Assembly (NCBI GenBank): GCA_002269645.1
Contig: NIVC01002664.1
Location: forward strand, 1 to 64,000
From: Macrostomum lignano
Taxonomy: Eukaryota
Reading direction: 5' to 3'
Length of the DNA: 64,000 nt
Shown here: one piece after another, positions 1 to 64,000 of the stretch
Numbering within the stretch: position 1 is the first letter of the stretch
How the letters are laid out: the number at the start of each line of letters is the position of its first letter
The notes under the pieces: generated by a model
What the model saw: the letters and a program-made list of their open reading frames with translations, nothing else
Told to the model about the DNA's origin: nothing
Databases searched by the model: none
Made by a program: the position numbers and the translations under genes

Positions 1-1645
1 TCTCCTCTCCTCTCCTTCCTCTCTCTCCTCCTCTCCTCCTCTCTCTTCTCTCTCATCTCCACTCTCCTCTCTCTCTCCTCTCCTCCCCTCTCCTCTCCTC
101 TCCTCCTCTCTCCTCTCCTCTCCTCTACTCTCTCTCTCCTCCTCTCATCTCCACTCTCCTCTCCTCTTTCTCTCTCTCCTCTCTCTCCTCCTCTCCTCTT
201 CTTCCTCTCCTCTATCCTCTCCTCTCCTTCTCTCTTCCTCTCCTCTCCTCTCTCCTCTCCTCTCCTCTCATCTCACTCTCCTCTCTCTCTCCTCTCCTCC
301 CCTCTCCTCTCCTCCTCTCTCTCTCTCTCCTCTCCTCTCATCTCCACTCTCCTCTCCTCTTTCTCTCCTCTCCTCTCCTCTCCTTTCCTCTCCTCTCCTC
401 TCCTCTTCTTCCTCTCCTTCCTCTCCTCTCCTCTCCTCTCCTCTCTCTCCTCTTCTCTCCTCTCCTTTCTCTCCTCTCCTTCCTTCCTCTCTCCTCTCTC
501 CCTCTCCCCTCTCCTCTCCTCTCCTCTCCTCTCCTCTTCTTCTCTCCTCTTCCTCTCCTCTCCTCTCCTCTCCTCTCCTCCTCTCCTCTCCTCTTCTCTC
601 CTCTCCTCTATCCTATCCTCTCCTTCCTCTCCTCTCTCTCCTCTCCTCTATCCTCTCCTCTCCTCTTTCTCTCCTCTCCTCTCCTCTCTCCTCTCTCCTC
701 TCCTCTCCTCTCCTCTCCTCTACTCTCCTTCTCTCCTCTCCTCTCCTCTCCTCTTCTCTCCTCTCCTCTATCCTTCCTCTCTCCTCTCCTCTCCTCTCTC
801 TCTCTCTCCTCTCCTCCTCTCCTCTCCTCTCCTCTCCTCTCCTCTTCTCTCATCTCCACTCTCCTCCTCCTCTTTCCTCCCTCTCCTCTCCTCTCCTCTC
901 CTCTCCTCTCTCTCCTCTCCTCTCTCTTCTCTCCTCTCTCTTCCTCTCCTCTTACTCTCCTCTCTCCTCTCCTCTCCTCTCCTCTCCTCTCCTCTCCTCT
1001 CCTCTCCTCTATCTCCTCTCTCCTCTCCTCTCCTCTCCTCTCTCCTCTCTCCTCTCCTCTCCTCTCCTCTCCTCTACTCTCCTCTCTCCTCTACTCTCCT
1101 CTCCTCTCCTCTTCTCTCCTCTCCTCTATCCTCTCCTCTCTCTCTCCTCTCCTCTCTCCTCTCCTTCCTCTCCTCTCTCTCTCCTCTCTCTCCTCTCCTC
1201 TTCTCTCATCTCCACTCTCCTCTCCTCTCTCTCCTCCCCTCTCCTCCTTCCTCTCCTCTCCTCTCCTCTCCTCTCTCTCCTCTCCTCTTCTCTCCTCTCC
1301 TCTATCCTCTCCTCTCCTCTCCTCTCCTCTCCTCTTCCTCTCTCTTCCTCTCTCTCCTCTCCTCTCCTCTCCTCTCCTCTCTCTACTCTCCTCTCCTCTC
1401 CTCTCTCCTCTCCTCTCCTCTCTCCTCTCCTCTCCTCTCCTCTCTCTCTCTCTCTCCTCTCCTCTCCTCTCCTCCTCCTCTCTCTCTCCTCTCTCCTCTC
1501 CTCTCCTCTCCTCTCTCCTCTCTCCTCTCCTCTCCTCTCCTCTCCTCTCCTCTCTCTCCTCTCTCTACTCTCCTCTCTCCTCTCTCTCCTCTCCTCTCCT
1601 CTCCTCTCCTCTCTCCTCTCCTCTCCTCTCTCCTCTCCTCTCCTA
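1..1645. repeat. CT-rich low-complexity microsatellite, degenerate (CTCCT)n
   Basis: Almost pure C/T sequence built from ctcct/ctct units; the 608..859 ORF is an artefact of it. Confidence 0.97.
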
Positions 1646-1899
1646 GCTCTTGATATTCATTAAGATTTTTTAGAATTCTATATTAGAATTCTAAAAACAT
1701 TTCCGTACATTTACGTACATTTCCTGTACCTAAAAATCATAAAAATGCATGGCACGGCTCTAATCTTTGGTTTTATGAATCTATTTTATCATCTCTGTTA
1801 CACATATTGTTACAAAGTCAGCTAAAGAATGACAAAATAGCTTCATAAAACTATAATGAGTCAAGCCGTGCCATTTATGGTTTTCTAGGCACAGGACCT

Positions 1900-2150
1900 A
1901 TGCAGTTGTACGCAGAATAATAAATTAACATAGAATTCAGAACATAGATATGGTATATATATAGGTAGATATATAGATATAGAGGAACATTGGGTCTGCC
2001 TCCTTTCGAAAGGAATTACAAATTTTTGTGCTTAAGAAATGAATGCCTCACATCTACGTAATGTATTTTTTTCGGTAAAACCTTGCATGGCTCCTAAAAA
2101 TTTCCAAGAAACGTAGTTTCCCGTCCGTCTACTTGAGTAGTCCAGTTGGT
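1900..2150. mobile_element. Fragment of a dispersed repeat, probable MITE family, also present at ~26955-27295
   Basis: 1985-2100 resembles 27185-27290 directly (ggtctgcct..aatttttgtgct..aaatgaa). The reverse complement of 2100-2145 matches 26958-27000 (ggactactcaagtaga..gggaaact.cgtttctt). Confidence 0.55.
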
Positions 2151-3388
2151 TCCACTCTAGCTAATTTAATTTTAAACAGACGCATCTCAGCCATCACCGC
2201 CGAGCTCTGAATGTCCTTTGTCTGTCTGAAATCGAATACCTTGCCAAGAAGATCCATCGACAGATCAATCAGCCAGAGCCATTTCTGTCAAAGAGGCTCG
2301 ACAGACTCATCTAGTGCTCGATCTAGCATCGAAAATTTGTTAAAATCCCATCTGACATGCCTACGTCGGTTCTTTGCTTTGCTTTCTCTCAGTAGCGTGC
2401 AAATCTATCTATCAAAATCATGCTTTGTAGAATTTCTAGCAATTATTCTTCATATTCAGTAGATTCTTTTGATGAGCAGCAATGGATAGTCAGGTTTTGT
2501 TGTTTGGTGACGTAAAAAATGATAAATTTAAAAAGGCCTGGTGAATTTCCTGCGTCAGACTGTGCTTTTATTTTGCATCAACTTTTCAAGCCAGTTTAAA
2601 CTGTCTTATAAACTAGCTCGTAGAAATAGTTCATGATTAAATTGTTGAATACGAATAAGTCGATAATTTAATCTACAATTTTTTAATTTTTTAATTTTTT
2701 AATTATATAATTTCACAATTTTAGCTACAATTTAACAAAATAACAATTTTTACATTTTTAAAATTTCACAACCACAACGGGAGTAAAAACCATTCTTTGT
2801 TAAAATTAAAATGAGATACCGGAAAGTTTAAATAGTACGACTCGAATATTTTTCTTTTGCATTGCCAATTCTATGTAATTAATATACTTTTAAAAAATTA
2901 AACCAGCTTTTATATTTAAAAACAGCATTGACTGTGCGTTAAATGAGCAGAACATGGCGTGCACGGAGCGTGGGGTTCAGTCTGGGTGCTCGTATTTCTC
3001 CTTTGCCTTGAGACAAAAGAGATCCGTCACTGAGCTGCGTGCTCTTTCGTGCGTAAACGTTAATCGTTTACTTTCAGTCATTACTTTTTGTCTAAAAATA
3101 AAATGTAAGATAGAGTGTCAATAGACTAGCTGTATTTAGATTTTTTATCTATCTTTGCTTCGGACAATGCAGTGCATTGGATTCGCAAGTACGAGTATTT
3201 TGTTTCCGGGGTCCGGGATCGCTTCTATCACATGTACTTGTGTATTAGCCTTAGGGGATCCTTTCACAACCTTTATGACTTTAACTCTCTGTATTAGCAG
3301 TTGCAAGAACCGAAACGCCGTGTTTAGACGGACACGCTGAACTTTCATCAAACTGGCAAAAGCGGTGCACAAACCAGAGAAGGCCACC

Positions 3389-4029
3389 TCACCGAGGCAC
3401 GTCGATGCTGCACCGAAAATGCGTTCCACCTGCAGCGGATCCGCGCGAGTCGCTCCCGGTGGACGATGGTGACGTGGACTGCGTCCGCTCCGAGCCGCTG
3501 CACCCACCGTCCTCCGAAACCCTGAATGTGCGCTGCACCCGCACGGCTGGCTGCAGCGGCTGCTTTTTCTGCTGCTTCGGGCAGCTCCGGCGGTGGCGCC
3601 GCTTCGGCCGCGCTCGGGCCGTCGAAACGGCGCTGCTGCCAGTTCGAGCGTCTTTGGAGTCGACGAACGCTCTGGCGAAGTACTTGGTCTCCACCGACTG
3701 CTGTGGCTTCTGTCGCCGTAGGGGCTGCGGCGTTGTCGACCTGCGAGTCTTTTGTGTCTGCCGACCTCCCTGCAACCGCCTTCCAGCACTGCTGCTGCCG
3801 TTCGCATTCAGGACAGGTGGCCGCTCCCACGAGCTGTCTTCCTGAAGCGCCCCCGAGGCCTGACCCGCAAGGCGAGGGCTCCGCCAGTCGCCGGTGTCGC
3901 CGGTGTCGCCTCTGTTGTCGTCTTCCAACTCGTCTGCGGTGACCACCGCGGCCGCAGCGGCGTTGTTCCGGTTTACCGTGTGCTGCACGCCACTGTGCCG
4001 CGTCAGAGCTGCCTGCTGCAGACAGTCGA

Positions 4030-4069
<40 letters not shown>

Positions 4070-5605
4070 AGTCTGCCGCGGCTGATCGCCCAAGGCGGGG
4101 CAGGGATCTGCAGGCTCCGGGCAGCGGCAGCCGCAGCGGAGGTCCTGCGTGTTGCGATACACCATGGCAGCCATGTGCAGCACGAAGTCGATCTTGCAGG
4201 TCATGTAATTCGGCCGCCACGCACCGCCTACCCGCTGCTGCATGCTGAGCAGAGTTGGGTCCGGCAGGGCGTTGCGCAGCTCCTTCACTGCGCTGGGGCT
4301 GGCGCCGCACATGCTCAACGTGTCGGCGTAGATCTTCTCAAATAGGCGCATCAGATTGCTGAGCAGGGCGTCCATGTTGGCCACGTACCAGCCGGCCATG
4401 GCCTGCCGGTTGTGACTGCCAGCTGACGGGTAGTTGTACGCCGGTCCTTCGCGAACCTTTGCGGCCTGCTGCCCTGCAGCCTGCGGCCGTAGCGGCGTTG
4501 GCGGCTTGCATGGCTGGGGCACCGGGCCGCTGCAGACGGCAGCTCCGCGCTCAGGCACTGGCGGCTGCTGCTGCTGCTGCTGGCAAAACTGCGGCTGCTG
4601 CGGCTGCTGGCACTGATGCTGCTGTTGAGGCTGCTGCTGAGGCTGCCACTGCTGCTGCGGTGTCTGCCTGACATCGCTGGCTCTTGGCCACCGGCTGTTG
4701 TTGCCAGTGCTACCACCGTTACCATAGCAACCGAGTCCCCCTCCATACCGAGCAGTCGATCGCGGCGTCTGCTTGAGACTCCTTTGCGGTTGAGTCGGGT
4801 GGGTTAGGCGACTCTTTAAAAATTTTAGGACCAAAAAAGCTTACATCTTTGCAAATTGGAGGTCGCTATTTGGAGTATGATTTTCCAAAAGTATTAGTGT
4901 CTCCGGGATCCCTGCTTCAGAGATGCTGCAAATTTGTTCTTCAATTTGCACAAACTCTAAGATAAGTTCGTTCGCACTTGCGATGGTCTAAGATAAGACT
5001 CAATTCTCACTGTGGCTTACTGTATTTTGTTGGTCATGACTCATACTATGACTTATAGTTGTTCAAGCATAACCGTACTAGTTAGTTCTTATCCTCCAGC
5101 CCATACTACTTCAACAATCAATGATTCGTTGGCTAAACTCGAAACTATCCAAAATTTCACTTCCAATCCTCCCTTCACCTCGCCTCTCGCAGGCACTCCA
5201 CAGGTGCGCACAGCGAACTCACTGCGAGTTGTTTGACTGGCCGTCCCAGCGCTCAGTGCCGGCGTCGCCGCTCCGACTGGTGCAGCGACTTCGGCCAGGC
5301 GTCGCCGTCCGCGAAGACTCCGAGCTGGCGTACTTCGTCTCGCAGCTGCTGCCGACTGCGCCGTCGCCGAATCCGCCTTGGGCGCCGCTGGTGTCGCAGG
5401 CGAGCTCGCGCAGCCGGGCCGCATTGGCGCGGCTGAACAGCAGCTGGACGGCCCGGCGGATGAGGCGGTAGTGAAGGTCGGCAACGGCCTCGTCGAACAG
5501 CTGGCTGCACAGCCGCAGGCCGCCCTTCCACTTCAGCGCGTTGGCAAGGCCGGGGCGCCGGGCGATCTCCATCTGCAAGAACTGCTCGAACAGCTTGAGC
5601 GACAT
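3389..5605 (-). CDS. Uncharacterised protein (~600 aa) with poly-Q tracts; exons 5605-5223 and 4811-3389
   Basis: GC-rich coding-like islands. Donor ca|gtgag at 5222 (phase 2) and acceptor tttttaaagag|t at 4812 join the 128-aa ORF (MSLKLFEQFLQMEIARR...) in frame to the 481-aa ORF. An acceptor-like ccgcag lies 5 nt before the ATG. No family recognised. Confidence 0.6.
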
Positions 5606-6374
5606 GCCGCTGCGGGCCGGCGGCCGCCCTCACCTGCCTCAGCGCTGGGAGCCTCTGGCCATCAGTCGGGGATTGCCGGCCGGATGTGGCGCATGCTGGG
5701 AAGCTGGGGAAGGAAGTCTCTATAGGGGATGCGGATGGGCGGTTCCTCAGTGCGGAGGGTGTCTCGTCTAGAGTCCTCAGTTTGGGCCACAGACGAATAG
5801 CGACTGGCATGCGGCCATGACCAAAATTGTTGCGTTCTGGCGCACAAACAGATTATTAATAATTGATTGTGTACATTTGATGTATGCATCTACAGATAGT
5901 ATAGACCTTTACAGGGGATAGTCTTAACCTATAAACAGAGTACAGAGGACAGTTTTTGCCTATTTGATGAACTCAAGTGCTCTTGCATTCGTGCAGCAAA
6001 TAGCTTGAATTCCCAGCTCCACCTGGGTCAAGGCTGAGTGAGTTTTAGGAGATCGCATAGTCTCAACCCTCATGCTCTCCGAACCCTTGGCCTGCTTCCA
6101 TCCGATTGCTGCTATTTGCCTTCCTTCCGATCTCGAGTACCTCCGCATAGGCAGCCAAGTACTGCCCGAACAAGAGCCGGACTCATGCCAGCTGGTCTTT
6201 CCCTGGTAAACAGCTTGATCGATAATTGCTGCAAAATGTCTACCACTTTATTAATCCTCAGCTTTAGCTGCCTCTTCTGGGTTGTTGATTGAAGAGCAAC
6301 CGGTTGCTGCACCTCCACTCGGTCACAGATTCTGGCTTCGTAGAAGTGCATCCATCCTACTATTTTCGTTGCAA

Positions 6375-7276
<902 letters not shown>

Positions 7277-7978
7277 CAAACTTCCAACATACCGAGACAA
7301 ACACATTTTCTGGCTATTGCGAAAAGCTAAAAAGCAAAAAGTTATGCATCAAATTTAATTGCAGATTCCAGCATGAGCCAGCAGGGCTTCCCCGGTTAAC
7401 AGAAGCAAAGGCTCAGTTAAAATGTTTACAAGGTGCTACTGGCCTGGGCTGGGGCTAATCAGCGGATTTCTCTTTTATCGCTTCAAAGTCTTCCGTCTGT
7501 CTGTCTGAAATTTTAATCAAATCAGTTTTTGTACTTTTAATTTTGCTTGTGTCGTTGAAAATATCCTGGAATTAGTCTGGATATGCTAAGCCACTAAACG
7601 GGCTTCTACTAATTAACAGGTAACCAAAAAACGTCGAAAAATATTTTTTTATTACTTTTTCTATTTTTGCTTTTGCTTTATTAACAATAGGAGTACCAAG
7701 CCACTTTTTTCGCCCGTCGAAATACCAAGCGGAAATTTCCTAATTTGGACATCCTGTTACAACTATGTCAAACTTCAATAACGAGCAAACCTCAACTGCT
7801 GGACATCCTCAGCTAGTCCATAGTCCCCTGGTGCCACCTTTGAAGGTCAAGAAGCTCCGCCAGGGTGAAGGCCAGTGACCAACTAAGTCAGAACTGATGC
7901 AGACACATGCGGTCGACTTGCTGATGATATTTGGAGGCTTTTTTTATTAGAGGCAGGGGGTTGTGTGCACCCTGGCGC

Positions 7979-8296
7979 ACTTTAAGCGACATAGGCACAC
8001 AACCGCGAGAGGCATTACTGGCCATTCCGCCGACTTCCCTGAGCAGGCATACAAGCGCGCGGATACGTACGCAGTCACACACTCACACAGGAGTGTACAG
8101 CGGCCCTAACTTTATTTTATCGTTAGGCATGTACACTTCACTGCGCCTTGGGGGGTTGGCTCTCAAGGCCGTTAATTGCACAGGCGAGCCAAGCCGAGAT
8201 TCCAATTCAGCCCCAAATTAATGTGACTGCACTTGGAATCGAGCCTGGGTCGCTGGCACACCAGAGCAGCTGCGCTACCGCTGGGCTACGGCCCCC
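7979..8296 (-). mobile_element. tRNA-derived SINE, family A, copy 1
   Basis: Minus strand starts GGGGCCGTAGCCCAGCGG (A box) ... GGCTCGATTCC (B-box-like). The body is closely similar to 25119-25452. Confidence 0.85.
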
Positions 8297-9196
8297 CTAT
8301 TTGGAGGCTTGGAAAGGTTGCATTGAGACGCATTGAATACACTGGCGCTTATGGGAAAAATCCGACCTTCTGGCAGAATCCTCGAATATCTCGACCGTCC
8401 GGAGAGCTGGCGACTTGATTCTTGTTTTAGAAGGTGCAGAACAAAAAGTCACCCCATGCACCCAGCAAGAAAAGATTGTCAGATTATCTTAGCAAAAGTG
8501 ATTAAAACATAAAAATCAGAACGCTTTTTAACAATATTAATAATAATAATAAAACAAACTAAAATCCAGTCTGGAACACTCAAAAAGATATTCCACAGTT
8601 ATCGAATAATTTCAAAACGCAGAATCAGTTTAATAAAACAACAGGACGAAGTATTCAATATTAGTATATTTGATTCCAGTCAATCACAGTTGCAGACTAA
8701 AATGAACTCATATGCCAAGTTTTGTCCGTTATGAATGAGTTACATAGAAGTTTGATTAGGTATAAATATTAAAATGAGTGCGTGCCTATTATTTAAAAAA
8801 ATAGGCGGAGTGCACCAACCACGATTCGGCTTCCACTTTGCCTCAATTTGAGAGTGTCATGTTTTTCTTGAAAAGTCACAGGCTTGCGTTAGCCAGAAAA
8901 CAGAGTGATGATGTGTTCCAAAATTGAATCGAAGAAATGTTCTCTGCACTTTTCCCTGCAGAGCAGCAGTCCCCTAACGACGGCTAAATCAATTTGTCGG
9001 TCTCAGGAGGCTGGGACAAAGGAGATGGAGTCTGGCAAACTAATAAACTTCGTTCTTTAGCCTCCCAGTCGCTGATTCTGTCTCTCTACTTCAAATGAAA
9101 TTCTCAATGGTATTGCTTTTAGTGAAATTCTGAGATCAAATGTTGAAGATAGCTCGTAGAAGTACTTTTATAAGTGCAGATCGGCAGGACTGCAGC

Positions 9197-10579
9197 TTAG
9201 GAATAATCGTTACGATTGCCAGCTCTTCGTGCCACTGACCTCAGCGGACGCATCTCCGTGCTGTCTCCGCGGCCGCCACCACCGCCGCCAATCCCGCCAG
9301 TCCGCACCTCCTGTCGCTTCCTGTTGAGGCCTCCGCGACAGGCGCACCGTTTCACCTCGCGCTTGAAAGCCTCCGAGAAGACAAAGAAGATAAAAAAATT
9401 CGCCAAAGTGTCCAGCGTCACCAGAGCGTTGAGTCCGGAGAAGATGAGGCGCGCCTTGCCCGGACTGGAGCAGCGAAAGTGCGGGAAGAAGTGCATTAGA
9501 ATGAAGTAGATGAATGTGGGCAGCTCCAGCACTGTGAAAGTGACGGCCAGAGCCAGCAGAATTCGGGTTGCCTTGCGTTTGCGACAGAGACCGCGACTGC
9601 GCGCGGGCTTGTGCGGCTGTCGCTGCTGCAGCTGCCGCTCGCGGTCGCGATGAATCACTGGGACAGCCAGGTTGTTGTGCGAGGATCCGATCGAATTGGA
9701 GCAATCAGCTGCTTCTACAGCCGGTTGCGCTCCTGTCGCGCGTGTTGACGGAGAGGCCGTCGCCGAGGCGGCGTCGGAGGGCTCGCGGGCAGCCAGTAGG
9801 TGAGCGGCCAGGGCCACTGATAGCACTAGCACTGTGGGAACTGGCACTCCGGTCTGCATCACAAAGAAGAATATGATGAAGCTCTCACACGATGAAGCTG
9901 CCTGCGCGGACGAATTCGAAACTGCAAACGGCGGTTGAGACGTGCTGGAAATACCTGTCGCTGAATTGGCCTTCTCAGCGGCGGCGGCAGCTGCAGCAGC
10001 AGCGACTGCGTGCGCAGTGCAAGTTTTCTCTTCGAGGTGGCGAACGATGCTGAAGGCGGCGGAGCCGGTGAGAATGGCAAAGAATGCAACCAGCTGCCGC
10101 CGGCGGGTCAGCATCTCGGGCACGCGCAGCGGGAACAGGATCACCACAAAGCGGACAATTGTTAGAAAAGTGACCCACCAGTTTCTGAGCAGCAGGCTTG
10201 TGTTACTTATCACGAACTGAGCTTCCATGAAGTATTGCAGTATGCGGCCCCTGTCGCTGCCAGCTCCGCCCTCGCCCTGTCCAGCGGTGTCATTTCCAGC
10301 ATGCGCAATCAGTTGCTCGATGTTGACAACGTGCAGCACAGTTAGCGACATGGCCGTGAACAGGCCCGTGACGATCAGCAGCACCATGCCGCGGGCTCCG
10401 GCAGTTGCGTCCCGTCTGCGCAAGAAAATCCACAGGGTGAACACCAGGGACACCAGGGCCGCAACAGAGACGCACAGACTCAGCCCGTAGAAAGGCAACA
10501 GCAAAGCTCTGTACTGCGCCTCCTCCTCTGAATCCTCTTCGTCCGCAACCGGACTCAATGGGGGAGCTGGAGTACTCAT
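9197..10579 (-). CDS. Rhodopsin-family (class A) GPCR, peptide-receptor-like, intronless
   Basis: Seven hydrophobic segments; TM3 end LTIVRFVVILFP, TM6 KATRILLALAVTFTVLELP, TM7 LANFFIFFVFSEAFKREV. First true ATG at 10579 (MSTPAPP). Confidence 0.9.
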   Translation of the reverse strand: MSTPAPPLSPVADEEDSEEEAQYRALLLPFYGLSLCVSVAALVSLVFTLWIFLRRRDATAGARGMVLLIVTGLFTAMSLTVLHVVNIEQLIAHAGNDTAGQGEGGAGSDRGRILQYFMEAQFVISNTSLLLRNWWVTFLTIVRFVVILFPLRVPEMLTRRRQLVAFFAILTGSAAFSIVRHLEEKTCTAHAVAAAAAAAAAEKANSATGISSTSQPPFAVSNSSAQAASSCESFIIFFFVMQTGVPVPTVLVLSVALAAHLLAAREPSDAASATASPSTRATGAQPAVEAADCSNSIGSSHNNLAVPVIHRDRERQLQQRQPHKPARSRGLCRKRKATRILLALAVTFTVLELPTFIYFILMHFFPHFRCSSPGKARLIFSGLNALVTLDTLANFFIFFVFSEAFKREVKRCACRGGLNRKRQEVRTGGIGGGGGGRGDSTEMRPLRSVARRAGNRNDYS

Positions 10580-11241
10580 TGGGGCTTTTTGACGACGTTG
10601 TCGAGATTCTGTTAGACGAATGGAATGAATGGCTGGCAAGAGTTAACTCTACCGACTAAGTCTGCAGTCGCTAATATTTTCCTTTTCTCTCTCTCCTCTG
10701 ACTCTTCCGTTCCAATTGCTTCCCGATATCGCGCCAAGTGACCCGCGGCTATTGGCTGTCAGGAGTGTGCGAGAGTTTGGGATGCGAGAAAGAGTGAGAG
10801 ATACGCCACGGGCTACACGGTCATGGAATAGAAGGCTGCAAGGAGAGCGAGGCGGGACAGGAGCGAGGATGCAATATCATTCACTCCGGTCGTGTCCTCC
10901 ACTTCACTGCTTTGCGGCACAGGGGGTCCGTTTCAATCTCCGGAATCCTGGGCGCGTCACTCCTAGCTTCTCTGAGATTTTTTTCAAGCTGCTCTCACTC
11001 GCTGCTCTGGGGAGTCCCAGGCTCTTTCCGTTCCGCTTCAGTCACCCCGGCTCTTACGATCCGCGATCGCTTTCTCCCTTTCAGTCCTCTCTCACTCTCC
11101 AGCCGCGCTGCGATGCTAGCAATATGTGCTATCGCCGGGAATAGCATCGGGCGTTTTCGATATTTATCTACCAGTTTAATTGCCTCCAGCCTCTATGCTC
11201 AATTCTAGCTGGCGAATCCTCTCACTCTATCACTCTCACTC

Positions 11242-11283
<42 letters not shown>

Positions 11284-11689
11284 TTCGCACTCCGTTCCCA
11301 GGGGATTTTGCAGAGTAAATCGAAAACTCCAGCATCTACTATCGTCATCACAAGCGCTTGATTGTTGGTGTACATAGCTGGCCGCTCATCTGTGTTTTCG
11401 TAGCAACTGCTCGTATAATAACAAAACAGCCTCCCGCTATTTCGGTGTGGCACCTTGCTCATATTTGCGACAGCCAATCAATGCCTGCTCAGTGTTGTTC
11501 GCATAGACTCTCCCTGCATCGGAACAGAGATGAAAGGGTTTATAATTAAAAATATAGAGCATAATTGATTTTCATCAGGCATTGGATAATGGGTAGTTTT
11601 TTGGCATGTGACACATTAGAGATTGAGTATTCCCTCCTCGGTTCATTGGAGGGTTGCAATACTACTTAACGCAGTCTGCTACCCTTCAT

Positions 11690-12912
11690 CCTAGTCCGTT
11701 GGAGGCCTGCTACCCTCTTTTTTGGTCTGTTGGAGGGCTGCTACCCTCTTTTTTGGTCTGTTGGAGGGCTGCTACCCTCTTTTTTGGTCTGTTGGAGGCC
11801 TGCTACCCTCTTTTTTGGTCTGTTGGAGGGTTGCTACCCTCTTTTTTGGTCTGTTGGAGGGCTGCTACCCTCTTTTTTGGTCTGTTGGAGGCCTGCTACC
11901 CTCTTTTTTGGTCTGTTGGAGGGCTGCTACCCTCTTTTGGTCTGTTGGAGGGCTGCTACCCTCTTTTTTGGTCTGTTGGAGGGCTGCTACCCTCTTTTGG
12001 TCTGTTGGAGGGCTGCTACCCTCTTTTTTGGTCTGTTGGAGGCCTGCTACCCTCTTTTTTGGTCTGTTGGAGGGCTGCTACCCTCTTTTTTGTCTGTTGG
12101 AGGCCTGCTACCCTCTTTTTTGTCTGTTGGAGGCCTGCTACCCTCTTTTTTGTCTGTTGGAGGCCTGCTACCCTCTTTTTTGTTTGTTTGAGGCCTGCTA
12201 CCCTCTTTTTTGTCTGTTGGAGGCCTGCTACCCTCTCTTTTGGTCTGTTGGAGGCCTGCTACCCTCTTTTTTGTCTGTTGGAGGCCTGCTACCCTCTTTT
12301 TTGGTCTGTTGGAGGCCTGCTACCCTCTCTTTTGGTCTGTTGGAGGCCTGCTACCCTCTCTTTTGGTCTGTTGGAGGCCTGCTACCCTCTCTTTTGGTCT
12401 GTTGGAGGCCTGCTACCCTCTTTTTTGGTCTGTTGGAGGCCTGCTACCCTCTCTTTTGGTCTGTTGGAGGCCTGCTACCCTCTTTTTTGTCTGTTGGAGG
12501 CCTGCTACCCTCTTTTTTGTCTGTTGGAGGCCTGCTACCCTCTTTTTTGTTTGTTTGAGGCCTGCTACCCTCTTTTTTGGTCTGTTGGAGGCCTGCTACC
12601 CTCTCTTTTGGTCTGTTGGAGGCCTGCTACCCTCTCTTTTTGTTTGTTGGAGGCCTGCTACCCTTCTCCATGGTCCAATGGAGGGCGGCTACCCTTCTCC
12701 ATGGTCCAATGGAGGGCGGCTACCCTTCTCCATGGTCCAATCGAGGGCGGCTACCCTTCTCCATGGTCCAATGGAGGGCTGCTACCCTTCTCCATGGTCC
12801 AATGGAGGGCTGCTACCCTTCTCCATGGTCCAATGGAGGGCTGCTACCCTTCTCCATGGTCCAATAGAGGGCTGCTACCCTTCTCCATGGTCCAATGGAG
12901 GGCTGCTACCCT
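11690..12912. repeat. ~30-bp minisatellite (ggtctgttggaggcctgctaccctctttttt), switching at ~12660 to a variant unit (ccttctccatggtccaatggagggctgcta)
   Basis: Direct tandem copies; the overlapping ORFs at 11654-12980 are repeat translations. Confidence 0.97.
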
Positions 12913-13809
12913 CACCCCTGCTATCTCTCCCCAAAGTTCTTTTTTTATGTAAATATTCCAGTTCCTGTCCAGATTTTTAACGCAGCTCCATCAGCCTTCT
13001 GCGTTTTGAGGAATCGCTAAAAGCGTCAAAGCGTCAATTCAAATGCAACAGCAACTGCATTCTCAAGTGTCCCGGCAACTAAAACATTTACCTTTGGCAC
13101 TCTAGTTGATCGCAAGGCGCCAGTATTTTTTAGAAGTTTCTAATTTGCAAAATGCATCTCAAAACAAATTGGATCTCAACTCTCGGAATTAGATCAGCTC
13201 CCAACGCACTGGGAGTAGCTGATCCACTTCTCAGAGTGTCCAACAATCCCTGACCCTAACGCACGCGGATAGCAGAGAGAGAGAAGTTTTTCTTCTCTGA
13301 TTATCTTTGTTCTGTACGAGTAAGTAAGTCCATACTTCTGCCTCCCGCCCTCTCAAAGTCTTCCAGCCCACAGGAAAAGGTTGTTTCCTCTCCTCCAGCT
13401 GTGAAATTTGCATGAGGCAGATGCTCAGAAGCGTCCACCAAATGCAGGATTGTAAATCATCACTCAAGAGACAGCCGCTAATCTAGGACCTGACAATTTC
13501 GCTGGAACAGCTGCGACCCAGAGAGCTGGCGAAACAGTATCTCCGTCATATTTATTCATTTATTCATTCAGCAGAAAGAAAATGGACTAATTCTACAGAT
13601 ATTTCAGATATCTTATCCCATGGGATCCAGTAGAGTTTGCAGAAAAAATAGTTTGAGCAAACCAACAAAGTTCTAAAGCAGAAGATGCGAATTCAACCAT
13701 GGGGCCACAGCATGAGCCACCCGAATCATGCTGGCCTTAAGCTGAAGGTGAACTTCTTCATTTAGCAGTTTCGAAATTGATTGATTTTGTCTATGGTTAA
13801 ACTTCATGG

Positions 13810-14099
13810 TTTAATATAATATAATTGATAATAATTGATTACAACTACCCTAATAGGCAGGTGTGCAGCCGAAATCTGAAGGCTGCGTACGGCTGTTCAA
13901 TCCAAGGACTGGGGGGTCGCCACACACACCCTCAATTACCCCAGCTAATGCTGGCACCCATTTTACAGCTGGGTGAACTGAAGCAATGCAGAGTCAAGTG
14001 TCTTGCTCAAGGACACAAATTGTTCCGAGTGGGTCGAAAATCGAACCCCCGACCTTCCAGTGGTGAGTCCGACGCTCTAACCACTAGGCTACAACCGCC
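13810..14099 (-). mobile_element. tRNA-derived SINE, family B, with a CORE/Meta-like central domain
   Basis: Minus strand: GGCGGTTGTAGCCTAGTGGTTAGAGCG (A box), GGTTCGATT (B box), then tgtgtccttgagcaagacactt...cccagctgtaaaatgggt, then an AT-rich tail. Confidence 0.8.
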
Positions 14100-14886
14100 T
14101 TAAAATGGTCTATGTTCTATGACCAAATCCATGAATCAAATATGGATGAGATTCTCGATTCTGATGAGGCGCCTGCATCATTAAATTTCAGTGCTCGCAG
14201 AAACTGGGCCGCAAAAATATTGCTTATGTCAAATTGAGCAGTGATTTGGTCTTGCCCATAGACATAGACATATACGGAAACGGAAACCAATTTGAGCATT
14301 TGGCCATAGACATCGGTACAAAGAATGCCAGCAGCAGCCTCTCTCATAGAAGTTGGCTTCTGTTTAATGATGTCGTGAGTTGACAGTCGGTACTATCAAA
14401 TGAATTTCACATCCGTGATGATTGACTTGGATTGCACAGCTGTAGTGAACATGCTATAATTCAACGACTTCAGCAGGGTCTTCAGTAAGGACTTAAGTAA
14501 AAACTCAAAAACTTCAAAAAGGATTTAAGAAGCTTAAAAATCCGACCATTAACTCTTGAAACTTGATTTTTCTTTTCAATGATTTTACATGCAAAAAAAT
14601 CATAAATTTTTGCTTCATTGAAATTAATTTAGATACTCAACAAAGCAGCCGCACTCAGGTAAAAATACCTAATTATACTTTCTTTGTTGCCTTTGAACTC
14701 GCTGCACTGCTTTTGAGCACCATTAATGAGTCCAACTGGCAAGAGATTATAAAGTAAAAAAACTGTTCGAATCTTATGCCCGGGATTGCCAAAAATCGGT
14801 TACTGAACAGGAAATATATTGGACTGAATATCTATATCAGTCCAATCTATCTATATCCAATATATATATCCAATATATATATCCAA

Positions 14887-15250
<364 letters not shown>

Positions 15251-15644
15251 GATCTACGTATTTCTCTTACTGTCTGTTTGAGTCGGCAGTAATACAAAAA
15301 GAACAAAGGGCTGCTACATTTTTTAATTGCTGCAGTGAAAAGCAAAAACGTCTGGGTGAATGGAAAGCGGATTCCGCGGCAGTCGCTTGTTTGACATCCG
15401 GAATCAGGCACAAAAGCAAGAGGCCCAAGCGAGTTCAGTAGGTAATGATGAAGGTCAGGAAAGCAGAGGCAGAATTTTTGGCTGCCTTTTTTAACAAATG
15501 TTTTGATCAGTGGAAATGAAAAATGCTTCAACTTTTGGCAGGTAATAGGGGTACAGCACTAACCAGCTTTGGAAAAACAGCATAGTTTTCCGGATTGCAG
15601 AACTAAGAGTGGGAATGTCTGTCCTACTGTGTACTCTCCTACAC

Positions 15645-16435
15645 ACAGAATCATGCAGTGATAATCACACATAGAACACACATAATCATGCAGTGATAAT
15701 CACACATATAACACACATAATCATGCAGTGATAATCACACATAGAACACACAGAATCATGCAATGATAATCACACATAGAACATACATAATCATGCAGTG
15801 ATAATCACACATAGAACACACAGAATCATGCAATCATAATCACACATAGAACATACATAATCATGCAGTGATAATCACACATAGAACATACATAATCATG
15901 CAGTGATAATCACACATAGAACACACATAATCATGCAGTGATAATCACACATAGAACACACATAATCATGCAGTGATAATCACACATGGAACACACAGAA
16001 TCATGCAGTGATAATCACACATAGAACATACATAATCATGCAGTGATAATCACACATAGAACATACATAATCATGCAGTGATAATCACACATATAACACA
16101 CATAATCATGCAGTGATAATCACACATAGAACACACAGAATCATGCAATGATAATCACACATAGAACATACATAATCATGCAGTGATAATCACACATAGA
16201 ACACACAGAATCATGCAGTGATAATCACACATAGAACACACAGAGAATCATGCAGTGATAATCACACATATAACACACATAATCATGCAGTGATAATCAC
16301 ACATAGAACACACAGAATCATGCAATGATAATCACACATAGAACATACATAATCATGCAGTGATAATCACACATAGAACACACAGAATCATGCAATCATA
16401 ATCACACATAGAACATACTCGTACATAATCATGCA
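15645..16435. repeat. 35-bp minisatellite (ataatcatgcagtgataatcacacatagaacacac)
   Basis: Period 35, e.g. 15661 vs 15696. Confidence 0.96.
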
Positions 16436-17307
16436 GAGATAAGAGAATCATGCATTTTTCATCACATAGGCAAATCCCGGTAAATATTCGTGCTCAACAC
16501 TCAAATTAATTTGCAGTGCACGGAATTGAACCACCAGAGGTTGTGGCCTGAGATTCAGTCGTTTTTGCCGTTCATGTTCATTATTACACAAACATGTAAT
16601 AATTAGTCAATAATATTTCTTGCAATCAATTTTTTCTTTACAAACTCCAAGAGAAGCCATTAGCGAGAAAAAATGAACTTTCATTTACAATTCGGAGCTG
16701 CCCAGCGACTAAGCAAAATGAAATAAAAGTAAAAAAGTTCAGTTAAGAGCAATTAGCAGCTCACTGGCTATTCAGAGTCGGGTAGACTCTTGCCTAATGA
16801 AAACATCCTAATCATATAGAATATCTGGCCCCAAGGCTTCCCCCTGCTCAAACTAGTTTGATTTATTCAGAGTGCGAGAGAAAGCACTATTCCCGGGACA
16901 CGCTTGGTAGTAAATTAAGTTCGCAGTTCTGGGGGGAGGTTCTGGGGGGAGAACCGGATGACCTGGAGGGGCTGCTGCTCTGTGAGAGGCATTCCTGACA
17001 GTTGCTTAATCCTTCTCTTCTTGCTGACAGAAACTCGGAGGGATGAACTCAAAAAATTCGATTTCGCATCGAGGTCAGAAATTCAAGGTCTTCTTTTCAT
17101 AAAAAATCGAAAAATGAAGATTATAGAAATACCCGGATAAGCTGTGCCATCCTGAGCGAAGTCGCTGAGTCCGGTGTGTTTTTACTTTTGGTAAGTTTAT
17201 ATTTTCCAATTTCGATATTGAAGCTTTGCTAGCTAGCTGGATTCAAAAATTGTCGAGGCACGAATCTATTGGACTTGAGTAGGAGGGTTTGGACAGCTGG
17301 AGTTCAC

Positions 17308-18345
17308 CTAGGAGGGGTTGGGGCAGGGAGGGAGGCGGCTGCGGTTTAATTAGGAGGGGTTGGGGCAGGGAGGGAGGCGGCTGCGGTTTAATGAGGAGGG
17401 GTTGGGGCAGGGAGGGAGGCGGCTGTGGTTTAATGAGGAGGGGTTGGGGCAGGGAGGGAGGCGGCTGTGGTTTAATGAGGAGGGGTTGGGGCAGGGAGGG
17501 AGGCAGCTGCGGTTTAATTAGGAGGGGTTGGGGCAGGGAGGGAGGCGGCTGCGGTTTAATTAGGAGGGGTTGGGGCAGGGAGGGAGGCGGCTGTGGTTTA
17601 ATGAGGAGGGGTTGGGGCAGGGAGGGAGGCGGCTGCGGTTTAATTGGGAGGGCTTGGACAGGGAGACAGAGGCAGCTGCGGTTTAATTAGGAGGGGTTGG
17701 GGCAGGGAGGGAGGCGGCTGCGGTTTAATTGGGAGGGGTTGGGGCAGGGAGGGAGGCGGCTGCGGTTTAATGAGGAGGGGTTGGGGCAGGGAGGGAGGCG
17801 GCTGTGGTTTAATGAGGAGGGGTTGGGGCAGGGAGGGAGGCGGCTGCGGTTTAATTGGGAGGGCTTGGGGCAGGGAGGGAGGCGGCTGCGGTTTAATTGG
17901 GAGGGGTTGGGGCAGGGAGGGAGGCGGCTGCGGTTTAATTGGGAGGGGTTGGGGCAGGGAGGGAGGCGGCTGCGGTTTAATTAGGAGGGGTTGGGGCAGG
18001 GAGGGAGGCAGCTGCGGTTTAATGAGGAGGGGTTGGGGCAGGGAGGGAGGCGGCTGCGGTTTAATTAGGAGGGGTTGGGGCAGGGAGGGAGGCGGCTGCG
18101 GTTTAATTAGGAGGGGTTGGGGCAGGGAGGGAGGCGGCTGCGGTTTAATTGGGAGGGCTTGGACAGGGAGACAGAGGCAGCTGCGGTTTAATGAGGAGGG
18201 GTTGGGGCAGGGAGGGAGGCGGCTGCGGTTTAATTAGGAGGGGTTGGGGCAGGGAGACAGAGGCAGCTGCGGTTTAATTAGGAGGGGTTGGGGCAGGGAG
18301 GGAGGCAGCTGCGGTTTAATTAGGAGGGGTTGGGGCAGGGAGGGT
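17308..18345. repeat. 42-bp G-rich minisatellite (aggaggggttggggcagggagggaggcggctgcggtttaatt)
   Basis: 14-aa periodic ORFs; four G3-G4 runs per unit. Confidence 0.97.
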
Positions 18346-18456
18346 GAAAGGCAGGTGGGGTTTTGGAGAGGATAGTGAGACATCTTGAGGAGTACATAAG
18401 GGATCGAGGGAAGAATGTATCAATGAGTAATTGCTGTTTATTGCTATGAGCCAGTG

Positions 18457-19467
18457 CTAGAACTCGGTGTCCACCGTCTCAGGTCCTACTGTGGCGGCTG
18501 AAGCTGTTTTTAGCAGGCGCCCGCCGCAGGTGAGCACGCGGCGCATTCGAATTCGCAGTCTGCGCACGCCAGCTAAGTAGACTGGCGCGTTGGCGCACGA
18601 GTTGACGGTCACCAGGAAGCTGCTAGCGACCTGCAGCGGCGAGTTGAGCTCGTATTGAATGCCGGGCGCCAGCGAGCCGATGAGGTAGTAGAACGAATCC
18701 AGTGCGAATGTCGTCCCGAATAGCAATGTCGCCACCACGGCAGTTCTGGTGAGTTCCATGGCCGACCGACCGCTAGGCGTGGCCCTGACCGCGGCCACCA
18801 CTCGAGCTTGCATAGTTGTCATGGCAACCATCGGGCCAAGGTAGACGCCGATAAACCAGAGCAGCGAGTGGCCCATGAGCAGGCTGTCCATGGTGGCGGA
18901 CCGGATGGCCGGCTCGCCGGTCCTGCAGGCGCCGATGTCGAAGTCGTAGCGGACGTAGAAAGCGGTGGGCAGGGCGAAGACCACGGCGGCCAGGTAGATG
19001 GCGACCATCTGGCCGGCCAGGCCGCAGCGGGCCGCCGCCCTGGATCGGTAGCTGATGGGCCTGACCACCGCGGAGAATCTCTCCCAGTTGATAAGCAGCA
19101 GGTTGCCAACTCCCACAGCCACAATGGCCCAATAGACGGTCTGCGTGTGCCACAGGTAGCACAGGGCCGGGCCGCCCTGGTCAAGCAGGTCGGGCAGCCA
19201 GCCGGGCGAGTACAGCAGGCAGAGGAGGCACACGATCGAGTCGACGCCGAACTGGTGCGCTAGCAGACGGCCAGCCACCCGATTTGAAGCTCCACCGAAG
19301 CGACCGCCGCCCGGCAGCAGTGTGGCGGCCAGGCAGAGCCAGTTCAAAGCCAGACCAACGGCTATGAGCAGAGCTCGACAGGCCAACAGAAAGGTTTCTA
19401 CTGGACTGGAAGCAACAGCTTGCTGGCTGTTGACCGTTTCGTTCGTCGCATTGTCTCGAAGCTCCAT
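18457..19467 (-). CDS. Rhodopsin-family (class A) GPCR, intronless, 336 aa
   Basis: Seven TM segments; ERF motif (INWERFSAVVRPISY), ECL2 Cys, TM7 NSCANAPVY, N-glycosylation sequons in the N-terminus (NAT, NET). Confidence 0.92.
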   Translation of the reverse strand: MELRDNATNETVNSQQAVASSPVETFLLACRALLIAVGLALNWLCLAATLLPGGGRFGGASNRVAGRLLAHQFGVDSIVCLLCLLYSPGWLPDLLDQGGPALCYLWHTQTVYWAIVAVGVGNLLLINWERFSAVVRPISYRSRAAARCGLAGQMVAIYLAAVVFALPTAFYVRYDFDIGACRTGEPAIRSATMDSLLMGHSLLWFIGVYLGPMVAMTTMQARVVAAVRATPSGRSAMELTRTAVVATLLFGTTFALDSFYYLIGSLAPGIQYELNSPLQVASSFLVTVNSCANAPVYLAGVRRLRIRMRRVLTCGGRLLKTASAATVGPETVDTEF

Positions 19468-19844
19468 CGTTCATCAGAGTCTGCTTTCTCTCACGCACAA
19501 TTTTCTTTCAAACCGCTCACTTTTTTACTATCAAATTCAGGGCAGAGTTAGTCGGGTCGTGCGCTGTTTCTCAATCAGTTGCCATGGTTAACAAACTGGA
19601 GGCAAACAGATTTTTTGAATGCATTTTATTTGTTCCTTTCTGGTCCTCGGTACAGACAGGCCCAGCAGGGAAGGATATGAGCTGTATGTCTTCCAAGCTC
19701 AACCCAGCCTCCTGGTAAGTCTTCTTCAGCCAGGTCATGTAGCTGGCACGTTCGTTTGTTGAGTTAGCAAATGCAAAATTTATGCAGAAAGTCATCATAT
19801 CAGTGTAAGACTTGTCTATTTTTAATCTAGCTAGTGTAATACTC

Positions 19845-20820
19845 AGACGGCATCAACCTGTCTCCTCAGACAGCGTCAACCTGTCTCCTCAGACAGCATC
19901 AACCTGTCTCCTCAGACAGCGTCAACCTGTCTCCTCAGACAGCATCAACCTGTCTCCTCAGACAGCATCAACCTGTCTCCTCAGACAGAATCAACCTGTC
20001 TCCTCAGACAGCATCAACCTGTCTCCTCAGACAGCATCAACCTGTCTCCTCAGACAGAATCAACCTGTCTCCTCAGACAGCATCAACCTGTCTCCTCAGA
20101 CAGCATCAACCTGTCTCCTCAGACAGCATCAACCTGTCTCCTCAGACAGCGTCAACCTGTCTCCTCAGACAGCGTCAACCTGTCTCCTCAGACAGCGTCA
20201 ACCTGTCTCCTCAGACAGCGTCAACCTGTCTCCTCAGACAGCGTCAACCTGTCTCCTCAGACAGCGTCAACCTGTCTCCTCAGACAGCGTCAACCTGTCT
20301 CCTCAGACAGCGTCAACCTGTCTCCTCAGACAGCGTCAACCTGTCTCCTCAGACAGCGTCAACCTGTCTCCTCAGACAGCATCAACCTGTCTCCTCAGAC
20401 AGCATCAACCTGTCTCCTCAGACAGCGTCAACCTGTCTCCTCAGACAGCGTCAACCTGTCTCCTCAGACAGCGTCAACCTGTCTCCTCAGACAGCATCAA
20501 CCTGTCTCCTCAGACAGCGTCAACCTGTCTCCTCAGACAGCATCAACCTGTCTCCTCAGACAGCGTCAACCTGTCTCCTCAGACAGCGTCAACCTGTCTC
20601 CTCAGACAGCGTCAACCTGTCTCCTCAGACAGCGTCAACCTGTCTCCTCAGACAGCGTCAACCTGTCTCCTCAGACAGCATCAACCTGTCTCCTCAGACA
20701 GCGTCAACCTGTCTCCTCAGACAGCATCAACCTGTCTCCTCAGACAGCGTCAACCTGTCTCCTCAGACAGCATCAACCTGTCTCCTCAGACAGCGTCAAC
20801 CTGTCTCCTCAGACAGCATC
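19845..20820. repeat. 23-bp minisatellite (cagacagcgtcaacctgtctcct)
   Basis: The ORF 19812..20915 has a 23-aa (3 x 23 bp) period. Confidence 0.97.
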
Positions 20821-21317
20821 ATGCCGCTATAAGAGCTATACTCTGTGAGCGTGCGTCCGTGTGGCAGCCTACCAGCCAACAGAAGCATATGGATTCAGCT
20901 GGCCTAAGTTCATAGCTATCAGTGTACAGCACAACTCGCACTGCTTTGCTTATATGTACACCTTTCTATAGTTAGATAGAGCAATGTCAAGCGTACGCTC
21001 GAAGAACAGAAACAGCCTTGCACTGCACAATTTGAACTCCGTTCGCACTTTCAAAGGCTGCACTGCACAAGCAAATCTTATTCAGGTGCGAGGCCAGATA
21101 AATAAGATAACTTGCACAGGCAGACACACCTAACAAGTGCAACTAAAAAAATATTGTCAGAATTTTCTACGCAAAGAAATAAAATGCATTGCTTGCATTC
21201 AACAACACTAAAGTCGGCCTTCTCCAGACTGAAGCTTCTACCTGGAAGGTGGTGCCATCGTTTTTTCAGTAGAAGGTGAATTAATTTATTATGTAGATTG
21301 ACTTCTGATTGAAGCCA

Positions 21318-21690
21318 CATTCCAGACCCCATCCCAGACCCCATCCCAGACCCCATCCCAGACCCCATCCCAGACCCCATCCCAGACCCCATCCCAGACC
21401 CCATCCCAGACCCCATCCCAGACCCCATCCCAGACCCCATCCCAGACCCCATCCCAGACCCCATCCCAGACCCCATCCCAGACCCCATCCCAGACCCCAT
21501 CCCAGACCCCATCCCAGACCCCATCCCAGACCCCATCCTAGACCCCATCCCAGACTCCATCCCAGACCCCATCCCAGACCCCATCCCAGACTCCATCCCT
21601 GACCCCATCCCAGACCCCATCCCAGACCCCATCACTGACCCCATCCCAGACTCCATCCCTGACCCCATCCCTGACCCAATTCCAAACCTC
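21318..21690. repeat. 12-bp repeat (cccagaccccat)
   Basis: Direct reading; the GSGM and PRPH ORFs are artefacts. Confidence 0.96.
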
Positions 21691-22199
21691 AATACTGATC
21701 CCATTCCAGATTTAATCCCAATTCCACATTCCAGAATCCTTCTTCATCAATGATTTTCCAAAATCCTCGGCCACACTAAAGATTCCAACCCCCCTGGTCT
21801 GTTCCCTACCGCGGCTATTCCATCAATTCTTAGCTCTGCCAATCCTTGGTTTCCTATTTCCTATTCCCTGGCATCAGGTTAGGGTGCGCTATTCACGCAT
21901 CAGGTCATTAGTACATGGCAGACCCCAGCACCATAGGTGAGATTAGCAAAGCAAAAATCAACTGGCCAGCGCCCCCCCCCTCCCACCCAGGCCACCTGAT
22001 TTCTGTGGGCTGCAGATAGACTGAACGATTTATGAAAAATAAATATGGCAGCAGCCATTCCAGCTAGACCGAGACGGGACACGGCTGCAGAAGCCTTCGC
22101 GATGAAAGGTCTACTTGCCTATCAGCCATTCTCTGATAAGTTAATAGCTGAATAAATTCATAAACCATAATCAAGCATCTTTACTGTGCCGATCTCCCC

Positions 22200-22740
22200 A
22201 ACCCAATCCGCATCCCACCTGCATCCCACCCGCATGCCACCCGCATCTCACCTGCATCGCACCCGCATCCTACCTCTCCCTACTTCTCTCTACCTCTCTA
22301 CCTCTATCTCTCCCTATCCCTCCTACTTATCCTTACCTTTCCTTGCCTCTCCCTATCTCTCCCTACCTCTCTCTAACTCTCTCCACCTCTCCCTATCCCT
22401 CCCTAACTCTACCTGTCTCTACCTCTCCCTATCCCTCCCTAACTCTACCTGTCTCTACCTCTCCCTATCCCTCCCTAACTCTACCTGTCTCTACCTCTCC
22501 CTATCCCTCCCTAACTCTACCTGTCTCTACCTCTCCCTATCCCTCCCTAACTCTACCTGTCTCTACCTCTCCCTATCCCTCCCTACCTCTCTCTACCTCT
22601 CCCTACTTCTCTCTACCTCTTTCTACCCCTCTCTACCTCTCTCTACCTCTCCCTAACTCTCTCTACTTCTCTCTCCCTCTCTACATCTCCATAGCTCTCT
22701 CTAACTCTCCTTACCTCTCCCTACCTCTCCCTACCTTCGA
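22200..22740. repeat. CT-rich repeat with a 33-bp unit (ctacctctccctatccctccctaactctacctgtct-like)
   Basis: 11-aa periodic ORFs. Confidence 0.9.
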
Positions 22741-22815
22741 ATAAAAGTCTTCAATAGAAAGCAGCCTTGCAGCACTTTAATTGCTAGTGCTCGGAAACAA
22801 CCAATGAATTTCCAG

Positions 22816-25800
22816 TCTATCATCGGCATCGTCAAAGTCTTCAGCCTGGCACCGACCAGATGCCTCCGCCGCGGCGGCCGTCTCTGTGGACGAAGCTCGA
22901 CGCACCCTGTCGGTAACATGGCCGTCTTCTGCTCAAGGTTCGACTGCGAGTCACTGGGAAGCTGCCAGCCTGTTCCCATTGGCCTGGCTCAGGGACTCCT
23001 GCCAGTGCCCCACCTGCTTCAACCCCGCCACCAAGTCGCGTACACTGCACTTTAAAGACTTCAATCCCAGGGTGCCGGTGAGGTCGGCTTCGGTGAGTCA
23101 CTCTGAGTCAGGGACCACTTCAGTAGAACGGCGGGAAACCTGGTTTCTAAGAAAAGAATATTTAGAGGCTGGGTTTGCTAAAAAAACTTTTTTTGGTGAT
23201 TGGAAATTTAATATAGTTTTAATTTAAAGCAGATTTTTACCATTCCATTGATTTTTACACAGCTTTGTTTATAAATACGGGTAAAAATATATAGCAGCTA
23301 TCTCTGTCGACCAAATGTCCAAAGATTTGCTTTTCTGCATAGCGCTTAATGGGGTTTTGCCATGCGAAATGTCCTATCCCTCAGGGGGGAAATGTCCTAT
23401 CCCTCAGGGGGAATTGTCCTATCCCTCAGGGGGGAGATGTCCTATCCCTCAGGGGGAAATGTCCTATCCCTCAGGTGGGGAATGTCCTATCCCTCAGGGG
23501 GGAAATGTCCTATCCCTCAGGGGGGAAATGTCCTATCCCTCAGGGGCGAAATGTCCTATCCTTTGGGGGGGGATGTCCTATCCCTCAGGGGGAAATGTCC
23601 TATCCCTCAGGGGGGAAATGTCCTATCCCTCAGGGGGGAGATGTCCTATCCCTCAGGGGGGAAATGTCCTATCCCTCAGGTGGGGAATGTCCTATCCCTC
23701 AGGGGGGAAATGTCCTATCCCTCAGGGGGGAAATGTCCTATCCCTCAGGGGCGAAATGTCCTATCCTTTGGGGGGGGAATGTCCTATCCCTCAGCTCAGG
23801 GGGGGAATGTCCTATCCCTCAGGGGCGAAATGTCCTATCCTTTGGGGGGGGGAATGTCCTATCCCTCAGCTCAGGGGGGGAATGTCCTATCCCTCAGCTC
23901 AGGGGGGAATGTCCTATCCCTCAGCTCAGGGAGGGGGGTGAATGTCCTATCCCTCAGGGGGGAATGTCCTATCCCTCAGGGGGGAAATGTCTTATCCCTC
24001 AGGGGGAAAAGTCCTATCCATCACGGGGGAAAAGTCCTATTCCTCAGGGGAAAATGTCCTATCCCTCAGGGGGGAAATGTCCTATCCCTCAGGGGCGAAA
24101 TGTCTTATACCTCAGGGGGGTATGAATTAAATAAAAATAAATAAATAAAGCTTTGTCTACACAACTAAAGAAAATATAACTGAGTAAAATGCTTTCTATG
24201 CTAAATTTAAAGATTGGTAATCTTCACTGCCCCAGATCAAATGCAATCATTGATTGTGATAAAAATATTATTCTCATCGTCACAGTGTATTTTTTTCAGA
24301 AAATTGGTCTGCAATTTTTTATACTGTTATACTACAGTGGTCCTTGATCAGCTGTTATACTACAGTGGTCATTGATCAGCTGTTATACTACAGTGGTCCT
24401 TGATCAGCTGTTATACTACAGTGGTCCTTGATCAGCTGTTTTACTACAGTGGTCCTTGATCAGCTGTTATACTACAGTGGTCCTTGATCCTGTTATACTA
24501 CAGTGGTCCTTGATCAGCTGTTATACTACAGTGGTCCTTGATCAGCTGTTATACTACAGTGGTCCTTGATCAGCTGTTATACTACAGTGGTCCTTGATCC
24601 TGTTATACTACAGTGGTCCTTGATCCTGTTATACTACAGTGGTCCTTGATCCTGTTATACTACAGTGGTCCTTGATCAGCTGTTATACTACAGTGGTCCT
24701 TGAATGAAGCCTTAAAAGTAAAATCAGTTAATTCGTCTGTTCCTCGTATCTCCACGCACTATGCACACTACTAAGAACTGATTGGAAAGTAGTATTAAAA
24801 GAGTGTTACAATGTCAATCCCGCGCAGGTAAGCCCGGACTCGAGCACCCTGACGGTGGAGTGGCAGGACGGCCACCGGAGCAGCTACTCCCGGCAGTGGC
24901 TGCAGGTGCGCAGCTTCACCGAATCGGCCAGGCGGCGACGCGGCGAGGCGCTCGCCTTCACGGCGCGGAAGAAACAGTGGAGCCAGGAGCTGACTGAGTT
25001 TGACTACTCTGAGGTTAGAATCGGGGTTAACAAGTTCAACTTTACTGAATTCTATTTATAAATTATGACAAGTTGATCTTTCAAAGATTGTCCCTCTTTT
25101 TCATTAGAGACATAGGGAACTTTAAGCGACATTGTCACACAACCGGCGAGAGGCATTACTGCCCATTCCGCCGACTCCCCTGAGCAGGCACACAAGCGCG
25201 CGGATACGTACGCAGTCATACGCATAGGCAAACACTCACAAAGGAGTGTACAGCGGCCCTAACTTCATTTATCGTTAGGCATGTACACTTCACTGCGCCT
25301 TGGGGGTTGGCCCTCAAGGGCGTGATTGCTCGAGCAGAGCCAAGCCGAAATTCCAAATTCAGCCCCAAATAAATGTGACTGCACTTGGAATCGAGCCTGG
25401 GCCGCTGGCACATCACAGCGCCGCGCCAGACCACTGGGCTACGCCCCCCCCCCTAAGATTTTTTGTCAAATCAGTGCTCCTCCAAGTCTAGAAGTCCTTG
25501 AATCTAGAAAGAAACATCCTCCGAGTATCGAAGTCCTTGAATCTAGAGGGACATCCGATTTAAACTTGCACAATCTTCCTCGATGCAGCTGATGTCCAAG
25601 GACAGTGTTCTGCTGGAACTGCTGCACCACCTGGACTGCTTCGGCTGCTTGCTGGTGCGCCAATCGCCAACCGAGCTGGGTACCCTGCCGAAATTCGGTC
25701 AGCGATTAGCGGGCTTCCTAGCGCCTAGCAACTACGGTCACAGCTTCGAGGTGAAGTCCAAATCGGATCCGAGCAATGCCGCCTACACAAGCGGCTACCT

Positions 25801-28766
25801 GGGCCTGCACATCGACCAGAGCTTCTACAGCAGACGGCCTGGGGCAAGTATAGAACCGAGCTGCCTACGCGCTCCCAAGTTGCTCAAATCCCTAAATAAT
25901 TGCATCCGTTGTAGGGTTTGATGCAGGGACTAAACTGCATCAATTCTAGTGTTCGATCCAGGGACTGAACTGTATCAACGACAACTCTTGTGTTTGATCC
26001 AGGGACTAAACTGTATCAACTCTGGTGTTTGATCCAGGGACTAAGCTGTATCAACTCTGGTGTTTGATCCAGGGACTAAGCTGTATCAACTCTGGTGTTT
26101 GATCCAGGGACTAAGCTGTATCAACTCTGGTGTTTGATCCAGGGACTAAGCTGTATCAACTCTGGTGTTTGATCCAGGGACTAAACTGTATCAACTCTGG
26201 TGTTTGATCCAGGGACTAAACTGTATCAACTCTGGTGTTTGATCCAGGGACTAAACTGTATCAATTCTGATGTTTAATCCATTGACTAAACTGCATCGAT
26301 TCTGATGTTTGATCCAGGGACTAAACTGTATCAATTCTGATGTTTTATCCATTGACTAAACTGCATCAATTCTGAAGCTTGATTCATTGACTAAACTGCA
26401 TCGATTCTGATGTTTGATCCATTGACTAACCTGCATCAATTCTGATGTTTTATCCATTGACTAAACTGCATCAATTCTGATGTTTTATCCATTGACTAAA
26501 CTGCATCAATTCTGATGTTTTATCCATTGACTAAACTGCATCAATTCTGATGTTTGATTCAGGAACTGCCTCTCCAATCCATCCTCAGGTGCAAATTCTT
26601 CACTGCATCTCGCAGCCAACCGATGGCTCAATCCAGGGCGGCGAAAGCCTCATTGCTGACGGCTTCCAGGCCGCTGCCATCATGCGGCGCAGCCATCCGG
26701 ACCATTTCCAGGCTCTGACGACTCTGCCAATTGATTTCAACGACTACGGCAGCGACTTCGTTGGAGATTTTCACTTCATCAATCGGGAAACTGTGCTGCG
26801 GTTAGAGAACTTTCAAATTAACCTAACGCTTTTCTCTCGGTTTGAAGTGGTAGCATCATTTTACTTTAGCTTTCTATTTTGTGTCACTAGCCAAATGTTC
26901 ATTTGAATGCGGCAGAATCTCAAATCAATAAATAAGTCAACGAGTTACGAAAACCAAGGACTACTCAAGTAGAAGGATGGGAAACTGCGTTTCTTAGGAA
27001 ACGTTTATAAGGCTGGTTTTCGCCGAAAAATACACTACGGAGATAGGAAGTTGTCATATTTTCAACACAAAAATTGCTATTGTACGTAGAATAAAAAAAT
27101 TAACATAGAATCATAAGTTTCTGGACAAAAAGCTTTATAAATATCAATAGAGCTATAAGAAAGGCACAACATATCAAAAGAAGAGCATTAGGTCTGCCTT
27201 CTATAAAAAGCAATAACAATTTTTGTGCTGAAAAAATGAAACTTCCTATCTCTGTAGTGTATGCTTTGGCGAAAACAATCCGTATAAACATTTTCTATGA
27301 GGAATCATTGACGAGAACATTTTAATATGGGCTTCTTTAAACAAAGTGTAGAAAAACTTCGCCCTTCCCCTCCAGACTAAACAGCATCGGCGAGGTAGAC
27401 AGAGTGACATTCAGCGGTCACTCCAGGGACTACAACCAGAACCATCTGGAGCCCGAGAAAGTGCAGTTGCTCTACGAGGCGTTGAAGATTTTCTATGAAA
27501 CTCTCAGCAAACCGCCTTGTATAATTAAGCACAAGATGCAAACAGGTGAGTACGGTTGGGGTTGTGACGCAATTATTCAATGCCTGGTAGACTTAATACT
27601 TTAACTTTCTAACAAATAGCGAAGAATTAACTAACACTTGAAGCAAAATTTAGCATTAGGCGGACAGTGAAAGATTAAATGGTCGTAAAAAGTCGGAAGA
27701 GAGTTAAACAGGCTATAGTTAAAAGTAATAAAACTGGACCTCTTCGTGCGCCACGCGCACGGAGAGTCCTAAATTATCGATGTACAACTATTATACAAAA
27801 CGCTCACGCGCACGGAGAGTCCTAAATTATCGATGTACAACTATTATACAAAACGCTCACGCGCGCGGAAAGGTCTAAATTATCGATCGTGCAACTATTA
27901 TACAAACCGCTTACGCGTGCGGAGAGGTCTAAATTATCGATCGTGCAACTATTATACAAAACGCTTACGCGTGCGGAGAGGTCTAAATTATCGATCGTGC
28001 AACTATTATACAAAACGCTTACGCGTGCGGAGAGGTCTAAATTATCGATCGTGCAACTATTATACAAAATGCTTCGCGTGCGGAGAGGTCTAAATTATCG
28101 ATCGTGCAACTATTATACAAAACGCTCACGCGTGCGGAGAGTCCTAAATTATCGATGTACAACTATTATACAAAACGCTCACGCGTGCGGAGAGTCCTAA
28201 ATTATCGATGTACAACTATTATACAAAACGCTCACGCGTGCGGAGAGTCCTAAATTATCGATGTACAACTATTATACAAAACGCTCACGCGTGCGGAGAG
28301 TCCTAAATTATCGATGTACAACTATTATACAAAACGCTTACGCGTGCGGAAAGGTCTAAATTATCGATCGTGCAACTATTATACAAAACGCTTACGCGTG
28401 CGGAGAGGTATAAATTATCGGTGTACAACTATTATACAAAACGCTCTAAATAGATCGTAAACACAATAGGACAAAAATAAAGCGGCCCAATTGAGGGCCA
28501 CAATACGGAAAAAACGTTGAGGAAATAGGAAAAGATACGAATTTTGTCAGTTTATACACGTATGCATAAACCTGACTACGCGACTCCGCGCAGGCCACAT
28601 GCAACTGTTGGACAATCGCCGAGTACTTCACGGTCGTCTGGCGTTCAACGTGATAGGAACTGCTGAACGATTCTTGCACGGCGGCTACGTGGAATGGGAC
28701 GAGGTTTACAGCCGGATGCGAAGGCTCGAAGAGGCGGCCAGAGGCGACGCCAGAGAGGCGCAATAG
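22816..28766 (+). CDS. BBOX1: Gamma-butyrobetaine dioxygenase-like (Fe(II)/2-oxoglutarate dioxygenase, carnitine synthesis); exons 22816-23092, 24828-25013, 25589-25843, 26589-26800, 27376-27545, 28594-28766; start exon uncertain (candidate 22045-22139)
   Basis: Zn-binding WLRDSCQCPTCF and DGH; iron-binding HxD (LGLHID) and distal His (LLDNRRVLHGR); PGVQILHC and GGESLIADGF motifs; C-terminal RFLHGGYVEWDEV. All junction phases are compatible. Confidence 0.92.
23365..24120. repeat. ~22-23-bp intronic minisatellite (gaaatgtcctatccctcagggg)
   Basis: Direct tandem copies inside a BBOX1 intron. Confidence 0.96.
24322..24703. repeat. 28-bp intronic minisatellite (gatcagctgttatactacagtggtcctt)
   Basis: Direct tandem copies. 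Confidence 0.96.
25119..25452 (-). mobile_element. tRNA-derived SINE, family A, copy 2 (in a BBOX1 intron)
   Basis: GGGGGCGTAGCCCAGTGG ... GGCTCGATTCCAAGTGCAGTCA head; body aligns with 7979-8296. Confidence 0.85.
25920..26560. repeat. 35-bp intronic minisatellite (ccagggactaagctgtatcaactctggtgtttgat) with a drifting variant
   Basis: Period 35, e.g. 26033 vs 26068. Confidence 0.94.
26955..27295. mobile_element. MITE-like element with imperfect inverted arms, in a BBOX1 intron
   Basis: 27003-27075 is an imperfect reverse complement of 27217-27290 (tacactac.gagataggaag...cacaaaaattg); related to 1900-2150. Confidence 0.55.
27760..28445. repeat. 53-54-bp intronic minisatellite
   Basis: Unit aaacgctcacgcgtgcggagag..ctaaattatcgat..gcaactattatac. 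Confidence 0.95.
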
Positions 28767-29574
28767 GCCTTAATTTTTTTTTTCAAATAGTTTCATTCCT
28801 TAACAGTGCTAAAAAGCATGTCGGTTAAAAGTTACTTAAATGCGGCTCTTTTAAAAAGAAATTTCTGTGTGGCTTCTAACGCCTACTCTGAGTTGAGGCC
28901 ATGTGAACTGCTAAGAAGACAAGTACGAGTAGATAGAGGAAGATAGAGGCTTCGATCAATACAACAGCCTGTCTATTAAAAAGTCTATTTTTTCTATTTT
29001 TCATACCTGGCAGTTCTCTTTTTCACTCCCACTATTTGCTGAGCTATAGATGCTGTATGAAAGAGTTGTGTGCGAAAAGACCTTAGGAATAAATGCCTTA
29101 TACTGCTATATATATATACGCTACTCTAAGTCCGCTCCGTGTTTTTGCCTAACACCCCACAACTTAGTTACATTTACAGCATTCTCTCACCCTCTCAGAG
29201 GTGTGTTTACCCACACCTCTCCTCCACTGCTTGCGCGACTCCGTGATGCAGATGATTGACTGACACGATCGGGAGCTGGGAGACTGGCAGACCCTTGTCT
29301 GTCTCATCCAGCAGTGCATCTTGAAATATGGATTTTCTCAGTAACCAAATCAAAAACTTCAGAACCAGATTCACTGATTAATTTAAGAAAGCGCTAGAAA
29401 AAAGTTAATTTTGCACTTCAGACTCAAAGCAATAGCAAATCGTTGTGGCTTGTTTTCAAATAAAATGACCCGTGATTTTCGCCCGTGTTCATTCATTAAT
29501 ATCGACCATTTTTGTGTACCTCCGTTAGTCAATTGGCCATAGAGAGAACCTAGCGCAAACTACGGGCCAGAGGA

Positions 29575-29775
29575 GGGGAGATAGAGGAGAGAATAAAGGA
29601 GAGGAGACAAGACGTGAGGAGGGATGAAATAAGAGAAAGGAGGGGAGAGGAGAGAAGAGAGGAGGAGGAGAGAGGAGAGGAAAGGAAAAGAGAGGAGAGA
29701 AGAGAGGAGAGAAGAGAGGAGAGGAAAGGAAAGGAGAGGAGAAAAGAGAGGAGAGAAAAGATTAGAGATTGAAGA
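29575..29775. repeat. GA-rich low-complexity tract
   Basis: gagga/agaga runs. Confidence 0.85.
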
Positions 29776-30074
29776 GAGTTGAGAACATATTTAGAGACAC
29801 AAAACTTGAGCGGGCCTGATTTATTTAGCCTACCCCTGAATAAGCTAATCAATAAGCTTTCCTAAACCCAAGTCTTATCCAAGAGGCCTCAATTAACCGG
29901 GAGTATCGCAGCAACTTCTGCACGTTCCGTTTCAATGTTGCGATTGCGTAGAAAATTTTTATTTGGAAACATATAAACGTCAGAGTTGAATGGTGCAGGC
30001 AAACTTTCTCGAGTTCTAACAAGTACTGGGACAACAGGAAGACGATCGTGTGGCCTTGCTGAGGAGCTCTGGCA

Positions 30075-30794
30075 CTACATCAGCACTCTGTCTTCTGTGC
30101 CGCCAGCTGATGAAGAAGCGACGCCTTTCTTTGGCAGCATCGCCGAGGTGACTTCCGCTCCGGTGTCGAAGTCTTCAACATCGTCAATAATATCGCCATC
30201 GTCCTCTGGAACGGCGAGTGTCGCAAAGACGAAGTCCGGGGGCGTCTGAGGTGGAGTCAGGGGCGGCGGTGGTGCCAATGGCATTGGAGGCGGAGGCAGA
30301 GGAGGCCGCGTTGGCGGCGGCGCATTCAGCAAAGACGAGTCCTCCACTGCTGCACCGGAAGCAATGGATGCGGCTGCTGCTGTTGCTGCTGCAACGGAGG
30401 CGTTGCGTCGAGCTCGCGACCTCGCCCGAAGATGGCAGACCGTCATGCCGAGCGCCATCAGCGCCATCAGGACTGCCAGAATCGCGGCGGTCCTCAGCCC
30501 GTCCCAGGGGTCATAGTCTAGCCTTTCAATTCGTGACTTGACCCCGTCGTTGCGATAGTACTTGTACAGCTCGTCGAACGAGATCAATCGGCGATCTTTG
30601 AAAGCCTGCTGGAGGCGACTCGGCGAGACGGACCGAACAAGGCTGCCTTCTTCGGTACGATTGTTGGCGGAGACATCGGCGACCACTGCGGGAACCATCG
30701 GGGGCATTGACTGTGCAGATCTGCTTTCTATCATCTCCCGAGAGCAGCTGCGGTCAGTGGCGGTCGGGCTCTGTATGCCTAAATGAACTCTCAT
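30075..30794 (-). CDS. Uncharacterised single-pass membrane protein with a proline-rich tail
   Basis: GC-rich ORF with one hydrophobic helix (TAAILAVLMALMALGMTVCHL), followed by a basic stop-transfer segment (RARSRARR) and PPPPP tracts. First ATG at 30794. Confidence 0.7.
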   Translation of the reverse strand: MRVHLGIQSPTATDRSCSREMIESRSAQSMPPMVPAVVADVSANNRTEEGSLVRSVSPSRLQQAFKDRRLISFDELYKYYRNDGVKSRIERLDYDPWDGLRTAAILAVLMALMALGMTVCHLRARSRARRNASVAAATAAAASIASGAAVEDSSLLNAPPPTRPPLPPPPMPLAPPPPLTPPQTPPDFVFATLAVPEDDGDIIDDVEDFDTGAEVTSAMLPKKGVASSSAGGTEDRVLM

Positions 30795-31489
30795 TTTCAA
30801 CCCCCCTCCAGCAGGGACAGCCAATCGGGAATCGAGGGGAGCAGAGAGGCCTACAGCTGGGCGCGGCTCCATGGACCTTATTTATCTAGGTCTTTGCGCT
30901 GCTTTTTGCCAGAGTCAAGTTTCCTAATTTCCCTCGAGAAGGACAGTACACATAGCTCTCAACAAAGCAGGGAAGAGGGAAAACTGACCCTGTTGCCATA
31001 GCGTGGGATCTGGGATGCTGCAGCAACATTGGGATGCATTTTCATTCGAAGAATAGCTATAGGTACAACCTGTATCTTCCCTCGGATAGTCTATTGGAGA
31101 GCAGATCTTGAGTGGGGGGGGGACAAAATGTCACGTGAGAGCTCACCTCACGCGAATCGCTTGGGGGCAAATCCCCCTATGCCAGGGCTCGAGCACTTGA
31201 GTTGGGAATTCCTGTTTTGTAGGATAGAAATTTGCTCGCCCCCTCTCGATTCTACTGATGAGGCCAACGATTTTGTTGGAAAGGGCCACCCAGGGACTTG
31301 AGGCGGGGCTCATATGCTCATATTAAGTACATGAGCATTGGCGAAATAAGAAATTTTCGATTTTCTGCGTGAAACAAACTTGAAGTGCTTCTCGGATATA
31401 CATCAACTACAGAGCTGGCTCGCAGCCTTAAAGCCAGAAAAGGCATTGCCTTGCTAGAATAACTATCTAGAAACATCCCATAGTGATCG

Positions 31490-32118
31490 AGTGACATTGT
31501 GAGAGTAACATGGTGACAGAGTGACATGGTGACAGAGTGATATGGTGACAGAGTGACATGGTGACAGAGTGACATGGTGACAGAGTGACATGGTGACAGA
31601 GTGACATGGTGACAGAGTGGCATGGTGACAGAGTGACATGGTGACAGAGTGACATGGTGACAGAGTGACATGGTGACAGAGTGAAATTGTGACAGAGTGA
31701 CATGGTGACAGAGTGACATGGTGACAGAGTGACATGGTGACAGAGTGACATTGTGACAGAGTGACATGGTGACAGAGTGACATGGTGACAGAGTGACATG
31801 GTGACAGAGTGACATGGTGACAGAGTGACATGGTGACAGAGTGACATGGTGACAGAGTGACATGGTGACAGAGTGACATGGTGACAGAGTGACATGGTGA
31901 CAGAGTGACATGGTGACAGAGTGACATGGTGACAGAGTGACATGGTGACAGAGTGACATGGTGACAGAGTGACATGGTGACAGAGTGACGGTGGACAGAG
32001 TGACATGGCGACAGAGTGACATGGCGACAGAGTGACAATGAACAGAGTAACGGTGGACAGAGTGACATGGTAACAGAGTGACAATGGACAGAGTGACGGT
32101 GGGCAGAGTGACATGGAG
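31490..32118. repeat. 16-bp minisatellite (gtgacatggtgacaga)
   Basis: Direct tandem copies. Confidence 0.97.
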
Positions 32119-32962
32119 ACATGCGCATTCTAATATAAGACTTGCCTGTGAAATTTGAAATTTTAGGGAATAAAGGGAATAATGAGAAAGAATATTTTAA
32201 CCAAACTATTAAGTCCACTCGTGCATGCCCTCAATGCAGTTGACGCTACTTAAATACGAAAATACGCAAAATACTAATAAATATTAATCTGAACGTGTGT
32301 CTAGATATCCAGACCTTAAGGGAATATGCACTACCTGGAATAGTGCATTATTCAATTATTCTTTTTGGCTTGTGTATCATAGATAATATATAGTATTGCT
32401 ACTCGTATTTATGGTTCATATATATTCATAAGTCCGCGGGCCCAGCCCAGTTGCTAGGGTTCACCCAAGCGGAGCAGGGCTAGAAGGATTCCCTCCACCA
32501 TGCAGCCTCAGTCGCATGCCTGACTGACTGCATGGCGTGGCGTGAGGCCCTCCAATATAAAAGTGGGGCATTGAAAATCGCCACAATGCCAAATATTTTT
32601 TTAGAATAAGCCGCTGAGAAGCATCTTTGTGAGTCTGGGTCACGTTATCTACATCTTTGATGCGGAACTCTGTTGGAACTTTTAAAGAAAGTAAAGCTAT
32701 TGTGTCGCGAGCTATTGTTGATGAAGGTAGTATTATCGCATCGTTCACTGTGCTCACTCAGTGTGATTCACTACATAGAGAGTGACTCATTCAGCGTGAT
32801 TCACTATATGTAAGACTCTGTGTGAGACTCAGTTAGTGTGATTTTTCGTGTGTGATCCATCAGAGTGACTCATCGTGTGTGTGGTTCACTCGGTGTGTGT
32901 TTATTAGGATGCAATCTACTCACTCACTCATTCACTTATAGTGTGACTCTCACTCAGCAAGA

Positions 32963-33185
32963 TTGCAGCCCGGACAGCATCCCACGGCTCATCCAGTTCC
33001 TTCGGGTGACAAGACGAGCCATTGTCTTCCCCACGGAAGATCACGCTGCAGGACGGACCGGCGGACCACCCTGACCGGCCCCACGCCTCTGCCTGTCTGC
33101 TGGCCTTCAGGGGCTGGCGGAATGGGCGACCCTCGCCTCCCCGCTGTGTCTACGGACCACCCTGCAGCTAAGTCAAGTAAGTCAG
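32963..33185 (+). mobile_element. 5'-truncated 3' end of a LINE related to the 35020-38401 element
   Basis: Encodes PDSIPRLIQFLRVTRRAIVFPTEDHAAG (compare PESIPLLARYLRDTGRAEFFPTVGEEDRAAG) and ends ggaatgggcg...ctgcagctaagtcaagtaagtca, like the large copy. Confidence 0.8.
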
Positions 33186-35019
33186 CAAGATTGACTGTGC
33201 GTGGCTCACTTAAGAAGCGCGACTTATTCTTTGTCAAATTGAGTTGCCCCTGCTTCACTCATGACTCACAGAGCATGGTGTGTGAATTGATAAACGTCAC
33301 GTGATTGCCATACTTCAGACCAGAAGTTCATTATAATGCCTCTAGAAATTCAGGAAGCTCCCTGTGTTCCTTTCTCTTATAATTTCATTTCCAAGAAAAA
33401 AGGGACTGAGGGCGCGGCTTCAATCAAGGCGCAGACTTATTTTCTTCTGGCAGGCACAGCAGACATGAGGGAAAACTGCCTGCAGGCTATGTGAACAAGA
33501 AACGAAAATTTGTTGGCAATCAGAGATTGGCCCCGAGGGGAAATGGCTCTCTGCTATCGCTAATGAGGCTGCAGCAGACTTTAGCATCTCAATTTTTCAA
33601 GCTAGTATGAATTCATCATTCAATATTCTGTATTATTTCTACAATAGTTTGATAACAAATACAGTTTACCAAATCTTTGTAGAATTCTCCGGAAGGCTAA
33701 TCTCTATAAACTTACAGAAGCCGATCAAACAAGGTTTGTCAATCTTCAGCCTTAACTCTACAAAAATTCAAACTCAAAGGCAAACCGCCTCACACTCGAG
33801 AGCTCACTACAAACGATTTTAGGCCCATAATTGAGTGTAAAAGAATTAAACTAATAGACAATTATAGATAACTGACCTCAGTTCACGCAGTCTCTCCCTT
33901 CACAAAGCACTCAGATCGATGAATATATTATGAAAGCCAAAAAAGAAAGCTCATTGACCTAAAAAGAAAAACAAGGGAAGCGAAACAGGCTATGATTCTA
34001 GAGATATGTATTTTGAGCAGAAGTGCAACTTCGATCGTTCTGCGATGAAGATCTTTATCGGTACCGGCTGTTACACACATACTTGCAGCCTTCGGATGAG
34101 AATATACGATCGATATTGACGTTTTTTGTTTATCATCAGGCCATGAAAGCATTACCACCTGTGTATAGGTACATCTCTAGCCATGTAAAATGGCTTGAGC
34201 TATAAGTGCTGCATGGAGCCAAATGCACTTCTATCCAACATCTATGCATGCATTGCAAAGATCGAAACAGCCAATCCAGCATGCTTTTATAGACACACGT
34301 CACACAATATTGCGTGTAGTTGCAGAACCTCACTCAAAACTGCAGTACAGCAAGTTATTCTACATCCTTTTAGTTCCCTTTACCCAGACTCTCGGCCCAT
34401 TAGCAGCAGCTGTGGCGCTGAACTCATCTTTTAACCGGACTCACGCGATTACGATCAATAAAAGGTAAACAGAAATTATGCTTCCTGCACGCGCGATGGT
34501 TATATTAAGTGATGGGTACAGATGCATATATATGCCGTACACTAATATCATCCACTTTAATTTAACTCCGCGTGTATATATTTCTTAATTAATTTTCCCA
34601 ACTTACTCATGCCAAACACACTTAATTGACATGTACTTAAAAAACTACTTACAGAACTCATGTTTTGTAATTATTATAAATTTCTAAATCATGCTTTTAG
34701 CCTATATATAAGGTAAAAGCTGCACATGTTTGTAACTTATATTACACTTCAATAACTTATAGTTGTAAGCATATAGCACGACTCCCGCCTCTCTACAAGA
34801 ATGTTACGAGTACAAGCCAAAGGATCACTGCACTGAGGCATACATAATTACATTAATAGATCATCCATATGTAAAAGTGCGCTGTTGCTGTCACTTCAGG
34901 AGAGGACAATCACACATACATGTAAGCATAAGCAGGCGCGTCGCCACCGGGGACAGGGGGGACATGTTCCCCCCAATAAAAACTATGGGGGGACATGCGA
35001 ATCCTTTATCCCCCACCCC

Positions 35020-38000
35020 TTGACTTACTTTGACTTAGCTGCAGGGGGCGTCCGGCGTATGCAGCGAGGAGGCGGAGGAGACCGCCCATTCCGCTAGCCC
35101 CTGGCGACCAATGACTTCCGTTGAAGTGGTGTCGCTCAGGGGGACCCGTCGGTCTCGCCTGCAGCGCGGTCCTCCTCACCGACGGTGGGGAAGAACTCAG
35201 CTCGTCCCGTGTCCCTGAGGTACCGGGCGAGCAGCGGGATGCTCTCGGGCCTGCAAACGTCGGAGAGAACCGGGTTTGGCCCGAGGTGAGTGAGCCTGGC
35301 CCTGGTGAAAACCGGGCAGTGGCAGATAAAGTGCTCGGCGTTTTCACTGCCTGAGCGGCAGAAGGGGCACCGCTCCTCAGGTACCTGGCCCTGAAGGAAG
35401 CGGTGGCGAGAGAGGCAGCCATGCCCGGAGAGGGCCATGCTAACTGCTCTGAGGTCTCTGCGGTTGAGCCTGAGGAGGGCTCTACGCAGGAGAGGAGAGG
35501 GGCAGGGGACGGCAGCACGGGCTTGCCTACAATTCCGGGTGTCGTGCCATCTGCGGAGATGCTCGGAGTCAGTCCAGCGCTTAACGCGGGAGTTGATCAC
35601 CGAGGCGGGGATGGGGGCTCCCGGGCCCGGCCGCAGCAGCGCGCCGGCGGAGCCAGCCTTGGCCAGCAGGTCAGCGCGCTCGTTGCCGAGGAAGCCGGCG
35701 TGGCCCGGGATCCATCTGAGCTCCACCTGGTTGCCTAGCGCAAGCCCGTTGAGCTGGGTGTTGCAGTCCAGGACTAACCTGGAGCTGGCGGTGCTGCGGC
35801 AGAGAGCCCGAAGGGCTGCTTGGCTGTCAGAGTGAAAAATAAATTTCCGACCGCTAAGCTGCCTTCGGCGCAGCTCTGCCGCACAGGAGCTGATGGCAAG
35901 CACCTCGCTCTGAAAAACACTGGAGTTGGGCCCAGTGTGCTGGGAGTAGCTCCACACCACTTCTCCCTTGAAGAAGACGCCAGCTCCGAAGCCTGAAAGA
36001 CCATGCCTCATAGAGCCGTCAGTGTAACAGTGGACTTCAGAATCGCTCCAGCTGTCACTCGCCTCGTGTCGAGGCTGAACAGTGACCTTATACCTTTGGC
36101 TCAGGAGAAGGGTGGCTGGGATTGAGTCCGTGAGGATGTTGAGCCCGCCACACTCCTCGAGAGCCTTGAGGCAGAGGTCAGAGTGCGGGATAAGCGACCG
36201 CTTCTAAAAGGCCCGCACTTTTTTGAAGGCCACCCCAGCATCCATAAGACGCCGGGTGCTCTTCGCTGCCTCTCCTTTGATATAAATATCCAGAAGAGGG
36301 GCACAGAGGAAGGCATTCATGCCTTCAAAAGGAGTAGAGGGTGGAGCGCCCATAGTCATGCGGCAGGCTCTGCCCTGGATTTTGTAGAGAGCGTCGAGGT
36401 TGCTCTTGACGCTCAGGCCGCTAGCCCAAACGAGGCTTGCGTAACTGATCGAGGGGCGGATGATGGCAGTGTAAATCCACCACAGCTTCCTGGGGGTGAG
36501 CCCCCAGGTGGTGCCCACGGCGCGCCTGATCAGGGCCAGGACAGCCAGGGCTTTTTTGGCTTTAGCTTGAATGTGCGGGGTCCAGTTAAGCCTGTGGTCC
36601 AGAGTGAGGCCCAGGCAGCGGACCTGCTTCTCCATGGAAATATCCTTTCCATAGAGGGTGAGGGGCCTAATGGTCCAGAGCAGTTTGTTGGTAAACATGA
36701 CCGCTGTGGTTTTCGACTCTGAGAGTCTAAGGCCACATTGGTTTGCCCAACGCTCCGCTCGTCCCAGAAAGCCCTGCAGAAGGTCTCTGATGGTATCAAC
36801 CGAGGGGCCCGCGCATATCGCGGTCACATCATCGGCATAGCCCACCTTGAGAATGGGGTCGTGGAGATCACTGCAAAGCAACTCATCCATGACCATGTTC
36901 TAGAGAACGGAGTTGAGAACTCCGCCCTGGGGGCCCCCTTTCTGGACAGGCGCCGAAAGAGAGCTGCCGTTCAGGTGGGCCACAACAGTGCGGTTCCGGA
37001 TCATGAACATGATCCACCGGACAAGGTGAGGGTGCGTGGCCCTGGATTCCAGGGCTCTGCAAAAGGCCTTGAAGATGACGTTGTCGAAGGCCCCCTCAAT
37101 GTCCAGGAAAAGCGAGAGGGCAAAGCCGCTGCCAAGAACGGCCCTCTCCAGGAAGTCAACAATGACATGGAGGTATAAGGATTCAATTTCATATGCATGT
37201 AGGCCTTAGGGACTATTTAGGGACTATCGTAGGAACTATTAGGAATAGGACTTAGGATTTAGGAAATTAGGGAATTGCATTGTTATCAGAGCGTGGTGGA
37301 GTGTAGCAGTTGTGGACAGCTGCACTCTTACAAAAAGCCACAAGTGCTTGATGACGGCATTGCAAAGGGCGAGTGCAGGCCGCCCTAAAAGTCTGCTTCC
37401 ACTTTAGAGGGGTTGTATGCCTTTATGTGGGGCGGGGTTCAATTACATTTTTTAACAGAGGCATTTCAGGAATCGCACGAGAAAGGGGAACCGTGAGAAT
37501 CGGCCGGAATTGCGCGGTGGCTGGAAGACGTGAAAAATGATAACGCAGACAGTTTCACAGGGACTTCATCGGGGAAATTTACTATAAATAAGCGAGGGGT
37601 TAAATGCTAAAAAATTTACCCCCCCCTTTTCTCACTCTCTTTTCACTCTCTTTTAAACGCCTTGTATTAACTTTTGGATTGCTTAATAGTTTGCAAATCA
37701 CGACGACCGCTTCTGCAGACACCTGTGACCGGAGGGTAAGACTGAGCACTGCCATGACTATAGATTTATGAATAGTAGCGTATCGGTCTCAGACCAGGTA
37801 GATAGGCGTAATTTATATATATATATATAATAGATTAATAGGAGTATTTGAGTAGCTTAGTTATACCGTAGTGTCTCAGACTTATTCTCCCTGCTTGTAG
37901 CTCGCTTATTTGCTTATTAATACAAACGTTGAAAATGCAGTAGTAAATATAATTATATGGTTGATCGGTAAATAACATCCAAGCATATTCTACCTCGTTT

Positions 38001-38401
38001 GAGTTACTATTAATCATATGTAAGGTTCTTAGTTTGCGGCCAACTAGGAAACTTATAGGAGGGCACTCTCGGTAGACCTGCCCGCGCGACCGAAAGTAGG
38101 CGCCAAAGCACCAGTCTCTCGAGGAGCTTGAGGCAGAAAGAAGTGAGGCTGATAGGCCTGAAGGCCTTCACCGATTGGTAGTCGCTCTTTCCAGGCTTGG
38201 GGATAAAGACCACCCGGGCCTCTCTCCACGCAACTGGTACATAGCCCAGCTCCACACAAGCTCGAAGGAGACGACAGAGCAGGTCCAGGAAGCGGTGGTT
38301 TTTCACCGCCTCGTGCAAGAACGCTAGGTAGATGCCGTCGGGCCCAGGCGCCTTGAACGGGTTAATGGACCTTGCCGCTCTAATAATGCGGTCTTTGGTG
38401 A
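35020..38401 (-). mobile_element. 5'-truncated, inactivated non-LTR retrotransposon (RT + RNase H + C-terminal Cys/His knuckle; I/R1/LOA-like group)
   Basis: RT motifs KAPGPDG, RPISLTS, FLDIEGAFD, PQGGVL, YADD; RNase H motifs CYTDGS, FQSEV, SDSQAAL, WIPGH, GNERAD; knuckle CPFC..ENAEHFICHC. 10-bp TSD CCCCCACCCC (35010-35019, 38402-38411). In-frame TAG stops at 36900-36902 and 36204-36206. Short AAGTC-repeat 3' tail. Confidence 0.93.
37174..38057. mobile_element. 884-bp non-coding insertion with TATAAG..CTTATA termini and a 5-bp TSD (solo-LTR-like or non-autonomous element)
   Basis: GGAGG at 37169-37173 and 38058-38062. Removing the insertion restores the RT segment STESA-L-HVIVDFLER. Confidence 0.8.
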
Positions 38402-38967
38402 CCCCCACCCCACTTGTGACGATCGTTGTGCTAAATCAATAATTTTTCTTCAGGACGCCAAAATATAGCGCTTTCGGCGCCAAATGAGTGCCTGCATCAC
38501 TAAAATGCGTGCCTGCGTCGCTAAAGTGCGTGCCTGCGGCGCTAAAACGAGTGCCTGCGTTGCTATAAAAGGGATGCCTGCGGTGCCAAAGTGAGTGATT
38601 GCGGCGCCAAAATGAGCGCTGACAACACGATTCTCAAAATAATGGAAATGTAGGAATTTAGTCATGTGCATGTTCAATTCTTGGCTTTGTCCCCCCACCA
38701 TAAATCCATGGCGACACCCCTGAGTATAAGTCTTCTGGCTCCAGGCTTCAGGCCGTACTGATCCCGCGGAAAGGCCGGGATAGGGCGATAGCTACTTGGA
38801 TAGGACGAAACGACGGCGCTTCGTCGACGGCTTGCTGGGTGATGCCCAGCAGCGCCCCGAACTCGGTCGGCGGAGCGCCTATACGCTCTTAATTGCCCAA
38901 ACCTTGTGTCGACGCTGCTTAATATATTTAAAACTTAATGGCAGCGTATTTTTGTAGTTTTTTCTAT

Positions 38968-38974
38968 CGTTTTC

Positions 38975-39011
<37 letters not shown>

Positions 39012-39087
39012 ATTATTGTTGTTGTTGTCGTCGTCGTTGTTGTTGTTGTTAGTGTCGTTTTGTTGTTGTTGTTGTTATTGTTGTTGT
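38968..39087. repeat. (ATT)n/(GTT)n/(GTC)n trinucleotide microsatellite
   Basis: Direct reading. Confidence 0.9.
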
Positions 39088-40129
39088 GTTGCTTACTAAG
39101 ATGTGAATTTCTTTTCTCCTCATCCATGCAATCAGCCTTATTTCATAAGGACTGCTATAAATTTAATCGAATGTTTCAATTGTTCAATTGCTTCAACACG
39201 AAATTAAGTACGCCTCGTAAATTAACGAGCACAAAAAAACTTTTAATTTTGGTATCCATTAAGTTCGCGCATGGCTTTTCATATTACCAATTCCAGAATC
39301 AGAGTCGGTTCGGATCTTCCAAGAAAAACAGCAGTATAACTATTTAATTCTATTGAATGTTTGACTGCCTTAACAACCTCACTTAGCACAATTTTCACTT
39401 TCTTCTTGGTGATTGTCATTCAATATAATAAGAACTTTATGGCACGTATCTCCCTCTATAGTTATGGAGAAAAAAAGTTATACTTCACAAATTGGTTCTG
39501 GTTCTGGAACCAGAACAAGCAATATGAAAAGGCCCTTTGACGCTGACGGAAGTGCGATTATTGTACTTAAATAATACAATCTTTAGCTAAATGCGCCCAA
39601 ACTTTTGTTAAGCACTTAAACAGTAAAGCCTTAAAAAATTTAGTACTTTCAGCTCTTATAACCCATTTAGATGTTTTAAGGTCTTATATTCAGAGTGTTT
39701 AACGATTGTTAACAATGTCTATTTTGGCGCAAATTTGAATCTAACGAATGTAAAGAAAGAGGTTTGGTTTAAGGTCTTGTTTGAATTTTCAAAATGTTGG
39801 GCTCGTATGTGCACTGTGTAGTAAGGATATATAAACACATCTTCTGAAATGTCATAGAAAATGTTAGAAAATATGTCTAAAAATGTATTGGTAAAATGTA
39901 TGGTAAAAATGTATCTAAAACAACACTTGCTGACCTATCTTTTGACATTTTCTGTGGCATTTTAAGTGTCATAAGAATATCAAAAGATGTGTTGGCAAAA
40001 GTTAATTATTCTAACATTTTTTCTAATACTTTGCAACATTTTATCTTTAAGTGTTGTAAAAAAGGTCAAAAGATATATTTGAGTATATGTCAGCAAAAGT
40101 TATATAGGCCATTATCTGTAGTCTAGCCA

Positions 40130-40896
40130 ATGTGTGGGTTCCCCGACAGATATTCACCCGACAGATATTTTTTCTTCGGGCAGATAATTCAAAAAAAAAT
40201 GAATTTATGTTTCGGGATACATTTCTTACTCTGACGCCATATTCAGCTTTAAAAAATTGTAAGCAGAATTTTTCTGACCCAAAGAATAAAAAATTGGCAT
40301 GAATGCAAAGTGTGTCAAAAGACGAATTCATTGGCACCCCTAACAAACACATTTTGGAAGCAAATATCTCGGGAAATACAAAAGGGAATCATGTGTCTAA
40401 GATGTCATTGCAAAGCTGAGACATGCGTCAAGAAGTGATAAAAGTTTCAGAGCAAATGATTGAAGCATTGAGACGCAGCGATAAATCAAAGTTTTGGTTT
40501 ATCTTGGTTGAAGATCGTTGATCAACAAAAACTTTGATTTATCGCTGCATCTCAATGCTTCAATCATTTGCTCTGAAACTTTTATCACTTCTTGACGCAT
40601 GTCTCAGCTTTGCAATGACATCTTAGACACATGATTCCCTTTTGTATTTCCCGAGATATTTGCTTCCAAAATGTGTTTGTTAGGGGTGCCAATGAATTCG
40701 TCTTTTGACACACTTTGTATTCATGCCAATTTTTTATTCTTTGGGTCAGAAAAATTCTGCTTACAAATTTTTAAAGCTGAATATGGCGTCAGAGTAAGAA
40801 ATGTATCCCGAAACATAAATTCATTTTTTGTTTGATTTATCTGCCCGAAGAAAAAATATCTGTCGGGGGTGAATATCTGTCGGGGAACCCACACAT
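40130..40896. mobile_element. 767-bp fold-back element (near-perfect palindrome) with a 9-bp TSD; Mutator/Foldback-like MITE
   Basis: Arms ~40130-40497 and ~40530-40896 are near-exact reverse complements (ATGTGTGGGTTCCCCGACAG...CTGTCGGGGAACCCACACAT); TSD GTCTAGCCA at 40121-40129 and 40897-40905. Confidence 0.9.
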
Positions 40897-41599
40897 GTCT
40901 AGCCATTCATTAAGCTATTATAGCAAAAGATAGCAATTGATAAGATTTTATGGACTAATATAGCAACTTGTTTATATAATCAAATCAATGCTAGAATAGC
41001 AATATGGCCTGTGTGGCCTAGGCCTATATAAAGAACTTGGTAATGCAAAAAGTGCTTCTCTAAAAATGCATTGAAACCAATTTGTTCCATAAGTAAATAT
41101 GACTTATAGTCAATAGCAATGATTAATATTGTTAGCAGTCAATTCCTTAGCTTATAAAGCTGAGTTCTATCATTTTTGGTTGATACTAATAAATTGATAT
41201 TAGGCATTGGCATTGGTAATTGTAAATTGAAGGTAGCTGCATTGCCTTAGTTGGTAGTAGTAGAAAATAGTAAATCTAGGATTGTTAGACAAAGCTAAAC
41301 TTAGTCTTAAATAAGCCTTCTTAACTAGAGGCAAGAAAGGTAAGCCTAGAAGTAATTTTATTTTTATTTTAGGAGGGATAATTTTTAATTCTAAATACTA
41401 TACTAGTATGTATAATAAGATAAATGTGCCATATGCCTATAGTCATAGTAATCTATATGAATTTTTTGTTAACTAGAATATATATATATTGGATCAAACA
41501 GAAAGTTCTCACATTTTGTAGAGCCTTCCATAAAACAAAGTTTTTTAAAACATGGAGGCACATCAATCCAAGATATAATTGTCATTATTATCAATCACT

Positions 41600-42400
41600 T
41601 TTTGTCAGCAAGTGATCATCAAAGCCATGTGTGGCCACACATTGTCATTGGGGAATTGGATGGGGCCATGGTTAGGATGCTTGTATTTGATATTGCAGCC
41701 AGTCTGTCCAGTTGTTGATAGTAGACAGTTGCATTAACACTCTGACCTGGGTTGAGCAGTCCCTAGTACAGCATACCTTGGCTGTCCCATCAGATGCACA
41801 GCAGGACCTTGCGGGGGTAGAGATCAGTCTTTGGCTGGGGCTAGGTGGTGCTACCTTTGTCAACCCATAATTGGTAGCAGCGCTTGTTGAAGAATAGACA
41901 CCACTTCTCATCACTCGTAACAATCGACTTCAGCTAGGCTGTTGTGCATCGGTAGGACAGCAAAGTTGTTAAGGCACTGGATTGGCACTGGTAGTCAAAG
42001 GGAGTCAGATCGTGGGTACCCATTGGTTGATCTTGTATACCTTGCTAAGTGCATGTAGATGATTGACGACTGCTTGGTGTGATACTCCCAGTTCTTCTGC
42101 TAAGTTATAGGCAGTTAGGTGAGGATCATCCTATAGTAGCTGTAGGATGCAGTCGTCTTCAATGGTTGTGAGTCAACTGGATTGGGGCTGATCTTCAAGG
42201 CCCTCATCTCCAGATTGGAATCATTTAAACCAATATCGGGCCATGAATTCGGACACAGTCCCATGGCCAAATGTGTCACATAAGCGGCGACTCAATTCAG
42301 CAGCGTTGAGATTGAGACCCACTGTAAAGTCGTAAAGAATACAGTCGGATTGGGGGCTTGGATAGAGACATGTAGCACAGTATTGTAGCACTGTAGCTGA
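41600..42400 (-). pseudogene. Degenerate mariner (Tc1/mariner DD34D-type) transposase relic
   Basis: Minus-strand translation gives WVP(H), SIVTSDEKWCLFFN, LYPRKVLLCI*WD, NPGQSVNATVYYQQLDRL and NDNVWPH (compare HDNARPH), with many stops and a frameshift. Confidence 0.85.
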
Positions 42401-42829
42401 AAATTGAGTTTGGGTTGCTCTGCGTCAGTCAATGGACTTTTTATATCCCTGCACACAAAACCTGGAAGCTTCCAGAAATTTCTGTTTAACCCAATAGAAC
42501 TTTACTTTTTAAAGTATATAAAAAATGATTTGTCTTAGCTCCCTAGAAAAAATATAGTCATTCAATAATTCCAATCTTATTGGAATAAGTTAACATTTGG
42601 TAGACATCATCTAGTATGCTCAGGAAAGTTGGTCTAGCTTATTTATATGCACATGCATGGATGTATATCTAAGATATAGAAGTATCTGTGCATAGTGCTA
42701 GGGCAAAAGTGAATGTCACAAACCTTGAGTGGGCTTTGCAGGCTGAAGTTTTCCAACCCGAAAAGTTGCAATACAAAAAGTGACGTAACTCTACTAACAA
42801 TTGATGCTTATAATAAACTAATCTAATAG

Positions 42830-45804
42830 CTCAAAATCATCATTGAGCCTGTTGGCAATTTCCAGTCGTCAAGGCCTACTAATTGGCCGATTTTTGTCTA
42901 GAAATGCGACAACTGCTCGCCACCTAGCTAGCGTGCCTAGTGCCAGTTTCAATGGCACCAATGGAAGCAGTCAGAGTCGAGGTCCTCAATGGGCTTCGAA
43001 AGTGGCACTTGTTAGCGGTGGATTCTTAGCTGGCTGCTGTCTGACAGTCTGGCAGTTGAGACGTCAGCGCAGCTTCAGCGAGGCTGCAGGCAGTGGCGTG
43101 GCTTTGGCTGCCAGCGCTAACAGGCCGACCCCGCCAACTAGCGTCAACCACATCGCCGATCTGGTGGAGCTGGTGTCTCCCACGGCAGTTAACATCCGGG
43201 TAGAGGGCAGCACGGCGCTGCACTCAATGCTTGGCATGCCCAGCTCGCAGGGCTCCGGGTTTATTATACGCGAGGATGGCCTTATTTTAACAAATGCTCA
43301 CGTGGCTGGAAGGTTTAAGGTGAGAACGGAGTAACCTGCTGTTGCTTGTTGGTTACCTGTGAATCTGTTATTAAAAGTCTAGGTGAAATCTCTGTGTATG
43401 GGACAATATTGGCGCCATCTCTGACACTACTGGTGCCATATTTGACACTATTGGCGCCATCTCTGATCTCTGACACTATTGGCGCCATCTCTGACACACT
43501 ATTGGCGCCATCTTCGACACACTACTGGCGCCAACTTTGACACATTTCTGGCGCCTTCTTTGACACACTACTGGCGCCATCTCTGAGATAATCGGCGCCA
43601 TCTCTAACACACTATTGGCGCCATCTCTGGCACACTATTGGCGCCATCTCTGACACGCTATCGGCGCCATCTCTAATACACTGTCGGCGCCGCTATCTTT
43701 GACACACTATTGGCGCCATCTCTGACAAACTATCGGCGCCATCTTTAACATAATCGGAGCAATCTCTGAGACATATCGGCACCATCTCTGATACACTATT
43801 GGCGCCATCTTCGACACACTATTGGCGCCATCTCTGACACTATTGTCGCCATATTTGACACTATTGGCGCCATCTCTGACACTATTGGCGCCATCTCTGA
43901 CACATTATTGGCGCCATCTCTGACACAATTGTTGCCATATCTGACACTATTAACGCCATCTTTGACACTATTGGCGCCATCTCTGACACACTATTGGCGC
44001 ATCTTCGATACACTACTGGTGCCTTCTTTGACACACTACTGGCGCCATCTCTGAGATAATCGGCGCCATCTCTAACACACTATTGGTGCCATCTCTGGCA
44101 CACTATTGGCGCCAACTCTGACACGCTATCGGCGCCATCTCTAGTACACTATCGGCGCCGCTATCTTTGACACACTATTGGCGCCATCTCTGACAAACTG
44201 TCGGCGCCATCTTTAAGATAATCGGAGCAATCTCTGACACGCGATTGGCGTCATCTCTGAGACAATCAGCGCCACTTTTATCTAATATATCGGTGATAAT
44301 ATCGGCGCTATTTTCTATCTTTCCAGATCTAGTACAGAAAAGTCTAGTATTGTTACTATAAAAAAGTACTTTATCACCATTATCAACGCAGGGCAGCCTG
44401 GTTGTCACCCTAACAGACGGTCGCGAGCTGCCCGCAGAGCTGATAGCTATAGACGCTGAGAGCGACATGGCTCTAGTGAAGGTGTCGGCTCGCGACCTTC
44501 CCGTGCTACCGTTGGGCCAGTCGAAGCGCTGCCGAGCTGGCGAATGGGTCATCGCGATTGGCTCTCCGCTGACCCTCAGCAACACGGTCACGGTTGGTAT
44601 TCTCAGCAATACAGCCAGAAATTTGGGCACCGGTAGCAATATTGAGTATCTGCAAACTGATGCCGCCATCACGTTTGGAAATTCTGGCGGGCCATTGGTG
44701 GATATGCATGGCCAGGTGAGCCCGGTATTTTTATTATTGCCTGTTTAACACCTGTTAGACAGAAGCTATACCTGTTAGACATAAGCTATACTTGTTAGAC
44801 AGAAGCTATACATGTTAGATAGAAGCTATACTTGTTAGATAGAAGCTATACTTGTTAGACAGAAGCTATACATGTTAGACAGAAGCTATACTTGTTAGAC
44901 AGAAGCTATACCTGTTAGACAGAAGCTATACTTGTTAGACATAAGCTATACTTGTTAGACAGAAGCTATACTTGTTAGACAGAAGCTATACTTGTTAGAC
45001 AGAAGCCTCACCTGTTAGACAGAAGCCTCACCTGTTATGCAGAAGCCTCGCCTGTTAGACGGAAGCTTTACCTGTTAGACAGGAGCCTCACCTGTTAGAC
45101 GGAAGCTTTACCTGTTAGACAGGAACCTCCCCTGTTAGACAGAAGCCTCACCTGTTACACAGAAGCCTCACCTGTTAGACAGAAGTCTTATCTGTTAGGC
45201 AGAAGCCTCACCTGTTAGACAGAAGCCTTATCTGTTAGGCAGAAGCCTCACCTGTTAGACAGAAGCCTTATCTGTTAGGCAGAAGCTTTACCTGTTAGAC
45301 AAAACCCTCAACTGTTAGACAGAAGCCTCACCTGTTAGACACAATTTCCGCGCACTTTTACTGCAGGCGATCGGCATCAACACGCTGAAAGCGGACGCTG
45401 GCATCAGCTTCGCCATTCCCATCGACGAGGCGAAGAATTTCGTAGACCAGGCCCTGTCCACCTCTCGCCAAGTGATCAGCCGTCCAAAGGCCTATCTGGG
45501 CCTCACGCTGCTGTCGCTCAACCCCACCATCGCCAGGCGGGTCTTCGGTCGCGATGGCATTGACAAAGGCGTCCTGGTGCACTCGGTTCACCCGGACTCG
45601 CCAGCTCAGCGGGCCGGCCTGGCCAGTTATGACGTCATTCTGACTGCGGACGGCGAGCCGGTTCGTCGGGTGTCCGATCTGCACCGCGCTGTTGCCAAGG
45701 CAACGCAACGAGGCGGTGGTAAATCTGTGACTGTTCGATTGCTGGTGCTGCGGTCTGGGCGCGAGCTTCAGCTGGATGTGCAGCCAGAACTGCAGGGCGG
45801 ATGA
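42830..45804 (+). CDS. HTRA2: HtrA2/Omi-like mitochondrial serine protease with a PDZ domain; exons ~42830-43319, 44392-44715, 45367-45804; start codon not located
   Basis: Transit-like N-terminus, TM segment VALVSGGFLAGCCLTVW, NHIADLVELVSPTAVNI; catalytic triad TNAHV / ESDMAL / GNSGGPL; PDZ YLGLTLLSL...DSPAQRAGL..DVIL. Phase-0 GT-AG junctions. Confidence 0.93.
43405..44275. repeat. Degenerate ~22-24-bp intronic minisatellite (actattggcgccatctctgacac)
   Basis: Repeated ggcgccatct core in HtrA2 intron 1. Confidence 0.9.
44745..45342. repeat. 20-bp intronic minisatellite (gttagacagaagctatactt, grading to ..gcctcacct)
   Basis: Fills nearly all of HtrA2 intron 2. Confidence 0.95.
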
Positions 45805-47254
45805 GTGGCTGGTGACTATGGCCAGGTTTAAAGCCATTGAGGAAATATTGAGTATCAGCTTCTGCCTGTCTTTACTGTGTCTTTGTGCCTGTGTGTCTGC
45901 TCTGTCTGTCTGCTCTGTCTGTTAGTTTTCCTGCTGCAAATCTTACTGAAAGTCTGCCATTGTTTCAGAAGATAAAGGATGCGAAAGAAGAGCTAGACAA
46001 GCTTATCCAGCGATTTAGTGTGTTAATATGGCTAGTAGACCTGCCGTCTTTGATGCTTAGTTGAATAAAATGCAAGTATTGACTCCCAGCATCGCCTATT
46101 ATTAGTTAATAAATAATTGTAATTAATTTTTTGCGCTCATAGTTTAATGTGTAGATATAATGAAAAGTTACTTGCTTAGAGACCGTGAGAGACACTGCAT
46201 ATTTCTAATGTCTTCGTTTGAAATTTCAATTTCATTAAATAGTTCATACTTTTAGTAATCAATGCAAATCAGGCACTTATTAGCAAATCCCAGATCCTCA
46301 TAATTCAGCTATTCTAATCCCAGATCCTCATAATTCAGCTATTCAAATCCCAGATCCTCATAATTCAGCTATTCTAATCCCAGATCCTCATAATTCAGCT
46401 ATTCGAATCCCAGATCCTCATAATTCAGCTATTCTAATCCCAGATCCTCATAATTCAGCTATTCAAATCCCAGATCCTCATAATTCAGCTATTCTAATCC
46501 CAGATCCTCATAATTCAGCTATTCAAATCCCAGATCCTCATAATTCAGCTATTCTAATCCCAGATCCTCATAATTCAGCTATTCAAATCCCAGATCCTCA
46601 TAATTTAGCTATTCAAATCCCAGATTCTCATAATTCAGCTATTCAAATCCCAGATCCTCATAATTCAGCTATTCAAATCCCAGATCCTCATAATTCAGCT
46701 ATTCAAATCCCAGATCCTCATAATTTAGCTATTCAAATCCCAGATTCTCATAATTCAGCTATTCAAATCCCAGATCCTCATAATTCAGCTATTCAAATCC
46801 CAGATCCTCATAATTCAGCCATTCAAATCCCAGATCCCCATAATTCAGCTATTTACGCTCGTAAGTCCCAGATCCTCATAACTCAGCTATTCAAATCCCA
46901 GATCCCACAATTCAGCCATTCAAATCCCAGATCCTCATAATTCAGCCATTCAAATCCCAGATCCTCATAATTCAGCTATTCAAATCCCAGATCCCCATAA
47001 TTCAGCTATTCAAATAATGTTCGTCTATTATTCGTCTATGTGCGAAACCATCTGCCCCCGTTTATATATCGACCCCAAACAAGCGACCAAATATATAAAA
47101 AAAATCATTCTCGGCCTAGCACCGATTACTGTGGCTTAATGCCAAGAACATAACATGGCATCGCAAGCAGCGATTTTGATGCACTGATTCATAAGTTGCA
47201 TCCTACACTGCATTCGGACATACGGAACCTGCCGACAGTCCAGAACCAGCTAGA

Positions 47255-48090
47255 ATGGCACCTCCATCTCCAAGTAGGGCTCCGACAATATCGCCATCTC
47301 GAGGGCACAGCAGTACTGCGGTCACAGGAAGCAGAGTCAGCTTGCCGGGCCTGCAGATACCACGCCTCGACCTGGCCACCGACACGGTCGACGAGTTCGA
47401 CGCGTGGAGAGCTACCATCGAGGCATACTTCGAAGCCATGGGAGTGCAAAAGTCCGACGCCGACAGCAATGAAGTGGCCGCGCAAAAGCGAGCAAACCGC
47501 AGAGCTTGCATCCTCAACTCTTTCTCTGCAACCACGTACAACAAGTACAAGAATCTGCCCCTCACAGAGGCTGAATTTCGGGATCCTGAGAAGGTGATCC
47601 AGACACTCCGTGCGCATCTAATCGGGCAAGTAAACATTATTGTTGAGCGAAATCGCTTTTGGACCCGGCAGCAGAAGGAGGGAGAAGCATTTTCTGATTT
47701 TTTGATGGAATTACGAGACCTCATGAGAACTTGTGCGTTTTGTCAGCATGCCGACGATCTATTGAGAGATAAAATTGTCCTGGGAATACGAAACCCGGAC
47801 ACTATTAGCCGAGCCAAAGCTTAGCTTATCAGAAGCGGTAACCATTTGCCAAGCTGAAGAAGCGTCTATCAAACAGCGGGACGAAATTTGCAAGTCAGCG
47901 AGCCTGAATGCGCTAAAAATATCTGCGTACAGGACGACTAAGCACCCGGGATTCCTAAAAGGACAACCCCAGACGAGCAAAAGTCAATCGTGTGGCTACT
48001 GCGGTAAGCAAAAGCACTCGGGTGAGACATGTCCGGCCAGAGACAAAACTTGTCGTCGCTGTGGCAAAAAGGGCACTTCGATAGAGTGTG
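47255..48090 (+). pseudogene. gag: Gypsy gag, broken by two apparent small deletions (~47805 and ~48072)
   Basis: Pieces lie in three frames: ...LLRDKIVLGIRNPDT / LLAEPKLSLSEAVTICQAEE...CGYCGKQKH..TCPARDKTCRRCGKK / GHFDRVCRSK. Confidence 0.8.
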
Positions 48091-51000
48091 CCGCTCGAAA
48101 AATACACTAAGCAAAAAACCCAGTGAATCGTCGCGAAAAGGAAGCATTCAATCGCTAATAGCCATGCTGCAACCTGATTGTCCCGTAGTGAATGTACAAA
48201 TCGGAGGTGTCACACTAACAATGATGCCCGACACTGGCTCAAATATAACCGCTATCAGAGTAGAAGACATGCAAAAGCTGGCAAGGAGGCCACGAATTTT
48301 AGAAGCCGCTGATGGTCCAACAGCCGCGAATGGACAGTACATGAAAGTAATAGGAAAGTTTCGCGACTCAATCTCGATCGGTGAGACCAAGATCACAACA
48401 GACATTTACGTTCTTGATCGCCTGACGGTACCGGTCTTGTCATGGAGAGCATGTGTTGATTTGGGAATAATTCCCAGGTATTTTCCTCGACAACAAATCA
48501 ACTCGATCGCCACAAGAACTGCTACAGCAGAAGACCTAATCAGCGAATTCCCGGCTGTATTCGATGGGATAGTAAGACCAATGAAGGGTGAAGCATTTTC
48601 GATCAAGCTTCGTGAAGACGCTCAACCTTTCTCCATTAAGACACCAAGGAGGATACCGTTCCCATTGTACGAGCGACTTAAAGCTGAGCTGGACTCGTTG
48701 GAAGCTCAGGAAATAATCTGCAAAGTCACTGCTCCTACGCAGTGGTGTGCACCAATAGTGGTGGCGCCAAAGAAAGACAATGGGATACGGATGTGCGTCG
48801 ACTTTCGGGAATTAAACAAATATGTTATTCGACCAAGGTACCAGTCTCAGACGCCATTGGAAGTCGTTGCAAGCACAGATGCTAGTCGCGCCAAGTATTT
48901 CTCTGTAGTTGACGCCTTGAAAGGATACCACCAAATACCGCTGGCTAAAGAAAGTATGCACCTGACAACGTTCATCACGCCGTTTGGTCGTTATATGTTT
49001 AGGATGGCACCATTCGGTATAAGCTCTATTTCTGAGTATTACAACCAGAGACTTGACGACACTTTTCAAGGACTCAAGGAAGTTCGGCATGTCGTTGATG
49101 ACTGTCTGGTCGCAACTTCTGACGAGGAATCACACGTACAAGCGGTTCGTCAGTTTCTGCAGCGCTGTCAAGACAATGGGGTAGCATTAAATAAAAAGAA
49201 GTTTGCATTTTGCAAGACTCAAATTGATTTTGCCGGATTTCGATTGTCAGCTGATGGCTACAGCATTGATCCGGAGCTTATGAAAGCGGTCAGAAAATTT
49301 CCCACTCCAAACAATATTACCGACCTACGCGCGTTCTTTGGCCTAGTCAACCAAGTCGGCACGTTTACGTCAGACATAGCAGAAGTCACAGCCTCGTTAA
49401 GGCCGCTGCTGTCCGAGAAGAATTTATTTCAATGGGGAGACGAACATCAAACGGCATTTGAAGAAGCCCGTCGCCGCCTGGCAATTGCTCCTACACTGGC
49501 CTATTATGACCAACGCAAGCCAACAGCCCTGCACACGGATGCATCTCGACTTAAGGGAATCGGATTCTTGCTCAAACAGCAGCAGACCGATGGAAGCTGG
49601 CGTGTGGTTCAAGCTGGCTCGAGATTCATTTCAGAGACCGAGTCACGCTATGCCATGATCGAGTTGGAACTGTTAGCTGTGGTCTGGGCGACTCAGAAGT
49701 GCAGACTCTTCCTTGAGGGGCTTCATGAGTTTGAAATTGTAACCGACCACAAGCCGCTGATACCAATCCTGAACAGTTACCAGCTGGATCAAATAGAAAA
49801 TCCCAGAATTCAGCGTCTTCGAGCGAAACTGAACCGCTACGTATACAAGGCGCGATGGGTAAAAGGCAAGGACAATGCCGACGCAGACGCTCTGTCGCGA
49901 GCACCAGTGGACAATCCGACTGCACAGGATGAACTGGGCGAGTCTGCAGATTTTCAACTTACCAATCAGCTCTTAATGCACCTCGAATCAGCAGAGCTGG
50001 ATCCTATTCTGCAAAGCGTGCGACAAAGCACAGCTTCTGATCAGGAGTTGCAAGACCTGATGCAATATATTCGGGATGGCTTTCCCAATGACAAGGCAAA
50101 CTTACCTCTTTGCATTCGGTCATTTTGGCATGTAAGAGACAAGCTCTCAGTCGACGACGGCATCATTCTATGCGGATGTCGTTGCGTCATACTACATGCA
50201 ATGAGGAAGCAGATTTTGACGGACTTACACGCAAGTCACCAAGGTCTGCACAAGACAAAGCAGAGAGCAAGGATGGTCGTCTACTGGCCTGGCATCGATC
50301 GGGACATTGAAAGTACAGTCAAGCAGTGTCAGTCCTGTCGGGAACATCTACCATCGCAGATCAGGGAGCCGATGACAACCCAGGACCAACCGGATCGATG
50401 TTTTCAACACATACATGCAGATTTCTGCGAGCATGCCGGCAAGAAGTTCCTTGTGCTCGTGGATGCATACTCAGGCTGGCCAGCGTTCTGTCATTTCGGT
50501 GATCGAGCACCCACGTACAAGCTGATAAACGCTTGCCGCGAATTCTTTTGCCAAACAGCTGTACCGGAGAAATTCTGTGCAGACTGTGGGCCACAATTTA
50601 AAGCACAGCCGTTCGTTAATTTTTTACGTCGCTGGGGTGTGAACATCAAATACTCATCTCCGTATTACCATCAAAGCAATGGAAGAGCAGAAGCTGCCGT
50701 GAAAAGTATAAAGAAGATCGTTCGAGGAGCATGGGACAGTCGCTTGAATGACTTGGACAAAGACAAGATGGCTCAGGGTTTGCTGCAGCTGCGAAACACG
50801 CCCATGTACGATGGCAGAATTCCATCTGTAATGGTCTATGGACACACAGTCAGAGACACGCTGCCCGCGCATAGGAAAAGTTTTGCAAAGGAATGGAAGG
50901 ACAAGGTCTGGAAAATGGAGGAAAAAGCTGCAGAAATTCACGCTAAAGTTCATCAACACTACAATGCTTCGAAGCGACAACTGGAACCTCTCCGAGTCGG

Positions 51001-51316
51001 CAGTCACGTTGTTCTTCAAAACCCTGTCACAAAGCTTTGGGACAAGAAGGGCGTCGTAGTAGAAGTTGGTCGGCACCAGGACTATATGGTCAAGTTAGTA
51101 AGCGGCCGAATTTTCCGTCGCAATCGTGTGTACATCCGCCGATGTCTACCACAAGAACAGCTCTCTACTACTGGTGCATCTCAGAAGGAAGGTGAAGCAC
51201 AGGACGCCCCGGACAAGCCAAAGACCGCACAGCCAAGGCGAAGTCAACGGTCGAACAAGGGAGTCCCGGCACCCAAGTTGCATTACAGGAAGTTGGGTGA
51301 ACCAGTTAACGCTTAA
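48029..51316 (+). CDS. pol: Gypsy pol (aspartic protease, RT, RNase H, integrase)
   Basis: DTGS; DALKGYHQ and VVDD; TDAS and TDHKPL; HHCC zinc finger (H.SH..YWPGI..C..C); integrase HADF, ADCGPQF, SNGRAEAAVK. Uninterrupted 1095-aa ORF. Confidence 0.95.
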   Translation: MSGQRQNLSSLWQKGHFDRVCRSKNTLSKKPSESSRKGSIQSLIAMLQPDCPVVNVQIGGVTLTMMPDTGSNITAIRVEDMQKLARRPRILEAADGPTAANGQYMKVIGKFRDSISIGETKITTDIYVLDRLTVPVLSWRACVDLGIIPRYFPRQQINSIATRTATAEDLISEFPAVFDGIVRPMKGEAFSIKLREDAQPFSIKTPRRIPFPLYERLKAELDSLEAQEIICKVTAPTQWCAPIVVAPKKDNGIRMCVDFRELNKYVIRPRYQSQTPLEVVASTDASRAKYFSVVDALKGYHQIPLAKESMHLTTFITPFGRYMFRMAPFGISSISEYYNQRLDDTFQGLKEVRHVVDDCLVATSDEESHVQAVRQFLQRCQDNGVALNKKKFAFCKTQIDFAGFRLSADGYSIDPELMKAVRKFPTPNNITDLRAFFGLVNQVGTFTSDIAEVTASLRPLLSEKNLFQWGDEHQTAFEEARRRLAIAPTLAYYDQRKPTALHTDASRLKGIGFLLKQQQTDGSWRVVQAGSRFISETESRYAMIELELLAVVWATQKCRLFLEGLHEFEIVTDHKPLIPILNSYQLDQIENPRIQRLRAKLNRYVYKARWVKGKDNADADALSRAPVDNPTAQDELGESADFQLTNQLLMHLESAELDPILQSVRQSTASDQELQDLMQYIRDGFPNDKANLPLCIRSFWHVRDKLSVDDGIILCGCRCVILHAMRKQILTDLHASHQGLHKTKQRARMVVYWPGIDRDIESTVKQCQSCREHLPSQIREPMTTQDQPDRCFQHIHADFCEHAGKKFLVLVDAYSGWPAFCHFGDRAPTYKLINACREFFCQTAVPEKFCADCGPQFKAQPFVNFLRRWGVNIKYSSPYYHQSNGRAEAAVKSIKKIVRGAWDSRLNDLDKDKMAQGLLQLRNTPMYDGRIPSVMVYGHTVRDTLPAHRKSFAKEWKDKVWKMEEKAAEIHAKVHQHYNASKRQLEPLRVGSHVVLQNPVTKLWDKKGVVVEVGRHQDYMVKLVSGRIFRRNRVYIRRCLPQEQLSTTGASQKEGEAQDAPDKPKTAQPRRSQRSNKGVPAPKLHYRKLGEPVNA

Positions 51317-51595
51317 AAGGGGAGATGAGGAAGAAAGAACTGTAAAACTGTTTTGCTTAAAAGGGGAGATGTTGTGTGCGTATGCGAATATTCGTCTATG
51401 TGCGAAACCATCTGCCCCCGTTTATATATCGACCCCAAACAAGCGACCAAATATATAAAAAAAATCATTCTCGGCCTAGCACCGATTACTGTGGCTTAAT
51501 GCCAAGAACATAACACAAATCCCAGATTCTCACAATTCAGCCATTCAAATCCCAGATCCTCATAATTCAGCTGAACTCCCAATTCCCCTTTCCAG

Positions 51596-52156
51596 GCGAC
51601 TGCAGCTGTCCGGTCTCTGCTGCTCCTGTGCCTGCTGCTCCCAGCCAGCAGCTCGGCCGAGCAGAAGAAGCCGCTGTCCGAGTACTCTGACGCAGACTTG
51701 GAGCGACTCTACAAGCAGTGGGAAGAAAGCGATCCGGACTCGGAGCCCGAGAGCACCAGCTGGAAGAGCCCACAGTTGGATCTGACCAAGGTGCCGGATT
51801 TGACAGATCCCACACTAATCCTGCAGAACTCCAGCCGTGGCCAGCCGGTGCCTCTGATTGTCCGCATCGCTGGAGCCGAGGGTCGCGACTCCGTATGGCT
51901 GGAGAATCTGTCGCGCAACTGGCAGCTGGAGATGTTCAACGCTCACATGGAGACAACTAGGCGAGTTGTAGAAGACGGCACGGTGCAACTGATCGCTCTT
52001 GATGGCTCTCAGGTGGTGAAAGTGCGCGAATATTTGCTAGCCCAGCCTAACTGTTATTCTGTCACTATCGAGGGTCACACTGTACTCGGTAGGGGCGCTC
52101 CAGCTGCTGAAGTGGCCGCTGCTGCCGCTGCTAAAGCCAAAAAGACTGAACTATGA
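51596..52156 (+). CDS. MESD: LRP chaperone MESD (Boca); single exon lacking its own ATG
   Basis: After acceptor cccctttccag|: ATAAVRSLLLLCLLLPASSSA (signal peptide), KKPLSEYSDADLERLYKQWEE, WQLEMFNAH, DGSQVVKVREYLLAQPNCYSVTIEG, and a C-terminal KTEL ER-retention signal. Confidence 0.9.
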   Translation, partial: ATAAVRSLLLLCLLLPASSSAEQKKPLSEYSDADLERLYKQWEESDPDSEPESTSWKSPQLDLTKVPDLTDPTLILQNSSRGQPVPLIVRIAGAEGRDSVWLENLSRNWQLEMFNAHMETTRRVVEDGTVQLIALDGSQVVKVREYLLAQPNCYSVTIEGHTVLGRGAPAAEVAAAAAAKAKKTEL

Positions 52157-52344
52157 ACAGTAGTATAGTAGTGTTAACTTTGTATTTTTTTAAAAATGAT
52201 TTCAACTTTTTTTGTTATGTACACAATGAATTGTCTGCTTTAATCAATTTTTTAAATTACATGTAAATTCATTGTGCGATAACATTTTTTGTGTGATTTC
52301 CTTGTTCAAACTTTATAATATAGTAAAACTTTTTTTTCAACAAT

Positions 52345-52738
52345 ATAAAGTACATTCAGGTCTGTCCCCTCCTGAATGTACATTTACACCTCTACCCCCT
52401 CCAGGGTGTACATTCACAGCTCTACCCCTCAGAGTGTACATTTACATCTCTACCCTCTCCCAGAGTGTACATTCACAGCTCTACCCTCTCCCAGAGTGTA
52501 CATTTACAGCTCTACCCTCTCCCAGAGTGTACATTCACAGCTCTACCCTCTCCCAGAGTGTACATTTACAGCTCTACCCCCCAGAGTGTACATTCACAGC
52601 TCTACCCTCTCCCAGAGTGTACATTTACAGCTCTACCCCCTCCAGAGTGTACATTTACAGCTCTACCCTCTCCCAGAGTGTACATTTACAGCTCTACCCC
52701 CTCCAAAGTGTACATTCACAGCTCTACCCTCCAGTGTA
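52345..52738. repeat. ~30-bp minisatellite (cagagtgtacatttacagctctaccctctcc)
   Basis: Direct tandem copies. Confidence 0.93.
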
Positions 52739-53333
52739 CATGCAATTTGTGGACGCTCCTTAATTGGTTAACATAGGTCAATTAGTTTAGTCTAGTCATT
52801 CTGAGTTTCTTTACACGACACCCTAATATGCTAAAATTCCTTAGTAGTTCTAACCAAAGAATTCTGTGGTTCTAAGTAAGCAATTAAATTCTTCCTGTGA
52901 TGTTGAATCATAAAGGTTGTATCGTGACTTATTTATTATCTTAACTGTTGATTTTGTCATTATATGAATTAGTTTGACCGTTTATTTAATGTTCCATTGA
53001 TTTACTTTTAGTCCTACTTTTAGTAGCAATATACGCTGGTTTTTTAGAAAAACAACCGCAAAATTATGCAAGCAAGAGATTTTCGTCAGTTCAAGTAAAG
53101 CACTGGTTGTGCATAATATTGTTTTAAAATGTACGGTATATTTCCTTAGATCAATCATGCCGGATTTACATTAACAGACCAATTGATTCTACGAGTACCA
53201 CTAAAAATCAAAAGCATTTATTTTGGTCTTCATTTATTTGTTGGAGAAAAGGAAGCCGCTTCTATTGAATCATCTTTTTTGGCTCCTTCAGTTTCTGTAA
53301 AGCTCAGGGTTTGCGATAGAGAGAGACAGTAGT

Positions 53334-53409
53334 TTAACTTGGCCTTGGCTTTACTTTATTGTACAGCACAATCTTCTTGTCTGCATAGCGGCTGCGGGAG
53401 GGTCGCTGC

Positions 53410-53441
<32 letters not shown>

Positions 53442-56400
53442 GAGCCGCTTGATTTCTGCCAACTGTTTGGGCGACAGTTTGGCCTCCCGTTCGGCGACAC
53501 GCTGTGCCACCGATTCCGTCAGCTCTTTGAGCTCCGGGAAGTCGTCGAGATTGTCGATTAGCGGGATCAGCAGTGGCTCGATGCTTGGGTGCTTGCTGGC
53601 TGGAATTGGGCGATGCAGGTGAATTGAGACTGCATTCTTGATGGGCCGAGTGATAGACGGGAATGTACACTCGATTGGGATAGAGAGGCTGTATGTACAT
53701 TCTTGATAGGTGGAGTGGTGATAGTGAAACTGTACACTCGATTGGGATAGAGAGGCTGTGTGTACATTCTTGATAGGCGGAGTGGTAGAGGGGATTGTAA
53801 TATTCCTGCACGAAAACGAGACGCACGAGTTTGCGTGTAGGAAAATCATTGTCTTTTGACCATAGACAAAGTCATTCCTGCACGGTTTTCGAGAAACGTT
53901 AAGAAGAGATGAAAATTGAGTGGAGAGTTTATAGAAAAGTGTATAAAGCTTATTGACTATGGCGTCTGTAATCGACTCGGCTCTGAATCCTCCATTAATT
54001 GATTTTCGCTATGCTACGGTGTCTGGATTAATTGGCGACGAAATGTTTATTGAAAGTGTGTCCAGCAACTTTGAGAGGACGGGCGACGATTTGACTCCAC
54101 TGATAGCGGATTGCACGTTCAGCGAGGAATTAGAGAAACTTTTCAGCTCGGATCCGGAAACCTTGTGTAACCTTGACGAATTGGAAAGTCTGGCCGCTCA
54201 ACTGGAACGCGACAACGAATGTCATTCGACTGTCTCTAAGGATAAAGCTGTGATCAACCGCTTGACGGCCTGGTTGGCGGAGAATAATTTAAAAGTGGAT
54301 TACGCGACTGCTTCGGTGGAAGAAATTGCCAAATGGGTCCGCTACTTCTATGCGACTCTGCGTAAGTCAGACGGCAGCTTCTATTCGCCGAATACAATCG
54401 TAGGAATTCGAGCCGCACTGTTCAGGTACTTTATGAAATTACGTGGCCTCAATATCATCGCTCACGAGGCTTTTCATAGCGCGAATTTGATGGTGAAGAA
54501 TGTTTGCAATGCGTATTTGAAGTCCGGTGGTCGAGTGCAGCATTACGAAGCCATTGAGTCGGACGACCTTGTCAAGCTTGCTTCTTACTTCGACAGAAGC
54601 ACTCCAACACGTTTGCAAGAAGAGGTATATTTCAATGTGTTATTTTATTTCGGCAATCGCGGCAGAGAATGGCTACGAGGTCTCACTGTTCGTTCATTCC
54701 GAGAGAAGGCCCTATCAAACGGAGCTATGGCGATCGAGTTGCAAGGCAGCACCTCAAAGAATGTAAAAGGCTCGAGTGACATGCGACTCTGCGACGACAA
54801 TAAACAGGCCTTGATGGTGGCCAAGCCGGAGTCAAGGCACTGTCCAGTTCAGGCCTTCCAGCTTTATTTGTCGAAAATTACTGCCGTGCCGGGTTGGAAT
54901 CAGGAGGACTTCTTTCTGCGTCCGAAACCACGAGTGAATGCGGATGGCATCTGGTACACCAAAGTACCAGTTGGAATCAACACTTTGGGGCCGTTGCTCA
55001 AGAAGATCTCTTCGAATGCTAACCTGTCCAAGCTGTACACTCCGCATTGTGTGCGACCTACAGTTGTTACGGAGCTGCATGAAGCTGGCTTTTCTGTCGA
55101 AAAAATTGCGAAGGTGACAGGTCACAAGGTGAGCAATTCTTTATTCTTAGTAAGTTTATTGACACATGGACAAGGAATTTATTAAACACCACCTCTATTC
55201 ACAGAATAGCGCGTCGGTAGAACGATACATCTGGAGAGGCAAGAAGAGGGACTCGATCATGGCAGGGATGAGTGATCAGCTGACAGTCGCTCTAGCTGGA
55301 ACTATGCCGGCACCAAGTTCTACATTGAGCGAAGCTCCTGCAAGGGCTGTTACAACTACCGACCCGTGCGCCCTGAGCGACGCTCCTACAAGGGCTGTTG
55401 CGACTACCGACCCGTGCGGATCAGCGTCAATGTCAACTTTCAAGAAGTCACTGGTTGTTGAAGAATCGACCACCACACTTGTAGCAGCCCCCACTAAGCG
55501 GATGAAGATTTTGGCAAACGGCGAAACGAATGTTGTGCAGTTTATTTTCGAGTAAATGCCGAGAGGGGTGTGAGTAGGTCTATAGACTCATTAACTGTTT
55601 CCCTAGTTCCACTTATTATCCTTTTTGTTCTTCCATATTGTTATTGATTACATATTAAGTTGCTTCTAAAAATAAATTGTTAAATCGTGCAGGAATGAAG
55701 TCATTCCTGCACGATAAGCTAACGTATGTCAAGTGATTTCTACCATAGACACAGACATTCCTGCACGATAATAAATCGAAAAAAATCATTCCTGCACGCT
55801 GTGGTCAAACGACAATGTACACTCGATTGGGATAGAAAGGCTGTATGTACATTCTTGATAGGCGGAGTGATAGAGGGGATTGTACACTCGATTGGGATAG
55901 AAAGGCTGTATGTACATTCTTGATAGGCGGAGTGGTGATTGTGAGACTGTATACTCGATTGGGATAGAGAGGCTGTATGTACATTCTCGATAGGCGGAGT
56001 GGTAGATATCTCTAGGCGGAGTGGTAAATATCTCTAGGCGAGATATGTACACTGTAGTACATGTAGGAGGATAATTAAAAACTTTAAGGAACAAAATACA
56101 GTGTACATTGTTTTTATCGATGCAGGCAGTGGTGAGCACTATAGGGTTCTGATGCTCCCGGTTCTAGGAAATATTGATTTTTTATTCTTATCAATTCGAA
56201 TGAGATCATTCTTTGATTAAGCGTTTAAGACTTCCGGGAAGTGAACTACAATTAATCAATCTATGAAAGCTTTTGAACTCCCACCCTTCCTACAATAGTT
56301 TAAATGAAATTAAAAGATACAAAGTACTATAGTTATCCAATAAACCTAATTGGAATTGAAAAAAACATTAGAAGCGCTTTTCACTGTAAAGACTTTTATA

Positions 56401-59400
56401 ATACAAATGATATTCCTGTTGTTGAGTAGTTAATCAGATATATTAAGGAATTTTCCATTTTACTGTACGACCTCCTCTTGTAAGCAATTTAATCAAATCT
56501 GAAGTTAATCCGGCTTTACGTTGAAGAACAATTTGGAAATTAAAATAACTGCGTCTTGCAATAAAGCGTGATAGCAGTTCAAAATGTATTCGAGTGCACT
56601 GCAGACAGTCATTTTAACACATTTCTCATTCACAGATTTAGACCTTATCTACAGATTTCACATCTACAGATTTCTTATCTGCAGATTTCTCATCTACAGA
56701 TTTCTCATCTACAGATTTCTCATCTAAAGATTTCTCATTCACACATTTCTCATCTACAGATTTCTCATCTACAGATTTCTCATTCACACATTTCTCATCT
56801 ACAGATTTCTCATCTACAGATTTCTCATTCACACATTTCTCATCTACAGATTTCTCATCTACAGATTTCTCATTCACACATTTCTCATCTACAGATTTCT
56901 CATTCACACATTTCTCATCTACAGATTTCTCTCCCAGAGATTTGCAATTCCTGCTCACCTTGCAATTTGCACAGAACGACAACATCCCGACTGCCAATCT
57001 GATCCGATAGCGATTCGTGATCCTGCAGCTCGGGCAGCTTGAGCAGTTGGCCACCCACTGTGCTGAGCTCGATGACAGCTGGAGTAGGAAAGTTTTTATA
57101 GATTTTTAGTATGTAGCCAGGCTCTTAAAATTGTGGAAATCCTAGATATTTTTATTGTGAAATGCCTGACAGGAAGCTTAGCAAGTTTCAGTGGGAGATT
57201 TTTTCCAATCTGACAAATAGTTCGCAGCAGGAGGCAAAAAAACACGATTACAGCATTTTTCCCATGAACTTATCTCAACAGAATTTTTTCACGCTTGTAG
57301 CTGCTACAATCACATGTAAGCAATACAGACAACTCATCATCTGTGAGTTCGCTGCGTACGAGTACTCGTATACGCAGTAGTGTTATATTTCCACCGAGTT
57401 CCTCCGGGAGAACTGTAGCATCCAGCTAGCTAGCTGGTTATGACACCAACACTGCCAACCAACATGCTTGACCTGTCACTACACGTATTGGAAATTTCAC
57501 CCTACGTCAGTTGCTTACCGGGCTAAAAATAAATAGAATTGAGGCTTTTTAACGAAACAGATGAGTGAAAAGCAAACCCCAGCAAAATGTTTTTACAGGG
57601 CACAAAAGATCTGCTTTGACTCTTTGGACTTTTAATGTATTGAAAACTAAAAGGGTTACGCAGGATTCTGTTGAGGCACGCAGGGGTCGGAAAAAAGATT
57701 GTGGGGAGAGCCAATCAAAGCCACGTACTTTGCACGCAGAGGACGGAAAACAGGAGGTTAGCGAGAGCCAATCAAAAGCCACACATTTCACACGCAGAGG
57801 GACGGAAAACAGGTTGCGGGGAGAGCCAACCAAAAGCCACGTACTTCGCACGCAGGGGATGGAAAACAGGGGGTTGGCGAGAGCCAACCAAAAGCCACGT
57901 TACTTCGCACGCAGGGGATGGAAAACACGGGGTTGGTGAGTGAGAGCCAACCAAAAGCCACGCACTTTGCACGCAGGGGACGGAAAACAGGAGGTTAGCG
58001 AGAGCCAATCAAAAGCCACACATTTCACACGCAGAGGGACGGAAAACAGGTTGCGGGGAGAGCCAACCAAAAGCCACGTACTTCGCACGCAGGGGATGGA
58101 AAACACGGGGTTGGTGAGTGAGAGCCAACCAAAAGCCACGCACTTCGCACGCAGGGGATGGAAAACAGGGGGTTGGCGAGAGCCAACCAAAAGCCACGTT
58201 ACTTCGCACGCAGGGGATGGAAAACACGGGGTTGGTGAGTGAGAGCCAACCAAAAGCCACGCACTTCGCACGCAGGGGATGGAAAACACGGGGTTGGTGA
58301 GTGAGAGCCAACCAAAAGCCACGCACTTCGCCCGCAGGGGATGGAAAACACGGGGTTGGTGAGTGAGAGCCAACCAAAAGCCACACACTTCGCACGCAGA
58401 GGGACGGAAAACACGGGGTTGATGAGTGAGAGCCAACCAAAAGCCACGTACTTCGCACGCAGGGGACGTAAAACAGGGGGTTGGTGAGTGAGAGCCAACC
58501 AAAAGCCACGCACTTCGCACGCAGGGGACGGAAAACAGGGTGTTAGCGAGAGCCAACCAAAAAGCCACGTTACTTCGCACGCAGGGGATGGAAAACAGGG
58601 GGTTGGTAAGTGAGAGCCAACCAAAAGCCGCGTACTTCGCACGCAGGGGACGGAAAACAGGGGGTTGGTGAGTGAGAGCCAACCAAAAGCCACGTACTTC
58701 GCACGCAGGGGACGGAAAACAGGGAGTTGGTAAGTGAGAGCCAACCAAAAGCCACGTACTTCGCACGCAGGGGATGGAAAACACGGGGTTGGTGAGTGAG
58801 AGCCAACCAAAAGCCACACACTTCGCACTTAGGGGGTGGGGCGGAAAACAGGGGGACAGAAGGATTGACCCGATCTCAAATCTTAAGAGTACGTTCGTAT
58901 AACCATTCCAGTCTACATGTAGATAGCTCTATCTAGTTTATGCAACGTAAGAAACATCTCATAGATTTTAAAACCAATATAAATCTGTTGAGAGCTCACT
59001 ATTTTGATCGAGTTTGCAGCTACGCCTGATTGCGCTGATCAGATGCTCTTTCTGGCACGTGATGTTGAACAGGGCTGTCTTATTGTCTGAAATAAGTAAT
59101 TTTAATTGGTAAAGTGAAATATTTTTTGAATCCGAAAAAATTCAATCAGGTATCATTTTCCCTTAGAGTTAGGTCTGCACATGTATAATACAGCAAACTG
59201 AAAATCTATATGCATTGTATTATCCGTCTAGCCTAAATCTATGCTTAAAATATTCAATTGTCTCCGAAGCATTGGGCAGTTCTCGTATTACAAACCTAAG
59301 AGGCTTTGCAGCCTAATGCATCAGTTGCAGTGGGGGAGCATAGGGAGAGAAAGAGAGTAGAAGAAGAGCATTCAGAACCCAAAGTCGTACCTGAAGTCAG

Positions 59401-61039
59401 AATGGCAACAGGTGAATGGCACTCAGAAACAAGAGATGACAAGACGATAAAGAGAGAGAGAGAGATCCTCTCGTCCCGACATTGATGAAGCTATGCGATG
59501 CTGGACAGTCTCAGATTAGTAAACAGTGCAATCATTTACAACTCCACTCTGTCCCTCTCCATCCTCATCGCTATGGTATTAGTTGATGACCCACATAAAA
59601 ATAGGCCTGGCAACCAATCCCAGTGATTGATGAAGCTGCTACAGAGTTTCCGGTTGATGCTGAGAAGTCCAGAGAGCAAGCAGTTCGAGATTTCCGGGGT
59701 CTTCTCTGTGGGTGAGGATGCCGCCCTATTCAACTAACCATATGACAAAATACTCTCGAAGGGATTCATCAATATGAACTGTTAATACGCTTTGAGTATG
59801 ATTAACTGGTACCCTCGATACACTGCAACAGTAGCCAATCTGCAGTGTTCCGCGGTAATTAGTCTGTCTAGACTAGATGAACACAGACAAAATGTGATTG
59901 TAATAAACTAATATGAGACTTGTCCAAACTGTCATTGGTGATACGATGCTGATTCATTTAGTTTCATAATATTCAACATATTTCCTAGTTTTCTTTCGAA
60001 TCAGGTGACTATTCACTAATGAACTCACTCATTCACTAATTTGCTCATTCAAACACTCATTAATTGCTCATCAACTTACTTTTCATCTTAAGGTGTCACT
60101 CATGAACTCACTCATGAAGTCAATCATGAAGTCACTCATGAACTCACTCATAAACTCACTCATGAAATCGCTCATGAACTAATCAACTCACTCATGAACT
60201 CACTCATGAACTCACTCATGAACTCACTCATGAAGTCAATCATGAAGTCACTCATGAACTCACTCATGAAGTCAATCATGAAGTCACTCATGAACTCACT
60301 CATAAACTCACTCATGAACTCACTCATGAACTCACTCATGAAGTCAATCATGAAGTCACTCATGAACTCACTCATGAACTCACTCATGAACTCACTCATG
60401 AAATCGCTCATGAACTAATCAACTCACTCATGAACTCACTCATGAACTCACTCATGAACTCACTCATGAAGTCAATCATGAACTCACTCATAAACTCACT
60501 CATGAACTCACTCATGAACTCACTTATGAACTCACTCATAAACTCACTCATGAACTCACTCATGAACTCACTCATGAACTCACTCATAAACTCACTCATG
60601 AACTCACTCATGAACTCACTCATAAACTCACTCATGAACTCACTCATGAACTCACTCATGAACTCACTCATGAACTCACTCATGAACTCACTCATGAACT
60701 CACTCATGAACTCACTCATGAACTCACTCATGAACTCACTCATGAACTCACTCATGAACTCACTCATGAACTCACTCATAAACTCACTCATGAACTCACT
60801 CATGAACTCACTCATGAACTCACTCATGAACTCACTAGGCATTGCTAGGCATGAACTCACTCATGAACTCACTCATGAACTCACTCATGAACTCACTCAT
60901 AAACTCACTCATTAACTCATCAACCCTTCCCAGCCCACTCACCGCCGTGCAGCACACAGAAGTACAGCGGTGGACAGGCCGCAGAACCGGTCGCAGAGCT
61001 CCGACCCGAGCCGGCGTCAGCGGCGGTGTCTGGCGTCAT
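53334..61039 (-). CDS. C22orf15/CXorf65-like uncharacterised protein (~189 aa); exons 61039-60943, 59086-59000, 57078-56959, 53599-53334
   Basis: The spliced product reads ...PLYFCVLHGDNKTALFNITCQKEHLISAIRRSCKLDQNTVIELSTVGGQLL...VVLCKLQ...PLIDNLDDFPELKEL..., matching from memory the family pattern (CXorf65 FIKHGDNQQFLVNTNC; C22orf15 LLENLDDHYPEL). All three GT-AG introns are phase 1 and frame-consistent. Confidence 0.8.
53796..55819 (+). mobile_element. Crypton-type tyrosine-recombinase DNA transposon, ~2 kb, apparently complete
   Basis: TGTA direct repeat at both junctions (53796-53799, 55816-55819); repeated subterminal ATTCCTGCACG motifs; internal YR gene. Confidence 0.85.
53959..55555 (+). 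CDS. Tyrosine recombinase (DUF3504/ZMYM-KCTD1-like Crypton type); exons 53959-55128 and 55205-55555
   Basis: LRKSDGSFYSPNTIVGIRAALFRY; YFGNRGRE (R); STSKN (K); TPHCVR (HxxR); VTGHK|NSASVERY (H, Y) joined across a 76-nt GT-AG intron. Confidence 0.9.
56625..56935. repeat. 15-bp minisatellite (atttctcatctacag)
   Basis: HLQIS-periodic ORF artefact. Confidence 0.94.
57700..58830. repeat. ~60-bp minisatellite (gagagccaaccaaaagccacgtacttcgcacgcaggggatggaaaacacggggttggtgagt)
   Basis: Direct tandem copies with variants. Confidence 0.96.
60095..60915. repeat. 12-bp minisatellite (catgaactcact)
   Basis: MNSL/MSEF ORF artefacts. Confidence 0.97.
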
Positions 61040-61607
61040 GCCTGCCTTGTCTCGTTCTGGCTGGCTGAGAAACCTGTGGTTTCGCTTCTAAATTAAAAGA
61101 TGATTATTGCATATATATTTTACACTTCGCTAGCTCAGACCGCTCTAATAGTAACATTATCATTTCTGCTAGGCATTGCAACCAACTATTTAGAGAAAAA
61201 GCAAGAGATGAAAGACAGGAAAGAGATGTGAGAGATAGAGAGACAAAAAATACGTAACTTGGCCTATTCCCAGCTACAAGTGGGGTCATAATAGCTTAGA
61301 GAAACTGCGGTATACCCAGTCCTGCATCACCTTGAATAGCTCGTATACTCTAGTTGGCGTACGTAGAAATTTAAACGAACTCAAAGTTAGTCTGTTTCTG
61401 GATGCTCGCTCTGTGCTCTTCTCTTTCTCCTGAGCAACAGCTCTTCTTAGAACTGCTTTGAAATTCTGTGAGCTGCTGGTAAACAGCTGTGAAAAATTTG
61501 TAAGCAATACTTGATGTCTCTGATGACCGCTTGCTAAAGGCCATTCATCATTATGTCATAATTATGTATTTAGCTTGATCTTTTACCAAATCTAGCTTTC
61601 AAATGTG

Positions 61608-62287
61608 CGTGATCTGTCATTCTATCCATGCGTGATCTGTCACTCAATCTATGCATGATCTGTCAGTCAATCCATGCATGATCCGTCACTCAATCCATGC
61701 GTGATCTGTCACTCAATCCATGCGTGATCTGTCATTCTATCCATGCGTGATCTGTCACTCAATCTATGCATGATCTGTCAGTCAATCCATGCATGATCCG
61801 TCACTCAATCCATGCGTGATTTGTCACTCAATCCATGCGTGATCTGTCACTCAATCCATGCGTGATCTGTCATTCTATCCATGCGTGATCTGTCACTCAA
61901 TCTATGCATGATCTGTCAGTCAATCCATGCATGATCCGTCACTCAATCCATGCGTGATCTGTCACTCAATCCATGCGTGATCTGTCACTCAATCCATGCA
62001 TGATCTGTCAGTCAATCCATGCATGATCCGTCACTCAATCCATGCGTGATCTGTCACTCAATCCATGCGTGATCTGTCACTCAATCCATGCGTGATCTGT
62101 CACTCAATCCATGCGTGATCTGTCACTCAATCCATGCGTGATCTGTCACTCAATCCATGCGTGATCTGTCACTCAATCCATGCTTGATCTGTCACTCAAT
62201 CCATGCGTGATCTGTCACTCAATCCATGCTTGATCTGTCACTCAACCCATGCTTGATCTGTCACTCAATCGATGCTTGATCTGTCAA
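61608..62287. repeat. 23-bp minisatellite (gtgatctgtcactcaatccatgc)
   Basis: Direct tandem copies. Confidence 0.96.
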
Positions 62288-62845
62288 AATGGCGGCAATT
62301 TCGCCTGCATTTAAATCGATAAACTGATGGAGAATTATTGAAGAGACTGAAGGCAGAAGAAACCGTCAATTATGTGCTTAAAAAGTGTAGATTTTCCCTT
62401 GCCAATGCGTTTTTTAGGCAAAACATCTTTCTTGCGGTCCTTGCTTTCTACATTGGCAGCAGAAAGTGCACAAAAAACACCCCCAGTTTGTTGCCAGCAA
62501 TCAGATGCCAGCCTTCATAAGCGCTCTGACAGATTAAATTTGTTAGCTGCAGTGAAGTCATATTAAGGAGGAGAGCTCTGAAGTTTAATCATATCCTGCA
62601 TTATGATATGGTGTACTGTGGCTCACCACTAATTCTTGGCTAGGCATTGAAGGCTGAAATAAATATGGAGTGAATAACTTCTTTGTCGATTGCAGAGCTG
62701 CGACAGAAATATGGAATGCCCGTGCATAATTGATGGGGCTTACTGCTTCAGATGAAGCTCTGAAGCGATTGCGGCTTGAATGAAGATGGCTGTGCAATGC
62801 GGACTCAGTGTGAATAGACTGGTTATGCTGGATATTGGATTAATA

Positions 62846-63757
<912 letters not shown>

Positions 63758-64000
63758 ATGGACATGAAAGGAACAGTCCTTAAAATTCTGACTTGACTCG
63801 GTCCGTGAGTGGCCAGGCTGCTCTGAGCCCAAGCCCAGGCTCCTCCAGCCTCCTATAAAGTTGCCTCATCATTGGTTTGTACGAGCTTCACTGTTCCAGA
63901 CTGTGGAAGCTCAAGTTGGCTCTGCAGGTGTGACTTGTTAACACAAACATATTAACAGCTGTAATATTTACATATTAACTCCTTTATTAACTGAGAACAG

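What the first reader, a model, noticed from the sequence alone, without database searches (positions are those of the whole stretch)
51585..52156. MESD has no ATG; its start codon may come from a trans-spliced leader
Seen: the whole MESD ORF, including the signal peptide, follows a strong acceptor (cccctttccag|GCG) in phase 0, with no in-frame ATG until well inside the mature domain. I found no convincing phase-0 donor exon between the HtrA2 3' end and the minisatellite. Known: flatworm spliced leaders end in AUG, which can act as the initiator Met. Adding it gives MATAAVRSLLLLCLLLPASSSA, a well-formed signal peptide. Inference: translation and ER targeting of this gene depend on SL trans-splicing.
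Basis: partly seen in the sequence, partly recalled or inferred. Interest (0 to 1): 0.75.

Follow-up and report, generated by a model that had tools for sequence, protein, structure and literature searches.

The report
Flatworm MESD gene lacking its own ATG
This is the ER chaperone gene MESD of the flatworm Macrostomum lignano: it has no start codon of its own and most probably takes its AUG from the trans-spliced leader, a mechanism already described in flatworms, so it is a good example rather than a discovery.

Summary
Window 51596-52156 is a full-length MESD/boca ORF (Pfam Mesd, E 6e-26). It has a signal peptide and a C-terminal KTEL but no initiator Met. It starts directly after ccccTTTCCAG|, an in-frame TGA lies 8 codons upstream, and the first in-frame ATG is codon 113.

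The window is Macrostomum lignano (assembly Mlig_3_7, NIVC01002664.1). About 30% of this species' genes are SL trans-spliced. Its 35-nt leader ends in ATG, and the trans-acceptor motif is [T/C]TNCAG, which this site matches.

Three genomic copies share the identical ATG-less junction and an intact ORF under purifying selection (7 synonymous : 2 non-synonymous changes). GenBank models are single-exon and 5'-partial. In one copy HtrA2 and MESD are genes g1 and g2 of one transcriptional unit.

No SL-junction transcript could be reached, so use of the SL AUG is inferred (about 0.72). One rival survives. A 25-nt exon (46160-46184, GTGAGA donor) could cis-splice to a second acceptor at 51606 and would also be in frame.

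SL-AUG initiation was shown in Schistosoma in 2006, so this is a new member of a known kind.

The parts
42830..45804 (+). Upstream gene HtrA2 (serine protease plus PDZ). Exons are 42852(42849)-43319, 44392-44715 and 45367-45804. It is PAA56095.1 (Mlig032997g1, partial).
   Evidence: The 409-aa model rebuilt with canonical GT-AG sites is an exact match in the collection. Trypsin and PDZ Pfam hits are listed. In this copy the start codon position reads CTG (42849). The two other copies have ATG there.
46064..46113 (+). HtrA2 poly(A) signals: AATAAA at 46064 and at 46108.
   Evidence: Pattern scan. Conserved in all three copies (alignment).
46160..46190 (+). Rival cis-exon candidate ATGAAAAGTTACTTGCTTAGAGACC followed by donor GTGAGA (phase 1).
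   Evidence: It is in frame only with the second acceptor (exon start 51606). The ATG is ATA in copy L004. It is not part of any GenBank model.
46284..47015 (+). 30-bp minisatellite (CAAATCCCAGATCCTCATAATTCAGCTATT, 24 copies). It forms the bulk of the HtrA2-MESD spacer, which is the putative outron.
   Evidence: TRF and repeats. Also present in L001 and L004, at clearly different array lengths.
47017..51515 (+). Intact Ty3/gypsy-type LTR retrotransposon inserted inside the minisatellite, in this copy only. 5' LTR about 47017-47155, primer-binding site TGGCATCGC at 47156, gag 47255-47824, pol 48029-51316, polypurine tract 51359-51369, 3' LTR about 51370-51515.
   Evidence: The 127-nt LTR cores are 100% identical. 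Pfam domain order is protease, RT, RNase H, integrase. The element is absent from L001 and L004. The flanks are compatible with a 5-bp CAAAT target duplication.
51516..51572 (+). The last two minisatellite units, cut off from the array by the retrotransposon.
   Evidence: family D3. The same units precede the acceptor in L001 and L004.
51572..51574 (+). In-frame TGA that closes the MESD reading frame upstream.
51576..51595 (+). Polypyrimidine tract and 3' splice acceptor ctcccaattcccctTTCCAG|. This is the proposed SL trans-splice site.
   Evidence: Matches the motif [T/C]TNCAG of M. lignano SL acceptors (PMC8629364). Identical in three copies.
51596..52156 (+). MESD/boca ORF: 186 codons plus TGA, with no ATG before codon 113.
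   Evidence: The GenBank CDS (P0003) starts at 51617 and is 5'-partial.
51596..51658 (+). Signal peptide without its Met, ATAAVRSLLLLCLLLPASSSA. Predicted cleavage is SSA|EQ.
   Evidence: Read from the sequence: R in the n-region, a 9-residue hydrophobic core, and small residues at -3 and -1. It aligns with the signal peptides of orthologues. No signal-peptide predictor was available.
51600..51605 (+). Second acceptor-like site CTGCAG|, with the exon starting at 51606.
   Evidence: It also fits [T/C]TNCAG. SL-ATG joined here would be out of frame. It is the acceptor that the cis-exon rival needs.
51665..52105 (+). Mesd domain (residues 24-170).
   Evidence: PF10185, 91.6 bits.
52142..52153 (+). 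C-terminal KTEL, an ER-retention-type motif.
   Evidence: Twelve of the 13 aligned sequences, this one included, end in -EL and one ends in -DL; Plakobranchus MESD also ends KTEL.
52377..52731 (+). 31-bp minisatellite downstream of MESD.
   Evidence: TRF.

Best explanation
The window carries one of three Macrostomum lignano copies of the single-exon MESD/boca gene, an ER chaperone for LDL-receptor-family proteins. The gene encodes a complete pre-protein except for its initiator codon. The proposed mechanism has four steps.

1. The region is transcribed as part of a longer precursor. This is either read-through from HtrA2, since the two genes are g1 and g2 of one transcriptional unit in a sister copy, or transcription from a nearby start.
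2. The upstream part (unique spacer, minisatellite and, in this copy, the retrotransposon) behaves as an outron.
3. The 35-nt spliced leader ...UUAUUGCAUG is trans-spliced to the acceptor TTCCAG|GCG at 51596.
4. The leader's 3'-terminal AUG becomes codon 1, giving MATAAVRSLLLLCLLLPASSSA|EQKK..., a functional signal peptide. Synthesis and ER entry of MESD therefore depend on trans-splicing.

Shown here: the ORF anatomy, the absence of a genomic ATG, the acceptor motif and phase, the species and its SL sequence, conservation and purifying selection in three copies, and the 5'-partial single-exon RNA-seq-guided models. Inferred: that the SL is actually joined at 51596 and that its AUG is the one used.
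For: Species: M. lignano.

SL biology: the SL ends in ATG, about 30% of genes are trans-spliced, and the trans-acceptor motif is [T/C]TNCAG (PMC8629364). The terminal ATG is conserved in the genus and is called a translation start codon (PMC10468722).

ORF: it is full length minus the Met when compared with 12 orthologues. An in-frame stop lies 8 codons upstream and the first ATG is codon 113.

Conservation: the three paralogous loci have an identical junction and intact ORFs, with 7 synonymous and 2 non-synonymous differences (P=0.0013 under neutrality).

Alternatives: no phase-0 ATG-donor exon with a usable donor exists in the spacer.

Annotation: GenBank models PAA60838.1 and P0003 are single-exon and 5'-partial. 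In L001, HtrA2 is Mlig011032g1 and MESD is Mlig011032g2. By the authors' naming these are two genes cut out of one transcriptional unit using SL and poly(A) signals (PMC5730564).

Operon criterion: the repeat-adjusted HtrA2-MESD distance is roughly 0.3 kb, below the 1-kb operon threshold of PMC8629364.

Precedent: in S. mansoni the SL AUG is in frame in 28% of trans-spliced mRNAs and more than 40 cDNAs need it (Cheng 2006, as cited in PMC9851317).
Against: No SL-MESD junction sequence was seen. Exact look-ups of MATAAV... failed, and no transcript-derived protein for this gene is in the collections.

The 'partial' flag is weak evidence. HtrA2 is also annotated 5'-partial, although two of its three copies carry a genomic ATG directly before or within one codon of the annotated start.

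The annotated MESD CDS starts 21-24 nt downstream of the acceptor, not at it.

A second consensus acceptor lies 10 nt downstream (51600-51605). With it, the SL AUG would be out of frame, whereas a cis exon at 46160-46184 would be in frame.

The -3 position of the SL AUG is U, which is a poor Kozak context.
Confidence: 0.72

Rival explanations
1. A short cis-spliced first exon supplies the ATG. The exon is 46160-46184 (ATGAAAAGTTACTTGCTTAGAGACC) with donor GTGAGA. It is spliced to the second acceptor CTGCAG|, with the downstream exon starting at 51606. The product would be MKSYLLRDPVRSLLLLCLLLPASSSA..., also a plausible signal peptide. The minisatellite, and here the retrotransposon, would then be an ordinary intron.
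For: The donor matches the M. lignano cis-donor consensus GT[G/A]AG. The phase fits the second acceptor, and the joined sequence translates without a stop into full-length MESD. The exon is present in both the window and L001. Flatworm acceptors are often shared between cis- and trans-splicing (PMC12582326).
Against: In the third copy (L004) the ATG is ATA, yet the ORF is intact. The model needs the second AG to be used, although the first CAG sits directly after the polypyrimidine tract. The RNA-seq-guided GenBank models at two loci have no such exon and are 5'-partial. The ATG lies only about 50-95 nt past the HtrA2 poly(A) signals. With two acceptors in different phases, two thirds of random ATG-donor pairs would fit one of them, and about one GTRAG is expected by chance in the roughly 400-nt spacer, so the match is not statistically notable.
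Confidence: 0.12
2. Translation starts at a near-cognate codon, such as CUG at 51617 or one of the four CUGs that follow. The mRNA would be either not trans-spliced, or trans-spliced in a way that leaves the SL AUG unused.
For: Five in-frame CTG codons lie in the hydrophobic core region. The GenBank CDS happens to begin at the first of them. The HtrA2 copy in this window also has CTG where its paralogues have ATG. Non-AUG initiation on SL-bearing mRNAs has been reported in other taxa (PMC9851317).
Against: Starting at CUG-8 would remove the charged n-region (R6) of the signal peptide. An in-frame AUG at the very 5' end would be met first by a scanning ribosome on a trans-spliced mRNA. Neither the CUG context nor any data point to this.
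Confidence: 0.06
3. The missing ATG reflects a decaying or unexpressed gene copy, or an assembly or annotation artefact, and a functional MESD with its own ATG lies elsewhere in the genome.
For: The window copy has a retrotransposon 80 nt upstream. Its HtrA2 neighbour has lost its ATG. M. lignano is a hidden polyploid with many redundant copies.
Against: All three copies found lack the ATG and have identical junctions. The ORFs are intact, with a 7:2 excess of synonymous changes. Both protein searches found no other M. lignano MESD. The closest other sequence is only 35% identical.
Confidence: 0.04

Closest known systems
SL-AUG-initiated mRNAs of flatworms (Cheng, Cohen, Ndegwa & Davis 2006, J Biol Chem 281:733; called 'slORFs' in PMC9851317)
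   Same: The spliced leader ends in AUG. The acceptor sits in phase 0 directly before an ORF that has no AUG of its own. The SL AUG therefore acts as the initiator Met.
   Different: The earlier work was done in Schistosoma mansoni. Here the species is the free-living Macrostomum lignano and the client is MESD, so the SL-supplied Met heads a signal peptide. Use of the SL at this site is inferred here, not observed.
MESD / boca family (Pfam PF10185; LDLR/LRP chaperone of the ER)
   Same: Mesd domain over residues 24-170, an N-terminal signal peptide, a C-terminal KTEL, and about 35% identity to animal orthologues over the full length.
   Different: The aligned orthologues all start with Met, and the one whose DNA was read (P0004) has a genomic ATG. 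The closest relative found (P0004, Logan DRR639838) has its ATG 6 nt after an acceptor-like ttttattttgcag. The three M. lignano copies have none.
M. lignano operons / polycistronic transcriptional units (Wudarski 2017; Ustyantsev & Berezikov 2021)
   Same: HtrA2 and MESD are same-strand neighbours and are named g1 and g2 of one transcriptional unit. The spacer consists mostly of repeats, and the repeat-adjusted distance is below 1 kb.
   Different: In the window copy the spacer additionally holds a 4.5-kb LTR retrotransposon, and HtrA2 there belongs to a differently named unit (Mlig032997). Trans-splicing of either gene was not seen directly.
Ty3/gypsy LTR retrotransposons
   Same: Short LTRs, a TGG... 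primer-binding site, a polypurine tract, gag, and pol in the order protease, RT, RNase H, integrase.
   Different: It is not part of the gene. It matters only as a recent insertion into the putative outron, in the same orientation, 80 nt upstream of the acceptor.

Membership tests
MESD/boca (PF10185) | Mesd domain above Pfam's gathering score | tested here: met
   91.6 bits against a cut-off of 24.4, covering profile positions 1-147 of 155.
MESD/boca (PF10185) | N-terminal signal peptide and C-terminal ER-retention tetrapeptide | tested here: met
   (M)ATAAVRSLLLLCLLLPASSSA and KTEL were read from the sequence and align with orthologue signal peptides and xEL ends. No SignalP run was possible.
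SL-AUG-initiated flatworm mRNA | The organism trans-splices an SL whose last three bases are AUG | tested here: met
   The species was identified as M. lignano. The SL sequence comes from PMC8629364.
SL-AUG-initiated flatworm mRNA | A consensus acceptor lies immediately 5' of the ORF, in phase 0 with it | tested here: met
   TTCCAG|GCG at 51590-51598 fits [T/C]TNCAG, and 51596 is codon position 1.
SL-AUG-initiated flatworm mRNA | No genomic AUG is able to start the full-length protein | tested here: inconclusive
   There is none within the exon (TGA at 51572, first ATG at codon 113) and there is no phase-0 cis exon. However, a phase-1 exon at 46160-46184 joined to the acceptor at 51606 would be in frame.
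SL-AUG-initiated flatworm mRNA | Mature transcripts carry the SL joined at that acceptor | not testable with these tools
   No M. lignano transcript or read data could be reached. The exact look-up of MATAAV... was negative. The supplements searched did not list the gene.
SL-AUG-initiated flatworm mRNA | Translation initiates on the SL AUG | not testable with these tools
   This needs initiation-site ribosome profiling or reporter assays.
M. lignano operon (Ustyantsev & Berezikov 2021 criteria) | Same-strand neighbours with a repeat-adjusted intergenic distance below 1 kb | tested here: met
   From the HtrA2 poly(A) signals (46064, 46108) to the acceptor at 51596, subtracting the minisatellite and the retrotransposon, leaves roughly 0.3 kb.
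M. lignano operon (Ustyantsev & Berezikov 2021 criteria) | The downstream gene is SL trans-spliced and both genes lie in one transcriptional unit | tested here: inconclusive
   The g1/g2 names of one unit in copy L001 (naming) support a shared unit. The SL signal itself was not seen, and the window copy's HtrA2 has a different unit name.
Ty3/gypsy LTR retrotransposon | Paired LTRs flanking gag and pol in the order protease, RT, RNase H, integrase | tested here: met
   Identical 127-nt LTR cores and the Pfam domain order. The first 10-20 nt of the two LTRs differ, and the target-site duplication (CAAAT) is ambiguous because the target is itself a repeat.

The most novel reading that the evidence does not exclude
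MESD, and with it the maturation of LRP/LDLR-family (Wnt co-receptor) proteins, depends entirely on SL trans-splicing in Macrostomum. The 5'UTR, cap and AUG all come from the leader, so the gene would be indifferent to whatever lies upstream. It would stay functional as the downstream gene of an HtrA2 operon, behind a hypervariable minisatellite, and even with a young 4.5-kb LTR retrotransposon (or its 3' LTR promoter) in the outron. By extension, a sizeable share of the '5'-partial' CDSs in the M. lignano annotation would be complete, SL-initiated ORFs that standard gene callers cannot close.
Probability: 0.35. Interest if true: 0.5.

Novelty: new member of a known kind. Interest (0 to 1): 0.3.

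Why it matters
If the leader supplies the AUG, this essential secretory-pathway chaperone cannot be made without trans-splicing.

It would be a clean, testable case in a transgenic model flatworm of the SL acting as a coding element that heads a signal peptide, and not only as a 5'UTR.

It also has a practical side. ATG-dependent gene finders and TransDecoder-style pipelines will report such genes as partial or miss them altogether. The third copy is unannotated, and no UniProt model for this gene turned up in the searches. Annotation pipelines for flatworms should therefore test SL-ATG-prefixed ORFs.

The retrotransposon in the putative outron of one copy offers a natural experiment on how far trans-spliced genes tolerate upstream insertions.

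None of this changes current understanding of the mechanism, which has been known since 2006.

Tried and rejected
- **Direct transcript evidence.** Exact look-ups of the ORF and of two MATAAV... variants were not in the 15-billion-protein collection. The P0001 cluster holds only the two GenBank models. No Logan or other transcript-derived M. lignano MESD appeared in either protein search.
- **Literature and supplements.** The gene IDs Mlig011032, Mlig032997 and Mlig008974 occur in no held paper. The supplements of PMC5173321, PMC5816591 and PMC5730564 do not list MESD, and PMC8629364 has no held supplement. Cheng 2006 and Wasik 2015 are not held, so Cheng 2006 is cited only through papers that quote it.
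- **Orthologues in other flatworms.** The exhaustive representative search and a profile search returned molluscs, insects, nematodes and unnamed contigs, but no named flatworm and no other Macrostomum. The 'same missing ATG in related species' test could therefore not be done. The closest sequence (P0004, unknown organism) has its own ATG.
- **HtrA2 exon 1 as query.** This found nothing. I rebuilt the full model and used an exact look-up instead.
- **SL RNA gene in the window.** None within 3 mismatches, and no Rfam family anywhere in the window.
- **SL-like stretch in the MESD exon (51611-51623).** Its score is in the top 1.6% of the window background, which I judged to be chance. The HtrA2 5' exon shows no significant SL similarity.
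- **Conserved GTAAGT in the minisatellite as a cis donor.** Rejected, because no ATG is in frame upstream of it.
- **A fusion from the HtrA2 exon-1 donor (phase 0) to the MESD acceptor.** Rejected as implausible, because it would bury the signal peptide behind a mitochondrial presequence.

Full report
**What is at the coordinates.** Window 51596-52156 translates to a 186-residue protein, ATAAVRSLLLLCLLLPASSSAEQKKPLSEYSDADLERLYKQWEE...KTEL, followed by TGA. Pfam assigns it to Mesd (PF10185, 91.6 bits, residues 24-170). Homology searches return LDLR/LRP chaperones MESD/boca from many animals at about 30-37% identity.

In an alignment with 12 orthologues the protein is full length. Every orthologue begins with Met followed by a 15-30-residue signal peptide, and all but one end in -EL (one in -DL). 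The window ORF has the signal peptide and KTEL but not the Met.

The frame is open only from 51575, after a TGA at 51572-74. It holds no ATG until residue 113 (51932). Directly upstream lies ctcccaattcccctTTCCAG|GCG, with 51596 as codon position 1.

**Whose genome it is.** The best hit (99%) is PAA60838.1, 'BOX15_Mlig011032g2, partial', from Macrostomum lignano. The window's own copy is P0003 on NIVC01002664.1, and that record is identical to window 41617-62156. This matters because M. lignano does SL trans-splicing:
- About 30% of its genes receive one 35-nt leader, CGGTCTCTTACTGCGAAGACTCAATTTATTGCATG.
- The top motif at trans-acceptors is [T/C]TNCAG (PMC8629364).
- TTCCAG fits that motif.
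- The leader's final ATG is conserved in the genus and has been called a translation start codon (PMC10468722).
- All reported flatworm SLs end in ATG (PMC12582326).

The SL AUG as initiator was established for Schistosoma mansoni by Cheng et al. 2006. [quoted passage not shown] I could not read Cheng 2006 itself.

**Surroundings.** Upstream on the same strand is HtrA2, with three exons and its stop at 45804. After it come, in order:
- Two AATAAA signals, at 46064 and 46108.
- About 170 nt of unique sequence.
- A 30-bp minisatellite at 46284-47015.
- An intact Ty3/gypsy-type LTR retrotransposon at about 47017-51515. Its 127-nt LTR cores are identical. It has gag at 47255-47824 and a 1095-aa pol with protease, RT, RNase H and integrase. 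This finding's text does not mention it.
- Two further minisatellite units at 51516-51572, and then the acceptor.

The element therefore inserted into the minisatellite, in the same orientation as MESD, 80 nt upstream of the acceptor.

**Related loci.** The same HtrA2-to-MESD arrangement occurs on two more scaffolds of the assembly. These are L001 (NIVC01002104.1) and L004 (NIVC01002013.1). Both lack the retrotransposon, and their minisatellite arrays differ clearly in length.

In all three copies the 110 nt before and 60 nt after the acceptor are identical, the ORF is intact, and there is no ATG. Across the three ORFs there are nine variable sites, seven synonymous and two non-synonymous. The probability of that excess under neutrality is 0.0013. 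The ATG-less gene is thus a maintained coding sequence. It is not an assembly slip or a dead copy.

**What the public annotation adds.** The GenBank models are RNA-seq-guided (StringTie/TACO, then TBONE, then TransDecoder; PMC5730564). At both annotated loci MESD is a single-exon, 5'-partial CDS, starting at LLLLCLLL in the window and at LLLCLLL in L001.

In L001, HtrA2 is PAA60837.1 Mlig011032g1 and MESD is PAA60838.1 Mlig011032g2. In the authors' scheme, g1 and g2 are genes cut out of one transcriptional unit with SL and poly(A) signals. This fits a polycistronic precursor in which the downstream gene is trans-spliced. The repeat-adjusted spacer of roughly 0.3 kb is also below the 1-kb operon threshold.

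There is a caveat. HtrA2 is also annotated 5'-partial, although L001 and L004 carry a genomic ATG directly before or within one codon of the annotated start (the window copy has CTG there). The 'partial' flag on its own is therefore weak. Within each locus the two genes' annotated starts lie almost the same distance downstream of an AG acceptor. That distance is +22 and +21 in the window and +25 and +24 in L001. This looks like a pipeline effect at spliced 5' ends, but I cannot prove it.

**Alternatives.** I scanned the spacer of all three copies for ATG...GT exons that keep the frame.

For the acceptor at 51596 (phase 0), only MASRPA|GTCTTT and MQ|GTATTG are shared. Both lie in the HtrA2 3'UTR and both have poor donors.

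A second site, CTGCAG| (exon start 51606), also fits the acceptor motif. The SL joined there would be out of frame. A 25-nt exon at 46160-46184, ATGAAAAGTTACTTGCTTAGAGACC with the good donor GTGAGA, would be in frame and would give MKSYLLRDPVRSLLLLCLLLPASSSA.... Against this rival:
- The ATG is ATA in L004.
- It needs the distal AG to be used.
- No GenBank model contains the exon.
- With two acceptor phases available, the match is not improbable by chance.

I give it about 0.12. Near-cognate CUG initiation (about 0.06) and a pseudogene or artefact (about 0.04) are less likely. The remaining few per cent is left for explanations I have not thought of.

**What could not be done.** No SL-junction transcript was reachable:
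- Exact look-ups of MATAAV... proteins failed.
- No transcript-derived M. lignano MESD exists in the protein collections.
- No held paper or supplement lists the gene.
- No flatworm orthologue was recovered for the 'same missing ATG' test.
- The closest relative (P0004, 35% identity, organism unknown) has ATG 6 nt after an acceptor-like ttttattttgcag. That would fit loss of a gene-borne ATG next to a trans-splice site, but this is conjecture.

The mechanism is textbook for flatworms. This is a new, tidy example in a known class, with two added points of local interest. The SL-supplied Met heads a signal peptide, and one copy carries a young retrotransposon in the putative outron. Interest is modest at 0.3.

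Noticed in passing
window 47017-51515: An apparently intact LTR retrotransposon (gag, and pol with protease, RT, RNase H and integrase) with 100% identical 127-nt LTR cores. It is inserted inside the 30-bp minisatellite and is absent from the two sister loci. The first 10-20 nt of the two LTRs differ (5' TGTTCGTCTAT..., 3' TGTTGTGTGCGTATGCGAA...), which is unexpected for a young element.
   Followed up: partly
window 42849-42851 (compare L001:6010, L004:9998): The HtrA2 start codon is ATG in two genomic copies but CTG in the window copy. All three GenBank HtrA2 models are nevertheless '5'-partial' and begin within one codon downstream of that codon. Either this copy has lost its start, or it uses CUG.
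   Followed up: partly
window 42852 and 51617; L001 6016 and 10001; L004 10001: Annotated CDS starts of both HtrA2 and MESD lie at a near-constant distance downstream of a consensus AG acceptor. The distances are +22 and +21 in the window and +25 and +24 in L001, with +22 for HtrA2 in L004. This suggests a systematic 5' truncation of models at (trans-)spliced ends in the Mlig_3_7 annotation.
   Followed up: partly
window 51611-51623: The MESD exon contains CGGTCTC-TGCTGC, which resembles the first 14 nt of the spliced leader (CGGTCTCTTACTGC). The local alignment score is in the top 1.6% of the window background, so this is probably chance. It could still confuse SL-trimming software.
   Followed up: yes
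L004:15290-15850 (NIVC01002013.1): A third, intact MESD copy (K183N, ending KNTEL) has no gene model listed at that place, although the neighbouring HtrA2 is annotated.
   Followed up: partly
window 53953-55185 (+); also L001:12631-14176: An ORF with DUF3504 and a weak tyrosine-recombinase (Phage_integrase) match, which looks like a Crypton-type element or a gene derived from one. It lies downstream of MESD and is conserved in the sister locus.
   Followed up: no
window 43466-44264, 44750-45341, 46284-47015, 52377-52731: Four long minisatellites (23, 20, 30 and 31 bp units) fill both HtrA2 introns, the HtrA2-MESD spacer and the region after MESD. The 30-bp array differs clearly in length between the three loci, and one odd unit carries a conserved GTAAGT (46861).
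   Followed up: partly
window 1-1650: An extreme strand-asymmetric low-complexity block (GC skew -0.89, AT skew -0.69; C/T-rich, open in all three forward frames as S/L/P repeats).
   Followed up: no
L003:340-372 (Logan DRR639838 contig): The closest non-Macrostomum MESD (35% identity, organism unknown) is also single-exon. Its ATG lies 6 nt after an acceptor-like ttttattttgcag, an arrangement from which loss of the gene's own ATG next to a trans-splice site could have evolved.
   Followed up: no

What the first reader, a model, noticed from the sequence alone, without database searches (positions are those of the whole stretch)
53796..55819. Complete, potentially active Crypton (tyrosine-recombinase transposon) with readable ends
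Seen: a ~2-kb unit carrying a 2-exon YR with all expected catalytic residues (R in NRGRE, K in SKN, HxxR in HCVR, H in TGHK, Y in VERY) and no stops once the 76-nt intron is removed. It interrupts a 65-bp minisatellite, so the empty site can be rebuilt (ggggat-TGTA-cactcg), and TGTA is present at both junctions. Known: Cryptons lack TIRs/LTRs, have short terminal direct repeats, often contain introns, and gave rise to the ZMYM/QRICH1/KCTD1 DUF3504 domains; intact animal copies with defined ends are uncommon. Inference: an autonomous family that excises as a circle, and a candidate compact eukaryotic site-specific integrase.
Basis: partly seen in the sequence, partly recalled or inferred. Interest (0 to 1): 0.85.

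Follow-up and report, generated by a model that had tools for sequence, protein, structure and literature searches.

The report
Young flatworm Crypton transposon copy
This is one nearly intact copy of a young, multi-copy "Crypton" jumping gene of the flatworm Macrostomum lignano. It moves with a Cre-like tyrosine recombinase and inserts at short SANTG sites. It is an ordinary kind of element, but its ends are unusually well defined and it sits in a lab-tractable animal.

Summary
Window 53796-55819 is a 2.02-kb unit that splits a 65-bp minisatellite in register. It carries a two-exon, 506-aa tyrosine recombinase (YR) with all catalytic residues.

The window is Macrostomum lignano contig NIVC01002664.1. 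The protein is annotated as BOX15_Mlig005367g13. I read copies of the element on nine other contigs (97.6-99.6% identical). Together with the window they give eight independent insertion sites with unrelated flanks. All copies have the same right end (...GGTCAAACGACAATG), and seven of the eight sites keep the same left end (TGTAATATTCC...).

Three points need correcting:
- The bases shared by both junctions are TG, not TGTA. The target motif is SANTG, and the element's own right end is CAATG.
- This copy lacks 55 bp of a conserved left arm and has five private amino-acid changes, including R400W. It is near-complete, not pristine.
- The sister contig carries the same insertion, so I found no empty allele.

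New anatomy: six copies of a 12-mer (CATTCCTGCACG) near the ends, and an inverted copy of the right terminus inside the left arm. There is also a ~265-bp non-autonomous derivative, a head-to-tail junction (gacaaTGtaatatt), and an intronless sister family with the same layout.

Verdict: a new member of the known CryptonA kind. It is a low-specificity transposon, not a site-specific integrase.

The parts
53633..53795 (.). Left part of the interrupted 65-bp minisatellite (target DNA). It lies in an intron of a minus-strand host gene whose last coding exon is at about 53334-53600.
   Evidence: TRF. The gene call 53334..>60156 (-) is listed.
53793..53797 (+). Left junction pentamer GATTG. This is the target-side SANTG, and its TG (53796-53797) is the dinucleotide shared with the right junction.
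   Evidence: Junction table of 10 independent sites: A at -2 in 10/10, C/G at -3 in 9/10, TG in 10/10.
53796..53817 (+). Left terminus TGTAATATTCCTGCACGAAAAC. It is the same in seven of the eight independent family-1 sites read (all but the 5'-truncated L013 copy) and in the L007 copy of the mini element (the nested L002/L003 mini copy begins TGATATATTCC).
53796..55817 (+). The Crypton copy, 2,022 bp if both TGs are counted. The element proper is 53798-55817 or 53796-55815, depending on which TG is assigned to it.
   Evidence: Homology to L001, L005, L006, L007, L002/3, L012 and L013 stops at these ends, and the flanks are unrelated.
53818..53819 (+). Point where 55 bp of the left arm are missing compared with copy L001 and with family 2. 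The missing stretch is a CACGAGTGC-repeat module. Other copies lack 17, 27 or 41 bp here.
   Evidence: Left-arm alignment. The first 100 bp are 88/99 identical between the two families.
53802..53812 (+). Subterminal motif copy 1 (ATTCCTGCACG), starting 6 bp into the element (4 bp after the junction TG).
   Evidence: 6 exact copies inside the element, and none elsewhere in the 64 kb. With one mismatch allowed, 8 matches are found where 0.93 are expected.
53847..53861 (-). Inverted copy (14/15) of the right terminal 15-mer GGTCAAACGACAATG. Its CATTG is the site where the mini element is inserted in copies L002/L003.
   Evidence: Family 2 has a perfect 17-nt equivalent (I1).
53860..53884 (+). CCATAGACA box plus motif copy 2 (CATTCCTGCACG), just upstream of the ORF.
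   Evidence: the repeat finder D1. The same composite box is in family 2 (D4).
53959..55128 (+). Exon 1 of the tyrosine recombinase (aa 1-390). It holds the N-terminal core-binding domain and the catalytic residues R234, E237, K267, H363, R366 and H389.
55129..55204 (+). 76-nt GT..AG intron between the catalytic His389 and Tyr398. Without splicing the product is 408 aa and lacks the Tyr.
   Evidence: The intron is invariant in 7 copies, the RNA-seq-guided annotation uses it, and family 2 has no intron.
55205..55555 (+). Exon 2 (aa 391-506 plus stop). It holds Y398, a disordered tail with a 48-bp coding tandem duplication (55326-55418), and a conserved C-terminal beta-hairpin.
55671..55676 (+). 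AATAAA polyadenylation signal, about 115 nt after the stop codon.
55684..55715 (.). Palindromic pair of the motif: 15-nt arms with a 2-nt gap. Read another way, it is two inverted 11-mers (55686-55696 and 55703-55713) around a 6-bp spacer, which is a lox/FRT-like geometry.
   Evidence: the repeat finder I2.
55743..55798 (+). CCATAGACA box plus motif copy 5 (55757-55767), and motif copy 6 (55788-55798). The start-to-start spacings of 54 and 31 bp match the 55 and 31 bp of family 2.
   Evidence: D1 in all three regions.
55803..55817 (+). Right terminus GGTCAAACGACAATG. It ends in the donor pentamer CAATG, whose TG is 55816-55817.
   Evidence: Identical in all 9 other copies read.
55818..56006 (.). 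Right part of the interrupted minisatellite.
   Evidence: TRF.

Best explanation
Window 53796-55817 is one copy of a young, autonomous CryptonA-type DNA transposon of Macrostomum lignano. The only gene it carries is a two-domain, Cre-like tyrosine recombinase.

**Proposed mechanism.**
- The recombinase binds the repeated CATTCCTGCACG boxes in both subterminal regions.
- It pairs the two ends and recombines them at the shared TG. This releases a circle whose junction reads ...GGTCAAACGACAA-TG-TAATATTCCTGCACG... and leaves one TG at the donor site.
- The circle then recombines with a chromosomal site that resembles the element's own right end (donor CAATG, target SANTG).

**This copy.** It landed in a 65-bp minisatellite inside an intron of a minus-strand host gene, before the two sister contigs diverged. 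It keeps an intact, spliceable ORF. It has lost 55 bp of the conserved left arm and carries five private amino-acid changes, so it may be a weaker substrate or source than copy L001.

**Shown versus inferred.**
- Shown: the identity of the protein, the exact ends, multiple unrelated insertion sites, the TG/SANTG rule, two reconstructable empty sites, a non-autonomous derivative, a head-to-tail junction, and a neutral decay pattern among copies.
- Inferred: binding of the boxes, the circular intermediate, the position of strand cleavage, and present-day activity.
For: **Protein.**
- Pfam DUF3504 plus Phage_integrase, both above their cut-offs.
- Catalytic residues conserved across 25 homologues and aligned to XerA and Tn1549 Int.
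- The AlphaFold model (core pLDDT about 90) best matches Cre over about 335-354 columns, with target-normalised TM 0.68-0.73 and E about 1e-9.

**Mobility.**
- Copies L001, L002/3, L005, L006, L007, L012 and L013 are 97.6-99.5% identical and their flanks are unrelated. All end with GACAATG, and all except the 5'-truncated L013 start with TGTAATATTCC.
- The 90% protein cluster has 14 members, and gene names run up to g20.
- Private codon changes against the consensus are 26 nonsynonymous to 10 synonymous, which is the neutral post-insertion decay expected of a transposon.

**Ends and target.**
- TG stands at both junctions of every insertion. There is A at -2 in 10/10 sites and C/G at -3 in 9/10.
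- Empty site 1 is rebuilt from the minisatellite.
- Empty site 2: the mini element is inserted at catTGtctt in the left arm of L002/3, and the same site is unoccupied in the window and the other copies.
- In L007 the autonomous copy is followed head-to-tail by a ~265-bp mini element, and the two share a single TG.

**Cis elements.**
- Six exact ATTCCTGCACG copies lie inside the element.
- Family 2, whose protein is 53-58% identical, has the same layout and spacing with a co-varied motif, CAATCCTGCACG. It also has its own inverted copy of its right terminus.
- The first 100 bp of the left arm are 89% identical between the families, while the coding DNA is about 55-65% identical.

**Expression.** The GenBank model with exactly this splice comes from an RNA-seq-guided assembly (PMC5730564).

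**Precedent.** The active CryptonF-1_cRei of Chlamydomonas ends in CACCG and targets CAYCG (PMC9977147).
Against: - No empty allele was found. The only sister contig I could fetch (L009) has the same insertion.
- No circle, excision footprint or de novo insertion has been observed.
- A 2-bp region of obligatory identity is much shorter than the 6-8 bp overlap of well-studied tyrosine recombinases, so where the strands are cut is unknown.
- The window copy has a 55-bp left-arm deletion and R400W next to the catalytic Tyr.
- RNA-seq reads cannot be assigned to one copy when copies are about 99% identical.
- Placement inside CryptonA rests on the DUF3504 match, not on a tree with reference Cryptons.
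Confidence: 0.85

Rival explanations
1. It is a domesticated, host-maintained DUF3504 gene family (like ZMYM, QRICH1 or KCTD1) that was duplicated with the neopolyploid genome. On this view it is not a mobile element.
For: The Mlig_3_7 assembly is highly redundant. The window copy and L009 are one such duplicated pair with the same insertion, and so are L002 and L003. The genes passed the annotators' repeat filter.
Against: Eight independent sites have unrelated flanks that start exactly at the same two end sequences. Private changes are neutral, 26 N to 10 S. All catalytic residues are kept. A 265-bp non-coding derivative with the same ends exists. There are nested and tandem insertions.
Confidence: 0.03
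2. It is a Crypton family that is now extinct. The copies, this one included, are recent fossils that can no longer move, because of lost cis sequence, silencing, or a crippled recombinase.
For: Every family-1 copy but L001 has a different deletion in the conserved left arm. The window copy has five private substitutions, including R400W. Four copies have damaged ORFs: L007, L009, L012 and L013. The window insertion predates the split of two contigs that differ by about 1%.
Against: Five independent copies keep the full 506-aa ORF and the intron. L001 differs from the consensus by one codon and has the full left arm. Copies differ by only 0.5-2.4%. Transcript-based gene models exist.
Confidence: 0.3
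3. The element is moved by something other than its own recombinase. One option is a host or other-transposon nuclease that makes a 2-bp TG target-site duplication. Another is that it is only a fragment of a larger tyrosine-recombinase element such as a DIRS/Ngaro retroelement or a giant cargo element.
For: A 2-bp repeat looks more like a staggered-cut duplication or a serine-recombinase crossover than a classical tyrosine-recombinase overlap. LTR retrotransposons are abundant nearby.
Against: The 2.02 kb contain no RT, RNase H, DDE or serine-recombinase ORF. The flanks diverge immediately outside the ends in all copies. There are no terminal inverted repeats at the tips. The target resembles the element's own right end, SANTG against CAATG. 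That is the signature of conservative site-specific recombination seen for an experimentally active Crypton.
Confidence: 0.04

Closest known systems
CryptonA elements of animals (Kojima & Jurka 2011, PMC3212892), for example CryptonA-1_OL of medaka with its non-autonomous derivatives
   Same: About 2 kb with a single tyrosine-recombinase ORF that matches DUF3504. No GCR1_C or other Pfam C-terminal domain was detected. No TIRs or LTRs. Introns can be present. Short non-autonomous derivatives share both ends with the autonomous element.
   Different: That survey found no terminal repeats of any kind in animal Cryptons, and its six animal phyla did not include Platyhelminthes. Here a TG / SANTG junction rule, arrays of a 12-mer near both ends, and an internal inverted copy of the right terminus can all be read. 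I could not build a tree with Repbase reference sequences.
[quoted passage not shown]
   Same: The element ends in a 5-bp motif (CACCG) and inserts at a near-identical target (CAYCG), with one degenerate position. Here the donor is CAATG and the target is SANTG. Both fit Goodwin's donor-terminus/target recombination model.
   Different: It belongs to another Crypton group (CryptonF), which per Kojima & Jurka carries a GCR1_C DNA-binding domain. Its host is an alga. Its activity was shown directly in mutation-accumulation lines, whereas here activity is only inferred.
Glomhoppers, DUF3504-encoding CryptonA elements of Glomeromycota (PMC13465315)
   Same: A DUF3504-type recombinase with the full catalytic set and a Cre-like predicted fold. 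Both intron-containing and intronless forms exist.
   Different: The hosts are fungi. Several repeat-finding tools were applied there, but the passages I read do not describe a junction rule. Here the boundaries are exact to the base.
Cre recombinase of phage P1 (PDB 1nzb, 5u91, ...)
   Same: It is the best structural match over both domains. The spacing of the catalytic residues is the same: H to H/W is 26 residues and H/W to Y is 9 (the Cre residue numbers are from my own knowledge).
   Different: Sequence identity is 13-16%. Cre acts on a symmetric 34-bp site with an 8-bp overlap. This element has asymmetric ends, only 2 bp of obligatory identity, and about 10 dispersed target sites.
Domesticated DUF3504 proteins (QRICH1, PDB 9hjt; ZMYM2-4; KCTD1)
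   Same: Homologous domain: PDB sequence hit with E 0.006, and fold-search hit at rank 30.
   Different: According to PMC3212892, those proteins have lost the catalytic tetrad and are conserved host genes, some present as a few paralogues. This protein keeps every catalytic residue and is multi-copy with transposon-like ends.

Membership tests
Crypton (DNA transposons that encode only a tyrosine recombinase) | Encodes a tyrosine recombinase with the catalytic R..K..HxxR..H/W..Y set | tested here: met
   R234 (and R236), E237, K267, H363, R366, H389 and Y398. Pfam PF00589 is above its cut-off. The residues are conserved in 25 homologues and aligned to XerA and Tn1549 Int. The fold is Cre-like.
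Crypton (DNA transposons that encode only a tyrosine recombinase) | No reverse transcriptase, RNase H or other transposition gene. This separates it from DIRS, Ngaro, PAT and VIPER. | tested here: met
   The element is 2.02 kb between exact ends. Apart from the two reading frames that make up the recombinase gene, the other ORFs of at least 40 aa within it are short (97 aa or less) and overlap that gene in other frames or on the other strand.
Crypton (DNA transposons that encode only a tyrosine recombinase) | No terminal inverted repeats or LTRs at the tips | tested here: met
   The tips TGTAATATTCC... and ...AACGACAATG are neither inverted nor long direct repeats. Caveat: an inverted copy of the right terminal 15-mer lies 51 bp inside the left end.
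Crypton (DNA transposons that encode only a tyrosine recombinase) | Short direct repeat at the two junctions that serves as the recombination substrate (4-6 bp in fungal and stramenopile Cryptons) | tested here: inconclusive
   A perfect repeat exists but is only 2 bp (TG). Read as 5 bp it is imperfect: target SANTG against donor CAATG. This fits the model but is shorter and more degenerate than the textbook case.
Crypton (DNA transposons that encode only a tyrosine recombinase) | Multiple copies at unrelated sites with identical ends (evidence of transposition) | tested here: met
   Eight independent sites on ten contigs, plus two insertions of a mini derivative.
Crypton (DNA transposons that encode only a tyrosine recombinase) | Excision as an extrachromosomal circle and reintegration | not testable with these tools
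   The only indirect support is one head-to-tail junction with the predicted circle-junction sequence (L007).
CryptonA group | The recombinase matches the DUF3504 profile, which DIRS and Ngaro recombinases do not (per PMC3212892), and there is no C-terminal GCR1_C domain | tested here: met
   PF12012 at E 8.4e-10, 39.4 bits against a 29.7 cut-off. There is no GCR1_C hit. Sources name cluster members 'ZMYM2-like/QRICH1 C-terminal domain-containing'.
CryptonA group | Phylogenetic placement among reference CryptonA sequences (Repbase) | not tested
Domesticated DUF3504 host genes (ZMYM / QRICH1 / KCTD1 type) | A conserved host gene at a syntenic position, with an incomplete catalytic tetrad, evolving under purifying selection | tested here: not met
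   The family is multi-copy with unrelated flanks, keeps the full catalytic set, and shows 26 N to 10 S private changes.
DIRS / Ngaro tyrosine-recombinase retrotransposons | RT/RNase H ORF, with split direct repeats or inverted terminal repeats plus an internal complementary region | tested here: not met
   There is no RT ORF and no such terminal structure.

The most novel reading that the evidence does not exclude
This animal Crypton may not use a classical 6-8-bp overlap at all. All ten sites keep target sequence right up to TG on one side and right after TG on the other. That pattern suggests either a crossover confined to about 2 bp, or a single-strand exchange whose Holliday junction is resolved by replication, as happens with CTX phage or integron attC sites. 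The second option would also explain the copy-number gain seen for active Cryptons.

Three further ideas fit the anatomy:
- The conserved 12-mer arrays act as arm-type sites that assemble the synapse.
- The 100-bp left arm shared by two families whose proteins are only 55% identical lets them cross-mobilise each other and the 265-bp mini element.
- The intron between the catalytic His and Tyr could act as a splicing switch. Without splicing, the product is a 408-aa protein that binds DNA but lacks the Tyr, and it could act as a repressor.
Probability: 0.15. Interest if true: 0.65.

Novelty: new member of a known kind. Interest (0 to 1): 0.42.

Why it matters
Cryptons are among the least understood DNA transposon groups of eukaryotes. 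Transposition was first seen directly only in 2023, in an alga. For animal Cryptons the founding survey could find no terminal repeats at all.

This family offers several things together:
- base-exact ends
- a simple target rule (SANTG against the donor CAATG)
- candidate recombinase-binding boxes that co-vary between two sister families
- a 265-bp mini element that would serve as a ready-made donor substrate
- near-consensus copies in Macrostomum lignano, an animal with routine microinjection transgenesis

That combination makes the mechanism of animal Cryptons testable, including their circle, their crossover and their copy-number gain. These elements are the ancestors of the DUF3504 domain in ZMYM2-4, QRICH1 and KCTD1.

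As a tool it would be a small eukaryotic integrase with low target specificity, not a site-specific one.

It also corrects the genome annotation. The roughly 20 'hypothetical protein' genes named Mlig005367, and the Mlig018289 set, are transposon genes.

Tried and rejected
1. **TGTA as the terminal repeat.** Rejected, because six other full copies share only TG.

2. **Looking for an empty allele.**
   - A protein search with the host gene's last exon found nothing.
   - An exact look-up of the neighbouring Mesd protein returned only the window's own contig.
   - A homologue search found the sister contig NIVC01002104.1. That contig carries the same insertion with the same 55-bp arm deletion, so it is a shared, older insertion and not an empty site.

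3. **A second recombinase copy in the window.** There is none. The family-2 copy P0045 lies on the same contig beyond position 64000.

4. **Further mini elements or end sequences in the 64 kb.** None were found.

5. **Terminal inverted repeats at the tips.** None. There is only an internal inverted copy of the right terminus.

6. **Sequence searches of the PDB.** These gave only weak C-terminal hits. The fold search was needed to show the two-domain Cre-like architecture.

7. **Heteroduplex test for a 5-7-bp overlap that includes SAN.** Such an overlap predicts that the right terminus or the left junction would sometimes carry the partner's bases. All right termini are CAATG, and 5 of 7 left junctions are clearly target-type. 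I therefore place both exchanges at or next to TG, with low certainty.

8. **The palindromic motif pair at 55684-55715 as the true crossover site.** Rejected, because the copy boundaries are not there.
Full report
**1. What is in the sequence**

- The window is positions 1-64000 of Macrostomum lignano contig NIVC01002664.1 (assembly GCA_002269645.1). A locus fetched from that record is 100% identical to it.
- At 53796-55819 there is a 2.02-kb insert. It contains one ORF in two exons, 53959-55128 and 55205-55555, separated by a 76-nt GT..AG intron.
- The spliced product is 506 aa and is identical to GenBank PAA56097.1, BOX15_Mlig005367g13.
- The insert splits a minisatellite. When the flanks are joined with a single TG kept, TRF reports one continuous array of 5.4 copies of a 65-bp unit (score 532). 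The join falls exactly in register at a unit boundary.

**2. The protein**

- Pfam gives DUF3504 (E 8.4e-10) and Phage_integrase (E 1.8e-7), both above their curated cut-offs.
- In an alignment with 24 homologues of 29-55% identity, R234, G235, R236, E237, K267, H363 and R366 are invariant. T387, G388, H389 and K390 are nearly invariant.
- The C-terminal HxxR...H...Y block aligns residue for residue with the catalytic block of XerA and of Tn1549 Int.
- An AlphaFold model (mean pLDDT 73.8; residues about 72-420 mostly above 85) best matches Cre-DNA complexes across both domains. The target-normalised TM-score is 0.68-0.73 and E is about 1e-9. QRICH1, XerA, the integron integrase and Tn1549 Int rank lower.
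- The family is very large. A profile of the alignment finds 18,051 representative clusters at E <= 1e-3 and 1,648 at E <= 1e-30.

**3. It is a mobile, multi-copy element with exact ends**

- The 90%-identity protein cluster has 14 members, all but one unnamed Logan fragment from M. lignano. Gene names run up to Mlig005367g20.
- I fetched nine further contigs carrying copies. With the window they give eight independent insertion sites, because L002/L003 and window/L009 are duplicated or allelic pairs.
- The copies are 97.6-99.6% identical to the window copy or to L001.
- Seven of the eight independent sites begin TGTAATATTCCTGCACGAAAACG (the exception is the 5'-truncated L013). All ten contigs end GGTCAAACGACAATG. 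The sequence outside these ends is unrelated from site to site.
- Five independent copies keep the whole 506-aa frame and the intron.
- Against the seven-copy consensus, private codon changes are 26 nonsynonymous to 10 synonymous. That is about the neutral ratio, as expected for transposon copies decaying after insertion and not for a host gene family.

**4. The junction rule**

- Only TG is common to both junctions.
- I compared ten independent sites: seven for family 1, one nested mini-element site, and two for family 2. The base two positions before TG is A in 10/10. The base three positions before is C or G in 9/10.
- The target is therefore SANTG. The element's own right end is CAATG in family 1 and GAATG in family 2.
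- This is the pattern of Goodwin's Crypton model. It is also what was seen for the experimentally active CryptonF-1_cRei, which ends in CACCG and targets CAYCG (PMC9977147).
- Kojima and Jurka reported no terminal repeats in animal Cryptons (PMC3212892). A 2-bp or degenerate 5-bp repeat would be easy to miss.

**5.

- **Repeated 12-mer.** The motif (C)ATTCCTGCACG occurs six times exactly, all inside the element: two near the left end and four near the right end. One of the right-hand copies is inverted, so that 55684-55715 is a perfect palindrome. With one mismatch allowed, 0.93 matches are expected in the 64 kb and 8 are found.
- **Inverted right terminus.** The right terminal 15-mer has an inverted copy (14/15) at 53847-53861, 51 bp inside the left end.
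- **Mini element, tandem.** In L007 the autonomous copy is followed directly by a ~265-bp element that begins TGTAATATTCCTGCACG and ends CAGCCGACAATG.
- **Mini element, nested.** In L002/L003 the same mini element sits inside the left arm of the autonomous copy, at catTGtctttt, with TG on both sides. The unoccupied version of that site is present in the window and all other copies, so this is a second filled/empty pair.
- **Sister family.** A second family (Mlig018289; protein 53-58% identical; loci L010 and L011) has no intron. Its layout is the same:
  - It starts TGTTAGG... and ends ...AATAAGAATG.
  - Its co-varied motif is CAATCCTGCACG. One copy stands before the ATG behind a CCATAGACA box, and three stand at the 3' end with spacings of 55 and 31 bp (54 and 31 bp in family 1).
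  - It has a perfect 17-nt inverted copy of its own right terminus inside its left arm.
- **Conserved left arm.** The first 100 bp of the left arm are 88/99 identical between the two families, although the coding DNA is only about 55-65% identical. Conserved position with changed sequence argues that these are functional cis sites. The most likely role is recombinase binding, but that is an inference.

**6. State of this particular copy**

- Compared with L001 and with family 2, the window copy lacks 55 bp of the conserved left arm, between 53818 and 53819. Other copies lack 17, 27 or 41 bp in the same CACGAGTGC-repeat stretch.
- It carries five private amino-acid changes: S25I, A47P, E95D, R400W and V469F. 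R400W lies two residues after the catalytic Tyr.
- L001 has the full arm and only one private change, so it is the better candidate for an active copy.
- The sister contig NIVC01002104.1 (L009) has about 99% substitution identity in the flanks. It carries the same insertion with the same arm deletion. The insertion therefore predates the split of these two haplotypes or homeologues, and no empty allele was found.
- The L009 reading frame is broken by a 1-bp deletion, giving 489 aa.

**7. Expression**

- The GenBank gene models of this assembly come from an RNA-seq-guided transcriptome (StringTie/TACO). Transcripts that overlapped annotated repeats were removed (PMC5730564).
- A transcript model with exactly this splice therefore exists, and the family was not recognised as a repeat by that pipeline.
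- Which copy is transcribed cannot be told. Without splicing, translation ends after 408 aa, before Tyr398.

**8. Mechanism**

- The best-supported reading is conservative site-specific recombination by the element's own recombinase between the two TG-containing junctions. This would give a circle that reintegrates at SANTG sites.
- Target-derived bases run right up to TG on the left and start right after TG on the right in every copy. Both strand exchanges therefore seem to lie at or next to TG.
- That is unusual for a tyrosine recombinase. It leaves room for a one-strand-exchange, replication-resolved pathway, which is speculative.
- The insertion sites are diverse, so this is a transposon of low target specificity and not a site-specific integrase.

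**9. Comparison and novelty**

- By the defining features, this is a Crypton of the DUF3504/CryptonA kind. It encodes only a tyrosine recombinase, has no RT, TIR or LTR, has short junction repeats, and is multi-copy.
- No paper in the searchable library links Cryptons with Macrostomum beyond one incidental mention. Platyhelminthes was not among the phyla listed in 2011.
- I rate it a new member of a known kind, with better-resolved ends and cis architecture than is usual for animal Cryptons.
- Interest is moderate. There is nothing categorically new, but this is a good experimental entry point in a transgenesis-capable animal.

Noticed in passing
window 47029-51515: A very young LTR retrotransposon. 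Its two 127-bp LTRs are 100% identical (47029-47155 and 51389-51515). It has an intact 1,095-aa pol ORF (48029-51316) with protease, RT, RNase H and integrase domains. It is inserted in a 30-bp tandem repeat and is absent from the sister contig L009, so it is a presence/absence polymorphism between haplotypes or homeologues.
   Followed up: partly
L007 4859-5123, and L002/L003 about 2672-2893: A ~265-bp non-autonomous (MITE-like) derivative of the Crypton. It has the same tips and several copies of the 12-mer motif. It appears once in tandem behind an autonomous copy and once nested in the left arm of another copy.
   Followed up: partly
L010 2786-4702 and L011 (contigs NIVC01004419.1 and NIVC01002067.1); a further copy (P0045) lies on the window's own contig beyond position 64000: A second, intronless Crypton family (Mlig018289; 501-502 aa; 53-58% identical). 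It has the same end architecture, a co-varied 12-mer, and a left-terminal 100 bp that is 89% identical to family 1. This suggests shared cis requirements, or exchange of ends between the families.
   Followed up: partly
L002 2495-2671: The left arm of the L002/L003 copy contains the normal left end followed, about 85 bp later, by an inverted copy of the same left end. This is a fold-back rearrangement, and the nested mini element comes after it.
   Followed up: no
window 55326-55418: A 48-bp tandem duplication (1.9 copies, 91% matches) inside exon 2. It encodes a repeated SEAPARAVTTTDPCAL / SDAPTRAVATTDPCG stretch in the disordered C-terminal tail of the recombinase.
   Followed up: no
window 55468-55555 (aa 490-505): The last ~16 residues (KILANGETNVVQFIFE) are predicted as a confident beta-hairpin. 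They are conserved in family 2 and in some distant homologues (P0010, P0023), although the ~60-residue tail before them is disordered. This may be a small C-terminal module of unknown role.
   Followed up: no
window 1-2000: An extremely strand-biased CT-rich low-complexity tract at the start of the contig (GC skew -0.89, AT skew -0.69), made of degenerate (CT)n/(CCT)n-like repeats.
   Followed up: no
window 52377-52731, 56647-56931, 57676-58840: Several other minisatellites lie within 4 kb of the insertion, with periods of 31/61 bp, 15 bp and 58/116 bp. Their copy numbers differ between the window and the sister contig L009.
   Followed up: no
window 51617-52156 (+) and 53334-53600 (-): Neighbouring host genes. 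One is a Mesd-domain chaperone gene 1.6 kb upstream. The other is a minus-strand gene with a poly-Q C-terminal exon, and one of its introns contains the minisatellite and the Crypton. A protein search with that exon found no homologue.
   Followed up: partly
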